Origin: Micrococcus sp.
Lineage (GTDB): Bacteria > Actinomycetota > Actinomycetes > Actinomycetales > Micrococcaceae
Direction of reading: 5' to 3'
Assembly (NCBI RefSeq): GCF_030523875.1
Contig: NZ_JAUNHR010000001.1
Coordinates: forward strand, 360-64,359
DNA length: 64,000 nt
Shown: piece by piece, positions 1-64,000 of the stretch
Layout: every line of letters begins with the position of its first letter
Numbering within the stretch: position 1 is the stretch's first letter
The notes under the pieces: generated by a model
What the model was told of the DNA's origin: nothing
The model's input: only the letters and a program-made list of their open reading frames with translations
The model's database searches: none
Translations under genes and position numbers: made by a program

Positions 1-371
1 GGCACGAGCACCTCGTAGCCGGGGCGCCCGGCGCGCGGCCGGTTGCGCACCACGAGGGTCTGCTCCTCGACGTACTCGCCCCTCAGCGTCACGGGGGTCC
101 ACTCGTCGTCGCTGTCGACGGCGGTGAACATCCCGGACGCCTGCGCGAAGGGGACCGGCTCGTCGTCGTAGTTCTCCAGGACCCGGTTGACCTGGTGCAT
201 GACCTCCACTCGCCGGTCCCACTGCCACTGGGCCAGCCCATGGCACAGGAGGGCGAAGAGGATGCACACCACGAACCCGAAGATCCAGCCCGGGCTGAGC
301 ACGAAGCCGAAGCGCAGCGGCGGCAGGTCCGTCGGGGCCTCCTCGACGACGGGCGTGGGGGCGGGGCTCAT
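1..371 (-). CDS. SURF1 family protein (N-terminal part; C-terminal part of the gene lies beyond the window start)
   Basis: Reverse-strand translation from ATG at 369-371: MSPAPTPVVEEAPTDLPPLRFGFVLSPGWIFGFVVCILFALLCHGLAQWQWDRRVEV... matches the SURF1 pattern (LRPGW..W.W.R, TM helix). Reading frame stays open to position 1. Confidence 0.55.
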   Translation of the reverse strand, partial: MSPAPTPVVEEAPTDLPPLRFGFVLSPGWIFGFVVCILFALLCHGLAQWQWDRRVEVMHQVNRVLENYDDEPVPFAQASGMFTAVDSDDEWTPVTLRGEYVEEQTLVVRNRPRAGRPGYEVLV

Positions 372-622
372 GCGGGGTCCTCCCGGGGGGTCGGGGCGCC
401 CAGCGCGGCGACGTCCCGCAGGAAGCCGCGCGAGGCGAGGAAGTCGTCCAGGTGCGCGCGGTGCTCCTCGCACGCGGTCCAGGTCTTCACCCGGTCCGGG
501 GCGTGCACGCGCGGGTTGTTCCAGTGCAGGGCCCACACCGCCGGGGCGGTGCAGCCGCGGCGGGAGCAGACGGGGGCGCCGTCCGGCGTGGCGGCCTCCG
601 CGGAGGGGCGGGCGGCGGGCAC
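368..622 (-). CDS. DUF3499-like small zinc-ribbon protein
   Basis: C-terminal part of ORF 368..934 contains CSRRGCTAPAVWALHWNNPRVHAPDRVKTWTACEEHRAHL, a DUF3499-like C.R.GC ... C..H pattern. GTG at 620-622 is a plausible start. Its TGA (368-370) overlaps the ATG (369-371) of the downstream SURF1 gene. Confidence 0.45.
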   Translation of the reverse strand: MPAARPSAEAATPDGAPVCSRRGCTAPAVWALHWNNPRVHAPDRVKTWTACEEHRAHLDDFLASRGFLRDVAALGAPTPREDPA

Positions 623-678
623 GGAGGGGGAGGCCGGGTCGTGGCCGGCGGCCAGGGCGCCCAGCAGGTCGGGGCCGG

Positions 679-1113
679 TCACGCGACGCCCCCGGGCCGG
701 GCGGCGGGCAGGGCACGACGCGCGGCGGGGTCGTCCTCGTCCACCACCTCGCCCACCAGCACCACAGGCTCGGCGGGGGCGGCGGCCGCACGGGACGGCT
801 CCGCCGCGAGCGCGGGGCGGGCCGGCGCGGTGGGGCGGATCTGCCCGGCGGCGTGGGGGCCGGCGTTGTTCACGCGCACCACGGCGACGTAGGGCAGGAT
901 CACGGCGCCGGCGATGAACACCAGCTGCCACCACCCGTGGGTGAACAGGGCGGCGATGAAGCAGGCCGTGCGGACGGCCATCTGCACGACGTAGACGCGC
1001 ATGCGGGCCTGGCGGTCCTCGCTGCGCGGTGCGGCCGCGGTGGTCACGCCCTGGACGTCCGGGGCGCGGCGCGCGCCGCGGCCCGTGGGCGTCCCGGGGT
1101 CGGCGGTGGTCAT
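679..1113 (-). CDS. DUF3099 domain membrane protein
   Basis: ORF 679..1194 contains MRVYVVQMAVRTACFIAALFTHGWWQLVFIAGAVILPYVAVVRVNNAGP, which is DUF3099-like with two TM helices. Start chosen at the internal ATG (MTTADP). Confidence 0.5.
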   Translation of the reverse strand: MTTADPGTPTGRGARRAPDVQGVTTAAAPRSEDRQARMRVYVVQMAVRTACFIAALFTHGWWQLVFIAGAVILPYVAVVRVNNAGPHAAGQIRPTAPARPALAAEPSRAAAAPAEPVVLVGEVVDEDDPAARRALPAARPGGVA

Positions 1114-1247
1114 CGGACTGCTCCTCACCGGGGGTGTCGGGTGCCCTCCACGGCGGTGCGCCGTGCGTAGAGTGTGCTGCATCGGCGGACGCACGAGAGG
1201 AGATCCGGTGAGGATCGCCGTCGTCGCCCGTTGACCCTCCAGTCTAG

Positions 1248-2006
<759 letters not shown>

Positions 2007-2054
2007 CCCCGCACCCCGCACCATCGACCAGCACCCCTGCCGCAGGAGGCACCC

Positions 2055-2828
2055 ATGACCGAGAACACCACCCAGGACCTCGCCGGCAAGGGCGTCGTCG
2101 TCACCGGCTCGTCCCGCGGGATCGGGGCGGAGACCGCCGCGCTGCTGGCCGCCCGCGGCGCCGGCGTCGTCGTGAACTACCGCCAGAAGGCGCCCCGGGC
2201 GAACAGGGTGGTCCAGGGCATCGAGGCGGCCGGCGGCCGTGCGGTGGCCGTGGGCGGGGACGTGACGCAGGCGGAGGACCGCGCCGCGCTGCTCGACGCC
2301 GCCGTGGAGCACTTCGGCTCCCTGGACGTGCTCGTGCTCAACGCCTCCGGCGGCATGGAGTCCCAGTTCGGCGAGGACTACGCCATGACCCTCAACCGGG
2401 ACGCGCAGGCCGCGCTGGCCGACGCCGCCCTCGAGCGGATGTCCGCTGGCGGGCAGATCGTGTTCGTCACCTCCCACCAGGCGCACTTCATCGACGAGGT
2501 CCCCACGATGGACTCGTACGAGCCCGTGGCGCGCTCCAAGCGCGCCGGCGAGGACGCCCTGCGCGAGCGCATCCCGGCGTTCACCGAGAAGGGCGTGGGC
2601 TTCGCCGTGGTCTCGGGCGACATGATCGAGGGCACCATCACCGCCACCCTGCTGAACCGCGCCGAGCCGGGGGCCATCGAGGCCCGCCGCGAGGCCGCGG
2701 GGAAGCTGTACACCGTGGAGGAGTTCGCCGCCGAGGTGGCGGCCCTCGTGGGCCGGACGGACCTCGAGGTCGGGCACACCGAGCTGGTCGGCGGCGCGCA
2801 GGACTTCCTGGCCCGCCAGCAGGGCTGA
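2055..2828 (+). CDS. SDR family oxidoreductase
   Basis: 257 aa with VTGSSRGIGAETA glycine-rich NAD(P)-binding motif. Not InhA-like despite the position after fabG. Confidence 0.75.
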   Translation: MTENTTQDLAGKGVVVTGSSRGIGAETAALLAARGAGVVVNYRQKAPRANRVVQGIEAAGGRAVAVGGDVTQAEDRAALLDAAVEHFGSLDVLVLNASGGMESQFGEDYAMTLNRDAQAALADAALERMSAGGQIVFVTSHQAHFIDEVPTMDSYEPVARSKRAGEDALRERIPAFTEKGVGFAVVSGDMIEGTITATLLNRAEPGAIEARREAAGKLYTVEEFAAEVAALVGRTDLEVGHTELVGGAQDFLARQQG

Positions 2829-2932
2829 GCCCGCCGCGTACGCTCCCTCTCCGGGGGGTTGTGGTCACGACGCGCCGTACGCTCGCCCCGCGACGCGGCG
2901 CGTCGTGACCACAGGCGTCTGTGGCCTGGCGG

Positions 2933-3784
2933 TCAGAGGCCCAGCAGCCAGCGCACCGGCGTCAGGGACGGCACGTCCAGCTCGACGTCCGCGTGCTCGC
3001 GCAGCGCCGGCTTGGCGCACAGGGCCACGCCGCAGCCGGCCGCGGCCAGCAGGTCGATGTCGTTGGCGCCGTCGCCGAGGGCCACGGCCTGCTCCGGGGT
3101 GGTCCCGGCCTCCTGCGCCCAGTGGCGCAGCATCCGCGCCTTGGCCGCCCGGTCCACCACGTGGCCGACGATCCGCCCCGTCAGGCGCCCGTCGATCACC
3201 TCGAGCGTGTTGGCCGCCCAGGCGTGCAGGCCCCACCGCTCGGCCAGGGGCTCCAGCACCTGGGTGAAGCCGCCGGAGACGGCGCACACCCGCCCGCCCG
3301 CGCCGGACACGGCCGCCACGAGCTCCACGGCCCCATGGGTCGGCTCCACCGTCGCGACGACGTCGTCCACCACCGACGCCGGCAGGCCCGCCAGGGTCTC
3401 CACGCGCGCGTGGAGGGACTGGGCGAAGTCGAGCTCGCCGCGCATCGCCCGCTCGGTGACGGCCGCGACCTCCGCCTCCCGCCCGGCGTGGGCGGCCAGC
3501 AGCTCGATGACCTCCTGACGGATCAGGGTCGAGTCCACGTCCGTGACCACGAGGGGCGCGGACGCGTCGGCCAGCGGACCCGGCAGGACGGCCGCGGCCC
3601 AGCCCTCCGGCGCGGCGACCTCCTCCGCCCCGCGCCAGCGCCAGCCCTCGAGCACGCTGCCGTCCGGGCCCTCGGCGTGCAGGGCCTCGGCCTCGGCCGG
3701 GACGGCGGCGGGACGGTCCGCCCCCGGCGCGGCGGCGTCGGCGGGGGAGAGGGCGCGGTGGATCAGGCGGCGGGGCTGGCTCAT
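2933..3784 (-). CDS. serB: phosphoserine phosphatase SerB (HAD-IB)
   Basis: The internal Met (MSQPRRL...) of the 547-aa ORF gives a 283-aa product. Motifs DVDSTLI, GDGANDIDLL and SGGF are diagnostic for SerB. Confidence 0.8.
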   Translation of the reverse strand: MSQPRRLIHRALSPADAAAPGADRPAAVPAEAEALHAEGPDGSVLEGWRWRGAEEVAAPEGWAAAVLPGPLADASAPLVVTDVDSTLIRQEVIELLAAHAGREAEVAAVTERAMRGELDFAQSLHARVETLAGLPASVVDDVVATVEPTHGAVELVAAVSGAGGRVCAVSGGFTQVLEPLAERWGLHAWAANTLEVIDGRLTGRIVGHVVDRAAKARMLRHWAQEAGTTPEQAVALGDGANDIDLLAAAGCGVALCAKPALREHADVELDVPSLTPVRWLLGL

Positions 3785-3823
3785 GCCCCGATGGTAGGGG
3801 TGGCCTCCTCCTCGATCGGGCAC

Positions 3824-4717
3824 ATGGCGCGGGTGCACGCGTCCCCGCCCCGCACTAGGCTGGCCGCCATGACCGCGCCCCACGATGCCGCCCGCCCCTC
3901 GCCCGCCGCGTTCGAGGACCCCTTCACGCCCGACGAGGACGCGGTCCTGCAGCTGCACGGGGTGACGGTGCGCCGCGGCGCCAAGGACATCCTGGCCGGC
4001 GTCGACTGGACGGTGCGCGCGGGGGAGCGGTGGGTCGTGATGGGCCCGAACGGGGCCGGCAAGTCCACGCTCCTGCAGATCGCGGCCTCCCGGATGTTCC
4101 CGACCTCCGGCGAGGTGGGCATCCTCGACGAGGTGCTCGGCGCCGTCGACGTGTTCGAGCTGCGCCCGCGCATCGGCCTGTCCTCCGCGCTGCTGGCGAA
4201 CCAGGTGCGCGAGGAGGAGACCGTGCAGGACGCCGTGATCACCGCCTCCTACGGCATGACCGGCCGCTGGCGCGAGGAGTACGAGCTGGAGGACCGTGCC
4301 CGCGCGCTCGGCCTGGTCTCCGAGTGGGGCCTGGCCCGCCTGGCGCACCGCCGGTTCGGGACCCTCTCCGAGGGCGAGCGCAAGCGCGTGCTGATCGCCC
4401 GCGCCCTCATGACGGACCCCGAGCTGCTGCTGCTGGACGAGCCCGCCGCAGGCCTGGACCTGGCCGGCCGCGAGGCGCTCGTGGCGCAGCTGAGCGCCCT
4501 GGCCGAGGACGAGGCCGCCCCCGCCACCGTGCTGGTCACCCACCACGTGGAGGAGGTCCCCCCGGGCTTCACCCACGCCCTCCTCCTGAGCGAGGGCGCC
4601 GTGGTCTCCGCCGGCCCGCTCGAGGAGACCCTGACCTCCGAGCGGCTGTCCGAGGCGTTCGGCGTCGCCCTGAAGGCGACCCGCACGGACGGCCGCTACA
4701 CCGCCGTCGCCGCGTGA
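3824..4717 (+). CDS. ABC transporter ATP-binding protein
   Basis: Walker A GPNGAGKST, signature LSEGERKRV, Walker B LLLLDEP. Alternative start at ATG 3869. Divergent from serB. Confidence 0.8.
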   Translation: MARVHASPPRTRLAAMTAPHDAARPSPAAFEDPFTPDEDAVLQLHGVTVRRGAKDILAGVDWTVRAGERWVVMGPNGAGKSTLLQIAASRMFPTSGEVGILDEVLGAVDVFELRPRIGLSSALLANQVREEETVQDAVITASYGMTGRWREEYELEDRARALGLVSEWGLARLAHRRFGTLSEGERKRVLIARALMTDPELLLLDEPAAGLDLAGREALVAQLSALAEDEAAPATVLVTHHVEEVPPGFTHALLLSEGAVVSAGPLEETLTSERLSEAFGVALKATRTDGRYTAVAA

Positions 4718-5556
4718 GCACGCTGCTCACGTCCCAGGTCCTGGGCATGGACCTGTGGCAGGTCCTGCTGGTCCTGATCGCCGGGTTCTGGGCGGGGACG
4801 ATCAACTCGATCATCGGCTCCGGCACGCTGGTGACCTTCCCGACCCTCGTGGCCGTGGGCTTCCCGCCGGTCACCGCGCAGGTCTCCAACGCGATGGGCC
4901 TGGTGGCCTCCGGGTTCTCCGGCACGTACGGCTACCGCCGCGAGCTCGGCCAGTCCCGGGCCCTGCTGCCCCGGCTGACGCTCGCCTCCTTCCTGGGCGC
5001 GGTCATCGGGGCGGGCCTGCTCACCGTCCTGCCGCCTGCGGTGTTCGGGTACGCGGCGCCGGTGCTGCTGGTGCTGGCCCTGACCATCGTGGTGCTGCAG
5101 CCGCGCATCCAGGCCTGGGTGCGCCGTCGCTCGGCCGACGGCGGCGAGGTCCCCGGCGCCGACTCGCCCGTCCCCGTGGGGCCGGCGTCCCCGGCGCTGT
5201 GGGCGCTCGTGTTCCTCACCGGCATCTACGGCGGGTACTTCGTGGCCGCGCAGGGCGTGATGCTCATGGCGATCTTCGGCGTGATGCTGGTGGGCGGCAC
5301 GCTCGTGCACGCCAACGCGGTGAAGACCTGGCTTTCCCTCGTGGTGAACCTGACCGCCGCCGTGTTCTACCTGCTCTTCGCGTTCGACCGGATCGACTGG
5401 CGGGCCGTGGCCCTGATCGCCGTGTCCTCCCTGGTGGGCGGCTCGGTGGGCGCGCGGATCGGCCGGCGGATCTCCCCGACCGCGCTGCGCGTGACCATCG
5501 TGCTCGTGGGCCTCGCCGGGCTGGCCGTGATGGTCGCCCGCCAGGTTGGCGCGTGA
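4714..5556 (+). CDS. TSUP/TauE-SafE family membrane transporter
   Basis: Multi-TM Gly-rich protein (MSTLLTSQVLGMDLWQVLLVLIAGFWAGTINS...). GTG start overlaps the upstream stop (GTGA). Confidence 0.7.
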   Translation: MSTLLTSQVLGMDLWQVLLVLIAGFWAGTINSIIGSGTLVTFPTLVAVGFPPVTAQVSNAMGLVASGFSGTYGYRRELGQSRALLPRLTLASFLGAVIGAGLLTVLPPAVFGYAAPVLLVLALTIVVLQPRIQAWVRRRSADGGEVPGADSPVPVGPASPALWALVFLTGIYGGYFVAAQGVMLMAIFGVMLVGGTLVHANAVKTWLSLVVNLTAAVFYLLFAFDRIDWRAVALIAVSSLVGGSVGARIGRRISPTALRVTIVLVGLAGLAVMVARQVGA

Positions 5557-6437
5557 GCGGGACCGCCCCGGGCCCGGCGGGGGAGCCCGCCCCGTTCCCC
5601 GGCGAGGTGCGGCTGCGCACGACGGCGGACCTCGCCGACCCGCGTCTGGCCCCCTACACCACGCTCACCGACGCGGCCCTGCGTCGGGACGCGGACGCGG
5701 CCCACGGCGTCTTCCTCGCCGAGTCCTCGCCCGTGGTGCGTCGCGCTCTCGACGCCGGCCACACGCCGCGGTCCTTCCTGCTGGGGGACCGGTACCGCGA
5801 GTCCTTCGCGGACGTGCTCGCCGCGCACCCCTCCGTGCCCGTGTTCACCGGCCCGGACGAGGTGCTCACCGCCCTGACCGGGTTCCATCTGCACCGCGGC
5901 GCGCTGGCCGCGATGGACCGCCCGGCCCCGCGCCCCGTGACCGATGTCCTGGCGGGCGTGCGCCGCGTACTGATCGCGGAGGACCTCGTGGACCACACCA
6001 ACCTCGGCGCGGTGGTGCGCTCCGCCGTCGCCCTGGGCTGGGACGCCCTACTGCTGACCCCGCGGGCGGCCGACCCGCTGTACCGGCGGGCGATCCGCGT
6101 GTCGATGGGGACCGTGTTCCGCCTGCCCTGGGCGCGCACCGCGGGTCCGCTCGAGGACGTGGTCCCGGTCCTGCGGGAGGCCGGGTTCGCGACGGCCGCC
6201 CTGGAGGTGACGGACCGCGCCGTGGGCCTGGACGCCCCCGAGCTGGAGCCGATCCGCAGCGCGGACCGCCTTGCCCTCGTGCTGGGCCAGGAGGGACCGG
6301 GCGTGCGGCCGGAGACGCTGGCCGGCGTCGACGCCCACGTGGTGATCCCCATGCCGGAGGGCGTGGACTCCCTCAACGTGGCGGCCGCCGCGGCCGTGGC
6401 CCTGTGGGAGCTGCGGGCACGCCGCGCCGATCGATGA
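5553..6437 (+). CDS. TrmH/SpoU family RNA 2'-O-methyltransferase
   Basis: C-terminal SpoU methylase motifs ([36 protein letters not shown]). GTG start overlaps the TauE stop (GTGA). Confidence 0.75.
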
Positions 6438-6549
6438 CGGGCAGGGCCCATGCGGTAGAGTGGGCCGCTGGCCCGCCCGACGGCGGCGCCTCCCAGACCA
6501 CCTCTCGCGCCCCTGGTCCCAATCAGGCGGCTGGAACGAAGGACACACC

Positions 6550-6807
6550 ATGAAGACCGAGATCCACCCGGACTACCGCTACGTCATCTTCAACGACCTC
6601 GCCTCCGGTGAGAAGATCCTCACCCGCACCACCGCGAACTCCTCGAAGACCGCCACGTGGGAGGACGGGAACGAGTACCCGATCATCGACGTCGAGATCT
6701 CGGCCGCCTCGCACCCGTTCTACACGGGCAAGCAGCGCATCATGGACACCGCCGGCCGCGTCGAGCGCTTCAACGCCCGCTTCAAGGGCTTCGGCGGCAA
6801 GAAGTGA
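6550..6807 (+). CDS. rpmE2: 50S ribosomal protein L31 type B (non-zinc form)
   Basis: [28 protein letters not shown]...HPFYTGKQ. There is no CxxC zinc motif. AAGGA RBS 7-11 nt upstream. Confidence 0.85.
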
Positions 6808-7064
6808 TCTGAGGCGGCGTCGCGCCGCCCGCCCGATCCTCACGAGGGGTCCGGCACCCGGGAGCACCGGGTGGCGGGCCCCTCGTCGCGTCCGCGAGGC
6901 CTGCGCGCACCCGTGCGACCGACCGCTCCGTGGGCAGAAGCGGCGAACGGAACGGCTCCGTGGGCAGAACCCGCAAGCGACGCCGCCGCCCCGGTCGGGC
7001 CGCGGGGTTCCGCCGCGGGCGCACGGCCCCGACCCGCCGGCGCACGGGTCCGTAGGCTGGGCCC

Positions 7065-8123
7065 ATGAGCACACACCACGGCGAGTACAAGGTGGTCGGC
7101 GGCAAGCTGGTGGCCGCTGACCTGACCATCGAGGACGGCCGGATCGTCTCCGCCAGCGTCAACGGCGACTTCTTCCTGGAGCCCGACGAGGCCCTCGAGG
7201 ACCTCAACGCGGCCGTCACCGGCCTGTCCGCGGACGCCGAGCACCGGGCGATCCGCGACGCCGTCCAGCAGGGCCTGCGGCCCGAGGCCGAGCTGTTCGG
7301 CGTGGACGCCTTCGCGATCGCCTCCGCCGTGCGCCGCGCCCTCGGCAAGGCGACGACGTGGGAGGACCACGCGTGGGAGATCCTGCCGCCGCAGCCGCTG
7401 CCCATCACGCTGACGGTGGCCCTGGACGAGGTGCTCACCCGTCAGGTGGCCGAGGGGCGCCGCAGCCCCACCCTGCGCCTGTGGCAGTGGACCGAGCCGG
7501 CCGTGGTGATCGGGGCGTTCCAGTCCCTTGCCAACGAGGTGGACCCCGCCGGCGCCGAACGGCACGGGATCACCGTGGTGCGCCGCATCTCCGGCGGCGG
7601 GGCCATGTTCATGGAGGCGGACAACTGCGTCACCTACTCCCTGCACGCGCCCGCGTCCCTGGTGGACGGCCTCGAGACCGCGGAGACCTACCCGTTCCTG
7701 GACGAGTGGGTGATGGACGCGCTCTCCCGGATGGGCGTGCAGGCGTTCTACCAGCCGCTCAACGACATCGCCACGCCCGAGGGGAAGATCGGCGGCGCCG
7801 CGCAGAAGCGGGTGGGCGCGGACGGCCTGCTGCACCACGTGACCATGAGCTATGACATCGACGCGGACAAGATGCTCGAGGTCCTGCGGATCGGCCGCGA
7901 GAAGCTCAAGGGCAAGGGGGTCGCCTCCGCGAAGAAGCGCGTGGACCCGCTGCGCCGCCAGACCGGCCTCTCCCGGCCGGAGATCTGGGAGACCCTGATG
8001 GCCGTCTTCGAGGAGCGCCACGGTGCCCGCCGTGCGGAGCTCGACGAGGCCACCCTCGAGGAGGCCCGCGAGCTGGCCCGCATCAAGTTCGGCACCCAGG
8101 AGTGGCTCCACCGGGTGCCGTGA
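7065..8123 (+). CDS. lipoate--protein ligase family protein (LplA-like BPL/LPL catalytic domain)
   Basis: 352 aa with the BPL/LPL catalytic-domain pattern (RRISGGGAMFMEADNCVTYSL, KIGGAAQKR). Confidence 0.75.
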   Translation: MSTHHGEYKVVGGKLVAADLTIEDGRIVSASVNGDFFLEPDEALEDLNAAVTGLSADAEHRAIRDAVQQGLRPEAELFGVDAFAIASAVRRALGKATTWEDHAWEILPPQPLPITLTVALDEVLTRQVAEGRRSPTLRLWQWTEPAVVIGAFQSLANEVDPAGAERHGITVVRRISGGGAMFMEADNCVTYSLHAPASLVDGLETAETYPFLDEWVMDALSRMGVQAFYQPLNDIATPEGKIGGAAQKRVGADGLLHHVTMSYDIDADKMLEVLRIGREKLKGKGVASAKKRVDPLRRQTGLSRPEIWETLMAVFEERHGARRAELDEATLEEARELARIKFGTQEWLHRVP

Positions 8124-8208
8124 CGGCCCGCACCGCGACGACGCCGAGGGACCCGGTCCGTCCAGGACCGGGCCCCTCCGTGTGCGCCGCCGGGCGCGGC
8201 CGGGCCCG

Positions 8209-10902
8209 TCAGCCCCGCGGCTGGGCGGCCTGCACCCGTAGGGACCGCCGCAGCTGGTCGGTGTGCTCCACGACGAGCCTGCGCAGCGCCCCCGGGGCCT
8301 CGGGATGGCCGTCAAGCCAGCCCTGGGCCGCGGCGAGCACCGGGTGCCGCTCCTGGACGTCGGCGTCGCCGGCCACGGCGTCCTGGTGCAGCGGGAACAG
8401 CCCCGCGATGGCCCGTGAGGCCAGCCCGTTGGACCGGGAGGACCACACGCGTTCCAGCTCCGGGAACAGCCGCACGGCATACGGGGCGGTGAGGGCGGCG
8501 TCGCCGGCGGCGAAGCCCTCGGCGGTGGCGGAGAGCAGGTCGTTCGAGAGCTCCCCGCCCTCGGCGTCCCGTCCGGCCAGCACGGCATCCCAGGCCGCGG
8601 CCTTCACCGCCGGGTCCGGGAGGGCGTGCACGGCCAGGCGGTGGCCCACCACGGTCCGGGCCGTGCGCCGCTCCGCGAGCGCGGCGTCCAGGGCGGCGCG
8701 GTCGATCCGGCCGGTGGCCGCCTGGGCCTGGAGCACCAGCCAGCGGATCTCGTCGTCGACGGCCAGGCCGGGGGCGGCGGTCGGGGCGTCCGTCAGCAGG
8801 GCCTGCTCCGCGCGCGCCGCGAGCGTCGCGTCCCGGCGTGCGACCAGGCCCAGCACGCGCGCGGCGGCGCGCTGCCGGTCCGACCCGGCCTCGAGCCCGG
8901 CCACGTGCCGCAGGAGGAGGTCCCCGAGGCGTCCGCGCAGGGCCGCCCGCTCCCCGGCCGCCGCGTAGAGCCCCACGGCGGAGGCCGCCTGCGAGAGCAC
9001 CTGGGTGTACACGCCCACGGGCGCGATGGTGTCCGCGAGCCTCTCGACGGCGGCCACGAACGTCCGCACGGGCAGGTCGCCGGCGCGCACCATGGCCCAC
9101 AGGGCGGCCCACACGGTCGCCTGCGCGAGCGGGTCCGCCACCCGGTGGGCCAGCACCGCGTCCAGGGACGCCTCGTCGAGGGCCACGGCGGCGTAGGTCA
9201 GGTCCTCGTCGTTGGGCAGCACGAGGCGCACGCCGTCGCTCGGCACGGTGAGCCCCACGAGCGGGGTGCGCTCGACGCCGGCCGCCACGTCCGCCCGCAG
9301 GCTCGAGGTGCGCACGAGGGCGCCGGAGGCGTCCGGCTCGTACAGGCCGACCTGCACCACGTGGGGGCGGCGGATGGGCTCGCCGGTGGTCGGGTCCTCA
9401 CCCGACTGGACGAGCGCGGCGGCCCCGTCCGGATCGACCTCGACGCGCAGGTGGGGGACGCCCGCCGTGTGGAGCCAGGCCTGCGCCCACGCGGACATGT
9501 CCCGCCCGGAGGCCTCGGAGAGCACCGCGAGGAAGTCCGCGAGCTCCGCGTTGCCCCAGGCATGGCGGCGGAAGTACGTGCGGGCCGCGGCCTCGAACGC
9601 GTCCCGGCCCACGAACGCCGCGAGCTGCTTGAGCACCGAGGCGCCCTTGGCATAGGTGATGCCGTCGAAGTTCTGGCGCGCGGCCTCCAGGTCCACGATG
9701 TCCGCGACGATCGGGTGGGTGGTCGGGTACTGGTCCTGCACGTAGGCCCACGCCTTGCGCCGCGACGCGAAGGACGTCCACGCCTCGGTGAAGCCGGCCG
9801 ACTCGTCCGAGGCCAGCGTGCCCATGTAGTCGGCGAAGGACTCCTTCAGCCACAGGTCGTCCCACCAGCGCATCGTCACGAGGTCGCCGAACCACATGTG
9901 CGCCATCTCATGGAGGATCGTGTTCGCCCGGCCCTCGAGCTGTGCGCGGGTGGGCGCCGTGTCGTGGATGTAGTGCTCGGTGAACGTCACCAGCCCCGGG
10001 TTCTCCATGGCGCCCAGGTTGTACTCGGGCACGAACGCCTGGTCGTACTTGCCCCACTCGTAGGGGACGCCGAACAGGTCGTGGAAGAAGTCCAGGCCGT
10101 CCTTCGTGACGCGGAACAGGGCGTCCGCGTCCAGGTGCTCCGCCAGCGTCCGGCGGCAGAGCAGGCGCAGGTCGACGGCCGCCGCCCCGGTGGGCGGGTG
10201 GCCGTCCCAGCGGTCCTCGACCACCGCGTACGGGCCCGCCAGCAGGGCGGTGATGTAGGTGGACTGCGGCCGGGTGGGGGCGAAGGCCACGGTGACCGAG
10301 CCGTCGTCGTGGACCTGCCGGGAGGTCTCCACGCCGTTCGAGGCGAGCACCCAGTCCGCGGGGCCCGTGAGGGAGAAGGAGAACGAGGTCTTCAGGTCCG
10401 GCTGCTCGAGGGTGGGGAACACCCGGCGCGCGTCCGCCGGCTCGTACTGCGTGTACAGGTAGACCTCGCCGTCCGCGGGATCGACGTACCGGTGCAGGCC
10501 CTCGCCGGAGCGGGAGTAGAGGGCCCGACCCGCGATCCGCACCTTGTGGGCGCCGGCGCTGAGGGACGGCAGCACGATGCGGGCGCGGCCGGCGACCCGT
10601 GCCGGATCCAGGTGCCGCCCGTCTATGGACACGGCCGTGACGGCGTCGTTGAGGAAGTCCACGCGCAGGTCGGCGCCCTCGGTGAGGACGTCCACGCTGA
10701 GCTCGGTGGTCACGGCGAAGGTGAGCGCGTCCTCGTCGCGGACCCCTGCGAGGTCCACGTGGACGGTCTGGGCGGTGAGCCGGACGGCCGCGGCGCGGGC
10801 GCGGGCGTCCTCGCGGGTGAGCGTGGCGTCGTCGAGGGCGGCGGGGGTGGCGGGCGCGGACGACGGGGGAGTGTGCGGGGTGTCGGACATGGCGCCCATC
10901 AC
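8209..10902 (-). CDS. pepN: aminopeptidase N (M1 family zinc metallopeptidase)
   Basis: GAMEN exopeptidase motif and HEMAHMWFGDLVTMRWWDDLWLKESFA (HEXXH...E). About 897 aa. The exact start is ambiguous among Met codons at 10887-10902. Confidence 0.85.
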   Translation of the reverse strand: MMGAMSDTPHTPPSSAPATPAALDDATLTREDARARAAAVRLTAQTVHVDLAGVRDEDALTFAVTTELSVDVLTEGADLRVDFLNDAVTAVSIDGRHLDPARVAGRARIVLPSLSAGAHKVRIAGRALYSRSGEGLHRYVDPADGEVYLYTQYEPADARRVFPTLEQPDLKTSFSFSLTGPADWVLASNGVETSRQVHDDGSVTVAFAPTRPQSTYITALLAGPYAVVEDRWDGHPPTGAAAVDLRLLCRRTLAEHLDADALFRVTKDGLDFFHDLFGVPYEWGKYDQAFVPEYNLGAMENPGLVTFTEHYIHDTAPTRAQLEGRANTILHEMAHMWFGDLVTMRWWDDLWLKESFADYMGTLASDESAGFTEAWTSFASRRKAWAYVQDQYPTTHPIVADIVDLEAARQNFDGITYAKGASVLKQLAAFVGRDAFEAAARTYFRRHAWGNAELADFLAVLSEASGRDMSAWAQAWLHTAGVPHLRVEVDPDGAAALVQSGEDPTTGEPIRRPHVVQVGLYEPDASGALVRTSSLRADVAAGVERTPLVGLTVPSDGVRLVLPNDEDLTYAAVALDEASLDAVLAHRVADPLAQATVWAALWAMVRAGDLPVRTFVAAVERLADTIAPVGVYTQVLSQAASAVGLYAAAGERAALRGRLGDLLLRHVAGLEAGSDRQRAAARVLGLVARRDATLAARAEQALLTDAPTAAPGLAVDDEIRWLVLQAQAATGRIDRAALDAALAERRTARTVVGHRLAVHALPDPAVKAAAWDAVLAGRDAEGGELSNDLLSATAEGFAAGDAALTAPYAVRLFPELERVWSSRSNGLASRAIAGLFPLHQDAVAGDADVQERHPVLAAAQGWLDGHPEAPGALRRLVVEHTDQLRRSLRVQAAQPRG

Positions 10903-10951
10903 ATCACACCGGCCCCGCCCTCGGGTCGAGAGCGGGGCCGGCGCGCTGGGG

Positions 10952-12196
10952 TCAGCGCGGGTCGGGCACCCTCTGGCCCTTGGACAGGACGGTCAGGCCG
11001 GACTCGGTGACGGTGTAGCCGTTGGCCTCGTCCTCGGCTCGGTCGAAGCCGATGCGGGCGCCCGCCGGGACCACCACGTTCTTGTCCAGGATGGCGTTGC
11101 GCACGTGGGCGCCCTCGCCGACGACGACGGAGTCCAGCAGCACGGACTGCTCCACCCACGCCTCGTTCTGGACGCGGACGTCGGTCGAGAGCACGGACTG
11201 CGCCACGGTGCCGCCGGAGACGACCACGCCCTGGGACAGGATCGAGTCGCCGGCCGTGCCGGGTCGGCGGGAGGCCGAGCGGACCAGCTTGGCGGGCGGG
11301 GACACGGACTGGCGCGTGTACAGCGGCCACTGCCGGTTGTAGAGGTTGAACTCGGGCCACGGCTGCACCAGGTCCATGTGCGCGTCGTAGTACGAGTCGA
11401 GCGTGCCGACGTCGCGCCAGTAGTGCTTGCCCGGGGTGCCGCCCGGGACCTCGTTGGTGGTGAAGTCGTACACGCCGGCCTCGCCGCGGGCCACGAAGGC
11501 CGGGATGATGTCCCCGCCCATGTCGTGGTCCGACTCCGGGTTCGCGTCGTCCTGGTTGAGCGCCTCCACGAGCGCATCCGTGTCGAAGACGTAGTTGCCC
11601 ATGGACGCCAGGAACTGGCCCGGGTCGTCCGGCAGGCCCGGCGTGGTCGCCGGCTTCTCCACGAACGCCTTGATGCGCCCCGGGTCCGACGGATCGGTCT
11701 CGATCACGCCGAACTGGTCGGCGAGCTCGAGCGGCTGGCGCACCGCGGCCACCGTGGCCTTGGCCCCCGAGGCGACGTGCTGGTCCACCATCTGCTGGAA
11801 GTCCATGTGGTAGACGTGGTCGGCCCCGATCACCACCACGATGTCCGGCCGGGCGTCCGAGATGAGGTTCATGGACTGGAAGATGGCGTTCGCGCTGCCC
11901 GTGAACCAGTCCTTGCCGCGGCGCTGCTGCGCAGGGACGGTGGCCACGTAGTTGTTCAGCATCGTGGACATCCGCCATGTCTCGGAGATGTGCCGGTCGA
12001 GGGAGTGCGACTTGTACTGCGTGAGCACCACGATCTCGCGGTACCGGGAGTTGACCAGGTTCGAGAGGGCGAAGTCGATGAGCCGGTAGTCGCCGCCGAA
12101 CGGGACGGCGGGCTTGGCACGGTCCGCGGTGAGCGGCATGAGGCGCTTGCCCTCACCTCCCGCGAGCACCACCGAGAGGACCTTCTTCTGCACCAT
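10952..12196 (-). CDS. glgC: glucose-1-phosphate adenylyltransferase
   Basis: [50 protein letters not shown] is the classic GlgC N-terminus. 414 aa. Confidence 0.9.
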
Positions 12197-12307
12197 CGTG
12201 GGACCACTTCCTCGTGACTGGGCGTCGTCGTCGGGGCCGGTCAGGTGACCCCCGGACCGGGCCCCGCCAGACTATCGGCACGCCGGGGCGGGGACTAGGT
12301 TGGAGGC

Positions 12308-13504
12308 GTGCGCATCGACATCGTGACCAAAGAGTTCCCCCCGTCCGTCTACGGCGGCGCCGGCGTCCACGTAGCCGAGCTGACCCGGGTCCTGGCCTCC
12401 CGGGCCGACGTCCGCGTCCACGCCTTCGGCGCGCCCCGGGACGCCGACTACCACGGCGCGACCGTCCACGCCTACGAGCAGCCGGCCGGGTTCGAGTCGG
12501 CGAACGGTGCGGTGCAGACCCTGGCCACGGACCTGTCGATCCTCGAGCACCTCGAGGGCGCGGACGTGATCCACTCCCACACCTGGTACGCCAACATGGC
12601 CGGCCACCTGGGCGGGCTCATGCACGACATCCCGCACGTGCTCTCCGCCCACTCCCTGGAGCCGCTGCGGCCCTGGAAGGCCGAGCAGCTCGGCGGCGGG
12701 TACGCCCTCTCCGGCTGGGCCGAGTCCACCGCCTACCACGGCGCGGCCGCCGTGATCGCGGTCTCCGAGGGCATGCGCCGGGACATCCTGCGCTGCTACC
12801 CGGACGTGGACCCGGCGAAGGTCCACACCGTGCACAACGGCATCGACACCGAGCTGTGGACCCCGCAGACCGGGTCGTCCGCCCTGGAGAAGTACGGGAT
12901 CGACCCGTCCCGCCCGTCCGTGGCCTTCGTCGGCCGCATCACGCGCCAGAAGGGCGTGCCGCACCTGCTGCGCGCCGCACTGCGCCTGCCCGAGGACGTC
13001 CAGCTCGTGCTGTGCGTCGGCGCCCCCGACACCCAGGAGCTCGCCCACGAGGTCAACGGCCTGATCGCCCGCCTGCGCGAGGAGCGCGACGGCGTCGTGG
13101 TGGTGGAGGGCATGATCCCGCGGGCCGAGGTCATGGAGATCCTCTCCGCAGCCACCGTGTTCGCGTGCCCGTCCGTCTACGAGCCCCTCGGCATCGTCAA
13201 CCTGGAGGCCATGGCGTGCGGCACCGCCGTTGTCGCCTCGGCGGTCGGCGGGATCCCCGAGGTCGTGGAGGACGGCGTGACCGGCCTGCTGGTGCCCGTG
13301 GCGCAGGTCGACGACGGCACCGGCACCCCCGTGGACGCGGACGCGTTCGCCGCGGACCTCGCCGACGCACTCACCCGGGTCCTCGAGGACCCGGCCCGGG
13401 CCGAGGAGATGGGCCGGGCCGGCCGCGAGCGCGCGATCGGGCACTTCTCGTGGGAGACCATCGCGGACCGCACCATGGAGGTCTACCGCTCCGTGGCCGG
13501 CTGA
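12308..13504 (+). CDS. glgA: GT4 alpha-glucosyltransferase (actinobacterial GlgA/GlgM-type, ADP-glucose dependent)
   Basis: MRIDIVTKEFPPSVYGGAGVHVAELTRVLA. GT4 EPLGIVNLEAMACGTAVVASAVGGIPEVV. Divergent from glgC, as in mycobacteria (Rv1212c/Rv1213). Confidence 0.85.
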   Translation: MRIDIVTKEFPPSVYGGAGVHVAELTRVLASRADVRVHAFGAPRDADYHGATVHAYEQPAGFESANGAVQTLATDLSILEHLEGADVIHSHTWYANMAGHLGGLMHDIPHVLSAHSLEPLRPWKAEQLGGGYALSGWAESTAYHGAAAVIAVSEGMRRDILRCYPDVDPAKVHTVHNGIDTELWTPQTGSSALEKYGIDPSRPSVAFVGRITRQKGVPHLLRAALRLPEDVQLVLCVGAPDTQELAHEVNGLIARLREERDGVVVVEGMIPRAEVMEILSAATVFACPSVYEPLGIVNLEAMACGTAVVASAVGGIPEVVEDGVTGLLVPVAQVDDGTGTPVDADAFAADLADALTRVLEDPARAEEMGRAGRERAIGHFSWETIADRTMEVYRSVAG

Positions 13505-13526
13505 TCCTCCGGCCAACCCGACGACG

Positions 13527-13561
13527 AGGGCCCCCGCCGCGGGATGCGGCGGGGGCCCTCC
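13527..13561. terminator. bidirectional intrinsic-terminator-like hairpin between convergent glgA and acyl-CoA oxidase
   Basis: Perfect 15-bp inverted repeat GAGGGCCCCCGCCGC-gggat-GCGGCGGGGGCCCTC. Confidence 0.5.
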
Positions 13562-13594
13562 TGCACCGGTGGGTCGGCGCGGGCCGCCCCCGGG

Positions 13595-15721
13595 TCAGCG
13601 GCGGGAGGCCTTCTCCCGGTCCCGGATGACCTTCTCGTCCACCGGCGCCTCGCCCGAGGCGCGCAGGGCGGCGTAGTGGGCGGCCGCTTCGTCCTGGCGC
13701 TCACGCTCGGCGTCCGTGGCGATCTCCATCCGCAGGTGCTCGGGCTGGAGGCCGTACGCCTGGGTCAGCTCGAGCGCGAAGGGGCGCAGGCGCTCGGCGA
13801 GGCGGTTGACGTAGCCGCGCAGGGCGCGGCCCCGCTGGCTGGAGACGCGGCCGTGGGCCACGAACCAGCCCAGGTCGTCCTCGATCAGGCGGAGGGCGTA
13901 GAGATCGCGCAGCCAGGTCAGCACCGTGCGGGTCTGCGTGTCCTCCAGCGCCTCGACCGCGCGGGTGAAGGCCTCCCACTGGAGCAGCTCGGCGTGCATG
14001 CGGGCCACCTCGATCAGCTCGTGCTGCCGGGCATTGAACGCGGCGCTCTGCTCGGCCCGCGGCTTGGAGCGCACGGAGGAGAGGGTTCCGGCGATGTCCG
14101 CCACGCGGGTTCGGACGCGGTCGGTCAGCAGGGAGCGCTGCACCTCGGGGGCCTTGAACCAGTTGGCGGAGCGGCGCTCGTCGCCGCGGTCCTGCACGGA
14201 CTGCACGGCCTTGTGCAGGCCCACGCGATGCAGGGCGTCCGAGGCCTCGGCGGACACGTAGCGGGACACCGCGCCCACGTTGAGGCGGCCGAACTCCTTG
14301 GAGTAGTCGGTCAGCAGGCGCTTGCCCACGAGCTGGAGCAGGACGGTGTTGTCACCCTCGAAGGTGACGAAGATGTCCAGGTCGGCGCGCATCTGCGTGA
14401 GGCGGTTGCGCGCCATGAACCCCATGCCGCCGGTGGCCTCGCGGCACTCCTGGAGGGCGTCCAGGGCGTGCCACGTGGTCAGCGGCTTGATCGCCGCGGC
14501 GAGGGTCTCCAGCTCCTGCCGGTCCTCGTCGGAGGCGTCATGCCCGGAGAAGACCTGGTCGAACTTCTCGAGGAGCTCGTTGGCGGAGAACTGGTCGGCA
14601 TAGGTCCGCGCCAGGCGGTCGATCAGGCGGCGCTGATGGTTCTGGTAGTCCATCAGCAGCTCCTCGCGCTCCGGGTCGGTCGCGTTGAACTGCCGGCGCT
14701 GCTCGGCGTAGGTGATCGCGCCCTGCAGGCCCAGGAACGACGCGCCAGACGCGGCCTGCGCCAGCGAGACGCGTCCCTGCACGAGGGTGCCGAGCATCGT
14801 GAAGAAGCGGCGGCCGGGGGAGGCGATCGGGGACGAGTAGGTCCCGTCCTCGGCGACGTCGCCGTAGCGGTTCAGCAGGTTCGTGCGAGGCACGCGCACG
14901 TGGGTGAAGTGCAGCCGACCGTTGTCGATGCCGTTGAGGCCGCCCTTGAGTCCGTCGTCCTCGCCGCCGACACCGGCCAGGAAGTTCCCGTCCTCGTCAC
15001 GGATGGGCACGTAGAAGCAGTGCACGCCGTGGTTCACGCCGCCCGTGATCAGCTGGGCGAACACCGTGGCCGCGCGGCCGTGCAGGGCGGCGTTGCCGAG
15101 GTAGTCCTTCCACGCCGCCTTGAACGGCGTGTGGATGACGAACTCCTGCGTGTCCTTGTCGTAGGTCGCCGTCGTGCCGATCGAGGCGACGTCGGAGCCG
15201 TGCCCGATCTCCGTCATGGCGAACGCGCCGGGGATGCTCAGGTCCATCGCGCCCGGCAGCCACGCGCGGTGGTGCTCCGTGGTGCCCAGGTGCAGGATCG
15301 CGGAGGAGAACAGGCCCCACTGGACGCCGGCCTTGATCTGCAGTGAGGGGTCCGCGAACACGAGGTCGGCGAACGCGGCGATGTTGCCGCCGTGGTCGTC
15401 CGCGCCGCCGAACTCGGCCGGGAAGGCCCGGTGCATGGTGCCGTTCTCCGCCAGGACGCGGAGCTGGCTCAGGACCCGCTCCCGGTGCTCGTCCATGCCG
15501 AGCAGCGGGTCGCGGTGCATCTGCGGGTCCCGGATCGTCTCCCGCACGGCGCGGCGGGCGTCGGCCCAGCGGCCCAGGAGGGCGTCCTCCAGGGCCGCCG
15601 CGTCGAGCGCGCCCGGCGTGGGGTGCTCGGGGGCGATCTCGTCCACATCGCGGGGGAGGGTCTCCGCCGAGCGGGCGGTGGTGCGGGTGTCGTCCGTGTC
15701 GGGGCGGGTGGTGGTGGTCAT
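13595..15721 (-). CDS. acyl-CoA oxidase / acyl-CoA dehydrogenase family protein
   Basis: 708 aa with the ACAD/ACOX fold (GGMGFMARNRLTQMRADLDIFVTFEGDNTVLLQLV). Its ATG lies 1 nt from the TetR stop (catgtca). Confidence 0.8.
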   Translation of the reverse strand: MTTTTRPDTDDTRTTARSAETLPRDVDEIAPEHPTPGALDAAALEDALLGRWADARRAVRETIRDPQMHRDPLLGMDEHRERVLSQLRVLAENGTMHRAFPAEFGGADDHGGNIAAFADLVFADPSLQIKAGVQWGLFSSAILHLGTTEHHRAWLPGAMDLSIPGAFAMTEIGHGSDVASIGTTATYDKDTQEFVIHTPFKAAWKDYLGNAALHGRAATVFAQLITGGVNHGVHCFYVPIRDEDGNFLAGVGGEDDGLKGGLNGIDNGRLHFTHVRVPRTNLLNRYGDVAEDGTYSSPIASPGRRFFTMLGTLVQGRVSLAQAASGASFLGLQGAITYAEQRRQFNATDPEREELLMDYQNHQRRLIDRLARTYADQFSANELLEKFDQVFSGHDASDEDRQELETLAAAIKPLTTWHALDALQECREATGGMGFMARNRLTQMRADLDIFVTFEGDNTVLLQLVGKRLLTDYSKEFGRLNVGAVSRYVSAEASDALHRVGLHKAVQSVQDRGDERRSANWFKAPEVQRSLLTDRVRTRVADIAGTLSSVRSKPRAEQSAAFNARQHELIEVARMHAELLQWEAFTRAVEALEDTQTRTVLTWLRDLYALRLIEDDLGWFVAHGRVSSQRGRALRGYVNRLAERLRPFALELTQAYGLQPEHLRMEIATDAERERQDEAAAHYAALRASGEAPVDEKVIRDREKASRR

Positions 15722-15722
15722 G

Positions 15723-16376
15723 TCAGTGCTCCTTGATCAGGGGGGACATCAGGGCGGGGGCGTGCAGGCCGCCCAGCAGCCAGCGCGTGACGGCGTCGGC
15801 GGTCTCGTCACGGCCGGGGCGGTCGTCCGCGGGGACGGCGAGCCAGGCCTCGACGACGGCGCGCACCATGCCGACGGCGCCGCGCGGCCACAGTGACAGC
15901 GGCGAGGCCGGCGTCAGGCCCGCGCCCGGCAGGGACCGGGCGAGGCCGTCGGCCAGCACGTGGGACACGCGCTCGAAGAAGGGGCCGAGCACCAGGGCGC
16001 CGTCCGCGTCCGGCTCCGCCTCCGTGATGGCGAAGGCGTAGACGGCGGGGGAGGAGGAGGCCACGGTGAGGCACTCCGCCACCATGCGGTGCAGGGCGGA
16101 GGGTCCGTCCGGTGAGCTGTCCGCGGCCTCCCGCAGGCGCTGCTCGACCCGCTCGGTGACCCGCTCGGCGACGGCCCGGCGCAGGCCGGCGCGGTCGCCG
16201 AAATAGCGGTAGAACACGGACTTGGACGTGCCGGCGTGCGCGGCGATCTCCTCCATGGAGACGCCGGGGCCGAGCTCGTGCACCGCCTCGCGGGCGGCTC
16301 GCACCAGCTCGCGGCGGCGCCGGGCGCGGTGCCGGTCCCAACGCGAGCTGCGTCCGTCGCGGACCGCGGGGTCCAC
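15723..16376 (-). CDS. TetR/AcrR family transcriptional regulator
   Basis: HTH SMEEIAAHAGTSKSVFYRYFGDRAGL. Start uncertain: GTG at 16374-16376, GTG at 16389-16391 or TTG at 16398-16400. Co-directional and tightly linked with the acyl-CoA oxidase. Confidence 0.7.
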   Translation of the reverse strand: MDPAVRDGRSSRWDRHRARRRRELVRAAREAVHELGPGVSMEEIAAHAGTSKSVFYRYFGDRAGLRRAVAERVTERVEQRLREAADSSPDGPSALHRMVAECLTVASSSPAVYAFAITEAEPDADGALVLGPFFERVSHVLADGLARSLPGAGLTPASPLSLWPRGAVGMVRAVVEAWLAVPADDRPGRDETADAVTRWLLGGLHAPALMSPLIKEH

Positions 16377-16379
16377 TGT

Positions 16380-16396
16380 GTCTTGTTTCACAAGAC
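16380..16396. promoter_or_regulatory. putative TetR operator palindrome overlapping a putative promoter of the thiolase operon
   Basis: GTCTTGT-ttc-ACAAGAC is a perfect 7-bp inverted repeat. Putative -35 TTCACA (16387-16392), 17-nt spacer, -10 TACGCT (16410-16415). Local GC drop. Confidence 0.45.
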
Positions 16397-16485
16397 CCAA
16401 TGTATCAGGTACGCTCGGTATCAGTCATCAGGGCGTGACGATGCGCCCCAGCCGATCCCGGGCGCCGCCCGACGGAAGGACCGCC

Positions 16486-17823
16486 ATGAGCACCGAACCC
16501 CGCACCCCCGCCACCGACCGCCCCGCCCTCGCCGGGGGCGCGCTGCGACCCGCCGTCGTGGTGGGCTCCAACCGCATCCCCTTCGCCCGCGCGCACACCG
16601 CGTACCGCGAGGTCACCAACCAGGAGATGCTGACCGCCGCGATCGACGGCCTCGTCGCCCGCTTCGGCCTCCAGGGGGAGCGCCTCGGCCAGGTCACCGC
16701 CGGTGCCGTGCTCAAGCACCCCCGTGACTTCAACCTCACCCGCGAGTGCGTGATGGGTTCCGCCCTGTCCTCCGAGACGCCTGCGGCGGACGTGCAGGTG
16801 GCCTGCGCCACCGGCATGGAGGCCATCGGCACGCTCGCGGACAAGATCCGCCTGGGCCGGATCGACTCCGCCATCGGTGGCGGCGTGGACTCCATCTCCG
16901 ACTCCCCGGTGAGCTACACCGACGGCGCCCGCCGGGTCCTCTTCGACCTCAACGCCGCCAAGACCCTCAAGGACCGCGTCCGCGCCGTCTCCCGGCTGCG
17001 TCCGGGGCACCTGGTGCCCCAGCCCGCCGGCGCCGGCGAGCCCCGTACCGGCATGTCCATGGGCGACCACCAGGCCCTCACCACCCACGAGTGGGGCATC
17101 ACCCGCCAGGCCCAGGACGAGCTGGCCGCCGCCAGCCACCAGCGCCTCGCCGCGGCCTACGACGCCGGCGTCATGGACGACCTCGTCACCCCCTTCCGCG
17201 GCCTGACCCGGGACAACAACCTCCGCCCGGACTCCTCGGTGGAGAAGCTGGCGAAGCTCAAGCCCGCCTTCGGCCGCCACCTCGGGGACGAGGCCACCAT
17301 GACCGCGGGCAACTCCACCCCCCTCACCGACGGCGCGTCCGCCGTGCTGCTCTCCTCCGAGGGCTGGGCGGCCGAGCACGGCCTGCCCGTGCTCGCCGAG
17401 GTGGTGGACGTGGAGAACGCCGCCGTGGACTTCGTGGACGGCCGGGACGGCCTGCTCATGGCGCCGGTGTACGCCGTGCCGCGCCTGCTGGACCGCCACG
17501 GCCTCACGTTGCAGGACCTGGACTTCGTCGAGATCCACGAGGCCTTCGCCGGCACCGTGCTGGCCACGCTGGCCGCATGGGAGGACGAGTCCTTCTGCCG
17601 CGAGCGCCTGGGCCTGTCCGGCGCGCTCGGCTCCGTGGACCGCGCCAAGCTCAACGTGCACGGCTCCTCGCTGGCCGCGGGCCACCCGTTCGCCGCCACC
17701 GGCGGCCGCGTCGTGGGCCTGCTGTCCAAGACCCTGCACGAGGCCGGCGAGGGCTCGCTCGGCCTGGTCTCGGTCTGCGCCGCCGGCGGACAGGGGATCG
17801 TCGCCCTGCTCCGCGGGCGCTGA
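16486..17823 (+). CDS. acetyl-CoA C-acyltransferase (thiolase)
   Basis: Thiolase N- and C-terminal motifs (VACATGMEAIG, NVHGSSLAAGHPFAATGGR, VCAAGGQG). GGAAGGA RBS. Alternative ATG at 16441. Confidence 0.85.
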   Translation: MSTEPRTPATDRPALAGGALRPAVVVGSNRIPFARAHTAYREVTNQEMLTAAIDGLVARFGLQGERLGQVTAGAVLKHPRDFNLTRECVMGSALSSETPAADVQVACATGMEAIGTLADKIRLGRIDSAIGGGVDSISDSPVSYTDGARRVLFDLNAAKTLKDRVRAVSRLRPGHLVPQPAGAGEPRTGMSMGDHQALTTHEWGITRQAQDELAAASHQRLAAAYDAGVMDDLVTPFRGLTRDNNLRPDSSVEKLAKLKPAFGRHLGDEATMTAGNSTPLTDGASAVLLSSEGWAAEHGLPVLAEVVDVENAAVDFVDGRDGLLMAPVYAVPRLLDRHGLTLQDLDFVEIHEAFAGTVLATLAAWEDESFCRERLGLSGALGSVDRAKLNVHGSSLAAGHPFAATGGRVVGLLSKTLHEAGEGSLGLVSVCAAGGQGIVALLRGR

Positions 17824-17893
17824 GCGACCCCGCCCCGTCTCCTCTCCTCCCGCCCCTGGCCGGCGGTCCGCCGCCGGCCGTGAAAGGACCACC

Positions 17894-19258
17894 ATGCCCT
17901 CCTCCGACCCCTATGGCGACCTCGTCCGCAGCCCCCTGGGCCGCCGGCTCACCGGCGCCCTCGGCCTGCCCCGCCCCGCGCAGCTGCGTCGCCTTGAGGT
18001 GGGCACGCCGGAGTTTGGCGGGGACGTCCTCGTCCTCGGCGAGGGCCCCGGCGCCGAGCAGGCCCGCGCCCTGGTCAGCGCCGCGGGCGCCCGCCCCGTG
18101 GCCGAGGCGCCCGCCGAGGGCGGCCTGACCGGCGTCGTGGCGTGCTTCGACGCGGTCGCCCACCCGGGCGACCTCTCCGCCACGGCGCTGGCCCTGGGCG
18201 GAGCCCTGCGCTCCCTGGGCCCCAGCGCGCACGTGGTCACCGTCGTGCGCGACCCCGAACAGGCCGAGGACGCGGCCGAGCGGGCCGCCCGCGCCGGCGT
18301 GGTGGGGCTGACCCGTTCGCTGGCGCACGAGATGCGCCGCGGCGGCACGTCCAACGTCCTGCTGCTGCGCGACGACGCCGCGCTCTCCGACCCCGGCCCC
18401 GCCGGGGCCCTGGCCTTCCTGCTCTCCCCGCGCTCGGCGTTCGTGTCCGGCCAGCCTCTGCCGGTCGGCCCGGGCACCCCGGCACCCACGGGGGCGGCCG
18501 GGGAGGCCGAGGCCCCGCTGGCGGGACGCGTCGCCGTCGTCACGGGCGCGGCCCGGGGCATCGGCGCGGCCATCCTGCGCACGCTCGCCCGGGACGGGGC
18601 CACCGTGATCGGCGTGGACCTGCCCGCGGCGGGCGAGGACCTGATGCGCCTGGTCAACGAGGTGGGCGGCACGGCCCTGGCCCTCGACATCACCGCCCCC
18701 GACGCCGGCCGGCGCCTGCTCGAGCACGCCCGCACCCGCCACGGCCGCCTGGACGTGGTGGTGCACAACGCGGGCATCACGAAGGACCGCATGCTGGCGA
18801 ACATGGACGCGGCCCGGTGGGACGCCGTCATCGCGGTGAACACCGCCTCGCAGCTGGCGATCAACGAGGTCCTGCTGTCCGAGGACGCCAAGGACACCGT
18901 GGCGGCGGACCTGCGGATCGTGGGCCTGGCGTCCATCTCCGGCATCGCGGGCAACCGCGGCCAGACCAACTACGCCGCCTCCAAGGCCGGCGTCATGGGT
19001 CTGACCGCCGCGACCGCTCCCGTGCTCGCCGCCCGCGGCGGCGGCATCACCGCGGTGGCGCCCGGGTTCATCGAGACCGAGATGACCGCCCGCATCCCGA
19101 TGCTCACCCGTGAGCTCGGCCGCCGCCTGAGCTCCCTGCAGCAGGGCGGCCGCCCGGAGGACGTGGCCGAGGCCGTGGCCTTCCTCGCCTCGCCCGCCGC
19201 CTCCGGCGTCAACGGCACCACGCTGCGCGTGTGCGGCCAGGCGATGATGGGGGCATGA
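17894..19258 (+). CDS. fabG4: two-domain 3-oxoacyl-ACP reductase (FabG4-like: N-terminal flavodoxin-like domain plus C-terminal SDR)
   Basis: 454 aa. C-terminal SDR VAVVTGAARGIGAAI...NAG...YAASKAG. Architecture and the adjacent htdX mirror mycobacterial Rv0242c-Rv0241c. Confidence 0.7.
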   Translation: MPSSDPYGDLVRSPLGRRLTGALGLPRPAQLRRLEVGTPEFGGDVLVLGEGPGAEQARALVSAAGARPVAEAPAEGGLTGVVACFDAVAHPGDLSATALALGGALRSLGPSAHVVTVVRDPEQAEDAAERAARAGVVGLTRSLAHEMRRGGTSNVLLLRDDAALSDPGPAGALAFLLSPRSAFVSGQPLPVGPGTPAPTGAAGEAEAPLAGRVAVVTGAARGIGAAILRTLARDGATVIGVDLPAAGEDLMRLVNEVGGTALALDITAPDAGRRLLEHARTRHGRLDVVVHNAGITKDRMLANMDAARWDAVIAVNTASQLAINEVLLSEDAKDTVAADLRIVGLASISGIAGNRGQTNYAASKAGVMGLTAATAPVLAARGGGITAVAPGFIETEMTARIPMLTRELGRRLSSLQQGGRPEDVAEAVAFLASPAASGVNGTTLRVCGQAMMGA

Positions 19259-20154
19259 CCGTGCAGACCCGCCCCCTGACGACCATGCCGGCGCTGGCGC
19301 CGCTGTACGCCCGCGCCGCGGCGCAGGCCGGCCGCGACGCCCTGCGCCGGCGCTCCCGCCCGGCCGAGCTGCCCGCCACCCGGCTGGTGGTGGCCGACCA
19401 CCGGATCGGCGAGGACGCGGTGCGCCGCTGGCGCGAGGGCGTGGGCCCCGTGGACCCGGCCGCGCTGCCCTCGGTGCTGGTGCACACCCAGGTGTTCGGC
19501 GTGGCGATGGAGCTCATGGCGGACCCGGAGTTCCCCCTGCCCCTGCCGGGCATGGTGCACCTGACCAACTCGGTGACGCACCGCCGCCCCGTGGCCGCCG
19601 GGCGTCCCCTGACGGTCACGGCCGAGGCCGTAGGCCTGGTACCGCACCACGCGGGCACCGCGGTGGACCTGCTGGTGCAGGTGCGGGAAGCGGACGCGCC
19701 CGATGACGCCGACCCGGCCTGGGAGGGCGTCTCCCGGTACCTGGCCCGCGGCGTGCACGTCTCCCCGCTGCGGCCCGAGCGCCCCGCGCGCGAGGAGTGG
19801 ACGGCCCCGGCCCTCACGGCGCAGTGGAGCCTCGGCGCCGGAGCGGGTCGCTCCTACGCCCGCGTCTCGGGGGACTGGAACCCCATCCACCTCTCCGCGC
19901 CGTCGGCGAGGGCCTTCGGCCAGAAGGGGGCGATCGCCCACGGCATGCTGCTGGCCGCCCGCATGCTCGAGCGCCGGGAGCCGGCCGCGGCCGGGTTCCG
20001 CTGGGAGATCGCCTTCGAGGCGCCCGTGGTCCTGCCCGGACGCGTGGCCGTGCGCTACGCCGAGGAGGCCGGGGGCCTCACCCGGGTCACCGGCTGGGAC
20101 GCGCGCCGCGGCCGCCGGCACTTCACCGGGTCGATCGCCCCGCTGCAGGGCTGA
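19255..20154 (+). CDS. htdX: MaoC-like (R)-specific hydratase/dehydratase (HtdX-like)
   Basis: Double hotdog. RVSGDWNPIHLSAPSARAFGQKGAIAHGM hydratase motif. Its ATG overlaps the fabG4 TGA (ATGA). Confidence 0.7.
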   Translation: MTVQTRPLTTMPALAPLYARAAAQAGRDALRRRSRPAELPATRLVVADHRIGEDAVRRWREGVGPVDPAALPSVLVHTQVFGVAMELMADPEFPLPLPGMVHLTNSVTHRRPVAAGRPLTVTAEAVGLVPHHAGTAVDLLVQVREADAPDDADPAWEGVSRYLARGVHVSPLRPERPAREEWTAPALTAQWSLGAGAGRSYARVSGDWNPIHLSAPSARAFGQKGAIAHGMLLAARMLERREPAAAGFRWEIAFEAPVVLPGRVAVRYAEEAGGLTRVTGWDARRGRRHFTGSIAPLQG

Positions 20155-20196
20155 CGCCGCCGGCCGGGCCCGCGCCCGGCGGCCCCGGCACGTCCC

Positions 20197-20220
20197 AGCC
20201 CCCGCCCGACGGCGGGGGCT
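20197..20220. terminator. hairpin between convergent htdX and malQ-GT4
   Basis: AGCCCCCGCC-cgac-GGCGGGGGCT, a perfect 10-bp stem. Confidence 0.4.
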
Positions 20221-20247
20221 CGGTCGTGAGAGGACGTCCTCGGGGCG

Positions 20248-23200
20248 TCAGGGCCGGGGCAGCTCCCGCAGTGCCTCCAGCAGCCCCTCGGCCCAGCCGT
20301 CCCAGGCGTGGCCCCGGGCGTGCCGGACCGCCGCCGGGGACATCGCCGCCCAGGCCGCCCGGTCATCCCGGATCCCGGCGAGGGCGTCCGCCCACGCCTC
20401 GGCGGTGTTGGGCCGTACGAGCAGCCCCGTGACGCCGTGCTGGACGGCGTGCACGAGCCCGCCCACCCGGTGCGCCAGCACCGGGGTGCCGCAGGCCTGC
20501 GCCTCCACGGCCACCAGTCCGTAGGTCTCCGAGGCGCTCGGCATGGCGACGGCGTCGGCGCCCCGCATCTGCTCCGCGAGCCGCTCCGGCGGCACCGGGG
20601 CGGACACGCTCACCAGGTCGGCCACGCCCCGCTCGGCGGCGAGGGCGAGGATGTCCGGCGCGTCGGGCCCGGAGGCCTCCCCGTTGACGTGCACCCGCAC
20701 ACCCGGGTCCCTTCCTTCGGCGCGTTCCCGCAGCTCGGCGAGGGCCGCCACGAGCAGGTGCGGGCCCTTGTGGGTCTGCACGCGTCCGGCGAAGAGCACC
20801 CGCAGCGGCGCGTCGTCGCCGTGGCCGGCGTCGTCCTCCGGGCCGGGCCAGGCGGCGGGTCCCTCGGGGGTGAAGACGTCGAGGTCCACCCCGGGCGGCA
20901 GCACCCGCAGCCGGCGGCGGTCCACCTCGAACAGGTCGTTCAGCTCGCGGGCCTCGGCGGGGGAGTTGACCACGAGCAGGTCCGCGGCGTGGACCAGCTC
21001 GGCCTCGGCCTCGAGGCGCTCGGGCGGCTCGGTGTGGCTCTCGTCCTCGACCACCTTCACGGCGCCCGTGGTGTGCATGGTCTGCAGCAGCGGGGCGGCG
21101 AGGTCCTCGGCGAGCGCCGCGGCGGTGGCGGCCGAGAGCCAGTAGTGGCCGTGGACGAAGGCCACGCGGCGCGCCCGTTCCCGGGCTCCGGCGTCAGCGC
21201 CCAGCAGGGGGCCGCCGGGGACGGCGTCCGAGGCCAGCCAGGTGCGGGCCGCGGCGGTGAAGGCGGCGCGGTGCACCGCGAGCTCCTCCTTGGCGACGGG
21301 TCCGTCCGGGCCGACGGGCAGCTCCACCACGGTCACGCCGGGGGCGTCGCCCTCGGCGGGCAGCTCGGTGACGCGGGCCGCGGCGCCGCCCAGCGGCTCC
21401 TCCGCGCGGGTCAGCAGCAGCATGCGCAGCCCCCGGCGGGCCAGGGCGCGGGCCGACTGGCGGACGTACACGTTCATGCCGCCCGCGTCCCCGCGCCCGG
21501 GCTGGGCGAGGGGGGAGGTGTGCAGGGAGACGGCCACGCCGACCGGCTCCGCCCCGCACAGCTCGGCGTCCACGGCGTCGTAGAGCCGGGCCACCGAGGG
21601 GGTGCGCGGCAGGTCCTCGACCGTGAGCGTGCGCCCGTCCGGATCGCCCAGGGGCACGGTCCAGTTGGGGTACTGCTCCTGCAGGGTGCCGGGCTGGTTC
21701 TGGATGCGCCGCTCGCCCACGGCGTCCACGAGGGCCACGCAGTGCAGGGCGGAGGGGGCCTGTGCCAGCAGGCGGTGCAGGCCCACCACCCGGTCCTCGC
21801 GGGTCTCGGCGCCGTCCGGGCCGGTGGCCTCGAGCACCCCCCGCTCGCGCGCGGCGGTGAGGAACGCCTCCACCTCCGCGGCGGAGCGCTCCCGCTCCCG
21901 GGCAACGTCCACGGTGTACAGGCCCAGTCGCTCGCGCAGGTCCAGGTGCACGCCCTCGAGGTAGCCGGCGGTGGGCGGCAGGTCGTGGGTGTTGACGGCG
22001 GCCAGGCACAGGCGCCGGTAGCGCTCCGGCGCAGTGGGCACGCCGTCCTCCTGCTCGAACCACAGGATGGAGGTGCCCAGGATCCCGGCCTCGGCCAGGC
22101 GGCGCTGCACCCACGGCTCGAAGGTGCCCAGGTCCTCGCCGATCACCACGACGCCGGCCCGCTGGGCCTCCAGCGTCAGGACGGCCAGCAGCACCTCGTG
22201 GTCGTACTCGACGTACGCGCCCTCGGGCGCGCCCATGCCGTCCGGGATCCACCACAGGCGGAACAGCCCGAGGACGTGGTCCATGCGCAGCCCGCCGGCG
22301 TGGGCGATCACGGTGCGCACCATGTCCCGGAACGCGGCGTAGCCGGTCTCGGCCAGGCACACGGGGTGCCAGGGGTGCTGGGACCAGTCCTGGCCCAGCT
22401 GGTTGAACACCTCGGGGGGTGCGCCCACGGACATGCCGGGCACGAGCACGTCCCCGAGCATCCAGGCGTCGGCGGAGCCGCGCGTCGCCCCGACGGCGAG
22501 GTCGAGCATCACGCCCAGGCGCATGCCCGCGGCGCGAGCCCGGTCCTGGGCGGAGGCGAGCTGGCCGTCGGCGACCCACTGCACCCAGCGGTGGAAGTCG
22601 ACGTCGTCGGCCCGTTCGGCGCGCACACGCTCGGCCTCCGCACCGCCCGGGACCCAGTCGGGGTCCTGCGGGCGTGGCGCGGGGGAGGAGGGGTCAGCGG
22701 CCTGGGCGTCGAGCCGCAGGACGGACCACAGGGCGAAGTCGTCCAGGCCCGGGCCCTGCCGACGGCGGAACTCCGCGTAGTCGGCCTCCCGCTCGGGGGT
22801 GCGGGGCGCCTGCCAGACCCGGCGCAGCGCCGGCCACAGGGCGGCCGCGGCCGCGGAGCGGTCCACGCGGCCGCCCTCGAGCAGGGCGGCCTGGGCCCGG
22901 GCGCCGGCGGCGCGCAGCTCCGCCTGCTCGTCCGCAGGCAGGGCCGCGAACTCGGGGATATCGGTCACCCGGATCAGGAGGGCGGAGAGGAACCGCCGGG
23001 ACACGGGGGAGTAGGGGGAGTCCGTGGGGTGCGGGCCCGGCTCGATCGCGTGCAGGGGGTGCAGCAGGACGAAGTCCGCCCCGTGGCCGGCGGCGTGCTC
23101 GGCCACCGCGGCGGCGTCGGCAACGTCGCCCACGCCCCACGAGTCGGCCGAGGTCACCGAGTAGCCCTGGGCGGCGACGCCCCAGCCCCGGCGGGCCAGG

Positions 23201-23715
23201 AACGGGGCCGTGGTGGTGAGCCGGTCCGGGGCGCAGATCAGCGTGGCGGTGTGGGTGGAGCCGGTGCCGCTGACCACCTCCAGCCGGTGCCAGCCCAGGG
23301 GCAGGTCGGCCGGGATCTCGAGGTCGTGGCGCACGCGCTCCTGGCCGTCCACGAGGCGGGGCTGGCCGACGGGGGCGGTCGCGACGAGCTCCCGCTCCTG
23401 CCCCTCCTCGGTGCGGACCACGGCCGTGAGCCCGGCGTCGGGCGCCAGGTGCACCGGCACGGTCTTGCGGTGCCCGCGGCGCACGGCCACGGTGGGCGGC
23501 AGCACGCGGCGCCAGGGGGCGTCCTGGGCGTCCTCGAGGGCGGTGGTCAGGCCGACGACCCCGTGTGGGTCCACCTCGACGCCCAGGGCGGCGAGCACAC
23601 GGACGAGGGTCTCGTCCCCGACGGACTGCTCCGAGCCGTCCTGCCCCGTGTACCGGGTCTGCACGCCGTGCGCGCGGGCCAGCCTGTGCAGGAGCGTGCG
23701 TGCGTTCTCAGCCAT
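20248..23715 (-). CDS. malQ: 4-alpha-glucanotransferase (MalQ, GH77) fused in-frame to an MshA-like GT4 glycosyltransferase
   Basis: N-terminal ~726 aa is amylomaltase (VIGEDLGTFEPWVQ, ILWFEQEDG). C-terminal ~429 aa is MshA-like (SLHTSPLAQPGRGDAGGMNVYV, FAGRVQTHKGP, EAQACGTPVLAHRVGG). Single open frame. Junction at 21535-21561. Confidence 0.7.
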   Translation of the reverse strand: MAENARTLLHRLARAHGVQTRYTGQDGSEQSVGDETLVRVLAALGVEVDPHGVVGLTTALEDAQDAPWRRVLPPTVAVRRGHRKTVPVHLAPDAGLTAVVRTEEGQERELVATAPVGQPRLVDGQERVRHDLEIPADLPLGWHRLEVVSGTGSTHTATLICAPDRLTTTAPFLARRGWGVAAQGYSVTSADSWGVGDVADAAAVAEHAAGHGADFVLLHPLHAIEPGPHPTDSPYSPVSRRFLSALLIRVTDIPEFAALPADEQAELRAAGARAQAALLEGGRVDRSAAAAALWPALRRVWQAPRTPEREADYAEFRRRQGPGLDDFALWSVLRLDAQAADPSSPAPRPQDPDWVPGGAEAERVRAERADDVDFHRWVQWVADGQLASAQDRARAAGMRLGVMLDLAVGATRGSADAWMLGDVLVPGMSVGAPPEVFNQLGQDWSQHPWHPVCLAETGYAAFRDMVRTVIAHAGGLRMDHVLGLFRLWWIPDGMGAPEGAYVEYDHEVLLAVLTLEAQRAGVVVIGEDLGTFEPWVQRRLAEAGILGTSILWFEQEDGVPTAPERYRRLCLAAVNTHDLPPTAGYLEGVHLDLRERLGLYTVDVARERERSAAEVEAFLTAARERGVLEATGPDGAETREDRVVGLHRLLAQAPSALHCVALVDAVGERRIQNQPGTLQEQYPNWTVPLGDPDGRTLTVEDLPRTPSVARLYDAVDAELCGAEPVGVAVSLHTSPLAQPGRGDAGGMNVYVRQSARALARRGLRMLLLTRAEEPLGGAAARVTELPAEGDAPGVTVVELPVGPDGPVAKEELAVHRAAFTAAARTWLASDAVPGGPLLGADAGARERARRVAFVHGHYWLSAATAAALAEDLAAPLLQTMHTTGAVKVVEDESHTEPPERLEAEAELVHAADLLVVNSPAEARELNDLFEVDRRRLRVLPPGVDLDVFTPEGPAAWPGPEDDAGHGDDAPLRVLFAGRVQTHKGPHLLVAALAELRERAEGRDPGVRVHVNGEASGPDAPDILALAAERGVADLVSVSAPVPPERLAEQMRGADAVAMPSASETYGLVAVEAQACGTPVLAHRVGGLVHAVQHGVTGLLVRPNTAEAWADALAGIRDDRAAWAAMSPAAVRHARGHAWDGWAEGLLEALRELPRP

Positions 23716-23903
23716 GTCCGTGAAGTCCTCCGTCGCCGTCGCCGGGTGTGCGCGGCCCGGGCCCGGCGGCGCACACGTGTCTCCACTCTAGGCGGAGCCG
23801 CAGGCCGGGGCGGTGGGGATGCACCGCCGTCGTCCGGCGACACGGGGGGCAGACGACGACGGCCCCGGTCCGCAGGGACCGGGGCCGTCGTGCTGATGAG
23901 CAG

Positions 23904-23988
23904 TGCGCGAGGGGGGACTTGAACCCCCACGTCCTTTTGGGACACAGCGACCTCAACGCTGCGCGTCTACCAATTCCGCCACTCGCGC
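23904..23988 (-). tRNA. tRNA-Leu (anticodon GAG)
   Basis: Reverse complement GCGCGAGTGGCGGAATTGGTAGACGCGCAGCGTTGAGGTCGCTGTGTCCCAAAAGGACGTGGGGGTTCAAGTCCCCCCTCGCGCA. 7-bp acceptor stem, D-arm GCGG/AATTGGTAG, anticodon loop TTGAGGT, long variable arm, T-arm GGGGG/TTCAAGT/CCCCC. No encoded CCA. Confidence 0.85.
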
Positions 23989-24108
23989 TCACCCGTGGAT
24001 CCCCGCCGGAGCGGTGATCCGAGCGCCTCCGTCCGACCCTGATCTCTCAGCGTCCTCGGGAAGGCAACTCGAGAACAGTAGCACGCCCCCGGCGGTAGGC
24101 TCAAATCC

Positions 24109-25431
24109 ATGGTCGACCACGCCCCTGAGACCCCGTCCACCCCCGACGCCGACGTCGTGCAGATCTGCCGCGACCTGATCCGGATCGACACGACCAACCG
24201 CGGCGGCAACGTGTCCGTCGGCGAGCCCGAGGCCGCCGAGCTCTGCGCGGAGCTGATGCGCCGGGCGGGCATGGAGCCACGCCTGTTCGAGTCCTCGCCC
24301 GGCCGCGTCTCCGTCGTCGGGCACCTGTCCGGCTGGGACCCCGAGGCGCCGGGCCTGGTGGTGCACGGGCACACGGACGTCGTCCCGGCCGAGGCGGAGG
24401 AGTGGTCGGTGGATCCCTTCGGCGCCGAGCTGAAGGACGGGATGGTCTGGGGCCGCGGCGCCGTGGACATGAAGGGCATGGACGCCATGGTGCTGTCCGT
24501 CCTTCTGCACCTGGCACGCACGGGACGGCGCCCCCGGCGACCGCTCACCGTCGCCTTCTTCGGGGACGAGGAGGCCGGCGGTGTGTACGGGGCGCGCTGG
24601 ATCGTGGACCACCACCCCGAGGTCTTCGAGGGGTGCACGGAGGCGATCAGCGAGGTGGGCGGCTTCTCCACGGAGGTGGCCGGCACCCGCGCGTACCTCG
24701 TGCAGACCGCCGAGAAGGGCCTGGTCTGGCTGAACCTGCGGGCCGAGGGCGCCCCCGGTCACGGCTCCGCGCCGCACCCGGACAACGCCGTCACCCGCCT
24801 GGCCGGGGCCCTGGACCGCATCGGTCGGCACGAGTGGCCGCTGACGTACACCAAGACCACCCGCCAGCTGCTCGAGTCGGTGGCCGAGATCACCGGCGTC
24901 CCCTTCGACGAGGCCGACCCGACGCCGCAGCTCGAGGCCCTCGGCCACGCCCGCACCTGGGTGGCCGGCACCCTGCGCACCTCCTCCAACCCCACCGGCA
25001 TGAGCGCGGGGTACAAGCACAACGTCATCCCGTCCTCGGCCACCGGCACCGTGGACGTGCGCCTCATCCCCGGCGAGGAGGAGCAGACCCTGCAGCGGCT
25101 CGCAGAGCTCGCGGGGGAGGGCGTGGCCTTCACGCCCGAGCACCAGGACATCGGTCTCGAGGTGCCCTTCTCCGGCGACCTCGTGGAGCTCATGGTGGAC
25201 GCGCTGCAGGCCGAGGACCCGGGCGCCGAGGTGCTGCCCTTCATGCTCGGCGGCGGCACGGACAACAAGTCCCTGGCCCGGCTCGGCATCACCGGATACG
25301 GCTTCAGCCCCCTGCGCCTGCCCCCGGACCTGGCGTTCACGTCCCTCTTCCATGGCATCGACGAGCGCGTCCCCGTGGACGCCCTGCGCTTCGGCTGCCG
25401 TGTCCTCGAGCGGATGCTCGAGCCGCGCTGA
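24109..25431 (+). CDS. M20/M25/M40 family metallo-hydrolase (dipeptidase / DapE-like)
   Basis: GHTDVVP, GRGAVDMKG and FFGDEE metal-binding motifs. 440 aa. Confidence 0.8.
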   Translation: MVDHAPETPSTPDADVVQICRDLIRIDTTNRGGNVSVGEPEAAELCAELMRRAGMEPRLFESSPGRVSVVGHLSGWDPEAPGLVVHGHTDVVPAEAEEWSVDPFGAELKDGMVWGRGAVDMKGMDAMVLSVLLHLARTGRRPRRPLTVAFFGDEEAGGVYGARWIVDHHPEVFEGCTEAISEVGGFSTEVAGTRAYLVQTAEKGLVWLNLRAEGAPGHGSAPHPDNAVTRLAGALDRIGRHEWPLTYTKTTRQLLESVAEITGVPFDEADPTPQLEALGHARTWVAGTLRTSSNPTGMSAGYKHNVIPSSATGTVDVRLIPGEEEQTLQRLAELAGEGVAFTPEHQDIGLEVPFSGDLVELMVDALQAEDPGAEVLPFMLGGGTDNKSLARLGITGYGFSPLRLPPDLAFTSLFHGIDERVPVDALRFGCRVLERMLEPR

Positions 25432-25475
25432 GGGCGGAGGCCGACGACGGCGGTGCGCGCCGTCGTCGTCCGGGC

Positions 25476-25724
25476 TCAGCCGGCGTCCAGGGTGGACGCC
25501 ACCCGCATGACGCGCCGTCGCATCCAGTGCCGGCGGGCGCCACCGCGGTAGTGCACGGAGCGCTGGAGCTCCCAGCCGCCGTACTCGGCGTGGTCCACGA
25601 GGCGGCGGCGGGCGTCGCCGAGCGACTCGTGGGGCGCCACGGTGAGGACGAGGTACTCCCACTTCTGGCCGCGGGTGATGGAGTCCAGGGTCGAGGACAT
25701 GAGCTGCTCACGCATGGCAACCAT
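25476..25724 (-). CDS. conserved actinobacterial hypothetical protein (DUF5703-like)
   Basis: MVAMREQLMSSTLDSITRGQKWEYLVLTVAPHESLGDARRRLVDHAEYGGWELQRSVHYRGGARRHWMRRRVMR. Internal ATG chosen; the upstream part of the ORF is Arg/Ala junk. Confidence 0.45.
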   Translation of the reverse strand: MVAMREQLMSSTLDSITRGQKWEYLVLTVAPHESLGDARRRLVDHAEYGGWELQRSVHYRGGARRHWMRRRVMRVASTLDAG

Positions 25725-25803
25725 GCTGGCAGACGACCGACCCGGCCGCCGCACCGGCACGGCCGCCCTGGTCGGAGCGGGGTGGGCGGGATACGGTGCA
25801 CCC

Positions 25804-26034
25804 ATGAGCTCTGACGCCCGCACCGCCCTCGAGGCCCTCACCTCCGCCCTCAACGAGCACCTCGTGGCCGCCCAGAACCGCCGCGGCGAGGACGATCCGG
25901 CCGTCGAGGCCGCGTTCTTCGCCGTCGCCGACGCGTTCGAGGCCTACGAGGACGCCCTCTACGCCGAGACCGAGGAGGTCACCCCGCTGGACCTCTTCGA
26001 CGACGAGGACGAGGACCTCTCCGACCAGGACTGA
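25804..26034 (+). CDS. small acidic hypothetical protein
   Basis: MSSDARTALEALTSALNEHLVAAQNRRGEDDPAVEAAFFAVADAFEAYEDALYAETEEVTPLDLFDDEDEDLSDQD. 76 aa, divergent from the previous gene. Confidence 0.4.
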   Translation: MSSDARTALEALTSALNEHLVAAQNRRGEDDPAVEAAFFAVADAFEAYEDALYAETEEVTPLDLFDDEDEDLSDQD

Positions 26035-26124
26035 CCGTCGCGCTCCACCGGCTGACAGGCGCCGTCCGAGCCCTGGGTCACGGCCCCGGGGAACGTCCGG
26101 GACCATGACGTACAGTGACCCCTC

Positions 26125-26958
26125 GTGACGTGGATCGAAGCAATCATCCTGGGCCTGGTGCAGGGCCTGACCGAGTTCCTGCCCGTCTCCTCCTCGGCGC
26201 ATCTGCGCATCGTGGGCGAGTTCCTCCCGTCGGCGGCCGACCCCGGGGCGGCGTTCACGGCCATCACCCAGCTGGGCACCGAGCTGGCGGTCCTGATCTA
26301 CTTCTGGAAGGACATCACCCGGATCGCCGGGCGGTGGTTCCAGGCCCTCGCCGGCCGTGTGCCGCACTCCGATCCGGACGTGCGCATGGGCTGGCTGATC
26401 ATCATCGGCTCGGTCCCGATCGGCGTGCTCGGCCTCCTGCTCGAGGACTGGATCGACACCGAGTTCCGCTCGCTGTGGATCACCGCCACCATGCTGATCG
26501 TCTTCGGCGTCCTCCTCGCCCTGGCCGACCGGCTCGGCCGGCAGACCAAGCCCCTGACCCGGCTGACCGTGAAGGACGGCCTGGTCTTCGGCTTGGCCCA
26601 GGCCCTCGCCCTGATCCCGGGCGTCTCCCGCTCCGGCGGCACGATCACCGCCGGCCTGGCCATGGGCTACACCCGTGAGGCCGCCGCGCGCTACGCGTTC
26701 CTGCTGGCCGTGCCCGCCGTGTTCGCCTCGGGGCTGTACAAGCTCGCCCAGGTCCTCACGGAGCCGGGACAGCAGGGCCCGTACGGCATGGGGGAGACCG
26801 CCCTGGCCACCGTGATCGCGTTCGGGGTGGGCTTCGCGGTCATCGCCTGGCTCATGAAGTTCATCACCACCAACTCGTACATGCCGTTCGTCTGGTACCG
26901 GATCGCCCTCGGCCTGGGCCTCTACGCCCTGCTCGCCGCGGGTCTCATCTCCGCCTGA
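26125..26958 (+). CDS. uppP: undecaprenyl-diphosphate phosphatase
   Basis: GTG start. [16 protein letters not shown] and [14 protein letters not shown] are BacA/UppP signature motifs. 8 TM. Confidence 0.9.
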
Positions 26959-27001
26959 CCCCGGCCCGTCCCACCCCTCCGCCGCCCACCACAGGAGCAC
27001 C

Positions 27002-28267
27002 GTGAAGTCCTGGTCCACCCCCGCGCCCGCCCCCCTGCCCGTGCAGCCGGACCGGCTGCGGGTGTTCGACACGGCCACGCAGTCCCTCCGACACCCCGGC
27101 AACGACGCCGAGCGCTCCTCCCTGTACGTCTGCGGCATCACCCCGTACGACGCCACCCACCTGGGCCACGCCACCACGTACGTCTCCTTCGACCTCCTCC
27201 AGCGCTACTGGCGGGCCGCCGGGCTGGAGGTGGCGTACACGCAGAACGTCACGGACGTGGACGACCCGCTGCTCGAGCGCGCGGAGGCCACCGGCGTGGA
27301 CTGGCGCGAGCTCGCCGCGGACCAGACCGAGCTGTTCCGCACGGACATGGCCGCGCTGAACGTCCTGGCACCGGACCACTACGTCGGCGCCACGGAGGCG
27401 ATCGACCTGGTGGTGGACGCCGTGGAGGCGATGCTGGCCGACGGTCTGGCGTACCGCGTCCCCGGCCGGGAGGGCGAGCCCGACGGTGACCTCTACTTCG
27501 ACGTGCGGGCAGCGGAGGCCCGGGGCGGCTGGCGTCTGGGGGAGATCGGCGCGCTGAGCGCCGACGAGATGGCGGAGGTCTTCCCCGAGCGCGGCGGCGA
27601 CCCGGACCGCCCGGGCAAGCGCGACCCCCTCGACCCGCTGCTGTGGCGCGTGCGCCGCGAGGGCGAGCCGTCCTGGGACGGCCGGACCCTCGGCGAGGGC
27701 CGGCCCGGCTGGCACATCGAGTGCTCCGTGATCGCCCGCGAGCACCTGCCCGCGCCGTTCACCGTGCAGGGCGGTGGCTCCGACCTGCGCTTCCCGCACC
27801 ACGAGTTCTCCGCCGCGCACGCCACGGCCGTGGACGGCCGCCCGCTGGCCCGCACCTACCTGCACTCCGGGATGGTGGCCCTGGACGGGCAGAAGATGTC
27901 CAAGTCGCTCGGGAACCTCGAGCTCGTGTCCCGCCTGCGTGCCCGCGGCGTCGAGCCGGTGGCCATCCGCGCCGCCCTCCTGGACCGCCACTACCGGTCC
28001 GACTGGGAGTGGTCCGAGGACCTGCTCGCCGGCGCCCAGGAGCGCCTGGCCCGCTGGCGTGCCGCCCTGGAGGGGCCCCACGCAGGCGCCGGACGCGCCG
28101 TCCTGGCCGCCGCGCACACGGCGCTCTCCGAGGACCTCGACGCCCCCGCCGCGCTGCGCGTGCTCGATGCCTGGGCCGCAGGCGAGCTGCCCGGCCTCGA
28201 CGACGGGGCCGAGCCCCTCGACGTCGCCGTGGTGGCCGACGCGCTCCTGGGCCTGCGGCTGCGCTGA
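27002..28267 (+). CDS. mshC: L-cysteine:1D-myo-inositol 2-amino-2-deoxy-alpha-D-glucopyranoside ligase (mycothiol ligase)
   Basis: CysS paralogue of 421 aa (shorter than CysS). [53 protein letters not shown]. Near-collinear with M. tuberculosis MshC. Confidence 0.85.
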
Positions 28268-28277
28268 CCCGCGGGGG

Positions 28278-29270
28278 TCAGCGCCCGCCGCGGCCGCGCA
28301 GGTACCGCTCGAACTCCCGGGCGATCTCCTCGCCGGACGCCTCGGGCAGCCCCTCCGCGTCCTGGCTGCGCTCCAGCCGTCTCACGTACGCGGCCACCTC
28401 GGGGTCCTCCCGGGCGAGCTCGTCCACACCCCGCTGCCAGGCCCGGGCGTCGTCGGCCAGCTCGTGGGTCATCACGGGCACGTGCAGCAGGTCCTCCACC
28501 GCCTCCACGAGGCCCAGCAGGGTCTTCGGGGAGGGCGCCTGGGCCACGTAGTGGGGGACCGCCCCCCACAGGGAGATGGAGGCGAACCCGCGGCGGGCCG
28601 ACTCGTCCGCCACGACCCCCACGATCCCGGTGGGCCCCTCGTACTCCGGCCGGCCGGCGTCGACGGCCACGCGCACGTCCACGAGCGGCGAGGTGGGCCG
28701 CGCCCGCAGCGGACGGGTGTGCGGCACGTCCGCCAGCAGCGCGCCCAGGGTGATCACCGCGTCCACGTCCTCGCCCGCGGCCAGGGTGAGCAGCTCGTCC
28801 ACGAACGGCCGCCAGCGCACGTTCGGCTCGACGCCCGAGGCCAGCAGCACCCGCAGCCCGTCGGCGGGGGCGTGCTCGTCCACGAGGGGCCGGCCGCGGG
28901 CGTCGAGGTGCACCTCGTGCAGGTCCAGCGCCGGCCACTGGAGGACGCCGAGCCCGTCCGGGTCCCGCCGGACCACGGGGCGGGTCACCTGGTAGTCGTA
29001 GTAGTCGCCGTCGCACACCCGGCCGGCCTCCGCGGCGTCCCACTGGGCGCGCAGGGCGGCCAGGGCCCCCGTGGCGGCCTCGCCGGCGTCGTTCCAGCCC
29101 TCGAAGGCCACCAGCAGGACCGTGGGAGGGCGCCGACCCGCCTCGAGGTCGGGCACCGTGGCCGTCAGGTGGGCGCGCAGGGCGCCGAGGCGGTCCTCGA
29201 CGGCGTCGGCCGGGAGGCCCTCGGCGGGCTCCCGCGGGTCCGGGGCGGGTGCATCGGTCATGCCCGCCAC
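28278..29270 (-). CDS. PAC2 (proteasome assembly chaperone 2-like) family protein
   Basis: 330 aa with the PAC2-family pattern (VLLVAFEGWNDAGEAATGA..., GIVGVVADESARRGFASISLWGAVPHY). Confidence 0.7.
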   Translation of the reverse strand: MAGMTDAPAPDPREPAEGLPADAVEDRLGALRAHLTATVPDLEAGRRPPTVLLVAFEGWNDAGEAATGALAALRAQWDAAEAGRVCDGDYYDYQVTRPVVRRDPDGLGVLQWPALDLHEVHLDARGRPLVDEHAPADGLRVLLASGVEPNVRWRPFVDELLTLAAGEDVDAVITLGALLADVPHTRPLRARPTSPLVDVRVAVDAGRPEYEGPTGIVGVVADESARRGFASISLWGAVPHYVAQAPSPKTLLGLVEAVEDLLHVPVMTHELADDARAWQRGVDELAREDPEVAAYVRRLERSQDAEGLPEASGEEIAREFERYLRGRGGR

Positions 29271-29332
29271 CCTAGGCGGGCCCGCGTCGCGGGGTCAGCC
29301 CCGAGGCCGCGCCCCGTCGTACGCTCGATAGG

Positions 29333-30037
29333 ATGACGGGCATGTCCGCCCCCTCCGAGCACCCCGCCCTGCCCGCCGCCGTGCTGTGGGACATGGACGG
29401 GACCCTCGTGGACACCGAGCCGCTCTGGAACGCCGTCCAGCGCCGGCTGGTGGAGGAGCACGGCGGCCGCTGGTCGGAGGAGCTGGCCGCCTCGCTCGTC
29501 GGCCGTCCCCTCGACGAGGGCGCCCGTCGGCTGCAGGAGGCCGGGCTGGACCTGCCGGTCGAGGAGGTCATCGCGCTCACGATGGGCGAGGTGGCCCGCG
29601 GCGTCGCCGACGCCCCTCCGTGGCGTCCCGGCGCCCACGAGCTGCTGACGGCCCAGGCCGAGGCCGGCGTGCCCGGGGCCCTCGTGACCATGTCCCATGC
29701 CCCCCTGGCGCGCGTGCTCGCGGAGCAGGCCCCGGCGGGGGCGCTGCGCGTGGTCGTCACGGGGGACGAGGTGACCGCCGGCAAGCCCGATCCCGAGGCC
29801 TATCGGCTGGCCCTCACACGCCTGGGGCAGCACGTCCCCGGCCTCGCCGTCGAGGACTGCGTGGCCGTGGAGGACTCGCCGGTGGGCGTCGCCGCCGCCA
29901 TGGCGGCCGGCCTGCCCACCGTCGGGGTGCCGAGCGTGCTGCCGCTCGACGACGGCGCGGCCACGGTCCGGTGGGACACCCTGGCCGGACGCACCCTCGA
30001 CGACCTCGCCGCGGTCCGCCCGGGCGGGCGCCGATGA
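29333..30037 (+). CDS. HAD-IA family hydrolase
   Basis: DMDGTLVDTEP motif I, GKPDPEAY, VEDSPVGVAAAMAAGL motif IV. Confidence 0.75.
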   Translation: MTGMSAPSEHPALPAAVLWDMDGTLVDTEPLWNAVQRRLVEEHGGRWSEELAASLVGRPLDEGARRLQEAGLDLPVEEVIALTMGEVARGVADAPPWRPGAHELLTAQAEAGVPGALVTMSHAPLARVLAEQAPAGALRVVVTGDEVTAGKPDPEAYRLALTRLGQHVPGLAVEDCVAVEDSPVGVAAAMAAGLPTVGVPSVLPLDDGAATVRWDTLAGRTLDDLAAVRPGGRR

Positions 30038-31209
30038 GCGCCTCCCGCGGCGTGCGCCTGGGCCGGGTGGCCGGCGCTCCCGTCGTGCTGACCCCCGCGT
30101 GGGTCCTCGTGGCGACGTTCGTGGTGCTGGCCTTCGGCCCCCAGGTGGCCCGCGCCCTGCCGCAGATCGGCGCGGGGGCATGGCTCGTGGCGGGCGCGTA
30201 CGCCGTGCTGCTCGCCCTGTCCGTGCTGGTGCACGAGATCGCCCATGCCGTGGTGGGGCGCGCCTTCGGGCAGCGGCCCCACGAGATCGTCCTGACCCTG
30301 TGGGGCGGGCACACGCAGTTCCGCGGCCCCCACGCCGGCCCCGGGGGCTCCGTGGCCACGGCCCTGGCCGGGCCCGCCGCCAACCTGGTCCTCGCCGCCC
30401 TGGCCTGGGGCGCGGGGGAGGCCCTCGGGGCCCGCGGGGTGGCCGGGCTGCTGCTGGACGTGACGGTGTGGGCGAACCTGCTGCTCGCCGCGTTCAACGC
30501 GCTGCCCGGCGCGCCCCTGGACGGCGGACGCATGGTGGAGTCGGCCGTGTGGGCCGCCACCGGCTCCCGCGATCGCGGCGTGGCGGCCGCCGGCTGGGCC
30601 GGGCGGGCGGTGGCCGTCGGGCTCGTCGCGCTCGTCCTCGGGGGCCCGCTGCTGCGCGGGGAGCGTCCCGGCCTCGTGATGACCGTGCTGCTCGTCTGGG
30701 TGGCCCTGACCCTGTGGCGAGGGGCCTCCGAGGCCGTCGAGCGCGGCCGCTGGGGCCGCCGCCTGGAGCGGGTCCGCCTCGATGCGCTGCGCCTGCCCGC
30801 CGTCCCCGTCCCGCTGACGGCCACCGTGGCCCAGGCCCTCGCCGTCGGGGACGCGACCACCGCCCGGGTGGCCGTGGACGAGGCCGGCCGGCCCCGCGGC
30901 GTCGTCGACCTCACCGCCGTGCAGGCCCTCGCCCCGGAGGTCGCCGCCGCCACGCCCGTGTCCGCCGTGTGCCGCGCCGTCGCCCCCGAGGCCGTCCTCG
31001 ACGCCGACGCCCTGCCCGCCGCCGGCGGCGACCTCGTGACGGCCCTCGCCGCTCTGGACCGCCGCGACGGCCTCTCCGCCCTCACCGAGACCCCCGTGTG
31101 GGTGCTCACCGACGCGCACGGCGCCGTGCGCGGCGTGCTGCCCCGCGAGACCATCCTCACCGCGCTCACCGACGCGCGGCCCGCCGACCCCCAGGAGCAC
31201 CGAGCATGA
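30034..31209 (+). CDS. site-2 protease family (M50) membrane metalloprotease
   Basis: HEIAHAVV zinc motif within TM helices. ATG overlaps the HAD TGA (ATGA). C-terminal soluble domain. Confidence 0.75.
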   Translation: MSASRGVRLGRVAGAPVVLTPAWVLVATFVVLAFGPQVARALPQIGAGAWLVAGAYAVLLALSVLVHEIAHAVVGRAFGQRPHEIVLTLWGGHTQFRGPHAGPGGSVATALAGPAANLVLAALAWGAGEALGARGVAGLLLDVTVWANLLLAAFNALPGAPLDGGRMVESAVWAATGSRDRGVAAAGWAGRAVAVGLVALVLGGPLLRGERPGLVMTVLLVWVALTLWRGASEAVERGRWGRRLERVRLDALRLPAVPVPLTATVAQALAVGDATTARVAVDEAGRPRGVVDLTAVQALAPEVAAATPVSAVCRAVAPEAVLDADALPAAGGDLVTALAALDRRDGLSALTETPVWVLTDAHGAVRGVLPRETILTALTDARPADPQEHRA

Positions 31210-32369
31210 GCGACGCCCCCGCGTCCCCGACCCCCCACCACCCCGCCGACGCAGCCCCGCAGAACGTCCCCGCGGGCGTCACCGCGCAGGACACTCCGGC
31301 GGGCGTCACGGCCCGACGCGGCCCGCTGCGCGCCGGCCAGCGCGTGCAGATCAAGGACGCGAAGGGCCGGCTGAACACCATCACGCTCCTGCCGGGCGGC
31401 GAGTTCCACAGCTATCAGGGCGTGCTCCGGCACGACGACCTGATCGGCGGCCCCGAGGGCGTGGTGGTGCAGAACTCCTCCGGGCACGACTACCAGGTGC
31501 TGCGCCCCCTGCTCAACGACTTCGTGCTGTCCATGCCGCGCGGCGCCACGGTGGTCTACCCCAAGGACGCCGGGCAGATCGTGCAGCAGGCGGACGTCTT
31601 CCCGGGCGCGGTCGTCGTCGAGGCGGGCGTGGGCTCGGGCGCGCTGTCCATGTCCCTGCTGCGCGCCGTGGGGGACCACGGTCAGCTGCACTCCTACGAG
31701 CGCCGCGAGGAGTTCGCCGAGGTGGCCCGCGGCAACGTGGAGTCCTTCTTCGGCGGCGAGCACCCGGCGTGGTCCATCCACCTCGGCGACGCCCAGGAGA
31801 GGATGCTGGAGGTCCACGAGCCCCACTCCGTGGACCGCGTGGTCCTGGACATGCTCGCCCCCTGGGAGTGCCTCGACGCCGTGGCCACCGTCCTCGCCCC
31901 CGGCGGCGTGTGGCTGAACTACGTGGCCACCGCCACCCAGCTCTCCCGCGTGGCCGAGGCCATCCGGGACTCCGGGAAGTTCACCCAGGTGGAGGCCAAC
32001 GAGACCCTCGTGCGCGGCTGGCACCTGGACGGCCTGGCCGTGCGCCCGGACCACCGCATGGTGGCCCACACCGGCTTCCTGCTCACCGCGCGCCGCCTGG
32101 CCACCGGCGAGGAGGCGCTGCGGCTCAAGCGCCGGTCCAAGGTGTCCGAGTTCAAGGACGTGGACGTCGAGGCGTGGCGCCCGGCCGACGAGGCCCGGTG
32201 GACCCCCCAGGCGCTCGGCGAGCGCCCCGTGACGGACAAGAAGGCCCGCAAGGCCGCCAAGGAGGCCCGGCTCATGGCGCGCCGCGCGCGCGAGGCCGAG
32301 GCCGACGTCGACGCCCGGGGTCAGCGCCGCCCCGCCGCCGGCGCGGCAGGAGAGGAGCAGCATGACTGA
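31206..32369 (+). CDS. trmI: tRNA (adenine58-N1)-methyltransferase TrmI
   Basis: Rv2118c-like (VVEAGVGSGALSMSLLRAVG, LDMLAPWECLDAV). ATG overlaps the upstream TGA. Confidence 0.8.
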   Translation: MSDAPASPTPHHPADAAPQNVPAGVTAQDTPAGVTARRGPLRAGQRVQIKDAKGRLNTITLLPGGEFHSYQGVLRHDDLIGGPEGVVVQNSSGHDYQVLRPLLNDFVLSMPRGATVVYPKDAGQIVQQADVFPGAVVVEAGVGSGALSMSLLRAVGDHGQLHSYERREEFAEVARGNVESFFGGEHPAWSIHLGDAQERMLEVHEPHSVDRVVLDMLAPWECLDAVATVLAPGGVWLNYVATATQLSRVAEAIRDSGKFTQVEANETLVRGWHLDGLAVRPDHRMVAHTGFLLTARRLATGEEALRLKRRSKVSEFKDVDVEAWRPADEARWTPQALGERPVTDKKARKAAKEARLMARRAREAEADVDARGQRRPAAGAAGEEQHD

Positions 32370-34125
32370 GCACCCCATCGGCAGCGCCGGACAGGACGGG
32401 GCGGCCCTGCGTCGTCGCCTCGAGGAGGCCCGCGAGCTGCTGCGCCAGGAGCAGTCGCGCGCCGAGCGCCTGCAGCACCAGCTGGACGCGGCCCAGCGCC
32501 ACGGGGCCCAGCTCTCGGAGCGGCGCCGCGAGGCGAGGGCCCAGCTGGACGTCGCCGCGCGCAACAACCGCCGCATGGTGGACCTGCTCGAGGCGACCCG
32601 CGGGGAGATCACCACCCTCAAGGAGGCCCTCGACGCCACCACCAAGCCGCCCTTCACCTTCGCCCGCCTGGAGTCCGTCCTGCCGCCGCGTGAGCCGGTC
32701 GAGGGCGTGGAGACGGGCGCCGTCGTGCGCGGCGGCGCGGACGTCGTCCAGAACGGCCGGCGTCTGCGGGTCAGCGTGTCGCCGCTGCTCGAGCCCGAGC
32801 GCCTGACGCCGGGCGCGGAGGTGCTGCTGGACGAGTCGAGCACCGTCGTCGGCGTCGCGGACGCCAGCCCCGCCGGCCAGCTGCTGCGCGTGAAGGAGGT
32901 GCTGGACTCGGGGGACCTCGTCCTGGCCGGCACCGCCGACGAGGAGCGCCTGGTCCGCCGGGCCCCGGCCCTGGAGGGCGTGCCGCTGCGCCACGGGGAC
33001 GCCGTCACGGTGGACCCGCGGATCGAGTGGGCGCTGCGGCACGTGGAGCTCTCCGAGGTGGACGACGTCCTGCTCGAGGAGGTCCCGGACGTCACGTTCG
33101 AGGACATCGGCGGCCTCGGCCCGCAGATCGAGCGCATCCGCGAGGCGGTGGAGATCCCGTTCCTGCACCCCGAGGTGTACCGCGAGCACGGGCTGCGCGC
33201 GCCGAAGGGCATCATGCTCTACGGCCCGCCCGGAACGGGCAAGACCATGCTCGCCAAGGCCGTGGCCAACGCGCTGTCCGCGCGCTCCGCGGACGGCTCC
33301 CGCTCCTTCTTCCTGAACATCAAGGGCCCCGAGCTGCTGAACAAGTACGTGGGCGAGACCGAGCGGCAGATCCGGATCATCTTCGACCGGGCCCGCGAGC
33401 GCGCCGCCGCCGGGTTCCCCGTGGTGGTGTTCTTCGACGAGATGGAGTCCCTGTTCCGCACGCGCGGCTCGGGGGTGTCCTCGGACGTGGAGACCACGAT
33501 CGTCCCGCAGCTGCTCGCCGAGATCGACGGCGTGGAGTCCCTGGACAACGTGATCGTGATCGGCGCGTCCAACCGCGAGGACATGATCGACCCGGCCGTG
33601 CTGCGCCCGGGCCGCCTGGACGTGAAGATCCGCGTGGACCGCCCGGACGCCCGCGGCGCGGTGGACATCATGGCCCGCCACCTCACCGACGACGTCCCGC
33701 TGCACGCGGACGAGGTGGCCGCCGCCGGCGACGCCGAGCAGGCCCGCGAGGACCTGATCGCCGCCGCCGTGACGGCCCTGTACGAGCGCTCGCCCCGCAC
33801 CGCGCTGGCCGAGCTCACGGACGTCACGGGCGCGGCGCACACGCTGCACCTGGCGGACCTGGTCTCGGGCGCCGTCGTGGCGGACGTGGTGGACCGCGCC
33901 AAGCGCTCCGCGGTGCGCGACCTGCTGGCCGCGGACATGGCCGACGACGCCCGCGGGCTGCGGCAGAACCACCTGCTGGACGCCGTGGACGCGGTGCTGG
34001 CGGACCAGGCGGACCTGCTGTCCACGGTGGCGCCGGGGGAGTGGGCCCGCACCTCGGGCTGGCGTGGCCCGCGCCTGGCCGGGCTGCGCATGCTGCCCGG
34101 CGGCACGGCGGGGGCGGGCGCATGA
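32362..34125 (+). CDS. arc: proteasome-associated AAA ATPase ARC/Mpa
   Basis: N-terminal coiled coil. Walker A GPPGTGKT. VVFFDEMESLF. Upstream of dop. ATG overlaps the trmI stop. Confidence 0.9.
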   Translation: MTEHPIGSAGQDGAALRRRLEEARELLRQEQSRAERLQHQLDAAQRHGAQLSERRREARAQLDVAARNNRRMVDLLEATRGEITTLKEALDATTKPPFTFARLESVLPPREPVEGVETGAVVRGGADVVQNGRRLRVSVSPLLEPERLTPGAEVLLDESSTVVGVADASPAGQLLRVKEVLDSGDLVLAGTADEERLVRRAPALEGVPLRHGDAVTVDPRIEWALRHVELSEVDDVLLEEVPDVTFEDIGGLGPQIERIREAVEIPFLHPEVYREHGLRAPKGIMLYGPPGTGKTMLAKAVANALSARSADGSRSFFLNIKGPELLNKYVGETERQIRIIFDRARERAAAGFPVVVFFDEMESLFRTRGSGVSSDVETTIVPQLLAEIDGVESLDNVIVIGASNREDMIDPAVLRPGRLDVKIRVDRPDARGAVDIMARHLTDDVPLHADEVAAAGDAEQAREDLIAAAVTALYERSPRTALAELTDVTGAAHTLHLADLVSGAVVADVVDRAKRSAVRDLLAADMADDARGLRQNHLLDAVDAVLADQADLLSTVAPGEWARTSGWRGPRLAGLRMLPGGTAGAGA

Positions 34126-34280
34126 GCGCGCCAGGTCGCCTGCCCGGCGGGATCGGCGCCGGGGAGGCGGGGCGGACGGGCACGACGCCGGCCGGCACCC
34201 CCGCCTTCGACGGCCAGCGCCGGCTGTTCCCGGCGGACGCGGCCGGTCCGCCGCTCGGCCGGGACGCCGCGGGCTGGGGC

Positions 34281-35861
34281 GTGCACCGCGTGATGGGCAC
34301 GGAGACCGAGTTCGGGATCCACGCCCCGGCCAACCCGGGCGCCCACCACAGCGTGCTGTCCGTGGAGCTGGTCAACGCCTACGCGGACCTGGTGACCCAC
34401 GGCGGGGGCGCGGTGGCGGGCACGGAATGGGACTACACGGGCGAGTCGCCGCTGGTGGACGCCCGCGGCTGGCGCATGCCCCGCTCGGCGGCCCACCCCT
34501 CCCAGCTGACGGACCAGGCGCTCGTGGGCCCGGACGGGGAGCCGGTGCACCTGCTGCTGTCCACCGTGCTGCCCAACGGGGCGCGCTGGTACGTGGACCA
34601 CGCCCATCCGGAGTACTCCTCCCCGGAGACCGCCTCCCCGCGCGAGGCCATGGTGTGGGACGCGGCGGGGGACCGGATCGCCCAGGCCGCCGCCGAGCAC
34701 ATCGGCGCCGCCGAGGGCGCGCCCGAGGTGCTGGTGTACAAGAACAACACGGACGGCAAGGGCCGCTCCTACGGCACCCACGAGAACTACCTGGTGGCCC
34801 GCGCCCTGGACTTCGAGGAGCTGACCGCCGTCCTTCTGCCGTTCTTCGCCGCCCGTCAGGTGCTGGTGGGCGCGGGCCGCGTGGGCCTGGGGCCCGAGGG
34901 GGAGCGCCCCGGGTTCCAGCTGTCCCAGCGCGCGGACTACTTCGAGGAGCAGGTGGGCCTGGAGACCACGATCCGCCGGCCGATCGTGAACACGCGGGAC
35001 GAGCCGCACGCCAGCGCCCACGCGTACCGGCGGCTGCACGTGATCATCGGGGACGCCACGCTCAGCCAGCACGCCACGTGGCTGCGGATGGGCATGACCG
35101 CCCTCGTCCTGGCCCTGGCCGAGGCCGGCACGGCCCCGCGGCTGCGCCTGGACGACCCCGTGGCCGCGCTCCAGGCCATCAGCCACGACCCCACGCTGCG
35201 GGCGCGCGTGCCCGTGTGGGAGACCGACGACGCCGGCACGCGCCGCGTCGAGATGTCCGGGCTCCAGATCCTGGGCGCCTACCACCGGGCCGCGGCGGAG
35301 CACTGCGCGTGGTTCGGCGTGACCGACCCGGAGACGGCCGAGGTGCTCGAGGCCTGGGGACGGGACCTGGCGGACGCCGCCGAGGACCCGCTCTCCCTGG
35401 CGGACCGGGCCGACTGGGCCGCGAAGCTGCGCGTGCTCGAGGGGATGCGCGCCCGCGCCGGGCTCGGCTGGGACGACCCGCGCCTGGCCATGGTCGACCT
35501 GCAGTACGCGGACCTGCGGCCGGCGAAGTCGCTGCACGCCCGCCTCGTGGCCGCCGGCGCCCTGCGCGTGCTGGCCTCGGAGGACGAGGTGGCGGCCGCC
35601 GTCGACGCCCCGCCCGCGACCACCCGGGCGTGGACGCGCGGGAACCTCGTGCGCCGCCACGGCGGGCTCGTGGCCGGCGCGGCGTGGGAGTCCGTGCTCC
35701 TGCGCGCCGGCGGCGAGGACGGCCGGATCCACCGGCTGCACCTCGGCGAGCCCCTCGAGGGCGCGGCCGCCGATCTGCCCGGGTGGTGGGCCGGGGACGG
35801 TGAGGACCCCTCGGCGGATCAGCTGGCCGCTGTGCTGGTGCCGCTGCTGCGCCGGGACTGA
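34281..35861 (+). CDS. dop: Pup deamidase/depupylase Dop
   Basis: VHRVMGTETEFGI... aligns with the M. tuberculosis Dop N-terminus MQRIIGTEVEYGI. YKNNTDGKGRSYGTHENY. An in-frame upstream ATG at 34122 (overlapping the arc stop) would add 53 aa. Confidence 0.8.
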   Translation: MHRVMGTETEFGIHAPANPGAHHSVLSVELVNAYADLVTHGGGAVAGTEWDYTGESPLVDARGWRMPRSAAHPSQLTDQALVGPDGEPVHLLLSTVLPNGARWYVDHAHPEYSSPETASPREAMVWDAAGDRIAQAAAEHIGAAEGAPEVLVYKNNTDGKGRSYGTHENYLVARALDFEELTAVLLPFFAARQVLVGAGRVGLGPEGERPGFQLSQRADYFEEQVGLETTIRRPIVNTRDEPHASAHAYRRLHVIIGDATLSQHATWLRMGMTALVLALAEAGTAPRLRLDDPVAALQAISHDPTLRARVPVWETDDAGTRRVEMSGLQILGAYHRAAAEHCAWFGVTDPETAEVLEAWGRDLADAAEDPLSLADRADWAAKLRVLEGMRARAGLGWDDPRLAMVDLQYADLRPAKSLHARLVAAGALRVLASEDEVAAAVDAPPATTRAWTRGNLVRRHGGLVAGAAWESVLLRAGGEDGRIHRLHLGEPLEGAAADLPGWWAGDGEDPSADQLAAVLVPLLRRD

Positions 35862-35980
35862 CCCGGCGGCCGGCGGGGGTCGTCAGGCCGGGCGTCCCCC
35901 GCCGCCCGGCGGGCGTTGACCCATGTGGGGCGGGGGAGGACGGCGGGGCGTGACACCCCCGCTCCGAGAGGCACCCCGCC

Positions 35981-36441
35981 GTGTTCATCCCGCACGTCGC
36001 CGACGGCGTCCACCTGCTCACCCACGCCCATGTGAACGTCTACCTGATCGAGGATGAGGACGGCCTCACCCTCGTGGACGCCGGCCGGACGAGGTCGCCG
36101 CGCTCCTGCTGACACACGGTCACTTCGACCATGTGGGCTTCGCACGCCGCGCCCAGCGCGAGTGGGACCTGCCCGTGCACGTCCACCGGGCGGACGGCCG
36201 GCTGGCCCGGCACCCCTACCGGTACCGGCCCGAGCGCAGCCGGCTGTCCTACCCCCTCACCCATCCGCGGTCCCTGCCGGTGCTGGGCGGCATGGCCGCC
36301 GCCGACACCGCCGAGGCCCTGGCCTCGCTGGATGCGATCGCGTCGACGGGGGCCCGGACGCTGCTGCCCGGGCACGGCGGCCCCTGGCACGGCGGAGCGG
36401 TCGAGACGGTCCGGCGCGCCCTGCAGGAGGGGGCCCACTGA
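35981..36441 (+). pseudogene. MBL-fold metallo-hydrolase, disrupted by a frameshifting internal deletion
   Basis: Frame A: MFIPHVADGVHLLTHAHVNVYLIEDEDGLTLVDAG, then stop at 36110. Frame B resumes PDEVAALLLTHGHFDHVGFARRAQ...GHGGPWHGG. About 20 codons between VDAG and DEVAALL are missing, and the deletion is not a multiple of 3. Confidence 0.5.
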
Positions 36442-36456
36442 CCCCCTCGGCGCGCG

Positions 36457-37050
36457 TCAGCCGGAGATGCGCCCGCGCACGTCGCCGATGAGCGCGTCGG
36501 CGCGCTGCGTGAGCCGGTCGGCCCGCTCGATGCGGGCCGTGAGCTCGGCGCCCAGCTCGTCGTCCTTGAGCGGGGAGAGGTTGGTCAGCAGGGTGACGAC
36601 GGCGGCCGTCAGCCCCGCCCGGGCGCAGCCCAGGGCCGTGGCGACGTCGGAGAGGGTGTTGGGGTTGCCGCCGTCGAGGGCCTCCTCGGCGAGGTCCAGG
36701 AGCCGGCCGGCGGCGTCGACGATCGCCTCGGGCGGGCGCACCGCCTCGGCGAGCGCGTCCTGGACGGCCGCGGACCGGGCCTCCCGCTGCCGATGGGTGT
36801 CCTTCGGCAGGCCGAACGCCTCGGCCACGGCCCCGAAGCCCTGCTCGTCCTCGTCGGCCACCGCCAGGCAGTCCCGGATGAGGTCGCCGCAGCGGGCGGC
36901 CAGCTCCTCGCGGTCGGCGTAGCGGGCGGCCATGGACACCAGGCCGGCGCCCTGCGCCACGGCCAGGGCGCCCGTGGCGCCGCCGCCGGGGGTGGGCTCC
37001 CCGGAGGCCAGGCGGGTCAGCAGGCCCTCGATGCTCTCGTCACGGATCAT
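36457..37050 (-). CDS. cyclodeaminase/cyclohydrolase family protein (FTCD C-terminal-like)
   Basis: MIRDESIEGLLTRLASGEPTPGGGATGALAVAQGAGLVSMAARY... shows the typical FTCD_C-like pattern. 197 aa. Confidence 0.65.
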   Translation of the reverse strand: MIRDESIEGLLTRLASGEPTPGGGATGALAVAQGAGLVSMAARYADREELAARCGDLIRDCLAVADEDEQGFGAVAEAFGLPKDTHRQREARSAAVQDALAEAVRPPEAIVDAAGRLLDLAEEALDGGNPNTLSDVATALGCARAGLTAAVVTLLTNLSPLKDDELGAELTARIERADRLTQRADALIGDVRGRISG

Positions 37051-37105
37051 GCGCCCATCCAAGCACGCGCCGCACGCGTCCGCCCAGGTCGGGGCCCACC
37101 CGGGC

Positions 37106-37588
37106 TCAGACCCGCTCCCACGAGGCCACGGGCCCCTCCTCGAGCTCGAACAGGGGGTGCAGGTCCGGGACCGCCACGTGCTCCCAGCGGGCCAGCCACT
37201 CGGGGCTCCGGGCGGCGAGCTTGGCGCGCAGGTGGGCCCACTCATGGTCCCGCTGGCCGGTGGTCGCCGGGATGGGGGCCAGGCGCAAGGGCAGCACCAG
37301 CTCGCCGGGGGCGCCGTCGTCGCCGGCGGGCGGGGTCTCCAGGGGCCGGTCGATGCGCGAGGTGTCGAACCGGTACCCGCGCGCGGACGCCTCCAGGGCG
37401 ATCCCGGTCAGGAACGCCCCGATCGCCGACGCCGGGTCCCCGTGGTCGCGGAAGCGCTCGAGCTGGGGGTGGTTCCGGTAGCCGCGCGTGCGGCGGGCCA
37501 GCGCGGCCTGGGCCAGCAGCGCCTCCCGCCACGCGCCGGTCAGGCCCTGGCGGTCCAGGTGCCTCGGGTGCAGGGTCCACAGTCGCAT
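37106..37588 (-). CDS. pdg: pyrimidine-dimer DNA glycosylase / UV endonuclease (T4 endonuclease V family)
   Basis: MRLWTLHPRHLDRQGLTGAWREALLAQAALARRTRGYRNHPQLERF is the Pyr_excise family signature. About 18 kDa, as for M. luteus Pdg. Confidence 0.75.
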   Translation of the reverse strand: MRLWTLHPRHLDRQGLTGAWREALLAQAALARRTRGYRNHPQLERFRDHGDPASAIGAFLTGIALEASARGYRFDTSRIDRPLETPPAGDDGAPGELVLPLRLAPIPATTGQRDHEWAHLRAKLAARSPEWLARWEHVAVPDLHPLFELEEGPVASWERV

Positions 37589-37701
37589 GCGCCCATCCTG
37601 GCACCCCGGCCGACGCCCGCCGACGCCGGTCGCCCGGCCCCGGCCCGCCGACGTAGTCTCGGAGCAGACGCACCGACCACCCCCTGATCAGGAGGAGCAC
37701 C

Positions 37702-37890
37702 ATGTCCCAGGAGCAGATCCGCCCCCGTCCCGCCGGCGGCGACGACGACGCCCCCGCCGCGGGCCAGGCCCAGGTCAAGGCGCAGACGCAGGACACCGGC
37801 CTGGACGGCCTGCTGGACGAGATCGACTCGGTGCTGGAGACCAACGCCGAGGAGTTCGTCAAGGGCTTCGTCCAGAAGGGCGGCCAGTGA
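37702..37890 (+). CDS. pup: prokaryotic ubiquitin-like protein Pup
   Basis: 62 aa, acidic, ends ...FVKGFVQKGGQ (C-terminal GGQ). AGGAGG RBS. Confidence 0.9.
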   Translation: MSQEQIRPRPAGGDDDAPAAGQAQVKAQTQDTGLDGLLDEIDSVLETNAEEFVKGFVQKGGQ

Positions 37891-39275
37891 CCGCCGAGGC
37901 CCGCCGGGTGATGGGACTGGAGACGGAGTACGGGGTCCAGCACTGGAACCCCGACGCCCGGCCGCTGAGCGCCGAGGAGGTGGTGCGGTACCTGTTCCGC
38001 CCCGTCCTCGCGTGGGGCCGCTCGTCCAACGTCTTCGTGTCCAACGGCTCGCGGCTCTACCTCGACGTGGGCTCCCACCCGGAGTACGCCACGGCCGAGT
38101 GCTCCACGCTGGACGAGCTGATCGCCTCGGACGCCGCGGGCGACCGGATCCTGCAGGGCCTGATCGGTCAGGCGGAGGCCGCCATGGCCGCGGACGGGAT
38201 CGGCGGCTCCCTGCACCTGTACCGCAACAACGCCGACTCCTCGGGGAGCTCCTACGGCTCGCACGAGAACTACCTGTTGCGCCGGCGCACCGAGTACCGG
38301 CGCCTCACCGAGGCGCTGGTCCCCTTCCTGGTCTCCCGGCAGATCATGGTGGGCGCCGGGCGCGTGGTGCCGGCGGGGACGTGGCCGGAGGGCACGGGGG
38401 AGGCGCACTTCGCCTTCTCCCAGCGCGCCGACTTCGTCCAGGAGGGCGTCTCCTCCTCCACCACGCGCTCCCGCCCCATCATCAACACGCGGGACGAGCC
38501 GCACGCGGACGCGTCCCTGTACCGCCGCCTGCACGTGATCGTGGGGGACACCAACCTCTCCGAGCCCACGCACCTGCTGCGCTTCGGCGCCACGGACCTC
38601 ATGCTGCGCATGATCGAGGCGGGCTTCCCCCTCGGCGACCACCGCGTCACCCACCCCACGCTGGCCGTGCGGCAGGTCTCCCACGACCTCACGGGCACCG
38701 CCCGCATCGCCCTGCGCGAGGGCGAGGCCAGCGCCCTGGACCTGCAGGAGCACTACCTCGACTGTGCCCGCCGGTTCGTCGATGCCGAGGGCCCCCACCA
38801 CGAGCGCGTGGGCGAGGTCCTGAACCTGTGGGGCACGGTGCTCGACGCCGTCCGCTCCCAGGACTTCGGCCCCATCGAGGACACGATCGACTGGGCGATC
38901 AAGCTGCGCCTGCTCGAGCGGTTCCGCGAGCGCGACGGCCTCGACTGGTCCTCGCCGCGGATCGCCCAGCTGGACCTGGCCTTCCACGATATCGCCCCCG
39001 GGCAGGGCCTCTACGCGATGCTGCGCGACCGCGGCGCCGTGCGCCGGGTCCTGCCGGAGGGGGCGGGCGAGGCCGCCGTCGACGCCGCCCCGTCCACCAC
39101 GCGCGCGGCGGTGCGGGCCGACTTCATCGCCCGGGCCCGCGAGCGCGGGATGGACTACGCGGTGGACTGGACCACGCTGAAGCTGACCGACCACCCGCTG
39201 CACACGATCAGCCTCAAGGACCCGTTCGACACGGCGCTCGACGCCGTCGACGCCCTGTTCGCGCGGGTCGGCTGA
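37887..39275 (+). CDS. pafA: Pup--protein ligase PafA
   Basis: RRVMGLETEYGV, RLYLDVGSHPEYATAEC and YGSHENYL are collinear with M. tuberculosis PafA. GTG overlaps the pup TGA. Alternative ATG at 37911. Confidence 0.85.
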   Translation: MTAEARRVMGLETEYGVQHWNPDARPLSAEEVVRYLFRPVLAWGRSSNVFVSNGSRLYLDVGSHPEYATAECSTLDELIASDAAGDRILQGLIGQAEAAMAADGIGGSLHLYRNNADSSGSSYGSHENYLLRRRTEYRRLTEALVPFLVSRQIMVGAGRVVPAGTWPEGTGEAHFAFSQRADFVQEGVSSSTTRSRPIINTRDEPHADASLYRRLHVIVGDTNLSEPTHLLRFGATDLMLRMIEAGFPLGDHRVTHPTLAVRQVSHDLTGTARIALREGEASALDLQEHYLDCARRFVDAEGPHHERVGEVLNLWGTVLDAVRSQDFGPIEDTIDWAIKLRLLERFRERDGLDWSSPRIAQLDLAFHDIAPGQGLYAMLRDRGAVRRVLPEGAGEAAVDAAPSTTRAAVRADFIARARERGMDYAVDWTTLKLTDHPLHTISLKDPFDTALDAVDALFARVG

Positions 39276-39310
39276 GGCGACGTCCAGAGAGCGTCGGTAG
39301 GGTGTCCGCC

Positions 39311-40408
39311 ATGACCTCGTTCCCCTCCTCCGCGACGGCCGTGCGCCGCCGTCGCCGTCCCGTGACCGCCTTGACCCTCGGCGTGGCCGGCCTCCTGCTG
39401 GCCACCGCGTGCAGCGCGGGGGAGTCCGGCGAGGACGCCTCCTCCTCGGAGGGCCAGGCCTCGTCGTCGTCCTCCGCGGCCGCGCCGGAGCAGTCCTCGA
39501 CCTCGCCCGCGGCGGAGGGCGACGGCCAGGGCGACCCCGAGGCCCTGTCCGGGCTGTCCCTGTCCGTGGCCGAGGACGGCACGCCGAGCGTGGACGTGGA
39601 CGGCGGGATCGAGACGGACCAGCTGACCACCCGCGTCCTGGATGCCGGCGAGGAGCAGAAGCTGGGGCACGGCTCGATCGTGAAGCTGCACTATCTGTCC
39701 GCGGACCCGGCCACGGGTGACGTCCAGGCCGAGACGTTCACGCAGGACCCGCAGACCGTGGTCCTCGACGACCAGCTGAAGCAGGCGAACCCGGAGATGT
39801 ACGGGCTGCTGACCGGTGTGGGCGTGGGCGGGCGGATCGCCGCCTACGTGCCGCCGCAGGAGGTCCCGGCCCCGGCCGCCTCGTCCGCGTCGGAGGGCGC
39901 CTCGCCGTCGTCGACCACCGTCCCGGCCCAGCTGTTCGTCTACTCGATCGCTGGCCGGGTGCCCTTGGAGGCCCAGGGCGAGGAGGTCGCCGAGCGCGAC
40001 GAGCGCCTGCCCGAGGTCACCGTCGAGGACGGCCGTCCCGTGATCGGCAAGCCCGAGGGCGAGGCCCCCGCCGAGCTCGTCGTCCAGCCCCTGATCCAGG
40101 GGGAGGGCCGCGAGGTGACGGCGGAGGACACCGTGACGGTGCACTACACGGGCGTGACGTGGTCCGAGGGCTCCACGTTCGACTCGTCGTGGGAGCGCGG
40201 CACGCCCACCTCCTTCCCCCTCTCGGGCGTCATCGAGGGCTGGTCCCAGGGCCTGCAGGGCCAGAAGGTCGGCTCCCGCGTGCTGATCTCCATCCCCGCC
40301 GAGCAGGCGTACGGCGCCGAGGGCTCCCCGCCGAAGATCGGCCCGGACGAGGACCTGCTCTTCGTCGTGGACATCCTGGACGCCCAGGCCCCCGCCCCCC
40401 AGAACTGA
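39311..40408 (+). CDS. FKBP-type peptidyl-prolyl cis-trans isomerase, lipoprotein
   Basis: Signal peptide and lipobox LLATAC|S, a Ser/Ala/Glu-rich linker, and two FKBP domains (YTGVTWSEGSTFDSSWERGTP...GVIEGWSQGLQGQKVGSRVLISIP). Confidence 0.8.
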   Translation: MTSFPSSATAVRRRRRPVTALTLGVAGLLLATACSAGESGEDASSSEGQASSSSSAAAPEQSSTSPAAEGDGQGDPEALSGLSLSVAEDGTPSVDVDGGIETDQLTTRVLDAGEEQKLGHGSIVKLHYLSADPATGDVQAETFTQDPQTVVLDDQLKQANPEMYGLLTGVGVGGRIAAYVPPQEVPAPAASSASEGASPSSTTVPAQLFVYSIAGRVPLEAQGEEVAERDERLPEVTVEDGRPVIGKPEGEAPAELVVQPLIQGEGREVTAEDTVTVHYTGVTWSEGSTFDSSWERGTPTSFPLSGVIEGWSQGLQGQKVGSRVLISIPAEQAYGAEGSPPKIGPDEDLLFVVDILDAQAPAPQN

Positions 40409-40439
40409 CCCACCCACCCCGACCCCAGGAGGAGACACC

Positions 40440-40835
40440 ATGTCCTTCGGACAGCGCGACTACGACCGCACCAAGCCCGAGATCGACTTCCCCGGCGACA
40501 CCCCGCCCGAGGAGCTCGTCGTCGAGGACCTGATCGAGGGCTCCGGCCCCGCCGTGGAGCGCGGCTCCCGCGTCCAGGTCCACTACGTGGGCGTGGCCTG
40601 GTCCACCGGCGAGGAGTTCGACGCCTCGTGGAACCGCGGCACCCCGCTGCCGCTGACCGTCGGCGTGGGTCAGGTCATCGCCGGCTGGGACCAGGGCCTG
40701 CTCGGCATGAAGGTGGGCGGCCGGCGTCGCCTCGAGATCCCGCCGCACCTGGGCTACGGGGCGCAGGGCGCCGGCTCGGCCATCGGGCCGAACGAGACCC
40801 TGATCTTCGTGTGCGACCTCGTCTCGGTCGACTGA
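40440..40835 (+). CDS. FKBP-type peptidyl-prolyl cis-trans isomerase (cytoplasmic)
   Basis: 131 aa. HYVGVAWSTGEEFDASWNRGTPLPLTVGVGQVIAGWDQGLLGMKVGGRRRLEIPP. Confidence 0.85.
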   Translation: MSFGQRDYDRTKPEIDFPGDTPPEELVVEDLIEGSGPAVERGSRVQVHYVGVAWSTGEEFDASWNRGTPLPLTVGVGQVIAGWDQGLLGMKVGGRRRLEIPPHLGYGAQGAGSAIGPNETLIFVCDLVSVD

Positions 40836-40848
40836 CCCCGGACACGGC

Positions 40849-42951
40849 ATGACCGTCGCCCGGCCCCGCTCCGCGGATGAGCCCGCCGAACGGATCATCT
40901 CCCTGCTGTGGCTGCTGCTCCACGAGCCGCGCGGCTACGCCCGGGAGCAGATCCGGCGGCTCGTCGTCGGGTACGAGGGGCTGGGCGACGGCGCGTTCGA
41001 GAAGCTCTTCCAGCGGGACCGCCGGGCGCTGCGCGCCGTGGGGGTCCCGCTGGCCGTCGTCGGGGGCGAGGACGCCGAGGACGACGACGGCCCCCGCTAC
41101 CGCGTGGACCGGACCTCCCTGCTGCTGAGGGACCTCGACCTCACCGTCGACGAGCGCCGCGCGCTCGTCCGCGCCCGCCGGCTGTGGGGGGACTCCCCGC
41201 TGCGGGACGAGGTGGTCCGGGCCGTCGGCGTGCTGCTGCACCCCGGCGAGCTCTCCGGCCAGGACCAGCTCGAGGGCTACCACACCGTGATGCCCCGGGC
41301 GGACCCCCGCCTCGAGGCCCTCACCGAGGCGGCCGCCGAGCAGGCCCTCGTGCGCTTCGCCTACCGCGACGCCGCCGGCGCCCTGACCGAGCGCACCGTG
41401 CGGGCCTGGCTGCTGACCCTGGTTCGGGGCCGCTGGTACCTCACCGGCTGGGACGTGGACCGGGAGGCGGAGCGCTCGTTCCGGCTCTCCCGCCTCGAGT
41501 CCGACCCGGTGGTCCTCGAGCAGGCCCCCTCCGAGGCCGCCCGGCGCGCCCCGCGTCGTCCTGCCGACCACGACCACGCCGCCCTGCGCGCCCGCCTGGC
41601 CGGCCGGGCCGAGGCCGAGACGGTCCGCGTGTGGCTGTCCCCGGGCCGGGGCCAGGGCTTCCGGGTGGCCGGCCGGCGGGTGGACCCCCGCGCCGCCGAC
41701 GGACCCGCCCCCGGCGAGGGCTGGGAGCTGTGGGAGTCCGCCACGGGCCCCACGGAGGACGGCGTGGTGGCCGAGGCCGCCACCGCCGCCGGACACGTGC
41801 TGTTCCCCGCCTCCGAGCCCGAGCCGGCCCGGCGCCTGGCCGCCGCCCTCACCGCGGCCGCGGACCTGCACGCCGCGCCCGCCGACCCCGGGTGCGCCGA
41901 CGTGCGCCTGAGCGCCCCGGTCCGCCGCCGCGTGCGCACCTCGAGCGAGGACCTCGTGGGCCGGCTGCTGGACATCGTCGGCCTGGCCAACCGCGCCGAG
42001 GGCATCGACCGCGCCGAGCTGCAGGAGCGGCTCGGCGTCTCCGCGGCCGACCTGGACCGGGACCTCGAGGTGCTGCGCTACTGCGGCATGCCCGAGCGCG
42101 AGTTCCCCGGGTTCCAGTTCGATGTGGAGGAGGACGACGGGCGCGTGCGCGTCCACCAGGCGTCCGAGCTGGCCGCCCCCGTGCGGCTCACCCTGCCCGA
42201 GGCGCACACGCTGGTGGCCACCCTGCAGACGGTGGCCGAGATGACCGTCCTGACCGACGCCGAGCGCGACGCCGCCCGCTCGGCGCAGCGGCGCATCCGC
42301 GCCTCCCTCGTGGACGCCGGCCAGGACGTGCCCGCCGACCCCGTCCCCGCGCCCGGTGGGACGGAGGGGGCCGGGGCGGACGACGGGGGCGCCGTCGTCG
42401 CCCACTGGGACGTCGCGGTGGACCCGGAGACCGTGCGCACGCTCCTGGCGGCCATCGCCGAGCGCGCCGTGGTGCGCCTGCGCTACCACGGGGTGCGCAC
42501 GGACGAGGTGACGGAGCGGGACGTGGAGCCGCTGGCCGTGGTGCAGGAGCGCACCCGGCTGTACCTGCAGGCCTGGTGCCGGCGCGCCGCGGGGCTGCGC
42601 GTGTTCCGCGTGGACCGGATCGGCGCGCTGGAGACGACGGGGGAGACGTACCGGCCCCGCGCGCGGCCCGGCCGGTGGCGCCTGCACCCGGAGGGCGAGG
42701 GGGTGTCCGCGCTCGTGCGCTGGGACCACCCCGTGCGCGACGCCGCCGAGGCCTACCGCCCGGCGGCCGCCGCCACGCTCGAGGACGGCGCCGCCCTGAC
42801 CCGGCTGACGCTGCTGGACGAGGAGGCCGCCGTCGCCCTGGCCGCCCGTCACGGCGGACGCGTCGAGGTGCTCGAGCCCTCGGACCTCCGCGACGCCGTC
42901 GCCGCGCGCCTGGGCCGGGCCGCCCGTCTGGCCCGCGGCGCGGTAGCCTAG
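40849..42951 (+). CDS. pafBC: fused PafB-PafC WYL-domain transcriptional regulator
   Basis: 700 aa with two tandem HTH-WYL-WCX modules (first module: RIISLLWLLL...RLWG. Second: RLLDIVGLA...AWCRRAAGLRVFRVDRI). Located between pafA and tatA as in other actinobacteria. Confidence 0.75.
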   Translation: MTVARPRSADEPAERIISLLWLLLHEPRGYAREQIRRLVVGYEGLGDGAFEKLFQRDRRALRAVGVPLAVVGGEDAEDDDGPRYRVDRTSLLLRDLDLTVDERRALVRARRLWGDSPLRDEVVRAVGVLLHPGELSGQDQLEGYHTVMPRADPRLEALTEAAAEQALVRFAYRDAAGALTERTVRAWLLTLVRGRWYLTGWDVDREAERSFRLSRLESDPVVLEQAPSEAARRAPRRPADHDHAALRARLAGRAEAETVRVWLSPGRGQGFRVAGRRVDPRAADGPAPGEGWELWESATGPTEDGVVAEAATAAGHVLFPASEPEPARRLAAALTAAADLHAAPADPGCADVRLSAPVRRRVRTSSEDLVGRLLDIVGLANRAEGIDRAELQERLGVSAADLDRDLEVLRYCGMPEREFPGFQFDVEEDDGRVRVHQASELAAPVRLTLPEAHTLVATLQTVAEMTVLTDAERDAARSAQRRIRASLVDAGQDVPADPVPAPGGTEGAGADDGGAVVAHWDVAVDPETVRTLLAAIAERAVVRLRYHGVRTDEVTERDVEPLAVVQERTRLYLQAWCRRAAGLRVFRVDRIGALETTGETYRPRARPGRWRLHPEGEGVSALVRWDHPVRDAAEAYRPAAAATLEDGAALTRLTLLDEEAAVALAARHGGRVEVLEPSDLRDAVAARLGRAARLARGAVA

Positions 42952-42981
42952 ATCGCAGGACCCCCGTCGAAAGGACCCCCC

Positions 42982-43245
42982 ATGTTCGCTGGACTCCAGG
43001 GATGGCAGCTCGTCATCATCATCGTGCTCGTGGTGCTGCTCTTCGCGGCCCCCAAGCTCCCCTCCATGGCCCGCAACCTGGGCCAGTCCATGCGCATCTT
43101 CTCCTCCGAGGTGAAGCAGATGCGCACCGAGGACAAGGAGCGCAAGGCCGGCGACGACGCCTCCGGCGCGGGCTCCCACCCCGCCGAGCCGGTCGAGCCC
43201 GTGGAGGGCCGCGTCGTCGACCGCGACGACCGCGACGTCCGCTGA
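42982..43245 (+). CDS. tatA: twin-arginine translocase subunit TatA
   Basis: MFAGLQGWQLVIIIVLVVLLFAAPKLPSMARNLGQSMRIF. Confidence 0.9.
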   Translation: MFAGLQGWQLVIIIVLVVLLFAAPKLPSMARNLGQSMRIFSSEVKQMRTEDKERKAGDDASGAGSHPAEPVEPVEGRVVDRDDRDVR

Positions 43246-43274
43246 CGTCCGCTCACGTCCGGGAGGCCTAGCCC

Positions 43275-44135
43275 ATGACCACCGTGGACGAGACCGCGCG
43301 CCGCCGCCGGCGGCGTGCGGAGCGGCGGCCCAAGAACCCCACCGGGGAGATGCCGCTGCGCGAGCACCTCGCGGAGCTGCGGAGCCGGCTGGTCAAGTCC
43401 GCCCTGGGCATCGTCCTCGGCGCCGTGCTGGGGTTCCTGCTCTACAAGCCGTTCATGCAGGAGCTCACGCGGCCCCTGCGTGACGCCCAGGAGCACGGCG
43501 TCAACGCCGCCCTGGCCTTCGACACGGTCAGCTCGCCGTTCGACATGATGCTCAAGGTGGCGCTGTTCATCGGACTCGTCGTGGCGAGCCCGATCTGGCT
43601 CTACCAGATCTGGGCGTTCGTCGTCCCCGGCCTCAAGAAGCAGGAGAAGAAGTACGCCGTCGGCTTCCTCGCCGCCGCGATCCCGCTGTTCCTGCTGGGC
43701 ATCCTGCTCGGCTGGATGGTGCACCCGCAGGCCGTGCAGTTCTTCATCGGCTTCACCTTCGAGGGCTCGGCCGCGCTGCCCACCGCGCAGAAGTTCCTCA
43801 CGTTCTCCCTCAACCTGTTCCTGGCGTTCGGGGCCTCCATGGTGCTCCCGGTGTTCCTCGTGGGCCTGAACATGATGGGCGTCCTCCCGGCCGCCACCCT
43901 CCTCAAGCACTGGCGCATCACGGTGTTCGTGATCGCGCTCATCGCCGCCCTGGCCGCGCCCGGCTCGGACGCGATCTCGATGTTCTACCTCGCCGCTCCG
44001 CTGTTCCTGCTCTTCGGCATCTCGATCGCCCTGTGCTGGATCAACGACCGCCGCCGCGCCCGCCGCGCGGTGAAGGGGGAGGCCGACCTCGAGGCGGAGA
44101 TCGCCGCCGGCCCCCGGCCGCTGGACCAGATCTGA
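43275..44135 (+). CDS. tatC: twin-arginine translocase subunit TatC
   Basis: 6-TM protein with TatC motifs (HLAELRSRL, PFDMMLKVALFIGLVVASP). Confidence 0.9.
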   Translation: MTTVDETARRRRRRAERRPKNPTGEMPLREHLAELRSRLVKSALGIVLGAVLGFLLYKPFMQELTRPLRDAQEHGVNAALAFDTVSSPFDMMLKVALFIGLVVASPIWLYQIWAFVVPGLKKQEKKYAVGFLAAAIPLFLLGILLGWMVHPQAVQFFIGFTFEGSAALPTAQKFLTFSLNLFLAFGASMVLPVFLVGLNMMGVLPAATLLKHWRITVFVIALIAALAAPGSDAISMFYLAAPLFLLFGISIALCWINDRRRARRAVKGEADLEAEIAAGPRPLDQI

Positions 44136-44157
44136 CCCCGGCCGACGACGCCTCCCG

Positions 44158-44187
44158 CGCCCCGCTCCGTTCGCCCGGAGCGGGGCG
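44158..44187 (+). terminator. hairpin after tatC
   Basis: CGCCCCGCTCCG-ttcgcc-CGGAGCGGGGCG, a perfect 12-bp stem. Confidence 0.45.
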
Positions 44188-44235
44188 CGGCGCGTTCGGG
44201 CCCCGTCCCGTCCGCCGCGCCCGTACGCTGGGGAC

Positions 44236-47200
44236 ATGGCCCCGCACCCCTCGACCGACACCCCCGCCGGCCCTCCCGAGGAGCCGCGCCTGAGCCCCGC
44301 CGAGCGCTACGCGCAGGCCCGCCGCGAGCGCCACCACGCCGGCTCCGAGCTGGCCGCGTTCGCCGCGCGCCTCGACTTCCCGCTGGACGACTTCCAGCGC
44401 GAGGCCTGCCGGGAGGTCGAGGACGGCCACGGCGTCCTGGTGGCCGCCCCCACCGGGGCGGGCAAGACGGTGGTAGGGGAGTTCGCCGTCCACCTCGCCC
44501 TGGCGCGCGGCCGCAAGGCCTTCTACACGACGCCCATCAAGGCGCTCTCGAACCAGAAGTTCCTGGACCTCGGCCGGGTGCACGGCGTCGAGAACGTGGG
44601 CCTGCTCACGGGCGACACGTCCGTCAACGCGGACGCCCCCGTGGTGGTGATGACCACCGAGGTGCTGCGCAACATGCTCTACGCGGACTCCGAAGCCCTC
44701 ACGGACCTGGGGTACGTGGTCATGGACGAGGTGCACTACCTCGCCGACCGCTTCCGCGGCCCGGTGTGGGAGGAGGTCATCATCCACCTGCCCGAGCACG
44801 TGCAGCTGATCTCCCTGTCCGCCACCGTGTCCAACGCCGAGGAGTTCGGCTCGTGGCTGGACACCGTGCGCGGGGCCACCACCGTGGTGGTCTCGGAGCA
44901 CCGCCCGGTGCCCCTGTGGCAGCACGTCATGGCCGGCGGACGCCTCTACGACCTCTTCGCCGAGGACGTCGCCTTCGAGGACACCGCCGACGCCGACGGC
45001 ACGCCCCTGCTCAACCCCGAGCTGGAGCGCCTCGCCCGGGACGCTGAGCGCGGCGGGCAGCGCCCGGACTGGGGCCGGCCCGCCCGAGGCCGTCGGGACG
45101 ACGGCGGACGCGGCGGCCCCCGAGGCCGTGGCGGGCGCCACGGCGGCCGGGACAGGGGGCGGGGCGGACGTGGCGGCAGGGGCGCCGACCGCTCCTCGGG
45201 GTGGGACCGGGACCGCGGCACGAGCGCCGCGGTGGGCTCCTCCGGCGGCGGACGGGACCACCGGGACGGGCGTGGCCCGGGCCTGATAACCTCGCGCCCG
45301 GACATGATCCGGGCCCTTGACCGCGAGGGCCTGCTGCCGGGCATCACCTTCATCTTCTCCCGGGCCGGCTGCGACGGAGCCGTCGAGCAGTGCCTGCGGG
45401 CGGGCCTGGACCTCACCACCGCCCAGGAGAAGGCCCGGATCGCCGCCCGCGTGGACGAGGCGGCCCGCCTGCTGCCGCCCGAGGACCTGGACGTGCTCGG
45501 CTTCTGGGCGTGGCGGGACGGACTGTCCCGGGGCTTCGCGGCCCACCACGCGGGCATGCTGCCGCCGTTCAAGGAGGCCGTGGAGGACCTGTTCGCGGCC
45601 GGGGCGCTCAAGGTCGTGTTCGCCACAGAGACCCTCGCGCTGGGCGTGAACATGCCGGCCCGGTCCGTGGTGCTCGAGAAGCTCGTGAAGTTCAACGGCG
45701 AGTCCCACGTGGACGTGACGCCGGGGGAGTACACCCAGCTCACCGGACGCGCCGGCCGCCGCGGCATCGACGTCGAGGGCCACGCCGTGGTCATGTGGCG
45801 CCCGGGTCTGGACCCGGCGGCCGTGGCGGGCCTGGCCTCGCGCCGCACGTATCCGCTGAAGTCCTCGTTCCGGCCCACCTACAACATGTCCGTGAACCTG
45901 CTGGCCCAGGTGGGCGCCGAGCGCGCCCGGGGGATCCTCGAGTCCTCCTTCGCGCAGTTCCAGGCGGACCGCTCGGTGGTGGGCCTGGCCCGGGAGGTGC
46001 GGGCCAAGCAGGGCACGCTGGAGAAGTACGAGGCCGCCATGGCGTGCGAGCGCGGCGACTTCGCCGAGTACCTCGCCCTGCGCAAGGAGGTCGCCTCGGC
46101 CGAGAAGTCCGGCTCGCAGGGGCGCCGCCGCGCGCACGTGGCCGCGGTGAAGGAGTCCCTCGCGGACCTCGCCGTGGGGGACGTGATCGAGCTCGACGCC
46201 GGCCGCCGCCTCGGCCGCGCCGTCGTCGTGATGCCCGCCGGGAACCCGCAGAACCCGCGCGTCGGCGTCGTGACGGACTCAGCCCAGCTGCGCCGCATCA
46301 CCCTCGACGACGTCGCCGCGCCCGTCGAGCCGGTGGCCGGGGCGGACCTGGGCCAGACCGTCCAGGTCAAGACCCCGTCCCAGCGCAAGGACGTGGCCGC
46401 GCGCATGCGCGAGGCCGTGCGCACCCACCGCCCGCCCACCGGCGGGACGCGGCGGGGGACCGGCTTCCGCCTGCGGGAGGAGGCCGACTCCCCGCGTCTG
46501 GAGGAGCTGCGCCGCCGTCTCCAGGCGCACCCCTGCCACGCGTGCCCGGACCGCGAGGACCACGCCCGCTGGGGCGAGCGCTGGTGGGGCATGCGCCGCG
46601 AGGTGGGCCTGCTGCGCGAGCGAATCGCCGGACGGACCAACACCATCGCGCGCACGTTCGACCGCGTGGTGGACCTGCTGGACCGGTACGGCTACGTCGG
46701 ACCGGACCCGGACGCGCCCGCCCGGGCGCTCTCGGAGCGCGGCCAGACCCTGCGCCGCGTGTACGGCGAGCGGGACCTGCTGACCTCGCTGGTGCTGCAC
46801 GACCCCGCCACCGCGCACCTGGGCCCCGAGGACTGGGCGTGCGTGGCCGCCCTGCTGGTGTACCAGGGCAAGGGGGAGTCCCAGGGGCTGCCGGTGGCCA
46901 TGCCCAACGCCCGGCTGCAGCGGGTCGCCGAGGCCGTGGAGGAGCTGGAGGAGCGGCTGCGCGCGGACGAGGCGGCCGCGCGGATCGAGCCCACCCCGCC
47001 CACCGACCTCGGTCTCGTGGGGCCGGTGCACCGCTGGGTCCGCGGCGGGACCCTGCGCGAGACGCTGCAGGGCGCCGAGCTGGCCGCCGGCGACTTCGTG
47101 CGGTGGGCGCGCCAGGTGATCGACGTGCTGGACCAGATCGCCCAGGTGCCCGGAGATGCGCACCGCTCGCGCAGCTGCCGGCGCGCCGCCGGGCTCGTGG

Positions 47201-47256
47201 CCCGCGGCGTGGTGGCCACCTCCCTGCCCGGTGCCGCGGCCGACCCGGAGGAGTGA
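44236..47256 (+). CDS. helY: Ski2-like DEAD/DEAH-box RNA helicase HelY
   Basis: Walker A APTGAGKT, DEVH, SATVSNAEEF, QLTGRAGRRG, with winged-helix and DSHCT-like C-terminus. Follows tatC as Rv2092c does. Contains an RG-rich insert (see findings). Confidence 0.85.
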   Translation: MAPHPSTDTPAGPPEEPRLSPAERYAQARRERHHAGSELAAFAARLDFPLDDFQREACREVEDGHGVLVAAPTGAGKTVVGEFAVHLALARGRKAFYTTPIKALSNQKFLDLGRVHGVENVGLLTGDTSVNADAPVVVMTTEVLRNMLYADSEALTDLGYVVMDEVHYLADRFRGPVWEEVIIHLPEHVQLISLSATVSNAEEFGSWLDTVRGATTVVVSEHRPVPLWQHVMAGGRLYDLFAEDVAFEDTADADGTPLLNPELERLARDAERGGQRPDWGRPARGRRDDGGRGGPRGRGGRHGGRDRGRGGRGGRGADRSSGWDRDRGTSAAVGSSGGGRDHRDGRGPGLITSRPDMIRALDREGLLPGITFIFSRAGCDGAVEQCLRAGLDLTTAQEKARIAARVDEAARLLPPEDLDVLGFWAWRDGLSRGFAAHHAGMLPPFKEAVEDLFAAGALKVVFATETLALGVNMPARSVVLEKLVKFNGESHVDVTPGEYTQLTGRAGRRGIDVEGHAVVMWRPGLDPAAVAGLASRRTYPLKSSFRPTYNMSVNLLAQVGAERARGILESSFAQFQADRSVVGLAREVRAKQGTLEKYEAAMACERGDFAEYLALRKEVASAEKSGSQGRRRAHVAAVKESLADLAVGDVIELDAGRRLGRAVVVMPAGNPQNPRVGVVTDSAQLRRITLDDVAAPVEPVAGADLGQTVQVKTPSQRKDVAARMREAVRTHRPPTGGTRRGTGFRLREEADSPRLEELRRRLQAHPCHACPDREDHARWGERWWGMRREVGLLRERIAGRTNTIARTFDRVVDLLDRYGYVGPDPDAPARALSERGQTLRRVYGERDLLTSLVLHDPATAHLGPEDWACVAALLVYQGKGESQGLPVAMPNARLQRVAEAVEELEERLRADEAAARIEPTPPTDLGLVGPVHRWVRGGTLRETLQGAELAAGDFVRWARQVIDVLDQIAQVPGDAHRSRSCRRAAGLVARGVVATSLPGAAADPEE

Positions 47257-47281
47257 GGCCCGCGGCGGCTAGGGTGGAGCG

Positions 47282-48370
47282 GTGACCAGCACCCTCCTGC
47301 ACAGCGCCGTCGTCCACTCCGCCACCGACCCCTACGCCACCGCCCTGCTCGTGGCGGACGGGGTCGTCGCCTGGCTCGGGGAGGACGCCTCGGCGGACCG
47401 GGTGGCCGACGACGCCGTCCCCCGCCAGGACCTCGAGGGGGCCGTGGTGGCGCCCGCGTTCGTGGAGCCGTGCGCCCGTCCCGCCGAGGCGCGCGCCGCC
47501 GTCGGGCGGGGGACGGCCGTGGTGACCGTCCTCGCCGAGCCGGGCCGCTCGACGGCGGAGACTCGGACGGAGGGCCCCGCCGCCCCCGTGCAGACCGTGG
47601 TGTACCGCGCCGCCGAGACCGTGGACCCGGACGCCGCCGGCGTGTGGCTCACGGCCGGGGAGACCGACCGGGCCGCCCTCGCCGGACTGGTGGCCGCCTC
47701 CACCCGGGTGGGGGAGCAGGTGTACCTCGTCCCGCCCGCCGAGGCCGACGCGGCCGCCCTGACCGCCGCCCAGGAGGACGCCCTGGCCGCCCTGCGCGCC
47801 GCCGCCGACGAGCTGGGCGTCGCCGCCCTCGGCCGCGTCCGCCACCGCCTGGCGCTCACCGGGCCGATCACCGCCGAGGACCGGGCGTTCCTGGCCTCCG
47901 CCGCCGTGTCCGTGACGGTGGCCCCGGACGCGGACGGCGTCCTGCGGGCCCCGCTGGGCACCCTGCTGGCGGACGCCGTGCCCGTGTGCCTGAGGACCCG
48001 CGGCGGGGACAGCCCGTGGGCCGCGGTCCGAGCGGCCCTGTCCCATCCGGACGAGCAGGAGCGCATCTCGGCCCGCTCGGCGTTCACCGCCGCCACCCGC
48101 ACCCCGCTGCGCGCCCTGCCGGACGTGCCCACCGCCGCGGTCCAGGCCGCCCCGCGCCTGGCCGTCTCCAGCCCGGCGACGTTCGCCGTGTGGCGCACGG
48201 ACGCCGTCGCGGTGCAGTCCCCGGACGGACGCGTGGCGGCGTGGAGCACGGATACCCGTGCCGGCACCCCGCTGCTGCCCTCCCTGGACGACCAGACCCC
48301 GCTGCCGGAGTGGCTGGCCACGTGGGTGGACGGCGAACCGCTGGAGGCCGACGGCCCGACCTCCGCCTGA
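47282..48370 (+). CDS. amidohydrolase-like protein (apparently degenerate, lacks the metal-binding HxH)
   Basis: The N-terminus resembles an amidohydrolase beta-sandwich (LLVADGVVAWLG...DLEGAVVAPAFVEPCARP), but the D-x-H-x-H position reads EPCAR. Ala-rich. GTG start. Confidence 0.45.
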   Translation: MTSTLLHSAVVHSATDPYATALLVADGVVAWLGEDASADRVADDAVPRQDLEGAVVAPAFVEPCARPAEARAAVGRGTAVVTVLAEPGRSTAETRTEGPAAPVQTVVYRAAETVDPDAAGVWLTAGETDRAALAGLVAASTRVGEQVYLVPPAEADAAALTAAQEDALAALRAAADELGVAALGRVRHRLALTGPITAEDRAFLASAAVSVTVAPDADGVLRAPLGTLLADAVPVCLRTRGGDSPWAAVRAALSHPDEQERISARSAFTAATRTPLRALPDVPTAAVQAAPRLAVSSPATFAVWRTDAVAVQSPDGRVAAWSTDTRAGTPLLPSLDDQTPLPEWLATWVDGEPLEADGPTSA

Positions 48371-48466
48371 CCCCGAGTCCCCGCCGGACTTCCTATACTC
48401 GAACGGATGCCAGGGCCCCGCACCGTGCTGAGGGCCGCCCCGACCCCCGGAAGGCGAGACCACCGC

Positions 48467-49198
48467 ATGCGCGTGCTCACCATCATCCCCACCTACAACG
48501 AGATCGAGTCCCTGCCGCTCACCCTGGGCCGCCTCCGCGACGCCGTGCCGGACTCCGACGTGCTCGTGGTGGACGACGCCTCCCCGGACGGCACCGGCGC
48601 GTGGGCGGACGAGCGCGCCGCGCAGGACCCGAGCGTGCACGTGCTGCACCGCTCGGAGAAGAACGGCCTCGGCGGGGCGTACATCGCCGGCTTCCGCTGG
48701 GGCCTGGAGCGCGGCTACGAGGTGCTCGTGGAGATGGACGCGGACGGCTCCCACCAGCCCGAGCAACTGCCCCGCCTCCTGGAGGCCGTGCGCACCGCCG
48801 ACCTCGTGATCGGCTCGCGCCGCGTGCCCGGCGGCAAGATGGTCAACTGGCCGGCCTCCCGCAAGCTGATCTCCGCGGCCGGCTCCCTGTACCCGCGGAT
48901 CATGCTCGGCCTGAAGCTGACGGACATCACCGCCGGCTACCGCGCGTACCGCGCGGAGACCCTGCGGAAGATCGACCTCGACGCCGTGCAGTCCAAGGGC
49001 TACGGCTTCCAGGTGGACATGACCTTCCGGGTGGCCCGCCTCGGCCTGCGCATCGTCGAGGTGCCGATCACCTTCGTGGAGCGCGAGCTGGGGGAGTCCA
49101 AGATGAGCGGCGGCATCATCGGCGAGGCCGTCGTCAACGTGACCAAGTGGGGCGCGAAGGCCCGCTGGGAGACCCTGACCGGCCGCTCCGGCCGCTGA
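48467..49198 (+). CDS. ppm1: polyprenol-phosphate mannosyltransferase (GT2, Ppm1/DPM1-like)
   Basis: [37 protein letters not shown]. Adjacent to rbpA as Rv2051c is to Rv2050. Confidence 0.8.
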
Positions 49199-49256
49199 CG
49201 CCGGACGCGGCGGCGCGGACGACGACGGGGGCCCACCAGGGTGGTCGGGCCCCCGC

Positions 49257-49311
49257 GGGGGGGGGGGGGGGCGGGGGGGCCCCGGCCGCGGACGCGGGAC
49301 GCGGGGGGGGG
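49257..49311. repeat. poly-G tracts (G15, G7, G9), potential G-quadruplex, in the convergent intergenic region
   Basis: Read directly: 15 consecutive G (49257-49271), c, 7 G, then 9 G at 49303-49311. Preceded by hairpin GGGGGCCCACC-agg-GTGGtcGGGCCCCC (49227-49254). Confidence 0.6.
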
Positions 49312-49397
49312 CAGGCCGCCGGGGCCCCACCTGCTGCCAGGGGCCCCGGCGTCGTGGGCGGGGGGCGGGGAGGCCGCCGCCGGTCATGCGGTGATGC

Positions 49398-49739
49398 TCA
49401 GGCGTCCTCGCCGCGGGAGGCGCGCAGCTTCTTCAGCTGGATCTGGAAGGTCTCCTCGAGGTCCTCCATGGAGCGGCGCTCCAGCAGCATGTCCCAGTGG
49501 GTGCGCACCGGCTTGCCCTCGTTCTCCTCCGGCTTCTCGCCGTCCACGCGGAGGGCCTCCTTGCCGGTCTTGGAGGTCCACGTCGCCGGGACGTCCGCCT
49601 CGACGGCGAAGGTCACGAACACCTGCTCGCCGTCCTCCGTGCGGTACTCGACCCGCTGGCGGGGCGCCGGCTCGACGCCGGCCTCGGACTCCAGGGACTG
49701 CGCCCCCAGGCGCATGCCGCGCAGGCTGCGATCGCTCAT
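49398..49739 (-). CDS. rbpA: RNA polymerase-binding protein RbpA
   Basis: MSDRSLRGMRLGAQSLESE...APRQRVEYRTEDGEQVFVTF...PVRTHWDMLLERRSMEDLEE is collinear with M. tuberculosis RbpA. Confidence 0.85.
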   Translation of the reverse strand: MSDRSLRGMRLGAQSLESEAGVEPAPRQRVEYRTEDGEQVFVTFAVEADVPATWTSKTGKEALRVDGEKPEENEGKPVRTHWDMLLERRSMEDLEETFQIQLKKLRASRGEDA

Positions 49740-49837
49740 CTGACCTCCTCGTCGGGCCGCGGCGCCGGGGTCCCGTGCGGGACGCTTCCGGGCCGCCGCG
49801 GCGGCTCACTTCTTCCTCGGTGCAACCACCGATCCTC

Positions 49838-51001
49838 TCATGCCATTCCCGGGCCCCGGCGGCGCTCGGGGTCGACGGCGGGCAGGGGGTCCTCGAGGCC
49901 CGCCGGCGTGGCCAGGGCCTCGTCCAGCGTGGTGTCGTGCAGGGCCTCCGGGACGGCGGTCCCCGCGGTCAGCGCCTCCGGCACCCCGGCGGCGCGCAGG
50001 GCCTCGGCAGTGGTGGGCCGGCCCTCCCGCGGGCCGCGGGTCCGCTCGGTGCCGCGCGGAGAGGAGCCGCGCCCACCGCGACGGGCCGGGCGGGCGCCGT
50101 CGTCGTCCGCGTCCTCCGAGGAGGACCCGGCGTCCCGGCCGGGGCCGAACGCGTCCCCGAGGCCCTCGAGGGCGCGGGTGAGCTCGGCCGGGACCACGAA
50201 CATCGTGTTGGAGGTGCCCTCGGCGATCCGGGGCAGCTGCTGCAGGTACTGGTAGGCCAGGACCTCGGAGTCGGCCTCGCCCTCGTGGATCGCGTCGAAC
50301 ACCACCTGGATCGCCTCGGCCTCGGCGTTGGCGCGGAGCACGCGGGCCTGGGCGTCGCCCTCGGCGGCGAGGATCTGCGCCTGGCGCTCGCCCTCGGCGG
50401 TGAGGATCGCGGCCTGCTTGGTGCCCTCGGCGGTGAGGATCGCGGCGCGACGGTCGCGCTCGGCGCGCATCTGCTTCTCCATGGAGTCCTGGATGGACAT
50501 GGGCGGGTCGATCGCCTTGAGCTCCACGCGCGAGACGCGCAGGCCCCAGCGGGTGGTGGCGTCGTCGAGGACGCCGCGCAGCTGGGAGTTGATCGAGTCG
50601 CGGGAGGTCAGCGCCTCCTCGAGGTTCATGCCGCCCACCACGTTGCGCAGGGTGGTGGTGGTCAGCTGCTCCACGGCCTGGATGTAGTTGGCGATCTCGT
50701 AGGTGGCGGCCTTGGCGTCCGTCACCTGGAAGTAGACCACCGTGTCGATCGAGACAACGAGGTTGTCCTCGGTGATCACCGGCTGCGGCGGGAAGGAGAC
50801 CACCTGCTCGCGCATGTCCACCTGGGGGAGCATGCGGTCGATGAACGGGATGATCAGGGTCAGCCCGGCGCCCGCGGTGCGCTGGTACTTGCCCAGGCGC
50901 TCGATGTTCGCGGTCCGGGCCTGGGGGATGATCTTGACGGACGAGGCCAGCACGACGATGACCAGGACGGCCAGCACCGCCAGCACGATGAGTGTCTCCA
51001 T
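49838..51001 (-). CDS. SPFH/band-7 (stomatin-like) family protein
   Basis: METLIVLAVLAVLVIVVLASSVKIIPQ... SPFH domain plus an Ala/Glu-rich coiled coil and an Arg/Gly-rich tail. Start at an internal Met of the long ORF. Confidence 0.8.
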   Translation of the reverse strand: METLIVLAVLAVLVIVVLASSVKIIPQARTANIERLGKYQRTAGAGLTLIIPFIDRMLPQVDMREQVVSFPPQPVITEDNLVVSIDTVVYFQVTDAKAATYEIANYIQAVEQLTTTTLRNVVGGMNLEEALTSRDSINSQLRGVLDDATTRWGLRVSRVELKAIDPPMSIQDSMEKQMRAERDRRAAILTAEGTKQAAILTAEGERQAQILAAEGDAQARVLRANAEAEAIQVVFDAIHEGEADSEVLAYQYLQQLPRIAEGTSNTMFVVPAELTRALEGLGDAFGPGRDAGSSSEDADDDGARPARRGGRGSSPRGTERTRGPREGRPTTAEALRAAGVPEALTAGTAVPEALHDTTLDEALATPAGLEDPLPAVDPERRRGPGMA

Positions 51002-51038
51002 GGGGTTCCCTTCGATGGGTTGGTCGGGGACGGACGGG

Positions 51039-51515
51039 TCAGGGACGCGGGGCGTCCCAGTCGATGACGGGAGCCGCGCGGACCACCAGGTGGGCGCCGG
51101 CGACCTCGAGGACGGTGACCTCCTGGCCAGGGGCGGCGGGGCGCGCGCCGGGCTCGATGCGGGCGGACCAGGTCTCGCCGTCCACGGTGAGCACGCCGGA
51201 GTCCTCGGTGACGGGGGAGTCGGCGGTGAGGCGGCGGCCCACGAGGCCGTCCAGGTAGGAGGCGGAGGCGCCGGTGTCCTTGCGCAGGTGGCGCAGGGCC
51301 ACGGGGCGGACGGCGGCGAGCATGAGCAGGCTCGCGGCGGCGAACACCGCCACCTGCACGCCGACCCCCGCACCCGCGAGCGCGGCCGCCCCGGCCGCGG
51401 CGGCGCCGGCGGCGAGCATCACGAGGACGAGGTCCAGGGTCAGCAGCTCCACGCCGGCCAGCACGACGGCGGCCGCGAACCACAGCCATCCCGCGTTCGC
51501 CTCGAACCACTCCAC
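51039..51515 (-). CDS. NfeD family membrane protein (SPFH partner)
   Basis: N-terminal TM helices plus a C-terminal OB-fold (VLTVDGETWSARIEPG). Immediately upstream of the SPFH gene. Confidence 0.75.
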   Translation of the reverse strand: MEWFEANAGWLWFAAAVVLAGVELLTLDLVLVMLAAGAAAAGAAALAGAGVGVQVAVFAAASLLMLAAVRPVALRHLRKDTGASASYLDGLVGRRLTADSPVTEDSGVLTVDGETWSARIEPGARPAAPGQEVTVLEVAGAHLVVRAAPVIDWDAPRP

Positions 51516-51724
51516 GCGATCGACCTCCCCGTCCGTCCGGGCACTGCGGGCCGGCCGCCCGCGACACTGCCGCCGGGCCCGGTCCCTGCGCGTCGCCCGT
51601 GGGCGGACCCGGTCGGACCCGTGCCCCCATCCTGCCCCACGGGGGCCGCGGGCGCACCCGTGGGCGGTCTTCCGGTGGAGGGACGGGGGACGGGCGGCGC
51701 GTCGACGGCGCTAATGTGACGTGC

Positions 51725-53827
51725 ATGACATCACCGACCGAGACCGCGTCCCCCCTCCTGCAGCCGATCACGGTGCGGGGGAGGACCCTGCCCAACCGCG
51801 TGGTGATGGCCTCGATGCACCTGGGCCTCGAGGACCGCGTGGAGGACCTGGGCGCCCTCGCCGCCTTCTATGCGGAGCGGGCCGCCGGCGGCGTGGGGCT
51901 GATCGTCACCGGCGGCCTCGGCGTCACGCCGGAGGGCACCGTGTCCCCGGGGGCGGGGCTGCTCGCCACCGCGGCCGACGCCCGCGCGCACCGGGCCGTC
52001 ACGGACGCGGTCCACGCCGCCGGCGGCCGGATCCTGGCGCAGCTGCTGCACACGGGCCGCTACGCCCGCGGGGCGGACCTGGTGTCCGCCTCGGCCACCC
52101 GCGCGCCGATCTCGCGCCACACCGCGCACGAGCTCACAGCGGCGCAGATCGAGGAGCTCGTGGCCGCCTACGCACGGTCCGCCGCCCTGGCCCGGGAGGC
52201 CGGCTACGACGGGGTCGAGGTCATGGCCTCGGAGGGGTACCTGCTGAACCAGTTCCTCGCGCCGGCCACGAACCACCGCACGGACGCGTACGGCGGGGAC
52301 GCCGCCGGACGCCGCCGGTTCCCCGTGGCGGTCGTCGCGGCCGTGCGCGAGGCGCTGGGGGAGGACGGGCTGCTCTCCGTGCGCACCTCCCTGACGGACC
52401 TCGTCGCGGACGGCCAGGACGGCGAGGAGGTCCTCGCCGCGGCCGCCGCCTTCGAGGCCGCCGGTGCGGACCTGCTGATGACGGGCATCGGCTGGCACGA
52501 GGCGCGCGTGCCCACGATCCTCACCTCCGTGCCTCGGGCCGCCTTCCTGCAGACCACGGCCCGAGTGCGCGCTGCGGTCGGGATCCCCGTGATCGCCGCC
52601 AACCGCCTGACCACCCCGGCCGACGCGGAGGAGGCGCTGACCAGCGGGGCCGCCGACCTCGTGGGCCTGGCCCGCCCGCTGCTGGCCGACCCGGAGTGGG
52701 TGCGGACCATCGGGCGGCCCGGCGCCGAGCACCTCACCCCGTGCATCGCCTGCAACCAGGCGTGCCTGGACCACGTCATGGTCGGCCGGCCGGTGAGCTG
52801 CCTGATGAACCCGCGCGCCGGTCGGGAGACCGACCCGCGCTACGCCCGCCCTGTCCCGGTGCCGCTGGAGCGGCGTCGTCGCATCGCCGTCGTGGGCGCC
52901 GGTCCGGCGGGGCTGACCGCGGCGCACCGGGCCGCCCGGTTCGGCCATGAGGTGACCCTGTTCGAGGCCGCCGAGGAGATCGGCGGGCAGTTCCGCCTGG
53001 CCCGTCGCATCCCGGGCAAGGAGGAGTTCGAGCCGGCCCTGGAGCACCTGCGCGCCCGCGCGCTCGCCGCCGGCGTGGAGCTGCGCACCGGCGCGGCGAT
53101 ATCGGCCGGCACGCTGCTCACGGCCGACGGCGCCCCGGTCTTCGACGAGATCTTCGTGGCCACGGGCGTGCGTCCGCGGCCGGTGGAGCTGCCGGGTGCG
53201 GCGGAGCCCGGTGTCCCGGCCGTGCACGCGTACGACGACGTCGTCTCCGGGCGCGTGGTGTGCGGTCCCCGGGTGGCCGTGATCGGGGCCGGCGGTGTGG
53301 GCGTGGACGTGGCCCAGCTGCTGGCCGCGCCCGAGGGGGAGCGACCGGGGGAGCCGGAGACGGTCGGGCACTGGCGCGCCCGCTGGGGCGTCACCGACGA
53401 CCCGTCCGTGCGCGGCGGCCTGACCGCCCGCACACCGCGCACGCCGGCCCGGTCCGTGGTGCTGCTGCAGCGCTCGCCCGAGCCGATCGGCGCCCGGCTG
53501 CGGCCGACGTCGGGCTGGGTGCACCGTGCGGAGCTGGCCGCCCTGGACGTGGAGCGGGTCAGCGGGGCGACGTACGAGCGGCTCTCCGGGGACGGGCTCC
53601 ACATCACCGTCTCCGGGGACGACCCCGAGACGCGCGCGTCACGGGTGCTGGACGTGACCGACGTGGTGGTGTGCGCCGGCCAGGAGCCGGTGGCGGAGCT
53701 GGCCCAGGAGCTCGTGGCCGCCGGGTACCCGGCGGAGGCGGTCCGGGTGATCGGCGGCGCGGCCGAGGCCCGGGAGCTGGACGCGTACCGGGCCATGGAC
53801 GACGCCGTGCGGGCCGTGTCCGGCTGA
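51725..53827 (+). CDS. fadH: NADPH-dependent 2,4-dienoyl-CoA reductase (OYE-like TIM barrel plus FAD/NAD(P)-binding domains)
   Basis: OYE N-terminus (RVVMASMHLGL, HTGRYA), 4Fe-4S Cys cluster CIACNQAC, GAGPAGL dinucleotide motifs. Confidence 0.8.
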   Translation: MTSPTETASPLLQPITVRGRTLPNRVVMASMHLGLEDRVEDLGALAAFYAERAAGGVGLIVTGGLGVTPEGTVSPGAGLLATAADARAHRAVTDAVHAAGGRILAQLLHTGRYARGADLVSASATRAPISRHTAHELTAAQIEELVAAYARSAALAREAGYDGVEVMASEGYLLNQFLAPATNHRTDAYGGDAAGRRRFPVAVVAAVREALGEDGLLSVRTSLTDLVADGQDGEEVLAAAAAFEAAGADLLMTGIGWHEARVPTILTSVPRAAFLQTTARVRAAVGIPVIAANRLTTPADAEEALTSGAADLVGLARPLLADPEWVRTIGRPGAEHLTPCIACNQACLDHVMVGRPVSCLMNPRAGRETDPRYARPVPVPLERRRRIAVVGAGPAGLTAAHRAARFGHEVTLFEAAEEIGGQFRLARRIPGKEEFEPALEHLRARALAAGVELRTGAAISAGTLLTADGAPVFDEIFVATGVRPRPVELPGAAEPGVPAVHAYDDVVSGRVVCGPRVAVIGAGGVGVDVAQLLAAPEGERPGEPETVGHWRARWGVTDDPSVRGGLTARTPRTPARSVVLLQRSPEPIGARLRPTSGWVHRAELAALDVERVSGATYERLSGDGLHITVSGDDPETRASRVLDVTDVVVCAGQEPVAELAQELVAAGYPAEAVRVIGGAAEARELDAYRAMDDAVRAVSG

Positions 53828-53878
53828 GGGACGGCTCGTCCTGGTGCCGGCCCGCTCCCCAGGGCTAGCGTTCCCGGC

Positions 53879-54424
53879 ATGGCTCTCATCTACACCGCAC
53901 AGCTGGACCCGGACAAGAACGAGTGGATCCGCCTCGCCCTGGTGGGCCGCGGCGAGCCGGCGGACGTCGCCTTCGAGAAGGTCGGCTCCTACCGGTTCGA
54001 CGACCCCGAGGGGGAGATCGGCGTCGAGGTGATGATCGTGCGCGTGGGGGAGCGCCTGGTGCAGATCCCCTTCTCCTATCGCTCCGCCGAGCCGGCCGAG
54101 GGTCAGGTGGTGACCACCGCCGAGCACTCCGTCCTCGGGCGGCGCTGGATCGTCGACGCCGCCACGGACCCGCAGGCGCGGGACATCCTGCGCCGCGGCG
54201 TGGCCGGGGAGCTGCCCCAGGCGGTCCTGGAGATGCATGACGAGTCCGGTTCGTACCTCGAGACCCGCCAGCCGGACGTGACCCTCACGGTCGTCGGCGA
54301 GGGATCCGGGGGAGAGCTCGACCTGACCACCGAGCTCGATCCGCGCGCCACGGTCGACGGCGTCCGGGCCCTGGTGGCCGACGGACGGGACTTCAGTGCC
54401 CTGCCCGTCGCACGCCTGATCTGA
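53879..54424 (+). CDS. hypothetical protein
   Basis: 181 aa (MALIYTAQLDPDKNEWIRLALVGRGEP...). High-GC3 codon usage. No motif I can assign. Confidence 0.5.
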   Translation: MALIYTAQLDPDKNEWIRLALVGRGEPADVAFEKVGSYRFDDPEGEIGVEVMIVRVGERLVQIPFSYRSAEPAEGQVVTTAEHSVLGRRWIVDAATDPQARDILRRGVAGELPQAVLEMHDESGSYLETRQPDVTLTVVGEGSGGELDLTTELDPRATVDGVRALVADGRDFSALPVARLI

Positions 54425-54889
54425 CCCGCGCGCGGACGTCGGCGACCACGGCGCTGACCGAGTGCTGTGGAGACACATACCATTCACAGGTTACTGGTGG
54501 CGGCGAAGGAGGCGCATGTGCGTGCGACGGCGGCGCCGAGTCCGGGCGACAGCACACCGGAGGTGCCTGAGCGTCTCTGGTCGTCCGGGGGATCCGGAGG
54601 CTGGTGCGGGCGTGGCTCCAGGATGAGACGCACCCGGCGGCCACGGGCTGAGCGGCTGCACGAGCTGGTCGGCGGCCCGCGGCCGAGTGCTCGGCCGACC
54701 ACGCACCGGACGGTGCGCAGGGATCAACCGTGGGATGTGGGGTGAACGTCCGGATCGGCATCTCCGCGCCGATCCCGGAACCGCCGATAATATACATTAT
54801 GTCAGGTCAGCCGTGGAACGGCTCCCCTGGGGGCGCGTCCCCGCGCGTCGTGACTGGCCGAGCGCCCGGACGTGGCGCACAGTGGTCCC

Positions 54890-56506
54890 ATGAACCCGAA
54901 GACCCTCGCCGCCGCGGCGGCCTCCGCCCTCGCCGCCGGTGTCACCGGCGTCGCCGTCACCGACGTCGTGCAGAAGAGGCACGCCCTGCGCCGCAACTTC
55001 CCGGTGCTCGCCCGAGCCCGGTACGCCCTCGAGCGCATCGGCCCCGAGCTGCGCCAGTACATCGTGGCCAGCAACGACGAGGAGCGCCCGTTCAGCCGCG
55101 ACCAGCGCAGCTGGGTGTACTCGTCCGCCAAGGGCGCCAACAACTACTTCGGCTTCGGCACGGACAACAACGTGGAGAACACCACGTACCCGGTGGTCAA
55201 GCACCGCACGTTCTCCGATGTCGCGCCGCTGTCCGCGCTGGCGCTGGACCCGTCCGAGACCCTACCCAGCGCCAAGGTCCTCGGTGGACCCCGGGGTCGC
55301 CGCCATGCGTTCCGTCCGACGTCCGTGGTCAACGTCTCGGCCATGTCCTTCGGCTCGCTCAGCCAGCAGGCCATCAAGGCCATCAACCAGGGCGCCGCCC
55401 AGGCCGGCTTCATGCACAACACCGGCGAGGGCGGCCTGTCCGACCACCACCGCCAGGGCGGCGACCTCATGCTCCAGATCGGCACCGGCTACTTCGGCTG
55501 CCGCGACGAGCAGGGCAACTTCGACCTCGAGCGCCTGGCCGCCGTCGTCGAGTCCGCCCCCGTGCGGGCCATCGAGATCAAGCTGAGCCAGGGCGCCAAG
55601 CCTGGCCTGGGCGGTCACCTGCCCGGCGCCAAGGTCACCGCCGAGATCGCCCGCATCCGCGGCGTCGAGGAGGGCAAGGACGTGGCCAGCCCCTCCCGGC
55701 ACTCGGCGTTCTCCTCCGTGGACGAGATGCTCGACTTCGTCGAGATGATCGCGGACCGCACCGGCCTGCCGGTGGGCATCAAGTCCGCCGTCGGCGAGCT
55801 GGACTTCTGGGTGGAGCTGGCCGAGCTGATGGCGGACGGCACGCGCGGCGTCGACTTCATCACGATCGACGGCGGCGAGGGCGGCACCGGCGCCGCTCCC
55901 CTGGTCTTCTCCGACAGCGTCGCGTTCCCGTTCCGGGTGGCGTTCACCGAGGTCTACTCGATCTTCGCGTCGCGCGGCCTCCAGGACCGTGTCACCTGGA
56001 TCGGCGCCGGCAAGCTCGGCCTGCCGGACAACGCGATCGTCGCCTTCGCCCTCGGCGTGGACATGATCCACGTGGCGCGCGAGGCCATGCTCGCCATCGG
56101 CTGCATCCAGGCGCAGAAGTGCCAGACGGACAAGTGCCCGGCCGGCGTCGCCACGCAGAACCCCTGGCTCGCCCGCGGTCTCGTCCCCGAGGACAAGGCG
56201 CCGCGCCTGGCGCGCTACGTCCAGACCCTCCGCCGTGACCTCCTCAAGGTGTCCGAGGCGGCCGGAGTGCCGCATCCGGGCCTGCTCGGCCCCGACGACG
56301 TGGACTTCGTGGAGCACACCCGCAAGCACGTCTCTCTGCGCGAGGTGTACGGCTACGAGGAGGGCTGGGGCGTGCCCGGCCGCGAGATCGCCGACGAGAT
56401 CACGCGGATCATGGTCCGCGCGGAGGCCGGCCGTCCGGCCGAGGACGAGGTGGTCCAGCACGAGCAGGTGCCTGAGGATGACACGGCTGACACGACCACC
56501 CAGTGA
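54890..56506 (+). CDS. FMN-binding glutamate synthase family protein (GltB central-domain-like)
   Basis: GEGGLSDHH, KLSQGAKPGLGGHLPGAKV and CIQAQKCQTDKCPAGVATQNP match the GltS_FMN family. Alternative GTG start at 54872. Confidence 0.8.
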   Translation: MNPKTLAAAAASALAAGVTGVAVTDVVQKRHALRRNFPVLARARYALERIGPELRQYIVASNDEERPFSRDQRSWVYSSAKGANNYFGFGTDNNVENTTYPVVKHRTFSDVAPLSALALDPSETLPSAKVLGGPRGRRHAFRPTSVVNVSAMSFGSLSQQAIKAINQGAAQAGFMHNTGEGGLSDHHRQGGDLMLQIGTGYFGCRDEQGNFDLERLAAVVESAPVRAIEIKLSQGAKPGLGGHLPGAKVTAEIARIRGVEEGKDVASPSRHSAFSSVDEMLDFVEMIADRTGLPVGIKSAVGELDFWVELAELMADGTRGVDFITIDGGEGGTGAAPLVFSDSVAFPFRVAFTEVYSIFASRGLQDRVTWIGAGKLGLPDNAIVAFALGVDMIHVAREAMLAIGCIQAQKCQTDKCPAGVATQNPWLARGLVPEDKAPRLARYVQTLRRDLLKVSEAAGVPHPGLLGPDDVDFVEHTRKHVSLREVYGYEEGWGVPGREIADEITRIMVRAEAGRPAEDEVVQHEQVPEDDTADTTTQ

Positions 56507-56539
56507 CCGGTCGACAACGCCGACCGGGGCGCACGGGGG

Positions 56540-57193
56540 TCACTGCCCCGTGCGCTCCAGCCGTGCGAGGACCGGGAGCAGTCCGTCCAGGACGAGGCGG
56601 GTCTCGTTCCAGAACCCGTGGCGCAGGCGCGAATGCACCGCCTGCTGGCTGACTCCGAGCTCCGCGGCCACCTCCCGCTGGCTCAGCCCGGCGTCCACGA
56701 GGCGGCCTGCGGCCTGCTGGGGCACCGAGCGCCGGGCCTCGAGCACGGCCACCAGGTCCAGGGCGGCCTCCACCATCCGCAGATCCGCCGCCAGGTCGGG
56801 GTCCGCGGCGGCCCTCCCCTCCAGATCCGCCCCCAGCACGACGGCGGTGCGTCCGTTGCGACGGGCCGCCCGCGCCACGGCGGGCCCCGTCTCGCGGGGC
56901 GGCTCCGTGATGCCATCCGTGGGTGCGCCGACCGTGTCCGTCCGCCCGGCGATCACGAGGGCGCCGACCCATCGCCGGGACCGCACGGCGCTTAACAGCA
57001 CCCCGACGGCATCCGCCCCGTCCGCCATGCCGCCGACGAGGACGCCTCCGCCGACGCCCTCGGCCGGGAGGGTCCGGAACGGGGCCGTCATGCTGCCCGT
57101 CGCTCCCCTGCAGTTCAGCGCCTCCTGCAGTCTGACGGACTCCCCCTCCGGCCCGCGCAGCGCGACGTGGAACACTGTCTCCTCCTGTGACAA
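56540..57193 (-). CDS. HTH-containing putative transcriptional regulator (sigma-70 region-4 / LuxR-like C-terminal HTH)
   Basis: C-terminal LSQREVAAELGVSQQAVHSRLRHG. I cannot assign the N-terminal ~140 aa. Confidence 0.5.
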   Translation of the reverse strand: MSQEETVFHVALRGPEGESVRLQEALNCRGATGSMTAPFRTLPAEGVGGGVLVGGMADGADAVGVLLSAVRSRRWVGALVIAGRTDTVGAPTDGITEPPRETGPAVARAARRNGRTAVVLGADLEGRAAADPDLAADLRMVEAALDLVAVLEARRSVPQQAAGRLVDAGLSQREVAAELGVSQQAVHSRLRHGFWNETRLVLDGLLPVLARLERTGQ

Positions 57194-57251
57194 CGGTAGG
57201 ACCTTGTCTCAGGGGTCCAGGGTAGACGATGCCCGGCCGCGCTGTGCGGTG

Positions 57252-57713
57252 ATGCCCGAGAATTGCCCCATGGACACCGCCCGACCCATGCCTCACTCCT
57301 CCCGAGATCCCCACCCCGAGGACCGTCCGCGCGACGGCCGACCACCGGCCCACCCGTCGGCACGCCCCTGGCTCGCGCTCGCGGCGGACCTCGCGCTCGT
57401 CGTCGGGTTCGTGGCCGTCGGCCGACAGGAGCACAGCACCGCCGACGGTCTGATCGGCCTCCTCGTCACCGCCTCGCCCTTCCTCGTGGGTCTGCTCGCG
57501 GGCTCCCTGCTCACGCGCTTCCCCCGTTCCTGGGATCGGCTCTGGCCCCACGGGGTCGTCGTGTGGCTGACCGCCCTGGTCCTCGGGCTCGTCCTGCGGG
57601 TGTGGTGGGGCCTGGGCGGCGCGCCGCTGTCCTTCGCCCTGGTCGCGGCCGGTGCGCTCGCGGTGGTCCTCCTGGGCCGTCGGGCGGTCTCCCGGGTCAT
57701 AGGATCGAGGTGA
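57252..57713 (+). CDS. DUF3054 family membrane protein
   Basis: RPWLALAADLALVVGFVAVGRQEH...LIGLLVTASPFLVGLL..., four TM helices. Start uncertain (ATG at 57252, 57270 or 57288). Confidence 0.5.
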   Translation: MPENCPMDTARPMPHSSRDPHPEDRPRDGRPPAHPSARPWLALAADLALVVGFVAVGRQEHSTADGLIGLLVTASPFLVGLLAGSLLTRFPRSWDRLWPHGVVVWLTALVLGLVLRVWWGLGGAPLSFALVAAGALAVVLLGRRAVSRVIGSR

Positions 57714-57738
57714 CCCCGGCCCCGACGGAAGGAACCCC

Positions 57739-58020
57739 ATGGTCACGGCCATCGTGATGATCAAGACGGACAAGTCCTCCATCCCGGAGACGGCGCAGAC
57801 GTTGGCCGCGCTGGACGGGGTGAGCTCGGTGTACTCCGTCACCGGCGCGTGGGACCTCGTCGCCATGGTCCGCCTGAAGCGCTACGACGACCTCAGCGAT
57901 GTCATCGCGGACCAGCTCTCCAAGGTCGAGGGGATCCAGGACACGGAGACGATGCTCGCGTTCCGCACGTACTCGTCCGAGGACCTCGGCGAGGGCTGGG
58001 CCCTGGGGTTCGACGGCTGA
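57739..58020 (+). CDS. Lrp/AsnC ligand-binding (RAM) domain protein, stand-alone
   Basis: MVTAIVMIKTDKSSIPETAQTLAALDGVSSVYSVTGAWDLVAMVRLKRYDDLSDVI is the AsnC_trans_reg pattern without an HTH. Confidence 0.75.
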   Translation: MVTAIVMIKTDKSSIPETAQTLAALDGVSSVYSVTGAWDLVAMVRLKRYDDLSDVIADQLSKVEGIQDTETMLAFRTYSSEDLGEGWALGFDG

Positions 58021-58101
58021 CCGCCTGCCCTGACGCGACGACGGCCCCAGCCGAGGTCTGATCCTCGGCCGGGGCCGTCGTCGTGATGGTCCGTGCCGCG
58101 C

Positions 58102-59160
58102 TCAGCTGCGGCTGAAGCGGACCCAGCGGTCCAGGACGTCCGCGGCCGCGCCGGAGTCGATCGACTCGGCGGCGCGGTCCATGTTGCGGGCGAGGCGGTC
58201 CATCAGCGGCCCCTCGGCCTCGGTGTCCCACGCGGTCAGCCCCGCGGCCGCGTTGAGCAGCACGGCATCCCGCACCGGCCCCTTCTCCCCCGCCAGGAGC
58301 GCCCGGACGATCGTGGCGTTGTGCGCGCCGTCCCGGCCCGCGAGGGCCTCGACCGAGGCCAGCTCCACGCCGAGGTCGCGGGGGTCCAGCTCGTGGGCCG
58401 TGACCCCGCCGCGCACCTCCATGACGGTGGAGGGCCCGGACGTGGTGATCTTGTCCCGCCCGTCCGAGCCGCGGAACACGAACCCGCGGACGCCGCGGTC
58501 CGCCAGGACCTGGGCCAGGAGCGGCACCATCGCCGCACTCGAACAGCCCAGTGCCTGCGCGGAGGCCTGGGCCGGATTGCTCAGCGGACCCAGGAAGTTG
58601 AACACGGTGGGCACGCCCAGCTGCTTGCGCGCCGGTGCCACGTACTTCATGGACGGGTGGTAGTTCTGGGCGAACAGGAACGTGATGCCCACGGCCTCCG
58701 CGCACTCCTCCGCCTTGGCGGTGGGCATCGACAGGTCCACGCCGAGCGCCTCGATCACATCTGCGGCGCCCGCGGTCGAGGACGCTCCGCGGTTGCCGTG
58801 CTTGACCACGCGGGCGCCGGCGCCGGCGGCCACAAGCGAGGACATGGTGGACAGGTTCACGGTGCCCAACCGGTCGCCGCCGGTGCCCACGATGTCCAGC
58901 GTCTCCCCCTGCACATGCACGGGCCGGGCCTTGGCCACCATGGCGTCGGTGAGTCCGCGCAGCTCGGCGACGGTCTCGCCCTTCGCGGCCAGGGCCAGCA
59001 GGAACGCCCCCACCTGGGCCTCGGTGGCGTCCCCCGACATCATCTCCCCCATGGCCCAGGCGGCCGTGCGGTCGTCGAGATCCTCCCCCAGCGTCAGCCG
59101 GCGGAACACCTCGGGCCATGTGGCGTCAGGGATCTCTCGGTTCTCGTCTGCAGTGCTCAC
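58102..59160 (-). CDS. trpD: anthranilate phosphoribosyltransferase
   Basis: [26 protein letters not shown] and HPSMKYV are TrpD motifs. Precedes ctaE as Rv2192c does. Confidence 0.9.
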
Positions 59161-59343
59161 CCTTGGACCCTATCCCCGAGGAGCGGGACCGCAGGGCGTA
59201 CGACGGGTGGGAGGCGAAGCTGGACGTGCGCTGGACATCCGCCCCGGGTTCTCCCCGAGATGGTCCGTCGGGGGCCTCGGACGTGGCGCGACACGATACG
59301 TTCTGGTTACCCCCTGGAACGTGTTTGTGGCCATAATGGCCGG

Positions 59344-59982
59344 GTGACCACTGCAACCTCCACTCTCCACACGCCCACCACGGGGCTCCCGAGCCGGCCG
59401 AACATGGTCCAGGTCGGGACCATGGTGTGGCTTGCCAGCGAGCTCATGTTCTTCGGTGGGCTCTTCGCCATGTACTTCACGCTGCGCTCCACCTCTCCGG
59501 AGCTGTGGGCGGAGAACACCGCGATCCTCAACGTGCCCCTCGCGGCCGTCAACACCGTGATCCTGGTCCTCTCCTCCTTCACCGCCCAGTTCGGCGTCCT
59601 CGCCGCCGAGCGCCTCCAGCCCCGCCGCACCGGCGGCCTCTTCTCGTTCAAGAGCTGGGGCATGGTGGAGTGGTTCATCCTCACCTTCATCATGGGATCC
59701 GTGTTCGTGGCCGTGCAGGCCTTCGAGTACGCCACCCTGGTGACCGAGGGCGTGACCATCGCCGCCAACGCCTACGGCTCGGCGTTCTACATCACCACCG
59801 GCTTCCACGCGATCCACGTGACGGGCGGTCTCATCGCGTTCCTCTTCATCATCGGACGCGCCTTCCTGGCCCGCCGCTTCGGCCATCACGAGGCCACGTC
59901 CGCGATCGTCGTGTCCTACTACTGGCACTTCGTGGACGTCGTCTGGATCGCCCTGTTCTTCATCGTCTACTTCCTCAAGTAA
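59344..59982 (+). CDS. ctaE: cytochrome c oxidase subunit III
   Basis: GTG start. ...[28 protein letters not shown]...[18 protein letters not shown]. Confidence 0.85.
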
Positions 59983-60069
59983 GACGCCCCCCCCACCGCA
60001 CCGACCAGAGGTACGGGCACTGACGGGGCGCCATCGCCCCCGCCCGGAAGACACACGATAGGAAACCCC

Positions 60070-60876
60070 GTGAAGGCACTTTCGCAGAACCGACGCCATC
60101 CCCTGATGGGGCTGGCGCTCCTCCTGCTGGGACTCCTGGTGACCGGCGGACTGTACTCCGTCGCGAGCACTGTGAACCAGGCGCAGGCGGCCACGCAGGT
60201 CACCGCGGCCGCCTCGGCTGATGACATCTCCGAGGGCGAGAAGCTGTTCAACGCGAACTGTGCGTCCTGCCACGGGACGGGTGCCGCCGGCGGCCCGGCG
60301 GGCCCCTCCCTCGTGGGCGTGGGCGCCGCCTCCGTCGACTTCCAGGTGGGCACCGGCCGCATGCCGATGCAGATGAACGGCCCCCAGGCCCAGCGCAAGC
60401 CCAACCAGTTCTCCGAGGAGCAGACCGCGCAGCTCGCCGCCTACGTCGCCTCGCTCGGCGCCGGCCCCGGCGTGCCGGAGGACCAGTACCTGGACGTGCA
60501 GGCCGAGGGTGTGGACATCGCCAAGGGCGGCGACCTGTTCCGCATCAACTGCGCCATGTGCCACAACGCCGCCGCCGCCGGCGGTGCCCTGACCCGCGGC
60601 AAGTACGCCCCGAGCCTCCAGGACGTCTCCGAGAAGCACATCTACGAGGCCATGGAGACCGGCCCGCAGAACATGCCCGTCTTCTCGGACTCCAACCTCA
60701 AGCCGGAGGACAAGCGCGACATCATCGCCTACCTCAAGACCATCGAGAACAACGGCTCCCCCGGCGGCCTCGCGCTGGGCTCGCTCGGCCCCGTGGCCGA
60801 GGGCCTGTTCATCTGGACGGCCGGCCTCGCGCTGATCGTCGGGTTCATGGTCTGGCTCACCAGCCGCTCCTCCTGA
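60070..60876 (+). CDS. qcrC: cytochrome bc1 complex di-heme cytochrome c subunit
   Basis: Two CxxCH motifs (CASCHG, CAMCHN). N-terminal signal/TM and a C-terminal TM anchor. Confidence 0.85.
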   Translation: MKALSQNRRHPLMGLALLLLGLLVTGGLYSVASTVNQAQAATQVTAAASADDISEGEKLFNANCASCHGTGAAGGPAGPSLVGVGAASVDFQVGTGRMPMQMNGPQAQRKPNQFSEEQTAQLAAYVASLGAGPGVPEDQYLDVQAEGVDIAKGGDLFRINCAMCHNAAAAGGALTRGKYAPSLQDVSEKHIYEAMETGPQNMPVFSDSNLKPEDKRDIIAYLKTIENNGSPGGLALGSLGPVAEGLFIWTAGLALIVGFMVWLTSRSS

Positions 60877-60945
60877 TCCCGCCGGCGCCCCGGGCGCCCC
60901 GCACACGTCACGACATTCATCACTCAAGCAAAGGAAACTGGTCAT

Positions 60946-62022
60946 ATGGGCGAGAAAGGCTACGAAGGGACCGAGGGACACTCGGGCGCCCTCGAGCACG
61001 CCGGGGGGGACACGCCTCGGTACGCCATCGAGAACCCGGGCCTTCCCCCGCACCGTCCGCGTCTCGCCGACGAGGACCCGCGGGCTGCCAAGCGCGCTGA
61101 ACGCCAGGTCTCCGTCTTCTTCCTGATCTCCGTGATCGGCACGGTGCTGTTCTTCATCGGCTACTTCGGTGTCGGTCAGATCGGCAACGACGAGGACTTC
61201 GGCCTCCTGTTCCTGCAGAACCTGCTCCTGGGCCTCGGCGTCGCGCTGGCGATGCTCGGCATCGGCATCGGCGTGGTCCACTGGGCCAAGACGCTCATGC
61301 CCGACCACGAGACCATCGAGGAGCGCCACGAGATCCGCACGGAGGCTGACCGGGCCGCCGCGCAGGGCATGATCGCGGACATCCTCGACGAGTCGCAGAT
61401 CAAGCGTCGGCCGCTTCTGCGCAACACCCTGATCGGTGCGGCCGTCCTGGCCCCGCTGCCGTTCATCTTCGCCTTCCGCGACCTGGACAACACGGACAAC
61501 TTCTCCGACCAGGCTGCGCAGAACTTCGGCCCGGAGCGTCTCCGCCACACCATGTGGGACCAGGGCGTCCGCCTCGTGCGCGACCCCACCGGCTCCCCCA
61601 TCAAGGCGTCCGACGTGACCCTGGGCTCCGCCATGCACGTGATCCCCGAGGGCCTCAACGACGTGGAGCATGGCAAGCTCAACGAGAAGGCCAAGGCCGT
61701 GGTCCTCGTCATGCGCCTCGACCCGGCCAAGGTGGACATCACCCCGGGCCGCGAGGACTGGAACGTGGACGGCATCTTCGCCTACTCCAAGGTGTGCACG
61801 CACGTGGGCTGCCCCATCGCGCTGTACGAGCAGCACACCCATCACCTGCTCTGCCCCTGCCACCAGTCGACCTTCGACCTGACGCAGGAGTGCAAGGTGA
61901 TCTTCGGCCCGGCCAGCCACGCGCTGCCCCAGCTGCCGATCACCGTCGACGACGAGGGGTTCCTCGTCGCCCAGAGCGATTTCCATGAGCCCGTCGGGCC
62001 TGTCTACTGGGAGCGTGGCTGA
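60946..62022 (+). CDS. qcrA: cytochrome bc1 complex Rieske iron-sulfur subunit
   Basis: CTHVGCP ... CPCHQS Rieske 2Fe-2S boxes. Three N-terminal TM segments. Confidence 0.85.
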   Translation: MGEKGYEGTEGHSGALEHAGGDTPRYAIENPGLPPHRPRLADEDPRAAKRAERQVSVFFLISVIGTVLFFIGYFGVGQIGNDEDFGLLFLQNLLLGLGVALAMLGIGIGVVHWAKTLMPDHETIEERHEIRTEADRAAAQGMIADILDESQIKRRPLLRNTLIGAAVLAPLPFIFAFRDLDNTDNFSDQAAQNFGPERLRHTMWDQGVRLVRDPTGSPIKASDVTLGSAMHVIPEGLNDVEHGKLNEKAKAVVLVMRLDPAKVDITPGREDWNVDGIFAYSKVCTHVGCPIALYEQHTHHLLCPCHQSTFDLTQECKVIFGPASHALPQLPITVDDEGFLVAQSDFHEPVGPVYWERG

Positions 62023-62026
62023 CCCC

Positions 62027-63727
62027 ATGAGCACTGCAGCGAATCAGTTCCAGCCGGCCACCACGACAGGCCGTCTCGCGAACTTCATCGACACCCGCAC
62101 CGGCGCCTCGCCGATCGTCAAGTTCTTCGCGCGGAAGATCTTCCCCGACCACTGGACGTTCATGTTCGGCGAGGTCGCCCTGTACAGCTTCATCATCCTG
62201 CTGCTGTCCGGTGCCTTCCTCACCTTCTTCTTCGATCCGTCGATGTCCCATGTCACGTACAACGGTGCCTACGCGCCGCTGCGCGGCATCGAGATGTCCG
62301 CGGCCTACGCCTCGTCGCTCGACATCTCGTTCGACATCCGCGGCGGTCTCTTCATGCGCCAGCTGCACCACTGGGCGGCGCTGATGTTCGTGATGGCGAT
62401 GTCGGTGCACATGCTCCGCGTCTTCTTCACCGGTGCGTTCCGTCGCCCGCGTGAGCTCAACTGGGTCGTCGGCTGCTTCCTGCTGATGGCGGGCTGGGCG
62501 GCCGGCTTCACCGGCTACTCCCTCCCGGACGACGTGCTCTCCGGCAACGGCCTCCGCATCATCGACGGCATCCTCAAGGCCCTCCCCCTCGTGGGCTCCT
62601 ACCTCTCCGCCTTCCTGTTCGGCGGTGAGTTCCCGGGCTACGCCGTGATCGGTCGTCTGTACGCCCTCCACATCATGATCGTGCCCGCCGCGATCCTGCT
62701 GCTGATCGGCATCCACCTGTTCATGGTGGTCGTGCACAAGCACACCCAGTACCCCGGCCCCGGTCGCACCGAGAACAACGTGGTCGGCTACCCGGTCGGT
62801 CCGGTGTACGCGGCCAAGGCCGGCGGCTTCTTCTTCATCGTGTTCGGCATCCTGGCCCTCATCGCCTCGACCGTGACCATCAACGCGATCTGGAACTACG
62901 GGCCGTACGATCCCTCTCCGGTCCAGGCCGGCACCCAGCCCGACTGGTACATCGGTGTGTTCGACGGCGCCCTGCGTCTCATGCCGGGCATGATCGGCGA
63001 CTTCTCGTTCCTGTGGAACATCCCGATGCCGTGGGGCGCGAGCGTTTCGCTCCCCATGGGCGTGCTCATCCCGCTGATCCCGGTGGGCATCCTGATCATC
63101 AGCATGCTGGCCTGGCCCTGGATCGAGCGCTGGATCACCAAGGACGACCGCGAGCACCACATCCTGGACCGCCCGCGCAACGCCCCGACCCGCACCGGCA
63201 TCGGTGTGGCCGCGGTGGTCTGGTACTCCGTCATGATGATGGCGGCGTCCTCCGACCTGATCGCCACGCACTTCCACGTGGCCTTCAACGACGTGCTGTA
63301 CACGCTGCGGGCGCTGTTCTTCCTCGGCCCGGTGCTGGCGTTCATCATCACCCGGCGCATCTGCCTGTCCCTGCAGCGCCGCGACCGTGAGCTCGTCCTC
63401 CACGGCCACGAGGCGGGTGTCATCGAGATGTCCCCGGAGGGCGGCTTCCACGAGCGTCACCGTCAGCTCGACGACTTCGAGCTCTACCGCCTGGTGTCCT
63501 TCGACGACAACCGCCCGACCCCGGCGACCCCGGGTCGCAACGGCAAGGTGTCCGGTCTCGAAAAGGCCCGTGCGGGCCTGAACCGGATGTTCTTCGAGGA
63601 GCGGGTCTCCCCCGTCACCCGCGAGGAGCTCGTCGAGTCCCGCCTGCACGGCGGACACGGCGACCACCATGAGCCCGTCGGGGTCGGCCACCGCGACGGC
63701 GGCTCCAACCCGGAGATCGCCCGCTGA
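62027..63727 (+). CDS. qcrB: cytochrome bc1 complex cytochrome b subunit
   Basis: Heme-ligating His in TM helices (RQLHHWAALMFVMAMSVHMLR, LYALHIMIVPAAILLLIGIHLFMVVVHKH). Start at the ATG just after the qcrA stop. Confidence 0.85.
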   Translation: MSTAANQFQPATTTGRLANFIDTRTGASPIVKFFARKIFPDHWTFMFGEVALYSFIILLLSGAFLTFFFDPSMSHVTYNGAYAPLRGIEMSAAYASSLDISFDIRGGLFMRQLHHWAALMFVMAMSVHMLRVFFTGAFRRPRELNWVVGCFLLMAGWAAGFTGYSLPDDVLSGNGLRIIDGILKALPLVGSYLSAFLFGGEFPGYAVIGRLYALHIMIVPAAILLLIGIHLFMVVVHKHTQYPGPGRTENNVVGYPVGPVYAAKAGGFFFIVFGILALIASTVTINAIWNYGPYDPSPVQAGTQPDWYIGVFDGALRLMPGMIGDFSFLWNIPMPWGASVSLPMGVLIPLIPVGILIISMLAWPWIERWITKDDREHHILDRPRNAPTRTGIGVAAVVWYSVMMMAASSDLIATHFHVAFNDVLYTLRALFFLGPVLAFIITRRICLSLQRRDRELVLHGHEAGVIEMSPEGGFHERHRQLDDFELYRLVSFDDNRPTPATPGRNGKVSGLEKARAGLNRMFFEERVSPVTREELVESRLHGGHGDHHEPVGVGHRDGGSNPEIAR

Positions 63728-63752
63728 TCTGAAGAGCGACTCCCCCACGAGG

Positions 63753-63785
63753 GCCCCCGGCATCCACGGATGCCGGGGGCCCTTC
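63753..63785 (+). terminator. intrinsic-terminator-like hairpin after qcrB
   Basis: GGGCCCCCGGCATCC-acg-GATGCCGGGGGCCC, a perfect 15-bp stem, followed by cTTCGG. Confidence 0.55.
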
Positions 63786-64000
63786 GGCATACGGCGGGCA
63801 CGTCAACCACCTCCAGGCGCCGGCGCCCCGTCAACGGGCGCATTCGGGCGATCGTGAGCTGCCAGCGGTCAGCATCCTCTGGTCTACGAACCCGGTCCTG
63901 ACGCCGGCCCGGGGCGGTACGAGGCTATCGGCGGGTGCACAGCCGCCGGTTCCCACGCGCTCGGACCTCCCCCGCCGTCTGGGGCCGTTCTGAGGTGACC

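Follow-up and report, generated by a model that had tools for sequence, protein, structure and literature searches.

The window, a stretch of 64,000 nucleotides of Micrococcus sp. DNA, carries on its minus strand a single open reading frame (ORF) that joins a complete 4-α-glucanotransferase (MalQ) to a complete glycosyltransferase of family GT4, as the earlier note had described. The frame has no internal stop codon over its 1155 codons, and Pfam recognises the domains of both enzymes in it (MalQ_N at residues 72–163, GH77 at 185–689, a GT4 N-domain at 745–946 and a GT1 C-domain at 970–1125). The GC content is 74.5%, with GC3 of ~97%. The features discussed below are as follows:

20248..23715 (−): whole fused ORF, ATG start, 1155 aa, ~123 kDa
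23726..23731 (−): GGAGGA, Shine–Dalgarno-like sequence 10 nt upstream of the ATG at 23715–23713
21559..23715 (−): MalQ half, residues 1–719, long-form actinobacterial 4-α-glucanotransferase plus N-terminal domains
23227..23502 (−): MalQ N-terminal β-sandwich domain, residues 72–163 (PF21226, 73.6 bits)
21649..23163 (−): GH77 catalytic domain, residues 185–689 (PF02446, E 3e-93)
21538..21558 (−): junction CGAEPVG, residues 720–726, with C720 in place of the ancestral Arg
20248..21537 (−): GT4/MshA-like half, residues 727–1155 plus stop (C-terminal 429 residues)
residues 711–741: tryptic peptide across the junction, LYDAVDAELCGAEPVGVAVSLHTSPLAQPGR
27002–28267 (+): mshC, cysteine ligase of mycothiol synthesis (TIGR03447, 579 bits; cutoff 485)
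12308–13504: separate, true GlgM-type gene

Judged by its sequence, the MalQ half (719 residues) is an intact GH77 amylomaltase of the long form, an enzyme that disproportionates maltodextrins. This half passes the cutoffs of TIGR00217 (287 bits versus 205.65), PF02446 (313 versus 25) and PF21226 (73.6 versus 24.1). D479 (in RMDH), E527 (GEDLG) and D578 (THD), which we take from their motifs to be the GH77 catalytic Asp/Glu/Asp triad, are invariant across a 16-sequence alignment. Like the actinobacterial long-form MalQ (C. glutamicum 5B68/5JJH; E. coli 4S3P), it is full length with its N-terminal domains present, and Foldseek aligned it with the C. glutamicum amylomaltase, which has the same Asp/Glu/Asp motifs, at a TM-score of 0.90–0.91 over ~720 columns with 43% identity. 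Unlike stand-alone long-form MalQ, it runs straight into a second enzyme, and it lacks the short C-terminal tail of its unfused relatives, which continue for 3–27 residues past the 'AELR' motif. MalQ also shares a chain with another carbohydrate-active enzyme in the GlgX-MalQ (NF011082) and TreY-MalQ type (NF011077) fusions, but there the partners are α-glucan enzymes and MalQ lies elsewhere in the chain, whereas the partner here would be an enzyme of thiol-cofactor biosynthesis. The protein falls outside both of these bifunctional models, as its MalQ region alone matches them, far below their cutoffs (483 versus 2148 bits and 297 versus 2511 bits).

Mycothiol synthesis begins with MshA (EC 2.4.1.250, family model TIGR03449), a retaining GT4 enzyme that uses UDP-GlcNAc as donor and places GlcNAc on 1L-myo-inositol-1-phosphate. 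The GT4 half is MshA-like and, from its sequence and its AF2 model, looks like a working MshA. MshA is its best family match and CgMshA its best PDB sequence match (E 2e-68, 34% identity). It has the GT-B fold with two Rossmann-like domains (Pfam Glyco_trans_4_4/Glyco_transf_4 plus Glycos_transf_1) and shares with CgMshA (3C48/3C4Q/3C4V) the N-terminal signature HTSPLxQPGxGDxGGMNVY; the motifs quoted in the earlier note are present as HTSPLAQPGRGDAGGMNVY, FAGRVQTHKGP and EAQACGTPV. The AF2 model superposed on UDP-bound CgMshA (3C4Q) with a TM-score of 0.88–0.90 and an rmsd of 2.8 Å. The inositol-phosphate residues G23, N25, K78, Y110, H133, T134 and R154 of CgMshA correspond to G746, N748, K809, Y858, H881, T882 and R900, all of which this protein retains, as do 12 of the 13 fused sequences. 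The phosphate-binding residues of CgMshA were reportedly listed by Vetting et al. in 2008. At the UDP/donor site, R231, K236, E316, G319, L320 and E324 are likewise matched, by R978, K983, E1063, G1066, L1067 and E1071, so that every substrate-binding position checked on the alignment is present, with F318 replaced by Y1065. The roles of G23 and H133 are taken from PMC12182360, and those of the UDP/donor-site residues from PMC12182360 and PMC2628429. The GT4 half further differs from MshA in an Ala/Gly-rich insertion of ~25 residues near positions 820–850, and, as it continues the MalQ chain at its C-terminal end, it lacks a separate start codon. A GlgM/GlgA-type identity was ruled out (glgA_Coryne 76 bits versus 318 for MshA).

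Residues, fold and context support the label 'MshA-type GT4' given by the earlier note, even though the TIGR03449 score of 318 bits falls short of the curated equivalog cutoff of 462.5. Within the MshA-like family, scores range continuously between 491 and 304 bits. Arthrobacter homologues lie above the cutoff (474–491), and many other Micrococcaceae homologues lie below it, including an ino1-adjacent Tersicoccus gene (401); the Micrococcus proteins are the lowest in the family (304–336, with M. luteus at 306 and M. lylae at 336). As the scores are continuous and the Tersicoccus gene fails along with others, a score under the cutoff is weak evidence against MshA. The context, too, resembles that of MshA through its linkage to mshC, which was confirmed 3.3 kb from the start of the fused ORF. 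The mycothiol pathway is indicated in the host genome by this mshC, which scores above its equivalog cutoff; neither mshB nor mshD was found within the 64-kb window. The usual context of mshA in actinomycetes is a downstream DUF2596 gene (PMC4255298), whereas the fused gene has neither this nor the alr...ino1 context of Arthrobacter.

At the junction, the coding strand reads ...GAG CTG TGC GGG GCG GAG CCG GTC GGC GTG GCC GTC TCC CTG CAC..., as previously noted, with the Cys codon TGC (C720) at 21556–21558 and GTG (V727) at 21535–21537. The earlier note had suggested that TGC might derive from TGA by a recent stop-loss or by a base-call error at 21556, with GGGGCGGAG and GTG as a relic ribosome-binding site and start, so that two normal genes would have been merged in this strain or in this assembly only. 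Nothing beyond the resemblance of TGC to TGA favours this, and we regard it as refuted. Identical protein sequences occur in NCBI, ENA and Logan assemblies (public record WP_303124613.1, '4-alpha-glucanotransferase [Micrococcus sp.]'), and the fusion is found across species at 50–96% identity. Comparison of the malQ 3′ ends, which the earlier note had proposed as a search for TGA at the position of C720, instead gave Arg throughout, both in fused relatives (CGC, CGG and CGC) and in the unfused genes of Citricoccus (CGG) and M. terreus (CGT); in the latter two, further MalQ codons follow and the real stop lies elsewhere. The junction Cys would be a strain-private Arg-to-Cys substitution (CGC to TGC). 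The GTG, for its part, lies inside the first β-strand of GT4, as a Val/Ile codon.

It is very unlikely that the one ORF also yields a separate MshA, either by internal initiation near V727 or by proteolysis at the junction. In this strain, a Shine–Dalgarno-like purine run is followed 9 nt on by GTG, and locus L089 also has GTG codons at the V727 position. In M. luteus, however, ATC stands at the GTG position, and each species has a different purine run upstream, which rules out a conserved internal Shine–Dalgarno sequence and start; G-rich runs and GTG codons are, moreover, common at this GC content. A scan for σ70 promoters gave no match, although such a scan is uninformative at 74.5% GC. In the AF2 model of the fused protein (pLDDT 88, pTM 0.80), a helix at 706–721 passes through three residues into a strand at 725–730 with pLDDT of ~88, and a junction predicted to be this rigid would be a poor protease site.

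The two-domain ORF recurs in 15 clusters at 90% identity, with lengths of 1109–1175 aa and 50–96% identity, which argues that it did not arise by chance. It is carried by M. luteus, M. lylae and M. lacusdianchii, and also by relatives from metagenomes with identities as low as 50%, with the same synteny in M. luteus, M. lylae and M. lacusdianchii-like assemblies; the M. luteus cluster alone has 820 members, including genome-length contigs of 2.4–2.5 Mb. The junction is conserved as AEL-R-x3-PVG-[IV]-x-V-S-x-HTSPL, and among 1.84 billion cluster representatives only two clusters span it, both from Micrococcus. Since synonymous sites of distant pairs are saturated or biased at a GC3 of ~97%, dN/dS was restricted to the closest pair; against this 87%-identical relative, it was 0.15 for MalQ and 0.23 for GT4, and both halves are under purifying selection. 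In the closest pair, the GT4 half is 83% identical compared to 87–99% for other genes of the neighbourhood, placing it among the faster-evolving genes there. Taken at the level of sequence, this is a real, fixed fusion of MalQ with a likely MshA, common to core Micrococcus and not a sequencing error, which bears out the genuine fusion that the earlier note had listed among its readings.

The synteny of relatives shows how the fusion came about. Loci were typed for context from a genome-contig scan with the widespread motif DAGGMNVY (at least 600 matches, with no Micrococcus genome among those listed). In two species of Citricoccus and in M. terreus, the genes stand in the same order and on the same strands as here (mshC, uppP, DUF5703, M20, malQ, GT4, MaoC, SDR, thiolase), but malQ and GT4 are separate ORFs parted by a stop codon and 10–20 nt, where here there is one ORF; their proteins are 53–56% (MalQ) and 45–49% (GT4) identical to the fused halves. 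In Citricoccus sp. NPDC055426 the two ORFs lie in different reading frames, so the fusion required an indel and not the substitution of a stop codon alone. The GT4 gene occupies the same slot, with no malQ beside it, in Enteractinococcus, Paeniglutamicibacter and one Arthrobacter, and the linkage to mshC is conserved in the loci of fused and unfused relatives alike, so that an MshA-like GT4 in the mshC-linked slot is a conserved trait of a Micrococcaceae subclade. The M20/mshC locus was inspected in two Arthrobacter genomes and holds no GT4 in either, which fits the alr...ino1 location of MshA in other Arthrobacter-group genomes.

These loci also bear on whether the fused GT4 is instead a neofunctionalised MshA paralogue with another donor or acceptor, perhaps linked to α-glucan, while a canonical MshA elsewhere makes GlcNAc-Ins-P. 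A drift of GT4 toward α-glucan metabolism would explain its attachment to MalQ, and glgC and a GlgM/GlgA-type GT4 lie 7–9 kb from the fused ORF. The lowest TIGR03449 scores of the family, the faster evolution of the GT4 half than of most neighbours and the change of K78 to T in the most divergent fused homologue (P0015) point the same way. However, the checked inositol-phosphate and UDP contacts are intact in all fused sequences but one, and the mshC-linked slot is older than the arrival of malQ. The Micrococcaceae MshA-like proteins form one clade, roughly in genus order, and not two paralogue clades, and the two Arthrobacter genomes without GT4 in the slot likewise speak against a paralogue. 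Finally, the best 120 matches to the GT4 half contained no second MshA-like protein named Micrococcus, apart from the unfused M. terreus and MAG proteins. On balance, we consider a paralogue unlikely.

We therefore favour, as the probable explanation, a natural and fixed fusion of GH77 MalQ with the MshA of Micrococcus, shared across core Micrococcus species. On the synteny, the MshA-like gene of one Micrococcaceae subclade lies next to the M20 peptidase gene, with mshC a few kb away. The lineage of Citricoccus, M. terreus and Micrococcus then gained malQ, inserted on the same strand immediately upstream of the GT4 gene. A small deletion in the core Micrococcus ancestor took away the C-terminal tail of MalQ, its stop codon, the 10–20 nt spacer and the N-terminal leader of GT4, so that the final helix of MalQ now leads into the first GT4 β-strand. 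The two active sites would operate independently, and the fusion would chiefly enforce 1:1 co-expression from one promoter and one ribosome-binding site.

A full-text search of the literature found no paper on a MalQ–MshA fusion protein, and the supplements of a comparative-genomics paper mention neither mshA nor malQ. The protein is already in the databases, under the MalQ name alone ('4-alpha-glucanotransferase'), and is an ordinary, under-annotated domain fusion. That it should be a 'Rosetta stone' for a real functional link, in Micrococcus, between the turnover of α-glucan and the metabolism of mycothiol or inositol seems quite unlikely, in any of three forms. Possibly, MshA activity is controlled by whether glucan is bound to the MalQ rigidly attached to it, or glucose released by MalQ is steered to the supply of inositol-phosphate and UDP-GlcNAc, or the GT4 domain has an altered substrate and a second MshA makes mycothiol. 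With its modelled linker of ~3 residues, the fusion appears unusually rigid, and if the two activities were coupled, the turnover of storage glucan would be tied to the synthesis of the redox buffer.

The locus offers a clean, datable example of gene fusion, in which a gene moved next to mshC, gained a neighbour by insertion and was joined to it by an in-frame deletion. For the family, the NCBI MshA model under-calls much of the Micrococcaceae. For Micrococcus itself, the probable mshA is hidden in a gene named only '4-alpha-glucanotransferase', so that pathway reconstructions would wrongly record mycothiol synthesis as lacking its first step.

The minus-strand reading frame at 20248-23715 is as described in an earlier note on this DNA (ATG start, 1155 codons, zero internal stops), and the junction was also quoted correctly there (...GAG CTG TGC GGG GCG GAG CCG GTC GGC GTG GCC GTC TCC CTG CAC...; Cys codon 21556-21558). 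GGAGGA lies 10 nt upstream of the ATG, in a window of 74.5% GC. Pfam places these domains in the product:

aa 72-163, MalQ_N
aa 185-689, GH77
aa 745-946, GT4 N-domain
aa 970-1125, GT1 C-domain

NCBIfam assigns residues 1-719 to malQ (287 bits; cutoff 205.65), and the GH77 Asp/Glu/Asp motifs (D479, E527 and D578) are invariant in the alignment of homologs. For the last 428 residues the top NCBIfam match, MshA (TIGR03449), scores 318 bits, short of the 462.5 bits set as its equivalog cutoff. A tRNA-Leu(GAG) gene (23903-23988, minus strand), followed by a GC-rich hairpin at ~23860-23885, separates the M20 peptidase gene from the fused frame, so the fusion is probably served by a promoter of its own in the ~140 nt before its ATG.

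Among 5.8 billion proteins searched, 15 clusters (1109-1175 residues) align with the query over its full length, at identities from 96% to 50%; they take in M. luteus (an 820-sequence cluster), M. lylae and several Micrococcus sp., and rank above MalQ proteins of ordinary size (705-795 residues) from Citricoccus, Arthrobacter and relatives. A protein identical to that of the window is already public (WP_303124613.1), and nearly all records name the fused proteins '4-alpha-glucanotransferase' alone. The same fused frame and neighbourhood occur in independent assemblies of M. luteus, M. lylae and a M. lacusdianchii-like strain, and the fused form is also carried by assemblies of M. lacusdianchii and M. 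luteus whose contigs reach genome length (2.4-2.5 Mb). When a 325-residue junction query was run against 1.84 billion 50%-identity representatives, only two proteins, both from Micrococcus, matched across the junction, and every other match covered one half only. Both halves are under constraint, with dN/dS in the closest pair (Nei-Gojobori) of 0.15 in MalQ and 0.23 in GT4. The fusion is real: a base-call error or a recent, strain-private stop loss, both raised in the earlier note, is excluded by the cross-species clusters, the independent M. luteus and M. lylae assemblies, the dN/dS values and the invariant GH77 motifs. The note's other option, a genuine fusion, is borne out across Micrococcus at 50-96% identity.

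Citricoccus sp. SGAir0253 and NPDC055426, like M. terreus, have the neighbourhood of the window with malQ and GT4 (414-434 residues) unfused, as co-directional genes 10-20 nt apart. In the DNA comparison, fused relatives have CGC, CGG and CGC where the window has TGC, and the unfused genes have CGG (Citricoccus) and CGT (M. terreus). Arg is therefore ancestral here and this codon has never been a stop; the proposed change from TGA to TGC is thereby refuted. The 'SD plus GTG' taken for a relic GT4 start also fails, as the GTG encodes an internal residue, at a Val/Ile position that reads ATC in M. luteus, and relatives do not share the purine run. Since unfused MalQ runs 3-27 codons beyond the aligned Arg, unfused GT4 genes start 5-20 codons ahead of the SLHTSPL strand, and the two genes are in different frames in one Citricoccus, fusion required a small deletion or indel that took out the tail of MalQ, its stop, the spacer and the leader of GT4. 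At a greater distance, Enteractinococcus, Paeniglutamicibacter and one Arthrobacter carry a GT4 in the same slot without malQ (order PAC2, mshC, uppP, DUF5703, ACAD, M20 / GT4 / MaoC, SDR, thiolase, TetR, ACOX). The history traced by gene-neighbourhood and DNA comparison thus runs from a GT4 near mshC, through malQ insertion beside it, to fusion of the two.

Citricoccus, M. terreus, Enteractinococcus, Paeniglutamicibacter and Arthrobacter have an acyl-CoA dehydrogenase gene (385-399 aa) between the DUF5703 and M20 peptidase genes. Neither the window nor the M. luteus, M. lylae and M. lacusdianchii-like loci have this gene there, so core Micrococcus has lost it. The positions compared, in the window and in relatives' loci (L numbers), are:

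L001, 6025-7224
L004, 2834-4006
L090, 4202-5377
L091, 3820-4977
window counterpart, 25432-26124

The top PDB sequence match of the GT4 half is C. glutamicum MshA (CgMshA; E 2e-68), followed by sucrose-phosphate synthase (4e-34), compared with 1.5e-12 for GlgM. Work by Vetting et al. in 2008 reportedly identified K78, Y110, T134 and R154 as the phosphate-binding residues of CgMshA, and the letters of the GT4 half agree with these. In the window protein and 12 fused homologs (CgMshA numbering), the inositol-phosphate site (G23, N25, K78, Y110, H133, T134, R154) and the UDP site (R231, K236, E316, G319, L320, E324) are kept; F318 of the UDP site is Y in the GT4 half. Roles for G23, H133 and the UDP-site residues have been described (PMC12182360, PMC2628429). 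The most divergent fused homolog, P0015 (Micrococcus sp. MAG, 1116 aa, 50% identity), has Thr for K78 of the inositol-phosphate site and Val for Y27, and its lineage may have a relaxed or altered function.

An AlphaFold2 model of the fused protein, with 119 input sequences, gave a mean pLDDT of 88.4 and a pTM of 0.80. The MalQ half superposes on C. glutamicum amylomaltase (TM 0.90-0.91) and the GT4 half on UDP-bound CgMshA 3C4Q (TM 0.88-0.90, rmsd 2.8 Å); a fold search with the model found no solved chain spanning both halves. The last MalQ helix (706-721) leads through ~3 residues into the first GT4 strand (725-730) at pLDDT ~88, and this joint is predicted to be rigid and not a flexible linker.

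The fused GT4 could instead be a neofunctionalised paralog of altered function, with a second MshA elsewhere in the genome, although we consider this unlikely. The sub-cutoff score appears not to discriminate between ortholog and paralog, since TIGR03449 scores fall continuously across the Micrococcaceae, from Arthrobacter (474-491 bits) through Paeniglutamicibacter (441), Tersicoccus (401, adjoining ino1), Citricoccus (369-382) and M. lylae (336) to the window (318) and M. luteus (306). In a neighbour-joining tree all Micrococcaceae sequences form one clade whose order roughly follows the genera; the fused proteins of Micrococcus are monophyletic within it. MshA has an alr-tsaE ... mshA ... 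ino1 context in most Arthrobacter-group genomes among the matches listed, and neither of the two Arthrobacter genomes examined has a GT4 at the M20/mshC locus. The single clade and the empty locus fit one MshA per genome, relocated, and not two long-standing paralogs. Within the window, mshC is bona fide (579 bits; cutoff 485) and lies 3.3 kb from the fusion; no MshA-like gene occurs there besides the fused GT4 half, the sole other GT4 being a GlgM/GlgA-type enzyme adjoining glgC. Mycothiol use is expected in the genus, as one published annotation of a M. luteus genome includes an arsenate-mycothiol transferase (PMC8852316).

In the Arthrobacter/Pseudarthrobacter group, mshA lies between alr-tsaE and ino1 (inositol-1-phosphate synthase), 3-5 kb from ino1, a linkage that differs from the mshC-linked arrangement of Micrococcus and Citricoccus (loci L003, L015, L018, L022, L042, L045, L046, L053, L066, L074 and L080). 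MshA-like genes of many Micrococcaceae genera fail TIGR03449 (further scores: Psychromicrobium 426, Neomicrococcus 366, Enteractinococcus 349) and are named 'glycosyltransferase' only, so the family's mshA is under-annotated systematically. This sub-cutoff set comprises loci L008, L090, L091, L006, L001 and L004 and proteins P0213 and P0234.

Other genes in the window are:

7065-8123 (+), 352-aa lipoate-protein ligase
10952-12196 (-), glgC
12308-13504 (+), GlgM/GlgA-type GT4 (glgA_Coryne, 563 bits)
32362-34125, proteasome ATPase gene
37488-39275 (+), mechanically called PafA (Pup ligase) ORF, 595 aa

The divergent glgC and GlgM/GlgA-type genes are 7-9 kb from the fusion, and alpha-glucan genes (glgC, glgM-type, malQ) are interleaved with mycothiol genes (mshC, mshA-like) in ~17 kb. 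The lipoate-protein ligase, which aligns over its full length with NF053751, the model for fused 'LplAB' (545 bits; cutoff 550), is another fusion, of small and large subunits. Because the called ORF matches the PafA family only from residue 139 onwards, translation probably starts ~138 codons downstream of the called start; pafA and the proteasome ATPase gene together mark this as the pupylation region.

The sequence comparisons show how the fused protein is built, how it arose, that both its halves are constrained and that its residues are conserved. Most likely it is a bifunctional polypeptide, in which two independent active sites would carry out maltodextrin disproportionation and the first step of mycothiol synthesis. 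We infer that both activities are present, that one 123 kDa protein is made and that its halves are not coupled; fusion would lock in co-expression of a pre-existing operon pair. Both enzyme families are well known, and public databases already contain hundreds of copies of the fused protein; a literature search found no paper mentioning a MalQ-MshA fusion. There is a small chance of a real link between glucan and mycothiol metabolism. The current annotation hides the second function, and the practical value of the finding lies in annotating mshA in Micrococcus.
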